DNA from: a virus
Taxonomy: Duplodnaviria > Caudoviricetes
IMG/VR virus record: IMGVR_UViG_3300033562_000804
Span: 1 to 40,551 of that record
Strand: one strand, 5' to 3'
Length of the DNA: 40,551 nt
Below the pieces are notes generated by a model that was given only the letters and a program-made list of their open reading frames with translations, searched no databases and was not told the DNA's origin. Position numbers and translations under genes: made by a program. This document shows, in pieces, positions 1 through 40,551 of this stretch (position 1 is the stretch's first letter; each line of letters opens with the position of its first letter).

Positions 1-1
1 A

Positions 2-694
2 ATTAAATTAGGTGCAAACCTAGATGGTGCAAACCTATATGGTGCAAACCTAGATGGTGCAAACCTATATGGTGCAGACCTAAGTGGTGCAAACCTAGAT
101 TGTGCATACCTAGATGGTGCAAACCTAAGAGGTGCATACCTAAATGGTGCAAACCTATATGGTGCAAACCTAGATGGTGCAAACCTAGATGATGCAAACC
201 TATCTCGTGCAAACCTATATGGTGCAAACCTATCTCGTGCAAACCTATATGGTGCAAACCTAGATGATGCAAACCTATATCGTGCAAACCTATATGGTGC
301 AAACCTAGATGGTGCAAACCTAGATGGTGCAAACCTATCTCGTGCAAACCTAGATGAAAAAGAATTGCCGAGAAAAGGTTATATTGTAAAGGAAGATTTT
401 ACTGCTTATAAAAAATGTAATAATAAAGACATAGTCGAACTAAAAATACCAAAAGGAGCAATAGTTTTTTCAATAAATAATGCAAAATGTAGAACAAATA
501 AAGCACAAGTAGTTTCTATAAATGGTAAAAAAGGAAAAGAGTTAATTACATATAGTTATTATAATGAAAGTTTCAGTTATAAAGTTGGGCAAAAAATTGA
601 AATTGAAGATTTTGATTTAATGTATAATATCGAATGTTCGACAGGAGTTCACTTTTTTAAAACTAAACAAGAAGCGGAATGGTATAGATTTTAA
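2..694 (+). CDS. Pentapeptide-repeat protein with a C-terminal DUF5758-like domain (5'-truncated by the window edge)
   Basis: Frame 2 is open from base 2 (IKLGANLDGANLYGANLD...RANLDEKELPRKGYIVK) and runs into listed ORF 365..694. It has A-[ND]-L-x-x repeats, then KCRTNKAQV...FDLMYNIECSTGVHFF, typical of phage DUF5758. Confidence 0.9.
   Translation: MKLGANLDGANLYGANLDGANLYGADLSGANLDCAYLDGANLRGAYLNGANLYGANLDGANLDDANLSRANLYGANLSRANLYGANLDDANLYRANLYGANLDGANLDGANLSRANLDEKELPRKGYIVKEDFTAYKKCNNKDIVELKIPKGAIVFSINNAKCRTNKAQVVSINGKKGKELITYSYYNESFSYKVGQKIEIEDFDLMYNIECSTGVHFFKTKQEAEWYRF
11..355 (+). repeat. 15-bp tandem repeat, 23 units, consensus GGTGCAAACCTAGAT
   Basis: Directly visible; encodes the GANL[DY] pentapeptides. 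Confidence 0.95.
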
Positions 695-1134
695 TGTTGA
701 TATATAAAAAAGGTGATGTCTTAAAAAGCAGTTGCAACATTATTTGCCACCAGGTAAATACAAAAGGAATATTCGGAGGTGGACTTGCTTATCAAATTAA
801 GCAGTCTTACCCACAATGTGAAAAAGATGCTATGGCAATTGCAGAAATAAATACATTAGGAATTTATGGATTAAGTAAAATAAATGATACACAATATATC
901 GCAAATTGTTTTAGTCAAAATAGTGATTATTCAACAAATTATATTGCTATGAGAACTATATTTGAAAGCTTACTAACAAAATGTAAAGAAAATAATTATT
1001 CAATATGTTGCCCTTATAAATATGGTTGCGGGATCGCCAGTGGTGATTGGGAAATAGTAGTTAAAATATTAGAGGACATATTCATTGATTATGATTTATA
1101 TATTTATGAATTAGAGGCACTAAATGAAAACTAA
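694..1134 (+). CDS. Macro domain protein (ADP-ribose binding/hydrolase)
   Basis: KGDVL...IICHQVNTKGIFGGGLAYQIK and PYKYGCGIASGDW are the two glycine-rich macrodomain loops. Confidence 0.88.
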   Translation: MLIYKKGDVLKSSCNIICHQVNTKGIFGGGLAYQIKQSYPQCEKDAMAIAEINTLGIYGLSKINDTQYIANCFSQNSDYSTNYIAMRTIFESLLTKCKENNYSICCPYKYGCGIASGDWEIVVKILEDIFIDYDLYIYELEALNEN

Positions 1135-1216
1135 AACAACGAAACAAGACCTATACAAATTATTATGGATTATGATGTGTGCATTTTTAGTAATGTGTGC
1201 GTTTATTAGGATGTAA
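1124..1216 (+). CDS. 30-aa small hydrophobic protein, copy 1 (MKTKTTKQDLYKLLWIMMCAFLVMCAFIRM)
   Basis: Preceded by GAGG, overlaps the end of the macro gene, and has a near-identical copy at 11501..11593. Confidence 0.6.
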   Translation: MKTKTTKQDLYKLLWIMMCAFLVMCAFIRM

Positions 1217-1220
1217 AAAG

Positions 1221-1412
1221 ATGAAATATATAATTGAAAAGAAACATGGAGAAAAAACTAAATACTCTAAAAGAAGAATGTATCTTAAAGGTCTTGATCA
1301 CATTGTTACTTTTTCTGGAGAAGCTACCAAATATACAAAAGGTCATCTTTCTAAATTATACAAAAGATTTGGAAAAGATAATCTTATACTACACAAAGTA
1401 AAGGAGAGTTGA
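1221..1412 (+). CDS. Hypothetical basic protein
   Basis: Listed ORF 1197..1412; ATG at 1221 after AGGA is the more plausible start. Confidence 0.6.
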   Translation: MKYIIEKKHGEKTKYSKRRMYLKGLDHIVTFSGEATKYTKGHLSKLYKRFGKDNLILHKVKES

Positions 1413-1414
1413 AA

Positions 1415-1596
1415 ATGCAGTTATCGATATTTGATACAATGTACGAAAAAAAGATAGTTAAAAAACCAATACGACTTATAGAGGCATTTGGCGGATATGG
1501 AAGTCAACATTTTGCTTTAGAATATTTGGAGAATTATTAGGAATAGATTATAAATCAATAATAAATAATCATACAGAATCTTTAAAGGAGAATTAA
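1415..1596 (+). pseudogene. Internally deleted C5 DNA cytosine methyltransferase remnant
   Basis: AAGGAG RBS, then 1415..1540 encodes MQLSIFD...PIRLIEAFGGYGSQHFALEYL (motif I, FxGxG). Another frame from 1522 reads IFGELLGIDYKS...KEN* to 1596, resembling the MTase C-terminus. Confidence 0.75.
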
Positions 1597-1597
1597 A

Positions 1598-2005
1598 ATG
1601 CAACTAAAAGAAGAAAAACAATTAGAAAGTATAGATAAGATCAAAATTTTAATAGAATCTTACGATCAATTAGAAGATTACTTTAACGGATTATCTAATG
1701 ATTTAAGTATTAAAGATAAACAATTTAGTGATTTATATCATACTATAAAAGATGCAAAGCTAAATTCTAATAATGCTTATAAGTTTTGTAGAGAAATAAA
1801 GCAAATTTCAAACAAAAGAGCTGAAATTAAAAAGAATATAGCAATAAAAGACACATTTTATCAACATAAAAACAAGATGGAAAATAAAAGTAATCGTGGT
1901 CTTTTAAATAATGAAGTACATAGAAAGGGAAAAACTCTAAACTACCAGTATATAAACAGAATATATACTGAAGAAGATATTAGAGAAATATTAGGTGATA
2001 AATGA
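1598..2005 (+). CDS. Hypothetical helical phage protein
   Basis: 135-aa ORF with AAGGAG RBS. Confidence 0.75.
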   Translation: MQLKEEKQLESIDKIKILIESYDQLEDYFNGLSNDLSIKDKQFSDLYHTIKDAKLNSNNAYKFCREIKQISNKRAEIKKNIAIKDTFYQHKNKMENKSNRGLLNNEVHRKGKTLNYQYINRIYTEEDIREILGDK

Positions 2006-2232
2006 AAAAACTTACAAAAAAACAAAGAATTGTTTTAGATTTCATAAAAGATTTTATGTTAGATAACGGTTATGCACCATCAGTAAGAGAGATTGGAATA
2101 GGACTAAACTTATCTTCTCCAGCTACTATTCATGGTTATTTGAAAAGACTTAAAGAAAAAGATTACATAGACTATAAAGAAAATAAAAGTAGAACAATAA
2201 TTATACATTATAAAGATGAGCAGGAGGATTAA
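2002..2232 (+). CDS. LexA-type winged-helix DNA-binding domain protein (no peptidase domain)
   Basis: LTKKQRIVLDFIKDFMLDNGYAPSVREIGIGLNLSSPATIHGYLKRLKEKDYI...KSRTI closely follows the LexA N-terminal domain; ends at 76 aa. Confidence 0.88.
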   Translation: MKKLTKKQRIVLDFIKDFMLDNGYAPSVREIGIGLNLSSPATIHGYLKRLKEKDYIDYKENKSRTIIIHYKDEQED

Positions 2233-2455
2233 AGTGAATAAATTATTTAAAGATCAAAATGTTACGACTTATAAATTGCAAAAAGATTTAGGATTAACAC
2301 ATGATAGACTTTATAAATATACAAAATGTACTAGAAAAATAGAAAATATACCTACTGATTTATTGCTTAAAATATCACATTATTTTAAAATTGAAGTCAA
2401 TAAAATGTATAAAGATATGTTAGATTATCAAAAAGAAAAAATTATTAAAAAATAG
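2216..2455 (+). CDS. HTH (XRE-like) transcriptional regulator
   Basis: KLFKDQNVTTYKLQKDLGLTHDRLYKY...LLKISHYFKIEV fits the Cro/CI-type pattern. Confidence 0.7.
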   Translation: MSRRIKVNKLFKDQNVTTYKLQKDLGLTHDRLYKYTKCTRKIENIPTDLLLKISHYFKIEVNKMYKDMLDYQKEKIIKK

Positions 2456-2457
2456 CA

Positions 2458-2486
2458 TTGACTTATTATAATTTGTGATATATAAT
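2458..2486 (+). promoter_or_regulatory. Sigma-A/70 promoter for the cro-like and replication operon
   Basis: TTGACT-17 bp-TATAAT, followed by RBS AGAAAGGTAGGTG. Confidence 0.8.
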
Positions 2487-2513
2487 CAATATAGATAGAA
2501 AGGTAGGTGTGCT

Positions 2514-2714
2514 ATGTATCAACTAAAAGATGATTTAGATTTAAAAAAATACTCTCAAACAAAATTAGCAGAAATAGTAGGATTAAATCGTGAAACAGTT
2601 AATAGGATATTTAATAGAAAACAGTTATGTAGTAAGCTAGTTGCTTATTGTATGACAAAATATTTTGATAGCAAAAAGGAAATAGAATACTTTTTCGTTA
2701 GAGTGGAAGTGTAG
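2514..2714 (+). CDS. Cro-like HTH XRE regulator
   Basis: YSQTKLAEIVGLNRETVNRIFNRKQ helix-turn-helix. Confidence 0.8.
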   Translation: MYQLKDDLDLKKYSQTKLAEIVGLNRETVNRIFNRKQLCSKLVAYCMTKYFDSKKEIEYFFVRVEV

Positions 2715-2716
2715 AA

Positions 2717-3442
2717 ATGAAAGATCCAGCATTTTTATTTTATAGTAGTGATTTCTTAACAGGAACTATGTTAATGACAAATGAAGAAATAGGTTCTTAT
2801 ATCAGATTACTATGTTTACAACATCAGCAAGGACATTTAAATAAAAAAGATATGATTGACATATGTAATTCAAGTGATAGAGTTATGAGAAAGTTTAAAG
2901 AAGATAGTTCTGGTTGTTACTATAATTTAAGATTAGAAGAAGAAACTTTAAAAAGACAAAAATATAGTGAAAGTAGAAGAAACAATAGATTAAAATCCTT
3001 AGAAACAAAAGAAAAAGAAGATAAAACTGTTAAAAAAGATATGATTGACATATGTAATTCATATGATGAACATATGGAAAATGAAAATGAAAATGAAAAT
3101 ATAATTGTAAATATAAATGATAATTTAATTAAAAATGTAGATATTAAAAAAATAATAGAATATCTAAATTTAAAAACAAATAGTAATTTCAAACATACTA
3201 CACAAAAAACAAAAAGTTTAATAAGTGCTAGAATCAAAGAAGGATTTAAAGAAGAAGATTTTTATAAAGTGATAGATACCAAAACATCTGAATGGTTAAA
3301 TGATAAAAAAATGAATATCTATCTAAAACCTGAAACTTTATTTAGTCCAAAATTTGAAGGATACTTAAATCAAAAACCAAAGAAAATGACAACAAGTGAT
3401 TTAAACATTGATATTAGTGATGTTATGAAAGGAATATTATGA
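2717..3442 (+). CDS. Replication initiator/replisome organiser (DUF1376/YdaU-like N-terminus, conserved phage C-terminal domain)
   Basis: KDPAFLFYSSDFLTGTMLMTNEEIGSYIRLLCLQ at the N-terminus; IIEYLN...ISARIKEGF...YLKPETLFSPKFEGYLNQ at the C-terminus. Confidence 0.85.
   Translation: MKDPAFLFYSSDFLTGTMLMTNEEIGSYIRLLCLQHQQGHLNKKDMIDICNSSDRVMRKFKEDSSGCYYNLRLEEETLKRQKYSESRRNNRLKSLETKEKEDKTVKKDMIDICNSYDEHMENENENENIIVNINDNLIKNVDIKKIIEYLNLKTNSNFKHTTQKTKSLISARIKEGFKEEDFYKVIDTKTSEWLNDKKMNIYLKPETLFSPKFEGYLNQKPKKMTTSDLNIDISDVMKGIL
2842..3061 (+). repeat. 31-bp exact direct repeat (2842-2872 and 3031-3061), candidate origin iterons
   Basis: TAAAAAAGATATGATTGACATATGTAATTCA occurs twice inside the initiator gene, followed by more CATATG motifs and GAAAAT repeats. 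Confidence 0.75.
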
Positions 3443-3831
3443 CAAAAGAAGAATTTATAAAAGGTTTAAAATATTTAGGAATAGCTTACAATCATAGTTT
3501 TTCACAAGATGAATCAATCGTATGGTATGACTTTTTTAAAAATTATTCAATATTAGTTTTCAATAATGCGATTAAAGATAGCATAGAAAATAATAAGTTT
3601 TTACCTAGAATATCTGATCTAACACAACTTTGTGATGAAAATAAAGTTAAGGTAAGATTTGTAATATTAGAAGAAATGAAATTAGATGGATATTTTAAAG
3701 ATGTTGGAGAATATGAAAAAGCATATACATGGTTAGAAAATAATACGATACCAAATTGGTTTAAAGATGAAATGAAAAAATATAAACAAAATATTTTGTC
3801 AAATAATAATAGTCAATTATCTTTGAATTAA
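3439..3831 (+). CDS. Replicative helicase loader/inhibitor (SPP1 G39P-like)
   Basis: MTKEEF...LGIAY...VWYDFFKNY...AIK...KFLPRISDL; ATGA-coupled to the initiator gene. Confidence 0.7.
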   Translation: MTKEEFIKGLKYLGIAYNHSFSQDESIVWYDFFKNYSILVFNNAIKDSIENNKFLPRISDLTQLCDENKVKVRFVILEEMKLDGYFKDVGEYEKAYTWLENNTIPNWFKDEMKKYKQNILSNNNSQLSLN

Positions 3832-3857
3832 AAATCAACTAAAAAGTAGGTCATATA

Positions 3858-4037
3858 GTGGCTCAAAAAACTCAAGGAAAACAATCTTTAGAAAAAATTA
3901 AAGATGAAATGATAGAAGAACTTACAAGAATACTTATAAAAACAGATCTCGAAGAAAGAAAAAACGGAGAAAAAATTTATGTTAGAAAGACTAGTTGTTA
4001 TAAAGATTTGATTAAATTTATAAAAGATTATTTATAA
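3858..4037 (+). CDS. Hypothetical 59-aa protein
   Basis: GTG start after AGGT, open to TAA; below the ORF-track cutoff. Confidence 0.45.
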   Translation: MAQKTQGKQSLEKIKDEMIEELTRILIKTDLEERKNGEKIYVRKTSCYKDLIKFIKDYL

Positions 4038-4173
4038 ACACATCAAACATAGTCCAAAAATAGCATATATTCTAATTATAAAGAACTTTATCTCCAAAGT
4101 TGAGCAAATACTCGCTTGAAAGATAAAATGTCTTAAACGGGCTTTTAAATAATAAATAAGAAAGGGATAAAAT

Positions 4174-4482
4174 GTGGAAGAAAGAGAATACGGTTCTAAT
4201 ATAACTTTAGAAACTAGAAAAGAGTCTTATGATATGTTAGACAAAAATAATAGATATAATCAAATTTTAACTATAATGAAAATTTTTGATATACCGATGA
4301 CAGCTAAAGAAATTGCAGTCGCTATGAAACAAAACGGATTTAGTTATAGTGATGATAGAAATGTGTCTGCACCTAGAATAAACGAGATGTTAGCAAACGG
4401 AAAATTAGATGTTGTTGGTAAAATTAAATGCCAATACTCAGGAAAGAAAGTATCGTGTTTCACGAAAAGAAAGGAAATATAA
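4174..4482 (+). CDS. Hypothetical, probable winged-helix DNA-binding protein
   Basis: AGAAAGGG RBS; PMTAKEIA...RNVSAPRINEM...GKLDVVGK. Confidence 0.65.
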   Translation: MEEREYGSNITLETRKESYDMLDKNNRYNQILTIMKIFDIPMTAKEIAVAMKQNGFSYSDDRNVSAPRINEMLANGKLDVVGKIKCQYSGKKVSCFTKRKEI

Positions 4483-4691
4483 TGGGAGAACAAGAAAAAA
4501 TCGAATATAAACCAATGAAATTAAATAAAGAACAAGAAGAAGCTAAAGCAATAGTCGATATGACTGATGAAGAAATATCTAAAATGTCATTTAAAGAAAA
4601 ACAAAAACATTTCAGAAATAGAAATAAATTATGCAAAGTAGTTTATTGTCATCCTTACAATATTCCGTTTAGAAAGGAGAAAAACATATGA
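4482..4691 (+). CDS. Hypothetical protein
   Basis: ATG at 4482 after AGAAAGGA; stop overlaps the next start. Confidence 0.65.
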   Translation: MGEQEKIEYKPMKLNKEQEEAKAIVDMTDEEISKMSFKEKQKHFRNRNKLCKVVYCHPYNIPFRKEKNI

Positions 4692-6646
4692 AAAACATAA
4701 AATTTAGTAGATTAGAAATTAAAAACTTTAGAAATATAAATGAACTAAGTTTTGATTTTAATAAAGATATTACTGAAATTGTTGCTAGTAATGGTAAAGG
4801 TAAAACAAATACCATGAGTGCAATTATGTGGTGTATTTTTGGAAAAGATATTAACGATAATAAATCATTTACAATTTCACCAATTATTGATGGAGTTGAA
4901 GATAATGGAATCAACACTGTTGTTAAGTTAATTATAAATGAAAATTATATAATTGAAAGAAGTTATTGCAAGAGAGTTACAACTCTAAAGACTGGTTATA
5001 TTATCGACAGTAAAGAACAACTTGTATCTAGTACACAAACTCAATTCAAGCAAGAATTATTAGAAAACTTTGTAGATGAAGAAACATTTAAGAGTTTATC
5101 AAATATAAACTATATTCCTAATCTTCATTGGAAAGAATTGAAAAAACTTATTTTCGATTTAATTGGAGATATTAAAGATGAAGAAATTTTATTAAGAGAT
5201 GACTTTTCTAAAATAGAAGAATATATTACAAGATTTGGAATTGACCAAACACAAAAATTATTGTCTGAAACCGATAAAGAGTTGAGCAATGATATTAAAA
5301 GATTGGAAACTGAATATCAAACATTATTAAATACAAAAGAAAAATATGTTGGTTCTGCTCAAGAAACTGAACAACTTGAAAAAAGAAAATTAGAGATTGA
5401 AAACGATTTATATTCTACTCAAGAAAAGCAAAATGAAAATAGTAAAGCTTTATCTTATTTTGAAAATAAAAAGAGAGAAATATCAAATTTAACTTATGAA
5501 AACAATAAAATCAAAAATGATATTGAATTTAATGAATCTAATATTAAAGAATATAAGGATTTATATGATAAGAACGGTTATGATGTTGAATTATTAAGAA
5601 ATACAGAAATTGACATACTTACTTATGAATTAAATAAAATAAATGATGATTTAGAATATTCAAAACAAGGTATTATAACTTATACAGAACAGTTAGAAAT
5701 TTATAAGACTGCTGGTAATAATCTTAAAAATAAAGAAATTAAAGTTGAAAACAATACTTGTAATTCTTGTGGACAAAATTTACCAGAACATATGGTTGAA
5801 GAAACACTTTCTAAATTAAAAAAAGAACATCTTGAAGAACTCGAAAGAATCAAAATAAAATATGATGAACTAAAAGATTTTATAAAATTAGCAGAAGATA
5901 AAGTTATAAAATTAGAAACCGAAATTAAATTAAAAGAAGTTGAAGTTGAAAATGTTAAAACAAAAGTTTATGACATTGATTCATCAAAAGAAACCGATAA
6001 ACAAAAACAATTAATAGTTGCTATGGAAACTAAAGAATTGCAAAATAATCAATTAAAAATAAGTTTATTAGAAAAAGAAAAAGAACTTGCAGAAAAAGAA
6101 AAAGAATTTGATAAATTAGAACTTCCTATCTCTATGCTTGATGATAACGATAATTTACCATTGAGATTAGAATTGAAAGAGATAAATGATAAATTAGCTA
6201 CAACAATTACTTTAAGTAAAATTAGTGAAGATGTTGAATCTACATTGGAAAAATTAAATTCTAAAAAAGACAACAAGATTTTAAATAAAGAAAAAATACA
6301 AGAGGCAATTAAATTTAATAACATTAAAGCAGAATTGCTAAAACAAAAAATTAGAAATTATTTCAAAGAAGTTAATTTTATTACTAAAGAATTTACTATT
6401 GATGGAACTGAACAAGAAACATTTAAGATAGCAAATGATAAAGGAATCGAATGGAAGGATGTAAACACAGGACATAAAATATTATTAAGTGTTGATCTTC
6501 TTCAAGGGATAATGAAAGCAAAAGACATCTATGTTCCCATTATTATCGATAACGGAGAAAATGTTACAAATGAAATTATTGTCGATAATACACAGTTGAT
6601 TTTAGCTAGAGCTTTAAAAGGCATAGATAAGATAGAAATCAAATAG
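4688..6646 (+). CDS. SMC/Rad50(SbcC)-like AAA ATPase of the phage recombination module
   Basis: LEIKNFRNI, Walker A (ASNGKGKT), long coiled coils with a central CxxC hook (CNSCGQ), Walker B (PIIIDNGE). Confidence 0.88.
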   Translation: MKNIKFSRLEIKNFRNINELSFDFNKDITEIVASNGKGKTNTMSAIMWCIFGKDINDNKSFTISPIIDGVEDNGINTVVKLIINENYIIERSYCKRVTTLKTGYIIDSKEQLVSSTQTQFKQELLENFVDEETFKSLSNINYIPNLHWKELKKLIFDLIGDIKDEEILLRDDFSKIEEYITRFGIDQTQKLLSETDKELSNDIKRLETEYQTLLNTKEKYVGSAQETEQLEKRKLEIENDLYSTQEKQNENSKALSYFENKKREISNLTYENNKIKNDIEFNESNIKEYKDLYDKNGYDVELLRNTEIDILTYELNKINDDLEYSKQGIITYTEQLEIYKTAGNNLKNKEIKVENNTCNSCGQNLPEHMVEETLSKLKKEHLEELERIKIKYDELKDFIKLAEDKVIKLETEIKLKEVEVENVKTKVYDIDSSKETDKQKQLIVAMETKELQNNQLKISLLEKEKELAEKEKEFDKLELPISMLDDNDNLPLRLELKEINDKLATTITLSKISEDVESTLEKLNSKKDNKILNKEKIQEAIKFNNIKAELLKQKIRNYFKEVNFITKEFTIDGTEQETFKIANDKGIEWKDVNTGHKILLSVDLLQGIMKAKDIYVPIIIDNGENVTNEIIVDNTQLILARALKGIDKIEIK

Positions 6647-6659
6647 AAAGGAAGTATTT

Positions 6660-6863
6660 ATGAAAATCAGTACAATGTATCTATTATTGATAATTGGTTG
6701 GTTCGTTGCAGCATTACCTATAAATGTTATAGCATTTGTTTTTGCTACCCAAGAATCAAAAAAAGAACATACCGACAACGAAAAGATTTTAATAGGTATT
6801 GCACAAGTAATTAGTGCTTTAATATCTGTTGGAATGTTGATTTATTTGTTAGGAATTATTTAA
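6660..6863 (+). CDS. Small two-TM membrane protein
   Basis: AGAAAGGAAG RBS; two hydrophobic segments. Confidence 0.7.
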   Translation: MKISTMYLLLIIGWFVAALPINVIAFVFATQESKKEHTDNEKILIGIAQVISALISVGMLIYLLGII

Positions 6864-6881
6864 AAAAGAAAAGGAGAAATT

Positions 6882-7733
6882 ATGGAAAACGAATTAAAAG
6901 AACAAACACAAAAAATAACACCAAAAGAAACACAAAATTCTATATCTAAAAGCGAAGCTGCTAGTCAATTAGGATTAGTAGTACCTAAGAATGTATCAGA
7001 TTTAGTTAGTAACACTATTGCTCAATATATCGAAAGAGGACTTACATTACCTACTGACTATAATGTTGAAAATGCAGTAATAAGTTCTTATATGATTATT
7101 CAAAATGATGAAAAACTTAAAAATTGTTCTAGAGAAAGTATTGCATCAACTTTAATTGATATGGTTACTATGGGATTGAACGCAAGTAAAAAACAATGTT
7201 ATTTTATTCCTTATAGTGGTCAATTACAATTAAGTCCATCTTACTTTGGAAAGATCACAGCTATTAAAAGAATTAGAGGAGTTATAGATGTTGTTTCAGA
7301 TATTATTTATGAAGGAACTCAATATGAACTTTCTAATGATGAATATGGTAATGATGAAATAACTATTACAAACCCTTGTCCGTTAGGAGAAAGAAAATTA
7401 GAGAAGATTGTTGGTGCATGGTGTAAAATAGTTTTAGATAAGTCAGTATGGGACAAAGAAACATATACTACACTTATGACAATGGAACAAATTGAAAAAT
7501 CTTGGAATCAAGGAGCTATGAAAGGTAAATCACCTGCTCATATTAACTTTAGAGATGAGATGAGTAAAAAGTCAGTTATCAATAGATGTTGCAAAAATTT
7601 TGTTAATAGTGCAAAAGATAATGATGTTCTAATTGAGGCAATCAATAGAAGTATTGAAGTAGATTATAACAAACAAAGTGATAAAACAAACAATAAAGTT
7701 GTAGGAGAAATCAAAACTATTGATTTTGAATAG
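6882..7733 (+). CDS. recT: RecT-family single-strand annealing recombinase
   Basis: CSRESIASTLIDMVTMGLNASKKQCYFIPY...SYFG...EMSKKSVINRCCK. Confidence 0.92.
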   Translation: MENELKEQTQKITPKETQNSISKSEAASQLGLVVPKNVSDLVSNTIAQYIERGLTLPTDYNVENAVISSYMIIQNDEKLKNCSRESIASTLIDMVTMGLNASKKQCYFIPYSGQLQLSPSYFGKITAIKRIRGVIDVVSDIIYEGTQYELSNDEYGNDEITITNPCPLGERKLEKIVGAWCKIVLDKSVWDKETYTTLMTMEQIEKSWNQGAMKGKSPAHINFRDEMSKKSVINRCCKNFVNSAKDNDVLIEAINRSIEVDYNKQSDKTNNKVVGEIKTIDFE

Positions 7734-7772
7734 AATATTATTTATTTGGAAATATGAATGTGAGGTGATAAA

Positions 7773-8528
7773 ATGATGTCTTTAAAAGTTTATGGTTCAT
7801 CATCAAAAGGTAATTGCTATTTATTTTCTACAAGCACAACTAATATTTTATTAGATTGTGGAGTTAAAAATATAGAAGAAAAAATAGACTTAAAAAATTT
7901 AGATGGAATACTATTAACCCATAGGCATCTTTGACTAGACCATATTGGTGGAATAGCAAAAGCTAAAGACTATTACAAAGGTAATTACTATGGCAATAAT
8001 GATACATTAGATGTCTTGCCGATAATAGATGAATATAAGAAAGTGGTTATTGAAGGGGAAAAGTTTGAAATAAAAGATTTGACAATAATTCCCTTTTCAT
8101 TAGTCCACGATGTTCCTATATTTGGTTACTTGATTAAAGATAAAATAAGTGGTTATAAAATTGTATATATAACCGATACAGGTATGATAGATAACCTATC
8201 ATTTAAAGATGTAGATTGCTATGTGTGTGAAAGTAATTGTGATGAAGATAATATTGATTATGAAGATGCAAAATCAGTTCGTGTCTATGAAACACATTTA
8301 TCTATGCAACAAACAGCAAGGTTCTTATACAATAATGTAAATCATAATACTAAGCATTGTATTTTAGTTCATATATCAAGCAAAGAAGAAGATTATTTAA
8401 AACATCAAAGACATATTGAATCATATCTTGAAAATGAAAAATTAAATATAATTGCTATAGATCAAAAATTAAAAGAACCGTTAGAAATAGTTTTAAAAGA
8501 AGAAATTGGAGGATTTGATTTTGACTAA
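7773..8528 (+). CDS. MBL-fold metallo-hydrolase (YycJ-like exonuclease) with an in-frame TGA at 7932-7934; recoded or pseudogene
   Basis: GAGGTG RBS; GSSSKGNCY...LLDCG...LLTHRHL*LDHIGG continues in frame into listed ORF 8016..8528 (HDV, YITDTG, ESN, THLS, LVHIS motifs). Confidence 0.85.
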
Positions 8529-8727
8529 AAAAGATAAAATATATATTATGGAAAACATTATAGATATTGAGAAAAAAATATATATAAGCCAATATATGAT
8601 TATAGCTATATTAAAATCATTCAAACTTTCAAAAAAAGAATTTGATTTGATAATGATAGATGCCGAAAAAAGTTATTTAGAAATTATAAGTAAAGGTAGT
8701 GTTGAAAGTGAAAATAATGACAAATAA
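8521..8727 (+). CDS. Hypothetical protein
   Basis: TTG at 8521 after GGAGGA, within listed ORF 8506..8727. Confidence 0.6.
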   Translation: MTKKDKIYIMENIIDIEKKIYISQYMIIAILKSFKLSKKEFDLIMIDAEKSYLEIISKGSVESENNDK

Positions 8728-8974
8728 AAAGAAACTTAAAATTCAAATGGAAAACAATAAAATTATGAATGAAAAGTTAATGAGAATGTCAAATGACAAT
8801 GTTAAATACCAACAAGATAATATAAGACTTGCTGAAAAGGTAGCTAAACTATCTATTGAAATTGAAGATTTAAAAGGATTTAATAAACAATTAGAAGAAG
8901 TTGTAGTTGTTTTAAAAAAAGAAAGATCTAATTTAAAAAGAAAAAACACAATTTTAGAAAAAGAAGTGAAATAA
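8717..8974 (+). CDS. Hypothetical coiled-coil protein
   Basis: Heptad pattern; overlaps its neighbours in operon fashion. Confidence 0.65.
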   Translation: MTNKKKLKIQMENNKIMNEKLMRMSNDNVKYQQDNIRLAEKVAKLSIEIEDLKGFNKQLEEVVVVLKKERSNLKRKNTILEKEVK

Positions 8975-9198
8975 TGGAACAAGAAATTAAATATTATACT
9001 GGTAGCGATGGCATTAAAAAAAACATTACAACTATAGAGACAACTCACTTGACCAATTCCCTTGCTAAAAAGTATAGAGAAATGTTTGAATCAACAACAA
9101 AAGATGATTTTAATAATAGTTTGCTTCTTATCAATGACATTAAAGAAGAACTACACTCAAGACTTAATAAATTTTATGACAACTTAGGAGGTAATTAA
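8974..9198 (+). CDS. Hypothetical protein
   Basis: Start overlaps the preceding TAA. Confidence 0.7.
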   Translation: MEQEIKYYTGSDGIKKNITTIETTHLTNSLAKKYREMFESTTKDDFNNSLLLINDIKEELHSRLNKFYDNLGGN

Positions 9199-9199
9199 A

Positions 9200-9649
9200 T
9201 TGGATAATAATTTTGAAAACGAAACAAATAATAATGATAATGGAATAGGTTATAAAATAAATACAACTAGAGAATACATGGTTTATAAAAGTGAGATGCA
9301 CGAGAAAATGTTTTATAAAGTTCAACTACAAAGAAAAAATTATGATGGAACAAAAGAAAATACTTATAAAAATTTGACATTTAAAAAAGGTATTGAGATC
9401 CCTGATAAAGCAATTATAAGAATTAAAAAAGGATTTGAAGATTTTAGACAAAATCCTAATGATAAATATAATGCAATATGGTCGGTATTTGTTTTAGACT
9501 TTGAATATGTTGAAAATAAAATTAGAGATGAAAAAAACGCTTATGATGAATATCAAAGTATAATAACTGAAAAACAAAAAAGTCCTTATGATTTTGAAAA
9601 TACAGATGAGTTTGTATCTTTAGAATCTTTAGATAACGATTTAGATTAA
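9200..9649 (+). CDS. Putative single-stranded DNA-binding protein
   Basis: GGAGGT RBS; FYKVQLQRKNYDGTKENTYKNLTFKKGIEI beta-rich pattern, acidic C-terminal tail, located after recT. Confidence 0.6.
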   Translation: MDNNFENETNNNDNGIGYKINTTREYMVYKSEMHEKMFYKVQLQRKNYDGTKENTYKNLTFKKGIEIPDKAIIRIKKGFEDFRQNPNDKYNAIWSVFVLDFEYVENKIRDEKNAYDEYQSIITEKQKSPYDFENTDEFVSLESLDNDLD

Positions 9650-9667
9650 AAAAGGAAGGAAGATAAA

Positions 9668-9937
9668 ATGTTAAATTTAATTATTGTACTAGGACAATTA
9701 GTTATAGTATTGATCTTATTTATATTAGCAATAGGTTTATGGAATACAATTATAGATGTAGTTGTAATAAAACCAATTAAAGCATACAAAGCTAATAAAC
9801 TTTTTTTACAACTTGGAGATGATATTATGAATATTATTAACGAGCAATTAAAAAGAGATTTAGAAAAAGAGAACGCTGATAAAAAAGAAATTAAAAAAAC
9901 TACTAAAAAACAAACAAAAACAAAAGATGAAAAATAA
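9668..9937 (+). CDS. Hypothetical membrane-anchored protein
   Basis: GGAAGGAG RBS; N-terminal TM helix and basic tail. Confidence 0.7.
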   Translation: MLNLIIVLGQLVIVLILFILAIGLWNTIIDVVVIKPIKAYKANKLFLQLGDDIMNIINEQLKRDLEKENADKKEIKKTTKKQTKTKDEK

Positions 9938-9949
9938 TTCATCTTTTTT
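9922..9949 (+). terminator. Putative intrinsic terminator
   Basis: AAAAGATGAA-aaataa-TTCATCTTTT followed by T. Confidence 0.55.
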
Positions 9950-9960
9950 AAATATAGGTA

Positions 9961-9989
9961 TTGACTTTTATATATAATAGGTATATACT
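9961..9989 (+). promoter_or_regulatory. Sigma-A promoter for the recombinase operon
   Basis: TTGACT-17 bp-TATACT, then AGAAAGG RBS. Confidence 0.75.
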
Positions 9990-10019
9990 TATGTTAGTTA
10001 AGAAAGAAAGGTTGATTTT

Positions 10020-10916
10020 ATGAAAGAAATTATTTTTAGAGAAAAGGAAGAACTAAACATCAAAAAAAACATGGGTAAGTTTTTAGAATATATAGATGTG
10101 TCTCAAAAAACTATAAAAACCTACGAGATAGCACTTAAACAGTTCGGAGAGTATTTATGCCAAAACAACATTATCACTCCTACAAGAGAGAATATAATAG
10201 CATATAGAGAACATATTGCTAGTTATTTAAAACCTACAAGCGTTAATAGTTATTTAATAGCGGTTAGAAATTTTTATAAATGGTTAGAGTACGAAGAAAT
10301 AACTAAAGATATAACTAAAAACATAAAAGGAATTAAGCTTGAAGAAAGACATCTTAAAAGAGGATTGTCTGAAGAAGAAATTAAATTAGTTTTAGATAAC
10401 TGCAAAGACATACGAGAAGAATTACTTATAAAATTGATGATAAGTTGTGCTTTGAGAGTAAATGAAGTTGTAAATATTAGATTAAATGACTTTTACCAAG
10501 AACAAGGAGTTACAATGTTAAACATCCTAGGAAAAGGAAGGGGCGGTATTAAACAAGATAGAGTTAAAATAGATCAAAGAATATTAGAAATTATGAAACA
10601 ATATATAAATGAATATAACATAAAAGATTATTTATTTACAAGTACAAGTAATAATAAAAAAGAACAATTAACTACAAAGACAATTAGACTTATTGTTACT
10701 AATATATTTAAAAGAAGTGGACTTGATATGAATAGGTTATCTTCTCACTCAACAAGACATACATCTTGTGAGATTTTATTACAAAAAGGTGTTCCAATAC
10801 AAGAAGTTAGTCAGTTTTTAAGACATAAATCTCTATCAACAGTAATGATTTATGCTAAAGAATTAAATCAAAGAACAAGTAAATCAGCAAACATTTTAAG
10901 TGATCAGTTTTTTTAA
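10020..10916 (+). CDS. Tyrosine recombinase/integrase (XerD-like)
   Basis: Catalytic residues R (ALRVNE), K (GKG), HxxR (HSTRH), H (LRHKS), Y (MIYAK); N-terminal core-binding domain. Confidence 0.93.
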   Translation: MKEIIFREKEELNIKKNMGKFLEYIDVSQKTIKTYEIALKQFGEYLCQNNIITPTRENIIAYREHIASYLKPTSVNSYLIAVRNFYKWLEYEEITKDITKNIKGIKLEERHLKRGLSEEEIKLVLDNCKDIREELLIKLMISCALRVNEVVNIRLNDFYQEQGVTMLNILGKGRGGIKQDRVKIDQRILEIMKQYINEYNIKDYLFTSTSNNKKEQLTTKTIRLIVTNIFKRSGLDMNRLSSHSTRHTSCEILLQKGVPIQEVSQFLRHKSLSTVMIYAKELNQRTSKSANILSDQFF

Positions 10917-10928
10917 AGGAGATTAAAT

Positions 10929-11231
10929 ATGAAAGAAAAATGGAAAAAAATTAAAGATAAAATAAAAGATTTTTTCAACTATAAAAAGAGATTTAAAAAT
11001 CAAAATCATAAAAACAAAAGGTTGAAAAAGAAAATAAACAAATTAACAAATGCTTTAATATCAGAATTAAGATTAGATATAACTAATGAAGAAATATAAA
11101 AGTTGAAAAAACAAGTTAGCGATCAAAACAAAACAATAAAAAGATTGAGTTTATAATGTCAAAAATATTTTGATGAACTTATGGATGAATTACACAAAGA
11201 AAAAGGAGAACAAGATGAAAAAAATAACTAG
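10929..11231 (+). pseudogene. Coiled-coil ORF with two in-frame TAA stops (11097, 11154)
   Basis: AAGGAG RBS; MKEKWKK...EEI*KLKKQVSDQNKTIKRLSL*CQKYFDELMDELHKEKGEQDEKNN*, ending in a typical overlap with the next gene. Confidence 0.6.
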
Positions 11232-11415
11232 AAAAGATGGAATAGAGTTTAGTAGAAAATCAAAGACAATAAATTATGATTTTAAAACAACTATAAAATT
11301 AAGTAAAGATCAACACGAAAGAGCAGTAGAAAAAGCAGATCAATTAGGAATAAGCTTTAATGAATTAGTAAGACAAGCAATAGAGTTGTCTATAAAAGAA
11401 AGGAAATTGAGATGA
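11215..11415 (+). CDS. Ribbon-helix-helix DNA-binding protein
   Basis: AAGGAG RBS; KTTIKLSKDQHERAVEKADQLGISFNELVRQAIE. Confidence 0.75.
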   Translation: MKKITRKDGIEFSRKSKTINYDFKTTIKLSKDQHERAVEKADQLGISFNELVRQAIELSIKERKLR

Positions 11416-11504
11416 AATTAAAAATAACTAAAATAGAAAGCATACATAACAAAACACAAGAAAGCAATTCAACAACAGATAAAGGAGTTAAATTGGGACA
11501 ATGA
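11412..11504 (+). CDS. 30-aa hypothetical peptide
   Basis: ATGA-coupled on both sides. Confidence 0.35.
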   Translation: MKLKITKIESIHNKTQESNSTTDKGVKLGQ

Positions 11505-11593
11505 GAACTAAAACAACGAAACAAGACTTATACAAATTATTATGGATTATGATGTGTGCATTTTTAGTAATGTGTACGTTTAGTGGGAGGTAA
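11501..11593 (+). CDS. 30-aa small hydrophobic protein, copy 2 (MRTKTTKQDLYKLLWIMMCAFLVMCTFSGR)
   Basis: Near-identical to 1124..1216. Confidence 0.6.
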   Translation: MRTKTTKQDLYKLLWIMMCAFLVMCTFSGR

Positions 11594-11595
11594 GT

Positions 11596-12057
11596 ATGGA
11601 AGAAACAAATAAAATACCAGAAATTTATTATATGAAAATGATTGAAGGTTCACAAATGTATTATCAATGGTATGTAGATGACTTACAACAAGAAAACGAG
11701 CAACTTAAAAAAGAAATAGGAACATTATATATGATGAAAGATGTTGATAAAATATCTGAATTACAACAAGAAAATGAAACATTAAAAAAAAGAATAGAAG
11801 AAATAACAAGAATAGGTTTATCAGACCATAGATATGCAAGTAACAAAGAAGATGAAGCAATTACTTTACAAATGGAAAAAGCCGAACTAATTGAGTGGTT
11901 GGAAAAGGAAATAAAAGATACATTTGAAAATCAAAAACTAAACGAAACATTATATAGCGATGTTTATTTAAAATACACATCTAACTTACAAGAAGAAGCA
12001 ATCCGCATAAAACTTAATAAAGTCCTAAACAAAATCAAAGGAGATAGTAATGAGTGA
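11596..12057 (+). CDS. Hypothetical coiled-coil phage protein
   Basis: GGAGGT RBS; repeated LQQENE motif. Confidence 0.75.
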   Translation: MEETNKIPEIYYMKMIEGSQMYYQWYVDDLQQENEQLKKEIGTLYMMKDVDKISELQQENETLKKRIEEITRIGLSDHRYASNKEDEAITLQMEKAELIEWLEKEIKDTFENQKLNETLYSDVYLKYTSNLQEEAIRIKLNKVLNKIKGDSNE

Positions 12058-12310
12058 AGAAATAGCAAAAGAGATTTCCGAAAAATACGCAAACGATATT
12101 GAATTATTTGGAACTGTTGACAAAAATGCAGTATCACTAATGTGTAAAGCATTATTACAACAACTCCAAGCATACAAAGACAAAGAAGATAAGTTGAGAG
12201 AGTTATTAGGAAATTATAAACATTATAGTTCTCCGACAGAAAAACAACTATATGAAAACGAAGATATTGTAAATAAGGCTTACAAAATACTAGATGGGAG
12301 TGATGAGTAG
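12050..12310 (+). CDS. Hypothetical protein
   Basis: AAGGAG RBS. Confidence 0.7.
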   Translation: MSEEIAKEISEKYANDIELFGTVDKNAVSLMCKALLQQLQAYKDKEDKLRELLGNYKHYSSPTEKQLYENEDIVNKAYKILDGSDE

Positions 12311-12505
12311 ATGTTCAAATACGACAGAGTTTATGAGAAAAGTGAGATGTCTATTTTAAATAAAATTAAAATGTTATTTTCAAAAAAATTATATATACAG
12401 GACACATTTAAAAGATACACTGTTAAATATACCTATAAAATATATAAAAATAAAATATATTTACTGAATGAAGATGTGATGTTAAATGACCTGCCAACTA
12501 TGTGA
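12311..12505 (+). CDS. Hypothetical protein
   Basis: Abuts the previous stop; GGGAG upstream. Confidence 0.6.
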   Translation: MFKYDRVYEKSEMSILNKIKMLFSKKLYIQDTFKRYTVKYTYKIYKNKIYLLNEDVMLNDLPTM

Positions 12506-12689
12506 AACACACGAAACCGAACACCTATACATTCTAAACGACAACTCCTGCATATGCATATGTGCATTGTGTGGTAAAGTCCTTTGGGAATATAAGATAA
12601 ACACGAAAGACCGATTATTACAACTTGTGCAAATGCTTGAAAGAATTAAGTTTGATAACGAGATGAAAGAAATGGAGAAACAAAGATGA
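12486..12689 (+). CDS. Small putative zinc-binding protein
   Basis: CQLC...CICALC. Confidence 0.6.
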   Translation: MTCQLCETHETEHLYILNDNSCICICALCGKVLWEYKINTKDRLLQLVQMLERIKFDNEMKEMEKQR

Positions 12690-12904
12690 TAGATATAAAT
12701 AGAATTAAACCAATTATAAATGAATTAGAGAAGATTTGGTTAAATCTTCCAGACCAACGATTTGGTCAATTTATAAGTAATATAATTGGAGATATTGCAC
12801 ATAACAATAATATTAGTGATATTTGGTTTCCAGAAGATAACGCATGGTTAGAATATTTAAAAACGTATAATAATACCTTAGAGAAAGGAGAAATAAATGA
12901 ATAG
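12686..12904 (+). CDS. Hypothetical phage protein
   Basis: RIKPIINELEKIWLNLPDQRFGQFI pattern, common in small phage proteins; GGAG RBS. Confidence 0.75.
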   Translation: MIDINRIKPIINELEKIWLNLPDQRFGQFISNIIGDIAHNNNISDIWFPEDNAWLEYLKTYNNTLEKGEINE

Positions 12905-13133
12905 ATTTAATGATGAAAAATACGACACATTGTCCGAATCAGATAAATGTGAAACACCTAATTGTGAAAACAAAAAAGAGTGGAAATACACCTTTCATAG
13001 AAAAGGTGTAATTATTAAACTTGAAGTATGTTCTGATTGTTGTGAAGCTTTACTTGATAATACAAATATGAGATTTCATGATCTAGAAAAAATCGAACCA
13101 CAAAAGATATTAATATTTAAAAAAAATAAGTAA
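12897..13133 (+). CDS. Small putative zinc-binding protein
   Basis: CETPNC...CSDCC; AAGGAG RBS. Confidence 0.65.
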   Translation: MNRFNDEKYDTLSESDKCETPNCENKKEWKYTFHRKGVIIKLEVCSDCCEALLDNTNMRFHDLEKIEPQKILIFKKNK

Positions 13134-13137
13134 AATT

Positions 13138-13166
13138 AAAAGATCACTTTAATTAGTGGTCTTTTT
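13138..13166. terminator. Bidirectional intrinsic terminator between the convergent early and late operons
   Basis: AAAAGATCACT-ttaatt-AGTGGTCTTTT followed by a T-run. Confidence 0.8.
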
Positions 13167-13931
13167 TTATTTTCCAATATAAATTTTTTCGCCCACATAT
13201 AATTTTATTCGATAAAAACTGTCTTTGTTAACCGTATAAAATAATGGTGGTAAATCTTCTTTCAAGTTAGCAATTTCTTTTTCTAAAAGACTAATTTTGT
13301 CATCCAACACTTGATTTTCTTTTATATAAGTTTCTAACTTACTCTTATATGCAGATATTTCATCGTTTAACGCCGATATTTTACCATTTAATGAATTTAT
13401 AGTGTTCTTATATCCTTCTATCTCTTTTTCATCTACAATAGGCTTATTTAAGGAATTTAGTTCGCCACCAATTATATTCAAAAATCGTTGCCAACCTAAA
13501 TCGAGTGTGCGATGCGGACAATATTTATTGCTCCAATCTTGGTGCTTTTTAACTCTATCAATTCCCCATCCTCGTTCTTTTAAAAGTTTAGCCACGAATT
13601 TTGTACAATTTTGTTCTGCTTTTATAAATTTATCGCCACCACTTTTAGAATAACAAATCTCAATTCCTATTGATTTGCGATTTCCGTTTCCGTTTCCGCC
13701 ATCTCCACTGTGCCAAGCATTCCTATTTAAAGGAATACCTTGCACAACTTCAACATCATCGATAGCAAAGTGAAAAGAAACTTGATTTTCGTTTCTGATC
13801 ATATAAGCGACTTCGTTTCTCGCACTGGCATCATTAGCAGTATTATGTATTGTGATAAACTCTGGCGTCATTGTATAAGGACACTTGATATTGTATTTAT
13901 CGCTCGACACTAACATTTCTACTACATTCAT
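13167..13931 (-). CDS. Endolysin, N-acetylmuramoyl-L-alanine amidase (Amidase_2, XlyA/CwlA-like) with a coiled-coil C-terminus
   Basis: ITIHNTANDASARNE, VSFHFAIDD, AWHSGDG, SIGIEIC, KHQDWSNKYCP. Confidence 0.95.
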   Translation of the reverse strand: MNVVEMLVSSDKYNIKCPYTMTPEFITIHNTANDASARNEVAYMIRNENQVSFHFAIDDVEVVQGIPLNRNAWHSGDGGNGNGNRKSIGIEICYSKSGGDKFIKAEQNCTKFVAKLLKERGWGIDRVKKHQDWSNKYCPHRTLDLGWQRFLNIIGGELNSLNKPIVDEKEIEGYKNTINSLNGKISALNDEISAYKSKLETYIKENQVLDDKISLLEKEIANLKEDLPPLFYTVNKDSFYRIKLYVGEKIYIGK

Positions 13932-13932
13932 A

Positions 13933-14295
13933 TTATCGCTCTATTTCTATATCTAGTTCTTCTTCAATCGGTTCTTCTATAATTTCACTAACTTTTAGTA
14001 TCTCTTTTAAATTTAATAGTGCTTTTCCTAGATACATTATAATTGCCGATTTAATAAGTACATCAGGTGCTATTTCTAACTCGCCGATATTTATCATACC
14101 GAACAACTTATCATATACTATTGCCGAACCAATAAATCCGTAAGATATAATTATCGCTTTGCCAATTCCTATAAACAATTTTTTAAAACTAAAATCTTGT
14201 TTCAATTTCTCTAAACTATTATAAAGTCCTAGAACTAAGTTCATTGATATTGCCAAAAACAAATATGGCAACAAGTCTATTACTATTTTTATCAT
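13933..14295 (-). CDS. Putative holin
   Basis: About three TM segments, acidic tail, immediately upstream of the endolysin. Confidence 0.7.
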   Translation of the reverse strand: MIKIVIDLLPYLFLAISMNLVLGLYNSLEKLKQDFSFKKLFIGIGKAIIISYGFIGSAIVYDKLFGMINIGELEIAPDVLIKSAIIMYLGKALLNLKEILKVSEIIEEPIEEELDIEIER

Positions 14296-14627
14296 AAATT
14301 TCTCCTATCTTTTGAAATGAAAATTAAAAATAATCCAAGCAGTATTGGTAAAGTAAAAACAACATTAAAATTAACTAAAATAACGCTACTAACAGTAAAA
14401 TATAATAAAGTTAATAACGTACAAGTTATAATTCCAAAATGCCTTGTTTTACCCCTTAAAATCCAAAATATAATACTTATAAAAATAATTGGAATTAAGG
14501 TCTTAAAATATAAACCAATTAAGACCACTAATCCTGTTTGAATTAAATTTATTATTATTGTTAATATTAAATATATATTTTTCCAATTACTCAAAAAAAC
14601 TTGCAATTTTTTTAGATATTTTTTCAA
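14292..14627 (-). CDS. AgrB-like membrane peptidase (short, divergent)
   Basis: About four TM segments with FWILRGKTRHFGIITCTLLT, echoing the AgrB LR...H...C motif; the TTG start is uncertain. Confidence 0.6.
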   Translation of the reverse strand: MKKYLKKLQVFLSNWKNIYLILTIIINLIQTGLVVLIGLYFKTLIPIIFISIIFWILRGKTRHFGIITCTLLTLLYFTVSSVILVNFNVVFTLPILLGLFLIFISKDRRNL

Positions 14628-14661
14628 TTTTTTTCTTAAATGGAAACCAAAATAAACTCAT
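14587..14661 (-). CDS. 24-aa peptide MSLFWFPFKKKIEKISKKIASFFE, AgrD-like candidate
   Basis: Strong AAGGAGGT RBS and ATGA overlap with the upstream stop; not in the ORF track. Confidence 0.7.
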   Translation of the reverse strand: MSLFWFPFKKKIEKISKKIASFFE

Positions 14662-15242
14662 TTTAATACCTCCTTTACTTTGTTTTTTATTAAAATTATA
14701 ACATACATAAATATATAATAATCAAGACCTAACAAAAATCTTACTAGTGAACTATCTATATTGTTATAATCTATTCCTAATAACTTAAATTTTATAACAT
14801 AGAATAAAAATTGTATAAAAAATATGATTATTATATATAAAAAAGTGCTTATAATAGATGATATTTTTAAACTTTTTAAATATCTATACATAAAATAAAA
14901 TAAAATTATAAATATATTGCCAACTACTATATTGCTTATATTATGAACAATAGAGATAGCAAAGGAAAATGGTATGCTCAAACACACTATTTCCTTATAA
15001 TTATTCTCTTTTTCCATAAAAAACAAAGTTATTATATTACCTAAAAATGTATATATAAAATAAAACAATGTTTCTATAACAAAAAATTTCTTGATACTTC
15101 CTATTTTTATTTGTAAAGAATATAGTTCTACTTCTCTACAAAAAATGTTATATATAATTACAAAAACTATAAAAAATAATATTATTATTAAATTATATAA
15201 AAGTCCTTTTTTTTCAATTTCATTTTGCAATTTCTTCATCAA
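14658..15242 (-). CDS. Polytopic membrane protein, possibly like an AgrC sensor domain but with no kinase domain
   Basis: About six hydrophobic segments in 194 aa; no H-box or ATPase motifs. Confidence 0.65.
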   Translation of the reverse strand: MMKKLQNEIEKKGLLYNLIIILFFIVFVIIYNIFCREVELYSLQIKIGSIKKFFVIETLFYFIYTFLGNIITLFFMEKENNYKEIVCLSIPFSFAISIVHNISNIVVGNIFIILFYFMYRYLKSLKISSIISTFLYIIIIFFIQFLFYVIKFKLLGIDYNNIDSSLVRFLLGLDYYIFMYVIILIKNKVKEVLK

Positions 15243-15606
15243 AACTATCTCTAACTTTCTTCTCGTATTTATCTATATATGTCTTTGCTTTTATTTCAAC
15301 ACCGCTATTACCGTTCATTTCTAAATATTTTTTTGAAGCGTTATATCTTTTTTCATCAGACATATTTTTATTTACTATAATAAGGCTTAATATATCTAGT
15401 GTGTGGTGATCTTGTTCTTTTTTTAAATTATCAACCTTATCATTTAATTTGTTCATTCCGTCTGTAATATTTTCTATAAATTTTCTTATTTCTTCTATAA
15501 AACTTTTAATCCATGCAATAGGTTTCATTCCTATATTTATTAAAATTATTAAAGCACTTCCCACACTTCCTGCTAATAATATTTTTGCTATTAAAGTTTC
15601 AAACAT
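15220..15606 (-). CDS. Membrane-anchored lysis-region protein (holin-like)
   Basis: N-terminal TM, coiled coil, KKYLEMNGNSG motif. Confidence 0.6.
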   Translation of the reverse strand: MFETLIAKILLAGSVGSALIILINIGMKPIAWIKSFIEEIRKFIENITDGMNKLNDKVDNLKKEQDHHTLDILSLIIVNKNMSDEKRYNASKKYLEMNGNSGVEIKAKTYIDKYEKKVRDSFDEEIAK

Positions 15607-15671
15607 TTTATATCACCACTATTTCTTTTTAATGTTTTCATAAGTTGTTCCCTTTCGTTATTCTTTTTTAT

Positions 15672-18377
15672 TTACACTAATATTTGTTTAATTATAAGTT
15701 CTGTTCCCTCATAATATACATCTAACTGGTCTGACCAAAGTAAATGATAACCAACTTTTTCTCCACTAACAAATCTATCGGTGCAATCAAATGGGAAATT
15801 GAAATAATACCTTTCTTTTCCATCGAACTGCAATTCTACTCGCTCCTCACATTTTGGTAAAGTTATAATAACTTGTGGATTTCTAACTAGTTCCCACGAT
15901 ACTGGTGCTATCTCTAAATAGAATTTGTCTCCGGTTTTTGTGCCATTAGACAAGTCATCTTGTACATCTTTTAAATTAAGATATGGATGCCATGGTTTAG
16001 GTGGTTCAACTTCTTTCGGAACATACTTAAATATTTCAATTGAACATCTACTTGTACCCTCTGAATCTACTCTATAAATTAGTTTGTTATTATCAAAGTC
16101 CATAAAGTAAGCAGATGCATAGTTTGAAAGATTATTCACATCATTAACTTGCACTGCCATTCCTCTTGTTCCGCAGGATACACTTATAACGTCGTTTTTT
16201 GTTATTTTTAAATCAACAAGTGATAATTGCGTTGCAGTTCCTTTTACAGCATTTGGTATTTGATAAATAGATTTTGGTACTAATGGAACACTCGCCACTC
16301 CACCAGTTTCTACCCATTCATTCCAATTTCCATTGTACATATTTTTAATAAACTTTCTCCCACTGCGAATATCAAGTGCTTCAAGACATTTATAATTCAT
16401 ACTTGTTGTATAAACATTTACATAAAAGTCGTTATCGCCAACAATATAGCCATTAGGTAGATTTTCAGTCATTCCAAAACACCTATAAAGACCGCTTGAT
16501 TTAGGCTCAAAGAAATCATGAAAATTCTTCGTTAAATCTGCATATTTATGAACCGCAATAGGGTCGAGAATATCAATGGCATCTCTCCTCATTTTAGTTA
16601 CAAGTCTAGCAGTTTGTATTCCAGTAACGTGTTCATCAACAACATCACTATCAGTTGGTTCTATTGGTTTATCGTGTGCATCAAAGAATAAATCCCAAAA
16701 TCTTTTTACAGGTTCATTATTTTCATCTGTACCAAAATGATATATTCCACCCTCGGCACAATGAGTTGTGTTCTCTAAATGAACAGTCCACTGACCATCA
16801 TTAGGGTCTATCATTGTAATGTAACTTATTTCTCCTGATGAAGCATAATCGTATTTCCAAACTTTGTTTTCTTCTTCTCGTCTGTCATCGCTACATATAT
16901 ATGGGACACTAGGATAAGAATGCCCTGATGGCGGATTTTCTATCATTGATGTGTCAATGCTTATACTTTCAAAACCGCCATCTTTTTTATAACAAACAAA
17001 GTTAATTAAAGCTCCTTGTCCACTTCTTATGTCAACAGATGTTTCATTTCTTCCATCTCTACAAATAACCTGTCTACTATTGTGTAAATTAGGCATAAAT
17101 TTGCAAGAAAGAACTTTTATAAATCCCAAACTATTGTAAGTTTTAAATTCTTCTGGGTAAAACATAGTGTAAGTCATTGGTATAGTTTGAATTATCAAAC
17201 CAGTACGACCACTTTCTAATTCATCTTTGTGAAACACTTTTGGTATTGCTTCAAATTTAACAAAATCCTCGGAGGCTATATTTGATACCAAGTCATTTTC
17301 ATTTGTCATCATTCTTGGAGTTCCTTTTGATTTTAATATGGTTTTTACATTTGTATCACTGATACACATATCTTCGCCATACATACCACCAATATTTGCC
17401 TTTTTAGGATTTTCTCCTTCAGGAGTCTTACCTAACTTCGAAGCAAGCCACATACCTTCATCAAGCATAATATCTCTTGTAAGTCTTTCTTCAATCGTTT
17501 CGTTTGTAACTACTATTTCATTTTTTTCTTTATAATAATTAACTTCAAAATATGGAATAAGACCATTACCTAAAAGATTTCCTTCTACTAATCCTTCAAA
17601 CTCTAATAAATACTTGGCATTATTAGTTAAATACATTTCGTTAGATAGTTCGGCTTCAAAATCTCCTTTTGGTATAAGAGTACCACCATACATTGGATTT
17701 TCAGGATTTTTATATATTGACTCAGGAATACTTTCGTAAACTAACGTTTTGTCAGACTTTTCCAATATTGCTTGTTCGAGAGTTTTAGCAGTTGTAACAT
17801 ACATTCTAAGCCTAACACGAGTATCTTCTTGTGCTTTTAGATTTAATGATTTAACTATTGCATCTGCGTTATTCCAAACAACAAGACAGTATCCAGGCAA
17901 TTTTGAGATTTTATCAAACTTATCTTGATGAATATATTTAAATGTTTCATTTTTGTCAGGATAATAATGTTTTAATTCATATCTACCAGAACTCGTTAAT
18001 GCTAGTGGTTTAAAACTAGAACCAACTTGTATGCCATCGAGTGTTTTTAAATTTCTAATCAAGTTAAAATATTTATTATCTAATTTTACCTTAATATCAT
18101 TCAGTCCATCTCGCAAAGTTATCATATCAGTTCCAATTGAACCAACATCGATCTTTTTATTCCACGAACCATTTACAAATACCTCGTCGCCATTTCTTCC
18201 GATACCTTTACCAGTATCTCGCCTATCTCCCTCGATAGGATTTTCTATTGCTCCCAAGCGGTAATAAAGAATGTTGTTATTTTCGAGTTCGGAAACGAGT
18301 TTTGATTTATCGCCACCGATTTCTTCTATTTTTTTGTCTGTATATTCGTTTGCTAATTTATAAGATAATATATCCAT
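15672..18377 (-). CDS. Large tail-associated / receptor-binding protein
   Basis: 901 aa between tail and lysis genes; knob-like segment SGRKFIKNMYNGNWNEWVE. Confidence 0.6.
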   Translation of the reverse strand: MDILSYKLANEYTDKKIEEIGGDKSKLVSELENNNILYYRLGAIENPIEGDRRDTGKGIGRNGDEVFVNGSWNKKIDVGSIGTDMITLRDGLNDIKVKLDNKYFNLIRNLKTLDGIQVGSSFKPLALTSSGRYELKHYYPDKNETFKYIHQDKFDKISKLPGYCLVVWNNADAIVKSLNLKAQEDTRVRLRMYVTTAKTLEQAILEKSDKTLVYESIPESIYKNPENPMYGGTLIPKGDFEAELSNEMYLTNNAKYLLEFEGLVEGNLLGNGLIPYFEVNYYKEKNEIVVTNETIEERLTRDIMLDEGMWLASKLGKTPEGENPKKANIGGMYGEDMCISDTNVKTILKSKGTPRMMTNENDLVSNIASEDFVKFEAIPKVFHKDELESGRTGLIIQTIPMTYTMFYPEEFKTYNSLGFIKVLSCKFMPNLHNSRQVICRDGRNETSVDIRSGQGALINFVCYKKDGGFESISIDTSMIENPPSGHSYPSVPYICSDDRREEENKVWKYDYASSGEISYITMIDPNDGQWTVHLENTTHCAEGGIYHFGTDENNEPVKRFWDLFFDAHDKPIEPTDSDVVDEHVTGIQTARLVTKMRRDAIDILDPIAVHKYADLTKNFHDFFEPKSSGLYRCFGMTENLPNGYIVGDNDFYVNVYTTSMNYKCLEALDIRSGRKFIKNMYNGNWNEWVETGGVASVPLVPKSIYQIPNAVKGTATQLSLVDLKITKNDVISVSCGTRGMAVQVNDVNNLSNYASAYFMDFDNNKLIYRVDSEGTSRCSIEIFKYVPKEVEPPKPWHPYLNLKDVQDDLSNGTKTGDKFYLEIAPVSWELVRNPQVIITLPKCEERVELQFDGKERYYFNFPFDCTDRFVSGEKVGYHLLWSDQLDVYYEGTELIIKQILV

Positions 18378-18380
18378 AAT

Positions 18381-18557
18381 TTACACCTTAACCCATTCTA
18401 TTCCATTTGACATATAAACAATTAAGGGAGTTGCAATTATTACAAACGCAGTACCTATCGGAACTTCATTAGGTAAAGGTCTTTTAGATATATCAGAACC
18501 ATAAATAGTAGATGAACTAGAACATAATCTAGCCATCAATTCTCCAAAACTTTCCAT
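18381..18557 (-). CDS. 58-aa hypothetical protein (MESFGELMARL...YMSNGIEWVKV)
   Basis: AAGGAAGGA RBS; fills the gap between adjacent genes exactly. Confidence 0.65.
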   Translation of the reverse strand: MESFGELMARLCSSSSTIYGSDISKRPLPNEVPIGTAFVIIATPLIVYMSNGIEWVKV

Positions 18558-18577
18558 TTATAATCATTCCTTCCTTT

Positions 18578-19273
18578 CTAAATCTCATACCAGACATGTG
18601 TCAAGCTGACATTGTTTGTTGAGTTTATTAAATTTTGTGTTCTTAATAAATATTTTGTATTATTTTTAAGTATTAGTTTTCCACCATCTGTAGCACTTCC
18701 ACCACTTCTTTGTGATGGTGTTCCTGATGCACCTAGTCGATCTTCTCTTATCATAATAGAATCATCTATAACTATTCCAGTAGGTTCTAATCTCATCTTC
18801 AAAGTTGAAACATTATTAGAACTTCTATCGTTATTTAATATTGTTTGTAAAGTTCCATCTTCATTTGCTGTTATACCTTCATAAGTAGAAAAGTATATTG
18901 CACCTTCATTTGAAGCTATTTTGAATTTTAAATGAGCATCTTTATTTCCTGTTTCTATAACCCAATTAACTGTTTGATTAGCAGGAATAGATAATACTTT
19001 TGAGTTGAAAAATGCTTTTCCATCATCTATACCGTTATAAATAACATCAGTAATAGTATTTTCAAATAGTTTTACCACTTCAAATACCATTGAATTATCA
19101 CTTTGTCCAATATTTCTTACATAATGATCTTGTGCATTTAAGTCTGGTCTAGGTTTTAAACTATATTCTTTTCCAATAGATGGTTTTTCTATTATTAGTC
19201 CACCACCTCTTGTTTCTCTCTCGAGCCAAAATGAAGTTACTAAATCTCCTTGTTTTAATTCATCGTAATCCAT
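18578..19273 (-). CDS. Hypothetical beta-rich structural protein
   Basis: AGAAAGGAAGTG RBS; located in the tail module. Confidence 0.7.
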   Translation of the reverse strand: MDYDELKQGDLVTSFWLERETRGGGLIIEKPSIGKEYSLKPRPDLNAQDHYVRNIGQSDNSMVFEVVKLFENTITDVIYNGIDDGKAFFNSKVLSIPANQTVNWVIETGNKDAHLKFKIASNEGAIYFSTYEGITANEDGTLQTILNNDRSSNNVSTLKMRLEPTGIVIDDSIMIREDRLGASGTPSQRSGGSATDGGKLILKNNTKYLLRTQNLINSTNNVSLTHVWYEI

Positions 19274-19304
19274 ATGATCACTTCCTTTCTATTCTATTCT
19301 ATTA

Positions 19305-20756
19305 TTATAAGTAAGCACATACTGCTTTTCTTCTTGCACCATAATTCCAAGTTTGTAATTTTAAAGTATTTGCATAATTAGTACAAGCGTTTAGATATAG
19401 TGTTGTGTTGTTTGTAGCATTGTAAATTATTTCATTTTGTACTGCATCAATCAAAATGGTATTGTTAGAAAATAACCAACCATTTGATTTAGGTATGTTT
19501 TGATTATTTGTTGAAGTTCCCCAACCTGGCGAAAAAGATAAAAACTGCACAGCACTTGCATCATTATATCCCATTATATCATAACTTAATTTCCATAATC
19601 CCACTTTTAGAACAATATTACCTCCAATATTGTAATATACACCATTTGTAGGGTTGTTTATCGAAGAAACATTACCATTAGAAAATATACTCCACTTATC
19701 AGGATTTGTAGGAAAACCATACGGCGCTTTATTTGTAGAAAAATATGCATCAGTAATAGTTCCAGTAGTAAGTGCATAATCAGTTCCACCGTAAACAGTA
19801 ATATTATTATTTGCAATACTTATAATAAAGAACTTCTTGTCAATAGTTATATCGGCAACTCCTTGTGCAGTTATAGTTAAGTATTTTTGCCAAATAGTAA
19901 ATTCATCAAGTGCATAACCGTTTATTAAGAATAAGTCGTCAATTTGTCCGTTAAAGAACGAAGTATTTGTCCCATCATTATTATTTGCTCCAATTCGAAC
20001 ATAATTTGTCGCTGCGTATACAGGTGCAACTGAATAACCACTTCCATCAAGTTTACCGTCGACATATATTTGCATAAAATTATTATTAAAAGTTAAAACT
20101 ACATAATGCCATTGATTATCGCAGACATTTGTTTGTGCAACAAATCCGCCGACACCTCCTGCATTATTACCAATGTACGCCTCCATTGCACCCGTTGGAG
20201 ATAGTCTGAAAACAAAACCTGCAAATGTAGGATTTGTAGATTGTGATTGAAACAAATGTCTAGCGTTTGTAGTAGTCTTAATCCAACAACCGATTGTAAA
20301 TTCCCCCGACGGTTTCAACGACGCAGTATCTGTAATTTCCAACGCTTGGTTTGTTCCGTTTAGTGTCAACGAATTTCCGAATCTACCGGTTGTATAAGTT
20401 GGAGTTCCAATGTTTGTTATTGAATAACTTCCAACACTCGGCGAACTATTTGTATCAAAAGTCCAATAGCCAGTCAACGCTTGTTGTTGTTTCAATCTCA
20501 TCTTCATACCAGGTGTTAAATACCCAGTTGTGTCGTCACTTGTAAGCATTGTGAAATCAGGACTGTCTGCTTGTGCGTAAGTTAAGTTTGCCGGTATATT
20601 TGACCAATCACAAGACAAAGTTTCTATTATATTTTCTACTGTTGTTAATCTTATATCATTATTTTCAATTCCATTTTCGGAATTATTTAAATGTTCGGCA
20701 TCTATCAATGTTGTTTGATCAGGATAATCTTTATATACTGATTTTATATAAGCCAT
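19305..20756 (-). CDS. Tail fibre/baseplate protein with a LamG (ConA-like) domain
   Basis: AEHLNNSENGI N-terminus; GYWTFD...FTIGCWIK...DNQWHYVVLTF...IYVDGKL...FFNGQIDDL. Confidence 0.85.
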   Translation of the reverse strand: MAYIKSVYKDYPDQTTLIDAEHLNNSENGIENNDIRLTTVENIIETLSCDWSNIPANLTYAQADSPDFTMLTSDDTTGYLTPGMKMRLKQQQALTGYWTFDTNSSPSVGSYSITNIGTPTYTTGRFGNSLTLNGTNQALEITDTASLKPSGEFTIGCWIKTTTNARHLFQSQSTNPTFAGFVFRLSPTGAMEAYIGNNAGGVGGFVAQTNVCDNQWHYVVLTFNNNFMQIYVDGKLDGSGYSVAPVYAATNYVRIGANNNDGTNTSFFNGQIDDLFLINGYALDEFTIWQKYLTITAQGVADITIDKKFFIISIANNNITVYGGTDYALTTGTITDAYFSTNKAPYGFPTNPDKWSIFSNGNVSSINNPTNGVYYNIGGNIVLKVGLWKLSYDIMGYNDASAVQFLSFSPGWGTSTNNQNIPKSNGWLFSNNTILIDAVQNEIIYNATNNTTLYLNACTNYANTLKLQTWNYGARRKAVCAYL

Positions 20757-20770
20757 TTTTTATTCCTCCT

Positions 20771-23212
20771 TTATTTTAGATAACCGAATACAGTTAATGT
20801 TGCTTCTGCCATTTGTGTTTGGTTTGCAGCACTAATTGTTCCAGCATCTGTTTGTTCATCTGGTAATGTATTTGCTGTTTTTAGAAAGAATTTATTTGAA
20901 CCAGAACTTAATCGATCTTTTAAATCTATGCTTTCTATTACTATTCCTTCGGTTGTGGGATTTGTATAACCACCTGTTGCAAGTGCATTTTCTATTTCAT
21001 TTCCACTTGGTATAGTCGATTCAAATATTCCAAATTCAGATGAATTTGCATATTCACTACCACTAAATTGTTTATATAGTCTTATATTATCTACTTTACC
21101 GTATATTTCAGTTTTTCCAAAAGATTCTGGTAAGGAATAAAAGTTTTCAGTTTTAAATATTGTTAATGTTAGTTTTGCATTTCTCGGTGTAAAATTTTCA
21201 GGCATTATACAATCTAAACTTAATAATCCATATTTAAGACCTGTTCCTGCTTGTAGTGTTTGTATTATTCCCAATGCAAACAAACTTGATTTATATTGTA
21301 AATTTGTTAATACTCCTTGACCACCAACTATTTCAGTATTATCTGCTAGATAAAGAGTTGATCCATTTATCGTTGCATTGTTCATTGTTGCATTGCCTTC
21401 TAGGTCAACACTAAATCCTTCATTGATTGTTGTTATACCTTCTAATTTTATTTTCTCAGCATTTATTTTTATTTCTTCTGCCGTTTGATTTATTTCACTT
21501 ATAACGCCATTTTTAGATACTTTACTATTTATTTGGTCTTGGTTTATAGTAAACTGAGATTGACTCTCTAATGATGTTGCAAATATATTTGAAAATTCAT
21601 TTTTTTGTATATATTCACATTCATATGTTAAATTATCAAAATATTTTACTTTTATAAATGTTTTATTAGCAAATGTTGGTAAAAGCATTATTGAAAATTC
21701 ATGAATTATAGGATTACTTAATATTTCATATTCTTCAGTAGTTTCATTCCAACCAATTCTTTGTATTATCTTAGCATTATTTTGTTCTATAAATATTTCA
21801 TCATATACTAAACCTAACTTTTGCAAAGGTATTGGACTGTTTAGATAAAAATAATGTGGTTCGTTATCAAAAGTAGCAACTGTATCAAACATTATAGTAT
21901 AAAAGTTAAGATATTTAGGAAATGTATATTTACTTGGATAAGCCATACCTGGATAAAGAAAGTGCAAATCAAATCCCTTTATTTTAAGACTATTTATTGC
22001 TCCGTTTGATTTCATTGTATTTTCCAATTCAACACTAGATCCAGTGTTAAATTTTGTTTTTATAAAATCAGTTAATTCTATAATTTCTCCAGCAAGTAAA
22101 GTTATCTCAGCATTTATGTTATCTATTTCAGTTTTAGCATATTTTTTAAATGTAGCTTCTCCTGTTATAGTAACATTATTCTTTCTCGATTCTTCTCCTA
22201 TTTCAGTTTCAAAATTTTGAATCATAGTGCCTCTATAAACTAATGTATTAGTTGATAGTGTAGTATATGTTTCAGAACCATCAGTGATAGATATTAAATC
22301 ATAACATTCTATTAAAGGATTACCTAATACTTTGCCGGTTTTAAAAGAGTTTATTTCAAATCCATTTACTTTAGTTAATATGTTATCGACTTGTACTTGA
22401 CTAGATATATAAGGATTTGCACTATCTAAAAATAATACATCATAATCATCATTACCACTCGTGAAATTTCTTATTCCATCTTCATAAATAACTTTTGATA
22501 TTTTATAAGATTTTCCATTTTTATAACTTTCAACAACTGATAGTGGAATAAAATTTGTTATTAAAGAATTTATATCTACGAATATTAGTTTTCCATTTCT
22601 ATCAATAATTGCTATTTTTCCACTTTGACCAGCTATATAAGATAAATATGTTCTACCTGTGATTGTATTGTCATAAGTTCCAATCAAGTCAGAATCGCCT
22701 AAAAAAGATGTTATATCGGTATCTACTCCAGCTTTTGTACAAATATCATTTAATATTTGTAATTTTGTAGCACTTCCACCGTTTAATTCTATTATTTCTT
22801 GAGCATTATATGGTTTGTCAAATTTAATAGAATTATCTCTTAATTTGATGGTTATTTTTTCTCCATCAGTTATAGGTTTATCTTGTATATTGAATATACC
22901 TATAGGTACATATTCCCAACTTGATGTTGATGGTATATATGTACCTATTGAAATTTCTACTTGATCTACTATATATTCTATATCTAATCTGTATAATACA
23001 ATATCAACCTCTTTAGATGTAAAATTTTCTAACATAAAAGTATTTGATCCGTTTGGTATTATTCTTGATTTAATAGTAATTTTTTCTAAATAATCATCTA
23101 TATTTAACAATTCAACACTGTTAAATTTTATTTTTACCTTATTTACTGCACCACCACTATATATTACTTCTTCATATTGTGCTTTTGTACAAGTTATTGG
23201 TGTATAAGCCAT
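20771..23212 (-). CDS. Tail tip / minor tail protein (Tal-like)
   Basis: 813 aa after Dit; YVPIGIFNI and ISEINQTAEEIKINAEKIKLEG motifs. Confidence 0.78.
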   Translation of the reverse strand: MAYTPITCTKAQYEEVIYSGGAVNKVKIKFNSVELLNIDDYLEKITIKSRIIPNGSNTFMLENFTSKEVDIVLYRLDIEYIVDQVEISIGTYIPSTSSWEYVPIGIFNIQDKPITDGEKITIKLRDNSIKFDKPYNAQEIIELNGGSATKLQILNDICTKAGVDTDITSFLGDSDLIGTYDNTITGRTYLSYIAGQSGKIAIIDRNGKLIFVDINSLITNFIPLSVVESYKNGKSYKISKVIYEDGIRNFTSGNDDYDVLFLDSANPYISSQVQVDNILTKVNGFEINSFKTGKVLGNPLIECYDLISITDGSETYTTLSTNTLVYRGTMIQNFETEIGEESRKNNVTITGEATFKKYAKTEIDNINAEITLLAGEIIELTDFIKTKFNTGSSVELENTMKSNGAINSLKIKGFDLHFLYPGMAYPSKYTFPKYLNFYTIMFDTVATFDNEPHYFYLNSPIPLQKLGLVYDEIFIEQNNAKIIQRIGWNETTEEYEILSNPIIHEFSIMLLPTFANKTFIKVKYFDNLTYECEYIQKNEFSNIFATSLESQSQFTINQDQINSKVSKNGVISEINQTAEEIKINAEKIKLEGITTINEGFSVDLEGNATMNNATINGSTLYLADNTEIVGGQGVLTNLQYKSSLFALGIIQTLQAGTGLKYGLLSLDCIMPENFTPRNAKLTLTIFKTENFYSLPESFGKTEIYGKVDNIRLYKQFSGSEYANSSEFGIFESTIPSGNEIENALATGGYTNPTTEGIVIESIDLKDRLSSGSNKFFLKTANTLPDEQTDAGTISAANQTQMAEATLTVFGYLK

Positions 23213-23218
23213 AATTTA

Positions 23219-23728
23219 TCACTCCTCTACAAATCCAAAAGATACATTTGTATATATGTTTTTAAGTGGTTCAGAACTATCTATGTAATATTTTGTATAT
23301 TTAGGTGAACTACAATACATTTTCTTTGTAATTATATTCCATTCACTCTCATCAAAGAATGTTGCATTAAACCATACTGGTTTCCTTAATGCTAATAAGT
23401 CTTTTATTTCTTGTCCATTCATTTCAGGAATATCAAAATCTAATGTTTTAACATCGCTTCTTAATCTATTCCTTACTGTTTTTCCAGCTGTATTTGTAAA
23501 AGAATCTAAATCAACATCATTTTGTCCAGCATCGTGAACAGGAGTATAAGGAAAGGCAATACCATTTACATAAACTTTTGAAAATTCAAAAAAATTATAT
23601 TTTGTTCCTGTTATCGCACTTCCTACTGTATAATCAGTTCCTACAACCAATAATGTATAAATAGAACCAGATAAAGTGTAATAGTTTATTCCTGTTATAT
23701 ATACTGTGTCTATCGTTACTTTATACAT
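23219..23728 (-). CDS. Distal tail protein (Dit-like)
   Basis: Directly after the tape measure gene; DLDSFTNTAGKTVRNRLR...KKMYCS...VSFGFVEE. Confidence 0.7.
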   Translation of the reverse strand: MYKVTIDTVYITGINYYTLSGSIYTLLVVGTDYTVGSAITGTKYNFFEFSKVYVNGIAFPYTPVHDAGQNDVDLDSFTNTAGKTVRNRLRSDVKTLDFDIPEMNGQEIKDLLALRKPVWFNATFFDESEWNIITKKMYCSSPKYTKYYIDSSEPLKNIYTNVSFGFVEE

Positions 23729-23730
23729 CT

Positions 23731-26700
23731 TTATCCTCCTATCGTAATAGGTTTACCATTACTTTTTGCCATTGCATTTAATTGTTTTAAAGTATAAGTA
23801 CCCAATTTGTTATTCTCATCTAAATAAATATTTATTGTTTGGTTATCATTTGATCCTGCTGATGACAATTTCTTATCGATCATATCCATCATTTGACTTT
23901 GGTTTGCTACGAATGTCTTGCCACCAATTTGTCCTACTAATTCTGCTCCTTTTTCATTTGCTATAAACATTTGTCCTACTGGAGGTAGTCCACCATCTGC
24001 GAATCTTCCTGCGCCACCAGATATCGTTTTTGTTATCGCCGCAGATTCGTTTTTAGCTCTTTTGTTAGCACTGTTTATAGAGGCTGTTATTGCCACTACT
24101 CCAGCTGCTATTCCTATAGCTGCTAATCCTAATGACCAAGCACTTTGTAAAGCACCTACCGCTACTGCTGCAACTGTAGCAGCGACTGCTAATAATCCCA
24201 GAACTGAAATTGTTTTTTCAAATCCGTTCATTTTACCCCAGTTTTGTGCAACACTTAATATTGCACCAGATAGTAATAAAAATCCTGCATAAGTAACTAA
24301 TAAAGGAACATTCATTATTGCTAATTTACCAGCTAGAGCTAAAAACAAAGATGGTAATAATTTCAAAAATGCTATTACTTTACCAGCTGTATAAAATCCT
24401 ACAATTCCTGTAAAAAATGATAATAATGTATTTGTCATTAAACTTACTGCACCTTGATTTTTTTCTGCCCATTTGCTAAAAATATTAAGATCTTCAGTTA
24501 ATAGTTTTATAAAATCTAAAACGACTCCAAAAGTCCATAGACCTATAGGTATTAAGAATTTATCTAATAACCATTGCGCTCCTTGTGTGAATGAATCTAT
24601 GATTGGTGTTAAAGCTGTAATAGAAGCAGTAATTAAATCTAAAAATGTTGGTATTATGTTTTCAACTGTGTATTTAGATAAAGGAAACAATATGTTTTTT
24701 ATAAACCAATCAACATTTGTTACAACAATCATACCAAAAGGTATTAAAGCATCAGTTAGATTTTTAAATGATTGAATTACATTTGTTAAATCTACTCCTG
24801 CTATTCCTTCAAATTTGAAAATAACTTTTCCTGTTTCTTCATCTATAAGTTTAGTAAATCCTAACCATTCCATTACTGTATCTCTTATTGAACTAGCCTT
24901 TGTTTTAACACTATCTAACATATCATTATATTTTTCAAACGAAGCGTTAAAAGCATCTTGTAGTCTTGAATCTATTGCTCCTCCACCTACTGAACTATCA
25001 TCTGATGATGGAGTAGTTATATTATTTAATTTATCAAACCCTCTTAGACCTGATTTTAACTTTTCAGCACTTTCAGTTGCTCCATCCATTCCCTCTATGA
25101 GATCGTTTGCAGCATCTCCTGTCCCAGATAATCCACTATAATCAAACTCTGGCATCTTAAATCCTAATAGTCCAGAAATAACTTTAGCTATTTCTACTAT
25201 AACCATCAAAATTGCATTTATATAAGGTAATATTGCTTGTAGAACAGGATAAAATACATTACCTACTGCTCTTGTTACCCTTTGCCATTGTTCTCCCATT
25301 ATTCTTATTTGGTTATTTACAGATTCAATAGTACGACCATAGTCTCCTTGAGATACTTTTAACTGCTTAGAAAGACTTATAACCATTGTTAATCTTTTTT
25401 CGGCAAATGTTAAGTCTCTTATGTTTCTATCTATTCCTAGTTGATCTAGTGTTCCTTGTAATGTTTTCTCTGTAATATCGGCACCTGTGGCACCTCTTAT
25501 TGGTCTAACCTGCATTGTATTCGCACTAATTCGCTAATTTTAGTACCGTTCTCTTATGAACTGCTATGCCTTCATTTATTCGCATAGATTAGACTATATC
25601 TTCTATTATTTCTAATAGCCTACCTTTTCCACTCGCTTGAGTGTACTCTCTTTCGAGATAGTCGTTGAAGTTTATTTGACTTCATATTTCCATACATATC
25701 CTTTATATGTTTTTAAACTTCCACGACAACAATCTCTTATATGACTAGATAAAATGCCATTTTTTCTACTTGCATCTCCACTACTTTCATATTTTTCTAT
25801 AAAATTGCCATCTTTGTCAAATTTTAAAACACTTTTACTTGTTTTTAAATCATTACCCATAGGCATGACTCTTAACTTATTTTCTAAAGCATGTATATTA
25901 TTATGTTGAATACTACACCATTCCAAATTATCTATATTGTTATTGTTCTTATCGCCATCTTTATGATTAACAACTGGATAATTATTAGGATTCGGTATGA
26001 ATGCTTGTGCTACTAATCTATGAGAAGAAAATTCTTTGTTTTTACTTTTTAAAGATAATGTATATCTTTTATAACCATCTTTATCAATCTTATTTTTTAT
26101 ATAATTAGGTAAAGGATATTGTTTTAAATTACCTTTATTATCATATTTTATTCTTCTAACATTTCCATGATTAGATATTTCATAGTATTCTTCATAATTT
26201 TTTATCGGTTTCCAAATTTCTTGCATATTATTTCCTCCAAGCACTAATATACATCGTTCGACCGAAAAAGTCAAATCTTACCTGCTGATTGCCTCCTTAA
26301 AGGTGTTCCAGCAATTAAATAGGTTTAAAGTGAGCCATAGTATTAACCCACTAATGCAGACTGTAAAGCATTTTCTGCTCTACTTAAATCTATATTATAT
26401 AAAGATGATATATCGTTTGTCATTTTAACCATAAGTTCTGAAAGTCGTTCACCAGTTTCTACTGGTAACTGCATAGCATTAGATAATTGCTTAAATATAC
26501 CTAATGATCTTACTAGTCTGGATTCATCAAGACCATAAACTTCACTCATAGTATTTACAAACTTTTTAACATTTGCAGATGATTCATCGACACTTTTACC
26601 ATTTCTTTTGAATGCAACTTCTAATAAGTTTATATTTTCTACATAATCAGAACTTTCTTTAACAATACCAGCCATAAATCCAGAAAATCTTTTTAATCCA

Positions 26701-26954
26701 GCCATTATAATACCTAGTTTTGCTAAATTAAATCCCATTTCAAATGATTTTCCTACATTTTTAATTTTTTTAGTATCACTATCAGCATATTTTTTAGTAC
26801 TTTTAGTTAAATCATTTACTTGTTTTTGCTTTCCTGTATCAATTCCACCCAATATTGTATTTATCGTTTGTAAAGTTTTAGCATATTCTTCTAGTTTTTT
26901 CTTACCAGTAACACTATTATTAAACTTTACTTTTACTGAAGTTTCTTCTCCCAT
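23731..26954 (-). CDS. Tail tape measure protein, two exons (26954-26346 and 25512-23731; 796 aa spliced)
   Basis: Exons join in frame as LQSALVG|QVRPIRG; C-terminal RFADGGLP...ANEKGAELVG...VANQSQ motif. Confidence 0.9.
25513..26345 (-). mobile_element. Group I self-splicing intron, 833 nt
   Basis: P1 GUGGGU/GCUCAC with U-G at the 5' splice site; P AATTGCTGGAA, Q AATCAGCAGG, R TTCAACGACTA, S AAGATATAGTCT; terminal G. Confidence 0.93.
25672..26226 (-). CDS. Intron-encoded NUMOD4-HNH-NUMOD1 homing endonuclease
   Basis: GGAGG RBS, MQEIWKPIKNYEEYYEISNHGNVR, HRLVAQAFIPN...VNHKDGDKNNNNIDNLEW, CCRGSLKTYKGYVWKY. Confidence 0.93.
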   Translation of the reverse strand: MQEIWKPIKNYEEYYEISNHGNVRRIKYDNKGNLKQYPLPNYIKNKIDKDGYKRYTLSLKSKNKEFSSHRLVAQAFIPNPNNYPVVNHKDGDKNNNNIDNLEWCSIQHNNIHALENKLRVMPMGNDLKTSKSVLKFDKDGNFIEKYESSGDASRKNGILSSHIRDCCRGSLKTYKGYVWKYEVK

Positions 26955-26960
26955 AAATTA

Positions 26961-27362
26961 TCACTCTCCTTTCTTTTTCTGTAATTCTTCTAAATATCTT
27001 TGTTTTGCTCTACCAAAGTATAATAGAGAGTTATGATAATCTCTGTTTTGTTTTTCTTTTAAAACTTCTTTTTTCTTTTCTTTTTTTTCTTTATCAAAAT
27101 TGTATGGTTCGACAGGATAAGTTCTATCACTAGTTGATGATTTTTTATCTCCTAGCATTTTACTTATAGATATTATTAACCTTTCGTTTAAGACTGTTTC
27201 TCCATCATGAATATACAGCCCGTTTAACCAACATTTATAATTATCGTATTCTGCTTGTCTTTTTTGTTTGCTAATAAAAGAAGTACGGAAAACATTGAAT
27301 AACTCTGGATCATTCTTCCAAAATTCTTCGCTAGTCATTCCGTACTCCAAAGCAATAGGCAT
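26961..27362 (-). CDS. Tail assembly chaperone, frameshift extension (gpT-like)
   Basis: ALEYGMTSEEFWKNDP; the frame is open upstream to the slippery site at about 27446. Confidence 0.8.
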   Translation of the reverse strand: MPIALEYGMTSEEFWKNDPELFNVFRTSFISKQKRQAEYDNYKCWLNGLYIHDGETVLNERLIISISKMLGDKKSSTSDRTYPVEPYNFDKEKKEKKKEVLKEKQNRDYHNSLLYFGRAKQRYLEELQKKKGE

Positions 27363-27421
27363 AAGATAATTGTAAAAGTAATCATAGTAGGAATTAAATT
27401 TTGGTAATTCTTCTAAATAAT

Positions 27422-27868
27422 CTACTTGTTGGTTAGGGCTTTCAATTTTTTTTGTTCTTCGATATGTTTTTGACTTATCTTAGTTGATAATTCAAAGAAC
27501 TCCCCATATTTCTCACAAATAAATTGCGTTTTAGTATCTTCTACAAAGTATGGTTCAATAATTTCAGTTACTTGATTTATATTTAGTTTATGATTAGGAT
27601 ATAGCCAAATCCAAAATGCTCTAGTTATCATTTTTTTCAAAACTTCTAACTTTTTATTTGCTTCATCTTCAATTTCTTCAAAAGAAACAACATCTGCAAA
27701 AGGATCTTCATCTTCTGCTATTTCTTCAACATGAGTATATACTTCTTTTTCTATAATCTTAATTGATTTTTGCATGTCAGTATATTTTTCAATTTGTATA
27801 GCAGAATCTCTATTAAGTTCTAATGTGTATTCAATTCCATTCAATTCTATAATTTCATTCTTTTTCAT
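27422..27868 (-). CDS. Tail assembly chaperone (gpG-like)
   Basis: Located between the major tail and tape measure genes. Confidence 0.8.
   Translation of the reverse strand: MKKNEIIELNGIEYTLELNRDSAIQIEKYTDMQKSIKIIEKEVYTHVEEIAEDEDPFADVVSFEEIEDEANKKLEVLKKMITRAFWIWLYPNHKLNINQVTEIIEPYFVEDTKTQFICEKYGEFFELSTKISQKHIEEQKKLKALTNK
27446..27454 (-). other. Programmed -1 frameshift site CAA AAA AAA
   Basis: The -1 frame reads IESPNQQVDYLEELPKFNSYYDYFYNYL and continues into MPIALEY with no stop. Confidence 0.8.
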
Positions 27869-27892
27869 ATTATACCTCTATTCTATTTTTTA

Positions 27893-28606
27893 TTAAGCAA
27901 CAATTACTAGGATACTTCTTTTGAATGAAGCAAATCCTGTTTTAGCAACAGTTACAGTTACTACTGTTGAACCAGCTGCAACTCCTGTAATAGTTAATAC
28001 TTTTGCAGTTCCTGCTGTTCCAAATGATGCAGTAGCAGTAGAATCTCCACCAACTTCATTAGCAACAGTTACAGTAGCATCTGCAGGATCAGTTACCATT
28101 GTAATAACACTAGTACCAGCGGCAGATAAAGTAATAACATCATCAATTTGATTAACAAACATTGCTGTATCTTCAACTAGAGCATAAGCATTAGGAACAT
28201 ATTCATCTGAACTTGTTGGAGTAATAGTAATTTCTCCTTGTTCAAGACTTCCTACATCAGTATTATTTAATTTGTAACTAATTTTACCACTATATTTAAC
28301 AGCAGTAAAATCTGGCAATAATCTTAAAAAATCATGAGTTTCACCTTTTAATGCTTCTAGGATAACTAAATTATCTCTATGTGCATAGAATGGTAAAGTT
28401 TTTTGTGGATTGTCTTGGCGACCTTCCTCATATGTTTTTTGTTTATTACCAACAGCAGTTTTTTCTAAAGCTTCTGGAGTAGCACCATTTTCACCAGTTC
28501 CTTCAACAGGAAGTAGTAAACTGTATTTTCCATTATCTTTTTTCATGAATAGTCCAGAGCCTCTGTGTTCAGATAATGCTCTATCTTCAATACTGTTTAA
28601 ATTCAT
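27893..28606 (-). CDS. Major tail protein with a C-terminal Ig-like domain
   Basis: Position; Thr/Val/Ala-rich LTITGVAAGSTVVTVT tail. Confidence 0.85.
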   Translation of the reverse strand: MNLNSIEDRALSEHRGSGLFMKKDNGKYSLLLPVEGTGENGATPEALEKTAVGNKQKTYEEGRQDNPQKTLPFYAHRDNLVILEALKGETHDFLRLLPDFTAVKYSGKISYKLNNTDVGSLEQGEITITPTSSDEYVPNAYALVEDTAMFVNQIDDVITLSAAGTSVITMVTDPADATVTVANEVGGDSTATASFGTAGTAKVLTITGVAAGSTVVTVTVAKTGFASFKRSILVIVA

Positions 28607-28612
28607 TTATAA

Positions 28613-29023
28613 TCATCTCCTTATTATATTTCCTCGGACATTACCTATAAGACTTTGATACTGTATAACCTTCCTTAGAACGCCTGTATCAAGGTTAGGG
28701 ATAGGTTTACACAAAGTCATCTTCATGTTTATTTTTCCCATAAAATATTTTGTAAGTTCAGTAAGTTCATCACAAATAACTTGAGATGCAATACCATTCT
28801 TATCTTTAGTATATATTTCTATTGTAAAATAAAATTCTTCATAATACTCTGTTTTACATATTGTACTAAAATCTGTGTCAGTATTATTGCTTAAAACAAA
28901 AGATACAGTAGGGAATTTAGTTGTTGTGCTTGAGTAGTGCTTAACTACATTTGGTTCGTATTGTGAATTATCTTCAATAAACATTTTATAATTTTTGAAG
29001 ATTTCTTCATATTTTACGTTCAT
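28613..29023 (-). CDS. Tail terminator / tail completion protein
   Basis: TKFPTVSF...FTIEIYTK; ATG at 29023 after AAGGTG. Confidence 0.72.
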   Translation of the reverse strand: MNVKYEEIFKNYKMFIEDNSQYEPNVVKHYSSTTTKFPTVSFVLSNNTDTDFSTICKTEYYEEFYFTIEIYTKDKNGIASQVICDELTELTKYFMGKINMKMTLCKPIPNLDTGVLRKVIQYQSLIGNVRGNIIRR

Positions 29024-29025
29024 AA

Positions 29026-29568
29026 TTACACCTTCAACTTCCCATAATATTCTTTTAACCATTTTGAAATGTTTTTTTCTATTTCTATTTTAGTATATCG
29101 ATAAATTTCCATTCCTTGATAACCATATGTACTAACTGCGTTGCCATTTTTATCTTCGAATGTCCACCCAAACATATAATCATTAACATTATAATCCCAA
29201 GCTCCTTGAACAGGATTGTTTTCTCCTACAATACCAACTCCATACTCGAAAGCAAGAGCTATACTAAAAGGATATTCAAAATCGTATGATGTTGTAGAGT
29301 TTGTTATTTCAAATCCACTTCCATCTGCATAAATGTTTGGTATGTTATTTTTTTTGTATTCTTCTATGTAGTCTAAGTTTGTATTTTTTTCTGCACCACT
29401 TGTTACTGGACTTAATCTTTGATCCATAACTTTTTTTAATGCTCTCTGTGTTTTTCTACAAAGAAAATTTGCTAATTCTATATGATTTGTACTTGCTATT
29501 TTATTAACAAGTTCTATATACTTTTTTAAATCATCTAAACCTTCAACAGTTACTTTAGTCTTAATCAT
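29026..29568 (-). CDS. HK97 gp10-like tail component
   Basis: VEGLDDL...AFEYGVGIVG...W...TYGYQG. Confidence 0.7.
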   Translation of the reverse strand: MIKTKVTVEGLDDLKKYIELVNKIASTNHIELANFLCRKTQRALKKVMDQRLSPVTSGAEKNTNLDYIEEYKKNNIPNIYADGSGFEITNSTTSYDFEYPFSIALAFEYGVGIVGENNPVQGAWDYNVNDYMFGWTFEDKNGNAVSTYGYQGMEIYRYTKIEIEKNISKWLKEYYGKLKV

Positions 29569-29569
29569 T

Positions 29570-29749
29570 TTATTTTTTATTTTTTTCTATTTTGATTTCT
29601 TTATCATTTGAAATTTTTTCTTCTTTTTTAACAAGATTTTCTTCTTGATAAATTTCAAAATCACCAGTTCCTATATATTCTCCTGCTAAACTTTTTTTAA
29701 CAAGCATTATAGCACCAGTTTTAATATTTCTTATTTTCGTTTCTCGCAT
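29570..29749 (-). CDS. 59-aa hypothetical protein (MRETKIRNIKTG...)
   Basis: AAGGAGTG RBS; fills the gap. Confidence 0.65.
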   Translation of the reverse strand: MRETKIRNIKTGAIMLVKKSLAGEYIGTGDFEIYQEENLVKKEEKISNDKEIKIEKNKK

Positions 29750-29753
29750 AATA

Positions 29754-30143
29754 TCACTCCTTTATTATTTCTTCGAATATTACCATTATTCTTATATTTT
29801 GTTCAACAAAAGATTTTACTAAATAATTTGCATTACTACCATTATATTCTTCACTATCAGGATTAGAACCATAAATGTATGCTAGATCAAATTCCTTGAA
29901 CTTACATTTATAAGATAAATCAAGGAAAGCTCTAACTAGTTTTTTCTTTGTTTCACCATAGACACTCATATATGCTTGTAAATCTTTACCTCTTAAAGGT
30001 TGATAATTTATTTTACCTAGATAAAATGGAATATCATACTTTAAAATTTGATTAAAGTTTGAATCTTCTATCATACCTAAATTTTTAGATATGTATATTT
30101 TTTTATCTTTGTTAGTAAAAATATCGTTTGGTGCAATAAACAT
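29754..30143 (-). CDS. Head closure (stopper) protein
   Basis: Position after the adaptor; NYQPL...YGE...ANYLVK. Confidence 0.65.
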   Translation of the reverse strand: MFIAPNDIFTNKDKKIYISKNLGMIEDSNFNQILKYDIPFYLGKINYQPLRGKDLQAYMSVYGETKKKLVRAFLDLSYKCKFKEFDLAYIYGSNPDSEEYNGSNANYLVKSFVEQNIRIMVIFEEIIKE

Positions 30144-30149
30144 AATTTA

Positions 30150-30506
30150 TTATACCGTTTCTAATACTATAAAACCAACGAAAGGTTCAATTTCATTAAC
30201 TAGAGATGTGCTAATATTTCCACTATCTCTAGTCCACGAAAGACCATTTTCACTATATGATTTTATACCAGATATTCCTATAAGTTTATAAAGTTCTTCA
30301 CAGCATCTTAATTGCCAATTATTATATTTTGTTGGTAATTCCATTAAGGAATAATCTTTATACGGAAATCTTAAAGATAGCGCCATAAACTTACTATCTT
30401 CAAGTAATCTATTTAATACTTCTTCGTATGTTGATTCATCACCAAATACATTTTCATCATAGACTATTCTTAGTTTTAATAATTCTAATTGTGTAGCACT
30501 ATCCAT
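30150..30506 (-). CDS. Head-tail connector/adaptor (SPP1 gp15-like)
   Basis: ELYKLIGISGIKSYSENGLSWT. Confidence 0.8.
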   Translation of the reverse strand: MDSATQLELLKLRIVYDENVFGDESTYEEVLNRLLEDSKFMALSLRFPYKDYSLMELPTKYNNWQLRCCEELYKLIGISGIKSYSENGLSWTRDSGNISTSLVNEIEPFVGFIVLETV

Positions 30507-30523
30507 AATTTATCTCCTTTTTA

Positions 30524-31687
30524 TTATCCTCTTGAAACAATTTTAGCAAGTGGAATTAGTTTGTTATTTACATAAGTACCATTTCCATCATTAACAACAG
30601 ACCAGTTAGCACCCATTTCTAATTCAGCTTTAGTAGGTGAATTAGTTGCCATGCTTGATTTTATAAATGATATGAACTTAGGAGCAAACAATTTTCTTTG
30701 TCTTGTTACTAAAGTTTCAATACCACCATTTGTTAATGCATCTCTTACCATTTCATTTGGTACACGAACTCCTACATTATCATAATCAAAGAATTTTTCT
30801 CCAAGTACATAAGTAGTGTATTTTGTATAAGCATCAGCAGTTTTTTCATAGTATGTACCAATGTTACCTACTAATGGACTGGCAACAACTGTGTATACAT
30901 AAGATCCAGCAGAACCACTTCTTGTGTAGTATGTTGCAGTTGCATCTAATTCAGTATCAGCAGTTAAAGCATAAGTAGCAGCAACATCTTCAGTTGGCAT
31001 TTCATCATCGATAACAACTAATTTACCATTGTATTGTGCTAAAGTTAATTCTCTTTCAATTCCTTGAGCATCTGTATATTTTAGATAGTTAAGTAATTGT
31101 AAGTTTTCAAGGTTTGTAGCAACAACTGAATGCATAAATGCAATTTTAAATGCTTTTTTCTTATCTCCACTTGCTTTTTGTAAAGCACTGTTCATAGAAG
31201 TAGCATCTAAGTTTGTACCAACTTCAGTAGTATGTTTAGCAACAAAGTCATTTCCTGCTGTATCAGTCATAGCGAATATACCTTTTAGAATTGATAACAT
31301 ATCATCTTGATCAATACCTTCATAGTATTCAGAAATTTCAGAAGCCATTGTAGCCATCCAATCGATTCCTGTTAAATCAGATGAAAAGTCTTTTTCAGCC
31401 CATGCTTTAGCACGACCAATAACGATTTTACCTTGTTCAAATGTTTTACGATTTGTAGCAGTGATATTAGTTACACCATCATAGTTAATAACTTCACCAT
31501 CTAATAGTCCCATTACTGGTTCTGTAAAATAGTTACCACCAACTTCATCTCTTAAACGAGCAGTCATATTAGGTTTTGGGTTTAAAAGTCCATTTTTAAT
31601 TAAAGCGTTTTCTTTAACATTAGGTACTTTTTGTGAGTATTTTTCAAATACATTTGGATTCCATGTTTTAGCATCGAATTTTGCCAT
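30524..31687 (-). CDS. Major capsid protein
   Basis: VINYDG...GRAKAWAEKDF...FMHSVVATNL...GKLVVIDD...RDALTNGGIETLVTRQR. Confidence 0.9.
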   Translation of the reverse strand: MAKFDAKTWNPNVFEKYSQKVPNVKENALIKNGLLNPKPNMTARLRDEVGGNYFTEPVMGLLDGEVINYDGVTNITATNRKTFEQGKIVIGRAKAWAEKDFSSDLTGIDWMATMASEISEYYEGIDQDDMLSILKGIFAMTDTAGNDFVAKHTTEVGTNLDATSMNSALQKASGDKKKAFKIAFMHSVVATNLENLQLLNYLKYTDAQGIERELTLAQYNGKLVVIDDEMPTEDVAATYALTADTELDATATYYTRSGSAGSYVYTVVASPLVGNIGTYYEKTADAYTKYTTYVLGEKFFDYDNVGVRVPNEMVRDALTNGGIETLVTRQRKLFAPKFISFIKSSMATNSPTKAELEMGANWSVVNDGNGTYVNNKLIPLAKIVSRG

Positions 31688-31721
31688 TTATAATCATCTC
31701 CTTATTTTCTTTTGGCATTTT

Positions 31722-32297
31722 TTAAAGTTTTGCAAATTCAGTAGGGTTTTCATTAGCATACTTAACTTGTTCTGCTTCAGATAGTTTAGTATATTTTTCC
31801 CATGTCATACCTGAATCGTTTTGATTTGCGTTTGGAATAGTAGGTTTTACATCAAGATTAGTTAAATCTTCTTGGGTTTTCTTTTTAGTTTCTTCTTTTA
31901 AAGAACTTATTTTACTAGATAATTTTGTAGCATTTGCAATAGTTTTTTCTAAATCTTCGGTAACTAATGTAGATATTATATCTTCATCATCGATAATTCC
32001 TGCTAAAATCTCTTTAGCTTTTGCGGTACTAACTATTAGTTTTGATTTTTTTAAATTTTCTGCAATTTCCTTTTTATCTAATTCCATTTTTTCCTGTGCT
32101 GACATATTTTCCTTTTCAATATCGCTTAATTTTTGTTTAATAGTATCGTAATCACTAAATTTATTCAATTCACCTTTTACTTTTGATAACTCATCTTCTT
32201 TAGCTTTGATATTAGTATGGATAGTATTCAACATATTAGTAATTTGTTCTTCAGTTGCCCCTTCACCTAAAATTTTTCTTGCTTCATCTCTTGTCAT
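31722..32297 (-). CDS. Capsid scaffolding protein
   Basis: Charged coiled coil, MTRDEARKILG...MTWEKYTKLS; upstream of the capsid gene. Confidence 0.82.
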   Translation of the reverse strand: MTRDEARKILGEGATEEQITNMLNTIHTNIKAKEDELSKVKGELNKFSDYDTIKQKLSDIEKENMSAQEKMELDKKEIAENLKKSKLIVSTAKAKEILAGIIDDEDIISTLVTEDLEKTIANATKLSSKISSLKEETKKKTQEDLTNLDVKPTIPNANQNDSGMTWEKYTKLSEAEQVKYANENPTEFAKL

Positions 32298-32362
32298 ATT
32301 TATCTCCTCCTATACAGTAACTTTTACGGCTGTTACCTAGCCAATATGTGAGATCTATATTA

Positions 32363-32438
32363 TGGTGCTGGAAGAAGGAATCAAACCCACAACCTACTGA
32401 GTACAAATCAGTTGCTCTATCAATTGAGCTATTCCAGC
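32363..32438 (-). tRNA. tRNA-Thr(TGT), CCA encoded, with atypical D and T arms
   Basis: GCTGGAA/TTCCAGC acceptor stem, GCTC/GAGC D stem, ACTGA-TTTGTAC-TCAGT anticodon arm; 76 nt. Confidence 0.85.
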
Positions 32439-32451
32439 GTTTAAGGACAAA

Positions 32452-33981
32452 TTATTGTCCTTGATTTTGTATATTAGTTATTGAACTTATCTCGTTGTCT
32501 TGTTCTTCGTTAGTTTTTACTTTATTTTTTTCAGTTTCAATTTGTTTTTCAATATTTCTTTTTTCTTCTTCGTAAGCAAGTTGTAATTTTGTTACTGAAG
32601 TAGGATCACTGAATAATCCAATTACTGAGTTTCTTATAATTGGCGGTATGTTTGCACTCATTAAATTATTAAGAGCTTGAGTTTTAACAAGTATGTTTTC
32701 ACTCATATCTCTACTAAACTTAATTTCAATATCGCTAACTTTTATATCTTTAATTAAACTATCTGCATTATTTTTACAAATTTTAATTATTGTTTTAAGA
32801 GAATTTCTATCACATTTTCTAAATGATTGTTCTTCGCCCTCAACTCGTATGTTAGCACTAGTAAATCCCTGCCCTACAAGACTTGCCGTACCTGTCTCGG
32901 CATTACTACTCTCACCAGAGTTTTGTGCCTGTGGTACGCTTAAAATACTGTGTAGAGCTGATAGTTTTCTTAAATAAAATATTTGAGTATCTAAAGATTT
33001 TAATCTTGATTGTAATATTTCTACACTTGCTTTTTTTTGATCGGTGGATTTTATAGATACAGCACCAAATTGTTTGATACTATCCATTCCTTCTTGATCA
33101 ACTTCTGCATTTGTAAAAACCATAATGCTATTTACGAATCCTTCGATATCATCCATATCTAAATTTTCAACATAGTTAATATCATTAAAAATATCTCTAC
33201 CAATTTCAATTATTCCCATTCTTTGTCTATTTGAATAATATTCAATAATTAAATGTTCGTTTAATATTATTGGTTTACTATCTCTAACTTGAAATGAACC
33301 AGACTTGTCATTTATATAATAAACTCTATTTCTTGTATAAAATGTATATTCTTTATATGGTACTATAACATTTTCCATTTCTTTAGTTTCTGGATTAAAT
33401 TGTTTAACAATATGTTCCATATTTGTTTCGTAGTAAGTTCCTAATTGTTCATGCCCTATAGAACTAGAATATACACATTCAGTTAAATGTGGTTCTAGGT
33501 TTATAAGTTCAAATGGTGATTCATCTTCAGGAGTTATTTTACTACTATTTTGATATCTAAATCCTCTACCAGTACATAAAACACTTTCATATAAATCTAA
33601 ATCAAGATAATGTTTATCTTCATAAATATTATATTTGTTTAGTAAACTTATCTCATCTTGTGCAATATCTGTTGTTGGAGAATATTGTACAGGTTTACCT
33701 AAAAGAAATGTTTTTTTCCAATCTACGAATGCATATGCCCAGTTTTCAACGGATTTATTATTTATATCTTCCCTAGTAAGTTTTATTTTGTCCTTTATAT
33801 CTTGATCACCATACATATATGCTGTCAAATACATACTTTCTGTTTTATTTTTATCATGTATTGCTATACTTCCAGATAAAACATCTATAACTTTTAATTG
33901 TTTTTCTTCAAGAGTTCCACTTAAAAACTCTTTTTCAGTATAATTAGCATATATAGCTGTTCTACCACTTAAAGTTTCCAT
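32452..33981 (-). CDS. Portal protein (SPP1 gp6-like)
   Basis: NWAYAFVDWKKTFLLGKPVQY, IIEYYSN, DIEIKFSR; position after TerL. Confidence 0.9.
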   Translation of the reverse strand: METLSGRTAIYANYTEKEFLSGTLEEKQLKVIDVLSGSIAIHDKNKTESMYLTAYMYGDQDIKDKIKLTREDINNKSVENWAYAFVDWKKTFLLGKPVQYSPTTDIAQDEISLLNKYNIYEDKHYLDLDLYESVLCTGRGFRYQNSSKITPEDESPFELINLEPHLTECVYSSSIGHEQLGTYYETNMEHIVKQFNPETKEMENVIVPYKEYTFYTRNRVYYINDKSGSFQVRDSKPIILNEHLIIEYYSNRQRMGIIEIGRDIFNDINYVENLDMDDIEGFVNSIMVFTNAEVDQEGMDSIKQFGAVSIKSTDQKKASVEILQSRLKSLDTQIFYLRKLSALHSILSVPQAQNSGESSNAETGTASLVGQGFTSANIRVEGEEQSFRKCDRNSLKTIIKICKNNADSLIKDIKVSDIEIKFSRDMSENILVKTQALNNLMSANIPPIIRNSVIGLFSDPTSVTKLQLAYEEEKRNIEKQIETEKNKVKTNEEQDNEISSITNIQNQGQ

Positions 33982-34019
33982 ATATTCACCTCGTATCCAT
34001 TTTCTCGTTTATAATGCGG

Positions 34020-34048
34020 AATATATCATATAATATTATTATTGTCAA
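34020..34048 (-). promoter_or_regulatory. Sigma-A promoter upstream of the portal gene
   Basis: TTGACA-17 bp-TATATT with extended TG. Confidence 0.7.
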
Positions 34049-34071
34049 ATTTACACAAAAAAAGAAAACTA

Positions 34072-35853
34072 TTAAAAATAGTTCCTTATATTTGGAATAG
34101 CAACTGCTCTTTGTGTTGTTGAGTTTCCTTCTATTATTTCGCTACAATAAAGAGCTAAACTATCTGGAGCATCATCATTTCTATTTGTTCCTGAGTTGTT
34201 ATATAAAGTAAGATTGTTCATTAGTAACCCTAAATGTGTTTTTATTCCAAATAATCCTTTTTTAGGAAAAACAATAGATTTTACTATATTTCCTTTTTCC
34301 ATTTCAATTCTTGTTTTCTTTGGAGTTGTATTATATTTTTCTACAATTTCACACCAATTTATTCCTAAATTTTTCAATTTGTTATCTAAGGTTTGTTTTA
34401 ATTCACTTGTAACATTACTCTCTATAACTATTTTTACTATATGATGTTCTATTATTTTACTAATAATATCTTCATACATATCTTTGGTAGCAACTTGAGT
34501 AAATAAACAGTCTTTTAAATAATGGTCATAACTATTTTCTACTTGCACTTTAGAAAGAATAGGCATCGCAAAGAAGTCTTTACCACTCTTTCTTGTAGCA
34601 TCAATAACTGCAAAGCAACCATAAACACTTGTTTCTGGCAACTGTTCATATGTTCTTAATCTATTATAACTAAAATAAAGGCTTTCTGGATCACATGGCA
34701 TTTGTTGGAAATTTGTCTCAAACAAATATTCTTCCATACTATCCTTTTCTTCTAGTATTTGTTTTGTTGTTCTAAGTTCAGGACAAGTAGTTTCTCCACT
34801 ATCATAATCTAAAGCTGGTACTTGAATTATTGCAACTCCTCCATCTTTACTTACTAAAGTATATTTATATTTAGGATGTTTTGAAAATTGGTATCTTTTT
34901 TTCATAAGTGCTATAACTAAGTCAATGAAATCTCCACTAGCCCATAATGTTCCTGTCAAAACTACTTTAGGTATCTTATTTTGAACAAATCTCTTTAACC
35001 ATACAGTTAAGAAGTTATTAAAATACTCATAGTTTGTCTTTTGATTAAGAGCTTCAAAGTGGTTTGGATAGAGGTCATCAATATGGATTCTTTTGTTAGC
35101 ACGAGTACCAACAACATTACTTTGAGTAGTTTTAGCTATATAACTAGCTCCTAATTTGCATTCTCTTAATTTCCAGTTATTTTCCGTTTCTTTTAAAAAG
35201 AAAGTTTTATCATTTTCGCTATATTTTAAATTAGGAAAAACTTCACCAAAATGTTCACTTTTAATTTCATCTATAACAAGTCTTGATCCACCTTTTACAA
35301 CATCTTCATTTGAACATAAAGATAGTATTGTTCCTGTTGGATCTATTCCAAAACACCAAGCTTCACTAACTTTTTCAGGGAATGTCTTGCCGTACCCGCT
35401 CGGTGCGTTAAATATTAAAGTGTGAAATTTAGGATTTAAAGTTATCTCTTGTAAAAAATTTATATATCCTTGCATTATTTCATATCTAGGCGCAAAGAAT
35501 TTTTCTGGTTCATCCCATTCTCTATAAATCATATAATGTTCTAAAGATATTCTAGCAGCCAATTTGTATGCATTTTTTAAATGCTTTTCATATTCAACCA
35601 TTCTCTTTGAATCCCCATCTACCTTAACTAGTAAGTCAAGCAGTGGAATATATCTTTTTATTGTAATTTCTCCGCATATTTTAGTATTATGATCAAAATT
35701 TTTAAAAAGTAAGTATAAATCTTTCATCATTCCAAATATTTCATCAAAAGATATTCTTTCTCCGTACTTTTTTAGAAAATTATTCTCTAAAATACTTAGT
35801 ATGTTTTCTATTGCGTTAAATAATTGTTTGTCAGTCAATTTTTTATTATCCAT
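34072..35853 (-). CDS. Terminase large subunit
   Basis: Walker A NAPSGYGKT, Walker B IHIDD, GTLW, FQQMP, RNDDAPDSLA nuclease motif. Confidence 0.93.
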   Translation of the reverse strand: MDNKKLTDKQLFNAIENILSILENNFLKKYGERISFDEIFGMMKDLYLLFKNFDHNTKICGEITIKRYIPLLDLLVKVDGDSKRMVEYEKHLKNAYKLAARISLEHYMIYREWDEPEKFFAPRYEIMQGYINFLQEITLNPKFHTLIFNAPSGYGKTFPEKVSEAWCFGIDPTGTILSLCSNEDVVKGGSRLVIDEIKSEHFGEVFPNLKYSENDKTFFLKETENNWKLRECKLGASYIAKTTQSNVVGTRANKRIHIDDLYPNHFEALNQKTNYEYFNNFLTVWLKRFVQNKIPKVVLTGTLWASGDFIDLVIALMKKRYQFSKHPKYKYTLVSKDGGVAIIQVPALDYDSGETTCPELRTTKQILEEKDSMEEYLFETNFQQMPCDPESLYFSYNRLRTYEQLPETSVYGCFAVIDATRKSGKDFFAMPILSKVQVENSYDHYLKDCLFTQVATKDMYEDIISKIIEHHIVKIVIESNVTSELKQTLDNKLKNLGINWCEIVEKYNTTPKKTRIEMEKGNIVKSIVFPKKGLFGIKTHLGLLMNNLTLYNNSGTNRNDDAPDSLALYCSEIIEGNSTTQRAVAIPNIRNYF

Positions 35854-36542
35854 TAGTGCCTACCTGCTTTTTTATTTGCAAAAGACTTATATTTGTTTAT
35901 TTTATTTTCAATTTGTTCCATGTCTGGTTGTTCTATTATAGTTACATGAACAGTTGGTTGTTGTTTTTCTATCATTTCATTCTGAGATTTCATTTTAAAT
36001 ATTGTAGTCCTTTCGCTAACAATACCCATTTGACTCATGGTAATATTAACATCACCAATTTCATCGTATATTTTTTCGGTTATAACTCTCATACTTAAAT
36101 CATTGCTATTTCTATATGATCTCAATTCGTTCATTGTTATTCCAGCAAGTTTGCAAAAAGATGTCAAAGAACTAGGGAAATTACCTATTTTATCATTAAC
36201 TTCGGCTAATATTTGGCAATAATAATCATATACTAATCCTAATTTTTCAGCATTATATTGTGGCATATTACTTTGGATAGGCAATATAGACTTGAAAAAG
36301 TAATTGTTTATTACTAAAGGTTTGCATTCTACTCCAACAGGATATTTTTCTCCTTCTTTAGTATATTTATAAAGTTTTCTAGTCTTTGCAAACTGTATTA
36401 TATCATCTGTTATTTTTTCTTTTTGTTGTTCTATTGTAGATAGCATTGTATCTACTTTATTATTTGTATAAAATTGTTCTAAATCTCTTAAATTGTTTTG
36501 ATTTTCTTTCATAATTTCATAATTTTCATTTTTGACACTCAT
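35853..36542 (-). CDS. Terminase small subunit
   Basis: Coupled to TerL; PSSLTSFCKLAGITMNEL HTH and TTIFKMK. Confidence 0.7.
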   Translation of the reverse strand: MSVKNENYEIMKENQNNLRDLEQFYTNNKVDTMLSTIEQQKEKITDDIIQFAKTRKLYKYTKEGEKYPVGVECKPLVINNYFFKSILPIQSNMPQYNAEKLGLVYDYYCQILAEVNDKIGNFPSSLTSFCKLAGITMNELRSYRNSNDLSMRVITEKIYDEIGDVNITMSQMGIVSERTTIFKMKSQNEMIEKQQPTVHVTIIEQPDMEQIENKINKYKSFANKKAGRH

Positions 36543-36564
36543 GTAGCACCTCCGATAATATAAA

Positions 36565-36606
36565 AATATAACATACCTTTACAAATAAGTCAAACGATGA
36601 TATAAT
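36565..36606. promoter_or_regulatory. Overlapping divergent sigma-A promoters (terS leftward, recU operon rightward)
   Basis: Minus: TTGACT-17-TATATT (36593-36565). Plus: TTTACA-17-TATAAT (36578-36606). Both have extended TG. Confidence 0.72.
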
Positions 36607-36628
36607 ATTTTAAAAGGTAGGGAAGAAA

Positions 36629-36814
36629 ATGCTTGAAAGGTTATCAGCTCTAGTTATGGAACAAAATTGTTTAAAAAGAAGATTAGGAATGTCTTTTGAT
36701 AATAATGAAAGAAATTTATTATTTGCAAAATTAACAGTAATTGAAAAAGAAATTAAAGATTTGAAATTTAAAATAAGATTACAAAAGGAGATTAAAAATG
36801 AAAAATCAAGGTAA
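36629..36814 (+). CDS. Hypothetical protein
   Basis: AAGGTAGGGA RBS. Confidence 0.7.
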   Translation: MLERLSALVMEQNCLKRRLGMSFDNNERNLLFAKLTVIEKEIKDLKFKIRLQKEIKNEKSR

Positions 36815-37289
36815 AAGGTTTGAAGAAAATTTTAAAAAGTCTTTAGTTATAGATGATGAGATACTTTATTATCGTTTTCGAGATAATACTAGCAGCTGGG
36901 AAAAAGGATCTATGACTAGATTTCAACAAACTAATATTTGTGATTGTATGATATTCAACGGTATTAAGTTGTTTTTTATAGAATTGAAATCTCACAAAGG
37001 AAAATCAATACCAACTTCTTGTATAAGAGATAATCAATTAAAAGATATGTTGGCTTTTTCTCTTAAAAAGAATGTAAAATGTCTTTTAATTATCAATTTT
37101 AGTGATGTTGAGAGGTGTTTTTCTCTTGATATTGAGGATTATGAGGCTTTCTTAGAGGTTGAAGAAAGAAAATCAATACCAATATCTTATTTGGAATCTC
37201 ATGGCATTGAAATTGAAGTTAAAAAATTAAATGTTAATTATAGATATGGTATAAATGATCTATTAGATATTTACACAAATGAAAACTAG
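36798..37289 (+). CDS. recU: Holliday junction resolvase RecU-like
   Basis: NQGKRFE, CDC...FFIELKSHKGKSIP...IRDNQL, RKSIP. Confidence 0.85.
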   Translation: MKNQGKRFEENFKKSLVIDDEILYYRFRDNTSSWEKGSMTRFQQTNICDCMIFNGIKLFFIELKSHKGKSIPTSCIRDNQLKDMLAFSLKKNVKCLLIINFSDVERCFSLDIEDYEAFLEVEERKSIPISYLESHGIEIEVKKLNVNYRYGINDLLDIYTNEN

Positions 37290-37290
37290 A

Positions 37291-37587
37291 CTAATCATCT
37301 AGTTTTTTAAACATATTTTCTTTTTTTAAACGTAAATCTATGTATGTTATATTAACAATCTCAAAAAGTTCATCATCATTTTCTTCTAAATTTATAATAT
37401 AATCCCAAAATACACTCTTTATCTTATATTTACAGATGCAAAGCTGATAGAAAAAATAAAGTTTATATAACTCCTTACATTCTATGCTCATCTTCTTAAA
37501 CTCGGATTTAATAAATCCTTTTTTTATGTATAGATCATCTATTCCTTCAAATCTAATACCATTTATTTTCTGTAAATACTCATTCAT
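37291..37587 (-). CDS. Hypothetical protein
   Basis: AGGGA RBS; 98 aa. Confidence 0.6.
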   Translation of the reverse strand: MNEYLQKINGIRFEGIDDLYIKKGFIKSEFKKMSIECKELYKLYFFYQLCICKYKIKSVFWDYIINLEENDDELFEIVNITYIDLRLKKENMFKKLDD

Positions 37588-37661
37588 AATTTTTCCCTAT
37601 TATCCTTTACTTTATTTAAGTATATCACACTATTTAATTATTGTAAAGTATGAAAAAAAGA

Positions 37662-38615
37662 TTATTTTTTCATAATCTTTTGTTTTGATTTTGGTTTTGT
37701 GTCGTATATCGGTACTAACTCTGGTACTATAGATATTACATTTCCTTCTTTATCTAGTTTTACTTCTACTACCCACATACCTATATCATTCCCTAATCCT
37801 AGACTCTTTCCAAATGGTGTATCATTTTGTACACTTGGAACACTAAATGCGTGTATATTCCTATAAAACATATAAAATGCTTTATGAAAATGTCCTTGAG
37901 CAAGTATATGAGGTTTATCTCCACCACGCATAGAATCTATAAACTTCTGAAGCTTATAACTTCTAGCATATGAACTGCCACCACCTGGATGCTGAATATG
38001 AATTTTACAATTATTAACTATTATTTCTGCATAATCTGCTCCAAGATAGGTTAAATCTTCTCTACCTCTAGCTATTATTTTACCTATATCTCCACCACCA
38101 TTTTTTATATGTGTGTGATCATGGTTACCTGTAATAAAGTAAGTTTTAATTCCTTCTCTTTTTGGATAGTTATTTATAACATATTCTGCTTGTTCTTCTG
38201 TTCCGTATGCTTTTAGACTGTAGATATGCTCTGGTCTATTTTTATAAAATCCATCACTTATATCCCCTGTATGATAAACTGTTTTTATTTTTCTTTTTTC
38301 AAGTTCATCATATAGAGATTCTAATACTTCTGGTAAGTCATATTTACTAGCTAAATGTGTATCTCCTAAAAAAGCAAATCTGTGCTTTTTTAATTTACTA
38401 TCATATATCTCAAATTTATTTTCTTTTTGGATTACTTTAGTAGATAAGTTTTTAATCATTATATTGCCATTTTGCGAATATGTTTCAATGGTATGACCTT
38501 CAAGTCGTAATCTTTCAATAAGTCCTAAAACTTCATTTTCTGTTACTTCTAATTTTTCACAAAGATAATGTAGTTCCCTTTCTTTAGATAAAAATTGTAA
38601 TATTCTATCGTACAT
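37662..38615 (-). CDS. Calcineurin-like metallophosphoesterase with an N-terminal HTH
   Basis: GDTH, HTGDISDG, GNHD, QHPGGG, GHFH motifs; start at about 38615 after AAGGAGTG. Confidence 0.9.
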   Translation of the reverse strand: MYDRILQFLSKERELHYLCEKLEVTENEVLGLIERLRLEGHTIETYSQNGNIMIKNLSTKVIQKENKFEIYDSKLKKHRFAFLGDTHLASKYDLPEVLESLYDELEKRKIKTVYHTGDISDGFYKNRPEHIYSLKAYGTEEQAEYVINNYPKREGIKTYFITGNHDHTHIKNGGGDIGKIIARGREDLTYLGADYAEIIVNNCKIHIQHPGGGSSYARSYKLQKFIDSMRGGDKPHILAQGHFHKAFYMFYRNIHAFSVPSVQNDTPFGKSLGLGNDIGMWVVEVKLDKEGNVISIVPELVPIYDTKPKSKQKIMKK

Positions 38616-38677
38616 CAATTTCCACTCCTTAAGTATTTTATTACCATTCAATTATATCATGAAATAATTTAAAACAC

Positions 38678-38702
38678 AAAAAAACTACTATAAAAGTAGT
38701 TT
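38678..38702 (-). terminator. Intrinsic terminator
   Basis: AAACTACT-tttat-AGTAGTTT followed by a T-run on the minus strand. Confidence 0.75.
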
Positions 38703-39041
38703 CTGATTTACGGGGGAAGAAATATACAAACAATTCGGCTGATATGTCCATCGCTTTCACTTCACATTGCTAATTATTCAGTTTATACATTGCTTTGGAT
38801 TAAATAATAAGAGTTACCCGTTCTTAATTATCGGCGCAATGTATGTTTTTGTTGCCAACAATCTCTTTCAAATAGCCAATCATACATAATGCTATTTTAA
38901 TTATTTAATCCAAAGCAAGATACAAAATATCTTACTCGCTTTCTTTATTTAATATTCCCTTGCCATATGAACCTATCTTGTTTGAAGCAAGGAACAATTC
39001 CTCGCATTTTAATTGAAAGAAAGGGTCGTATTACTACGACT
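38678..39041 (-). ncRNA. Putative structured non-coding RNA of about 360 nt
   Basis: Consensus promoter upstream, terminator downstream, no listed ORF, several hairpins, a 19-bp perfect long-range stem and a pseudoknot. Confidence 0.7.
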
Positions 39042-39046
39042 ATTTA

Positions 39047-39075
39047 ATTATAACAAATCTATTTTTCTTTGTCAA
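39047..39075 (-). promoter_or_regulatory. Consensus sigma-A promoter for the ncRNA
   Basis: TTGACA-17 bp-TATAAT with extended TG. Confidence 0.85.
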
Positions 39076-39083
39076 CTATATAT

Positions 39084-39584
39084 TTACCAACTTTCAATGG
39101 TGTTGTTTTTCCAGTTATAGCATCTCTTAGTTTTTTCCTTACTTTTCTTTTTGACATAGTTCCCATTATTACTACTCCTTCTATACTGCATTATTCTATC
39201 TTTAGATAAGAACTCCTCATATCCCATATCAAACACAGCATCTGTCATCTCTTTATGAATCTCTAAACGCATCTCTTGTATAACCTTTAGCGCAATAAAT
39301 TCTTCACAAGACATATTTGGTTTTAAATAAGACTTATATTCTCTTATGTAGTCCTTTAATCTATTATCCCAAGCTCTACTGCTCTCACTAAGTATATGGT
39401 TAGCACTATGTTCTAATCTACATGCTACTGCTCCATTAAACTCACTAGCGTGTCCGCCATCTCTTTTTAATACAAAACAATGATGAAATGTCAATGGATT
39501 TAGGTTTGTAATAATACCTCCATACATACATATCGTTCCATACTTAGTTTCTAAAATAATAAGTCCCTTCTTATTATCTGTCAT
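39084..39584 (-). CDS. HNH-family endonuclease-like protein
   Basis: LTFHHCFVLKRDGGHASEFNGAVACRLEHSANH. Confidence 0.7.
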   Translation of the reverse strand: MTDNKKGLIILETKYGTICMYGGIITNLNPLTFHHCFVLKRDGGHASEFNGAVACRLEHSANHILSESSRAWDNRLKDYIREYKSYLKPNMSCEEFIALKVIQEMRLEIHKEMTDAVFDMGYEEFLSKDRIMQYRRSSNNGNYVKKKSKEKTKRCYNWKNNTIESW

Positions 39585-39609
39585 TCTTTCTCCCTTTTCT
39601 ATTTACTAA

Positions 39610-39638
39610 AGTTTACTAAATTTATCACCTTTTGTCAA
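39610..39638 (-). promoter_or_regulatory. Putative promoter for the HNH gene
   Basis: TTGACA-17 bp-TAAACT. Confidence 0.55.
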
Positions 39639-39775
39639 ATTGATCAATAGGTTTAAAATACCAAAAACAACCATGCATTGTTTTAGATTTTCCTATACAA
39701 CATTTTTTTATTTCTAACTTCTCCTGTATTAGATATTTCATAATTACTATTTTTGTATTATTTCCATTCTATCAT
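39625..39775 (-). pseudogene. Collapsed NUMOD4-HNH-NUMOD1 endonuclease remnant
   Basis: AAGGAG RBS; MIEWK*YKNSNYEISNTGEVRNKK, then in another frame KCCIGKSKTMHGCFWYF; the HNH core is missing. Confidence 0.78.
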
Positions 39776-40422
39776 AATTATCTCCTTTAACTAACATTAG
39801 CATAAGGGGTATAAATATGTCAACTTTAAAATTTATTTGAAATTGTATGAGATGGTAATTAGGCGGTATTGGAGATTATATAAGGGGGTCAGGTACCCTT
39901 TAATAAGGCTTTAATGTTCATTAATGTATAATAGTAAACATTGATAAACAATAGCACAAGATACAACAAAAGATACAATTATTATATTATTTTTTAAAAT
40001 GTTTATGGTAAAAACATATAATCAAATTACATATGACACCCTGTCATGTCTAATATATATAATATATACATTTAGGATACATATATAAATAAGTATATAT
40101 TATATAGTATATATGTATGTATATATAATGGGCATATAAGAGGTGGTTGTATAAGATAATAGGATAGTATTAAATAGGATGCTTTTAATTGATATATAGC
40201 ATGTATATAGGCATTTAATAGGTAATAGATTAATTGATAAGTATTTAAGTATAAGATAACTATAATCAATAAATCTTAGTTTCATGATATATGCTACCAG
40301 AAGCAGTGATATCTAGCGTATATATATAGTGTTTACACTTTATAAAAAGGCTTGTAAAATAAGGCTAAAATAAGTGTTTAAAATAAAAGTTGTAAAATAT
40401 TGATTATTTATATATAAAAGTA

Positions 40423-40451
40423 TTGCATTATATATTTAGATATGGTAATAT
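40423..40451 (+). promoter_or_regulatory. Putative early promoter
   Basis: TTGCAT-17 bp-TAATAT with TG. Confidence 0.55.
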
Positions 40452-40476
40452 ATATTTAGAAAGAAGGAATTAAAAA

Positions 40477-40551
40477 ATGATAAATTGGGAAGAAAACAAA
40501 AAACAGGTACAAGATTTAAGAGTTAAAAGATTAAAAGAGTTAAAAAGACAA
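40477..40551 (+). CDS. Hypothetical protein, 3'-truncated by the window edge
   Basis: AGAAGGA RBS; MINWEENKKQVQDLRVKRLKELKRQ is open to the end. Confidence 0.6.
   Translation, partial: MINWEENKKQVQDLRVKRLKELKRQ

Follow-up and report, generated by a model that had tools for sequence, protein, structure and literature searches.

The window analysed here, i.e. the whole stretch of 40,551 bases, is a virus record with an estimated completeness of 85% and a GC content of 27.6%, which encodes a terminase, a portal protein, a major head protein, a tyrosine recombinase and an amidase. The amidase gene gave the only match in a DNA search, to Bacillus and Paenibacillus phages, and the terminase shares less than 25% identity with those of cultured phages, which points to a low-GC Gram-positive bacterium as the probable host. 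Ahead of the replication gene lie three small DNA-binding genes in a row (2002–2714, plus strand), one for a bare LexA DNA-binding domain (E 2e-22) and two for helix-turn-helix proteins, and the tyrosine recombinase gene (10020–10916, plus strand) lies in the middle of the early arm with no repressor gene adjoining it. A gene for a NUMOD4-HNH endonuclease (25672–26274, minus strand) is found among the structural genes next to a 43-base match common to a second phage, L001.

The lysis module is located on the minus strand and comprises, in this order, the 128-aa gene, the genes for the 193-aa membrane protein and the 24-aa peptide, the AgrB-like gene, the 120-aa membrane gene and the amidase gene. 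Its features are as follows:

15220 to 15606, minus strand: 128-aa gene directly upstream of the 193-aa gene, encoding one N-terminal membrane segment and a coiled coil
14658 to 15239, minus strand: 193-aa membrane protein with 5–6 hydrophobic segments and no kinase domain
14668 to 14675, minus strand: Shine-Dalgarno site AAGGAGGT of the peptide gene, within the 3' end of the 193-aa gene, with a 6-nt spacer
14587 to 14661, minus strand: 24-aa leaderless precursor-like peptide, whose start overlaps the upstream stop (ATGA)
14644 to 14658, minus strand: putative ring S-L-F-W-F (residues 2–6), followed by Pro; its counterpart in L001 is C-L-L-W-F-P
14590 to 14631, minus strand: predicted amphipathic C-terminal helix of the peptide (residues 11–24), whose best match is the N-terminal helix of full-length AgrB
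14292 to 14594, minus strand: half-size AgrB relative of about 100 aa with four predicted helices, whose likely TTG start overlaps the last codons of the peptide
14421 to 14441, minus strand: His52...Cys58, aligned with the AgrB catalytic dyad (Staphylococcus aureus His77/Cys84)
13933 to 14295, minus strand: 120-aa membrane protein, whose start overlaps the stop of the half-size AgrB gene; a candidate holin by position only
13167 to 13931, minus strand: amidase endolysin (PF01510, E 3.4e-22; phrog_3088, E 5.6e-77)

Stops and starts overlap or abut throughout this module and a terminator-like hairpin lies immediately 3' of the amidase gene; promoter-like sites showed no excess (23 against 24.5 in shuffles). 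The cassette would presumably be transcribed together with the late genes. Its three genes, which the first-pass annotation had described as tightly overlapping, are all present as open reading frames on the minus strand and are real and conserved. An 11,654-base contig from an independent assembly of run X1, possibly derived from the same sample, is identical to the window over the 401 bases compared, and runs X2 and X3 yielded only short unrelated pieces over the cassette. The cassette genes have a GC content of 17–21%, compared with 27.6% for the window, and a PADLOC search of the cassette matched no system.

The same annotation had placed the cassette between a holin-like gene and a holin–endolysin pair. 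This held for the endolysin, an amidase of the PF01510 family, but searches of Pfam, PHROGs and NCBIfam assigned neither putative holin gene to a family of holins. The 120-aa protein belongs to no family in these three databases, and the 128-aa protein, at most a putative holin, to no named one; weak PADLOC matches of the latter are confined to its coiled coil.

Relatives of the half-size AgrB (mini-AgrB) are few. A HMMER search with the window protein recovered four and an alignment search recovered six among 6705 candidates; cluster look-ups added two near-copies to the family. The cassette was read as DNA at two loci, the window and L001, where the genes are ordered as 138-aa gene, 193-aa-like membrane protein, peptide, mini-AgrB, holin and amidase. 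The 128-aa protein and its same-place counterpart in L001 (138 aa, 402–818) share 26% identity over 121 aa (E 7e-17), so this upstream gene accompanies the cassette in both phages. The L001 holin belongs to PF04531, a family unlike the gene found in that position in the window, and the cassette thus keeps its place while the holin changes. Motif scans returned the L001 phage twice more, as loci L002 and L003 (L003 is identical to L001 over 4650 bases), along with four genome matches, all four due to chance. No relative was found in scans of viral contigs with window proteins or alignments (the three alignment scans gave at least 598–599 candidates), in scans of metagenomes and genomes with single homologs or in tblastn searches against cultured phages. 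In a word-indexed protein search, the mini-AgrB had no relative and the membrane protein matched only itself. Among 401 genomes of one phylum, that of the Lachnospiraceae assembly G001, the mini-AgrB alignment had no match (0/401 at E 1e-5), and the five matches of the membrane protein alignment (E 0.003–0.007) were short or riddled with stops and were judged to be chance.

The AgrB-like gene lies in an open frame (14292–14627, minus strand) that contains the motif LR-GKTR-H-FGIIT-C. The homologs are 97–101 aa long and begin at the position of the TTG at 14594, which is therefore the most likely start (100 aa), albeit one with no Shine-Dalgarno match. The peptide and the AgrB-like frame could in principle be a single gene broken by a slip in a run of seven Ts, through either an assembly error or a programmed frameshift, given that a one-base shift yields a 122-aa protein with an AgrB-like start. 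However, the contig from run X1 carries the identical sequence, read-through gains only 1 bit against the Pfam AgrB model, a Met is found at the boundary in five of six homologs, and the AgrB frame of L001 is closed by two stops just upstream and has a different frame offset. On these grounds a frameshift or assembly artefact was rejected as scarcely credible.

The short membrane protein is, by sequence, a half-size relative of AgrB. Pfam AgrB (PF04647) is its top match, at 11.8–11.9 bits (E 0.15–0.16) and hence below the gathering cut-off of 23 bits, and is also the top match of all seven homologs scanned (best E 2e-9); three of the seven exceed the cut-off, one of them aided by an extension in an overlapping frame. 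The mini-AgrBs cover approximately positions 22–118 of the 185 in the profile and lack the first helix and the C-terminal third, having 97–101 aa compared with 185–243 aa in 32 sampled AgrBs. The roughly 65 missing C-terminal profile positions probably include the counterpart of S. aureus K139, a residue modelled in contact with the AgrD tail (PMC10482373, section 6). His52 and Cys58 are invariant in all eight members of the family and align with the canonical His and Cys in a profile of the 32 AgrBs; in S. aureus, His77 and Cys84 form the catalytic dyad (PMC10482373, section 6). The AgrB-like assignment proposed in the first-pass annotation on the basis of this pair is supported as to ancestry. 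Its remark that the motif spacing is shorter than usual was borne out in part: H-x5-C is found in all seven mini-AgrBs, each of which lacks the GG motif that precedes the His, whereas R-x4-H is peculiar to the window copy and the other six members have x6. Of the 32 canonical AgrBs, 31 have R-x6-H-x6-C with Gly, and the AgrB of phage Harrison also has H-x5-C.

In a phylogenetic tree, the seven mini-AgrBs form a single clade (support 100/99), with the published phage AgrBs outside it. This clade sits on a long branch (2.94) with a placement support of 14 and a bootstrap that had not settled, and its origin is left unplaced by the tree; no other mini-AgrB has an end branch as long as that of the window copy (0.66). 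The AlphaFold model of the mini-AgrB has four helices (pLDDT 69.9). A structural comparison gave a divided answer on the similarity to AgrB: when viral models were searched with Foldseek, AgrB proteins had the two highest TM-scores (0.69 and 0.58) of the 50 matches listed, but their E-values (3.0 and 5.7) were not significant. In the ESM Atlas the top three matches were AgrBs (0.77–0.80), which we regard as a lead. The best TM-score match among the viral models is BFVD entry A0A8S5R960, a viral protein named AgrB that, judging by its length of 429 aa, is perhaps a fusion. Fold searches against the PDB gave no informative match (the top Z-score, 8.0, was for a helical protein that is unrelated), a sequence search with canonical AgrB against solved structures found no relative, and with the literature searched as well, no solved AgrB structure is on hand.

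The peptide gene was unannotated, and the strong ribosome-binding site claimed for it proved to be exceptional: AAGGAGGT is the sole 8-base Shine-Dalgarno match among the 866 starts of 15–40-codon ORFs in the window. At the corresponding place before its own peptide, L001 has AAAGAGGTGA. The L001 peptide is 27 aa long and begins with M-G-W-C-L-L-W-F-P, and like that of the window it is encoded between the two membrane protein genes. A third counterpart can be deduced from homolog P0004, which was called with a 24-residue extension. The -1 frame of this extension is compatible with 18 of the 24 positions of the window peptide and 19 of the 27 positions of the L001 peptide, stop included; the best of the 5000 shuffles made for each peptide reached 17 and 15 positions, respectively. 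It would allow for the W-F and for a correctly placed stop and would have S, T, A or P, never Cys, at the ring position.

Both sequenced peptides carry Ser or Cys four residues before the end of the W-F motif. The putative nucleophile is preceded by a single residue in the window peptide (Ser) and by three in that of L001 (Cys), and neither peptide has the AgrD leader of about 25 aa. Nor does either contain PxxP, the motif described for the AgrD follower in an excerpt of PMC3901668 and also present in 23 canonical AgrD-like peptides, a set chosen for its Pro motif; each has a single Pro. By analogy with AgrD, the ring is predicted to have five residues, although six-residue or amine-closed rings are compatible as well. 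A five-residue ring would imply cleavage before Pro, whereas in the 23 canonical peptides the Pro comes later in the sequence. According to the cited part of PMC10482373, S. aureus AgrB is unable to process Ser precursors and the N-terminal amphipathic helix of AgrD is apparently essential for processing. In phages Harrison and Emery, the peptides adjoining AgrB (L042, 2501–2629, and L043, 2476–2592) are devoid of any Cys, so that ring closure by another residue may recur in phage cassettes.

A 6-nt indel allows Ser2 of the window peptide to be aligned with either Cys4 or Gly2 of the L001 peptide, and the Cys codon has perhaps been deleted in the window. This is one of several signs that the family could be functional and the window copy decaying, with no signal being made. 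The copy also has a unique two-residue Arg-His deletion (one of seven), the longest end branch and a TTG start without a Shine-Dalgarno match, and an out-of-frame TTG ORF reads like the start of the family. That ORF, of 27 codons (14503–14586, minus strand), begins immediately after the peptide stop, resembles the first eight residues of the family and is possibly a vestige of an older start. Decay nevertheless appears rather improbable: all three frames are open over their full length, neither His nor Cys has been lost, the indels within the peptide and ahead of the His leave the frame intact, a hydroxyl residue occupies the ring position, and the TTG apparently overlaps the end of the peptide, as deduced for P0004.

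As stated in the first-pass annotation, the amphipathic helix of the peptide follows the ring instead of leading it, being formed by residues 11–24. This tail resembles, in sequence, the first helix of AgrB, which is absent from the mini-AgrB. When scored against an AgrB profile built in this analysis from 32 bacterial sequences, both peptide tails found their best place in the entire profile at columns 3–17, with 12.5 and 12.8 bits. Among 2000 shuffles, 1 and 3, respectively, scored as highly; so did 2 of 797 pieces of window proteins, but none of the 23 canonical AgrD-like peptides or 57 amphipathic basic pieces. In a leave-one-out comparison, canonical AgrB N-termini had a median of 14.65 bits, and 10 of the 32 fell below 12.5. 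The alternative frame over the window peptide scored 10.2 bits on the helix profile and the in-frame extension of P0004 scored 8.6, so the Lys-rich, AT-biased sequence accounts for part of the helix score.

This likeness invites the view that the peptide is a first helix that was separated from AgrB and now serves as one subunit of a two-piece enzyme, its aromatic N-terminus being only a membrane anchor and the true substrate being another molecule, e.g. an AgrD of the host. The tail does match the missing helix, the peptide and the core are encoded in the order expected of a split agrB, the nucleophile is not strictly conserved, and there is neither a leader nor PxxP. Such a two-piece enzyme is unlikely, however, in view of the W-F with Ser or Cys four residues before its end in both sequenced peptides, a motif with no comparable counterpart, by inspection, in any of 32 canonical AgrB N-termini. 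Besides, the ribosome site of the peptide is far stronger than that of the enzyme, as would be expected of a substrate made in excess.

The membrane protein upstream of the peptide is encoded by an ORF (14658–15242, minus strand) that specifies 194 aa if translation begins at a TTG or 193 aa if it begins at the ATG next to it (15239). About six transmembrane segments had been ascribed to it, and by hydropathy this number applies to the L001 homolog but not to the window copy, which has five. The two proteins are 40% identical over 188 aa, and the L001 homolog is the sole relative found. The 193-aa protein matched no Pfam, PHROG, NCBIfam or PADLOC family, its model has a pLDDT of 48, and all of its structure matches in the ESM Atlas had TM-scores below 0.5.

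For comparison, we used a set of 25 membrane proteins, each of about 160 aa and stand-alone, picked by eye at 23 of 32 bacterial agrB loci, which match the N-termini of three neighbouring kinases with an hhalign probability of 99.75%. The phage pair aligned with these agr-neighbour membrane domains at 50% over 113 columns (44% without the kinases), and the alignment score of 31.3 exceeded those of the controls (at most 21.6 for 60 local shuffles, 17.3 for the reversed sequence and 18.0 for 22 other membrane proteins). When the L001 protein was used alone, the probability dropped to 1.5%, the noise level. Direct comparisons, with the three kinase N-termini (1.8%) and with a set of the phiCDHM1 type (1.55%), were not significant. 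The description of this protein as receptor-like is thus weak, for the match of the pair stands above the controls but the L001 homolog on its own stays within noise; a remote relationship to the membrane domain of agr-linked kinases is possible and should be taken as a lead.

The reported absence of a kinase and a response regulator was corroborated. The histidine kinase domain PF14501 (GHKL) was not found in the 85%-complete record of the window, LytTR (PF04397) was found neither there nor in the 38%-complete record of L001, and a scan of 50 additional ORFs revealed no response regulator. Among the bacterial loci (L012–L040), stand-alone membrane proteins of about 160 aa that are homologous to the N-termini of agr-linked kinases occur at 23 of 32 agrB loci, and about 10 loci have, alongside, a membrane protein with a GGDEF-like motif, as read by eye. 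Kinase-free agr modules may be common in the bacteria sampled.

The cassette shares several features with the AgrB/AgrD pair of the agrBDCA systems of Staphylococcus and clostridia, as outlined in the cited parts of PMC10482373 and PMC10196373. It encodes an AgrB-homologous membrane protein with the His/Cys pair and an adjoining small peptide gene with its own ribosome site, and in the peptide a putative ring would open with Cys or Ser and continue with four residues that are hydrophobic or aromatic. It differs in the length of the mini-AgrB (97–101 aa), which lacks the first helix, the C-terminal third and the GG motif and is modelled with four helices, whereas canonical AgrB has about six membrane helices in about 190–240 aa. 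Unlike AgrD, the peptide is leaderless, has no PxxP and ends in a basic amphipathic tail; there is neither a kinase nor a response regulator, and the 193-aa protein lacks the GHKL domain typical of AgrC.

Kinase-free phage agr cassettes have been described before, in the Brevibacillus phages Davies, Emery and Abouo (2014; PMC3901668, in part). Together with Paenibacillus phage Harrison, these phages have in common with our cassette a kinase-free membrane protein directly upstream, an AgrB and a small peptide. However, cassettes of the Abouo/Emery/Harrison type encode a full-length AgrB (169–172 aa) that falls outside the mini clade, in the order membrane protein, agrB, peptide and LytTR (gp47 of Abouo is PF04397), and are located beside integrase and regulator genes; their peptide has a leader and a C-terminal Pro motif, and their membrane proteins could not be aligned with ours (hhalign 0.46%, not significant). 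The agr3 locus (agrC-agrB-agrD) of the Clostridium difficile phage phiCDHM1, as described in part of PMC3901668, resembles the cassette in adjoining the endolysin gene, in its low GC content and in having no response regulator. It differs in encoding a 453-aa histidine kinase (PF14501), a 197-aa AgrB and a canonical AgrD, and it is found on the other strand, downstream of the endolysin gene. A third likeness is to the homodetic cAIPs of clostridia (PMC8251862, in part), since a ring without an N-terminal tail would become a head-to-tail cyclopentapeptide; those, however, require that a leader be cut first and employ a Cys nucleophile, whereas the window peptide has only Met before its ring. 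Searches of the open-access literature showed no AgrB of half size, no AgrD without a leader and no cassette embedded among lysis genes; work in subscription journals or in supplements may bear on this point. In sum, the cassette is real, conserved and agr-derived and is, on the best reading, AgrB/AgrD-like, yet it departs from AgrB, AgrD and AgrC in several of their defining features.

The parallel with phiCDHM1 also lends some weight to a different role, in which an agr-type signal is made or degraded against host quorum sensing. The lysis locus would then be no more than a place where insertions are common, and the membrane protein would act as a decoy or accessory and not as a regulator of lysis. 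The agrDBC genes of phiCDHM1, which adjoin the endolysin gene on the opposite strand, are read as host manipulation (PMC3901668, in part); matching stand-alone membrane proteins, identified by eye, flank agrB at 23 of 32 bacterial loci; and the GC content is low both in the cassette (17–21% against 27.6%) and in the two L001 membrane genes (20% against 27.9%). Low GC, however, would also be expected of membrane genes rich in Phe, Ile, Leu and Tyr codons. In both phages, moreover, the genes overlap on the same strand between the 128-aa gene (or its counterpart) and the holin position, and late expression would be poorly suited to host manipulation. We consider interference with host signalling the less likely role, but it is the alternative to be taken most seriously.

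The reading that we prefer, with a probability of roughly 45%, is that in late infection the mini-AgrB closes a leaderless [S/C]-x-x-W-F ring and that the neighbouring kinase-free membrane protein binds the product. In outline, a cassette joined to the lysis genes by overlapping stops and starts would encode a half-size AgrB that likely cuts a leaderless peptide, whose first residues would be closed into a small aromatic ring, predicted as S-L-F-W-F in the window and C-L-L-W-F in L001. The His/Cys pair is probably catalytically active. The peptide, which its C-terminal amphipathic helix would keep at the membrane, is plausibly the substrate of the mini-AgrB, if by a narrow balance; that its helix docks in the position of the first helix of AgrB itself is rather doubtful. 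By analogy with AgrB (PMC10482373, section 6), Cys58 would form an acyl-enzyme after the W-F motif and the ring would be closed by Ser2 or Cys4.

If the docking did occur, the follower of the precursor would be the very helix lost from AgrB, and the enzyme would be whole only with its substrate docked. The precursor would then combine a ring at its start with the lost helix, and the pentapeptide would act through the kinase-free membrane protein on the holin; a self-completing cyclase of this kind seems unlikely.

To return to the preferred reading, the N-terminal Met is as a rule removed from proteins with Met-Ser starts. Once it is lost, the free amine would allow the window ring to turn head-to-tail cyclic, and a Ser lactone might be converted into cyclo(SLFWF), or the latter might be formed directly, with no need for a leader protease; we regard this route as conceivable but short of an even chance. 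In clostridia, tail-less pentapeptide thiolactones are known to become homodetic rings, and the cited part of that work leaves the fate of Ser lactones unresolved (PMC8251862). Binding of the cyclic product by the 193-aa protein is a tentative proposal, and an output at the membrane on holin timing, by which lysis would be delayed or advanced with phage density, is more speculative still. Lacking both a kinase and a DNA-binding partner, the cassette would most simply be wired through an output at the membrane that acts on the holin, and antiholin control in T4 provides an analogy (PMC11413866, in part). The link to lysis is drawn purely from gene position.

These possibilities bear on AgrB biochemistry and on phage communication alike. 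If active, the 100-residue AgrB would define how small the catalytic core of such a membrane cyclase can be, and a leaderless precursor, if processed, would extend AgrB chemistry to substrates with neither a leader nor a leader protease, offering a two-gene route to cyclic pentapeptides; the peptide and mini-AgrB are a pair small enough for direct laboratory testing. The lysis link, if true, would constitute a new kind of phage communication, concerned with burst timing and not with the lysis–lysogeny switch. Gram-positive phages would then possess a peptide-controlled lysis timer distinct from both arbitrium and T4 lysis inhibition.
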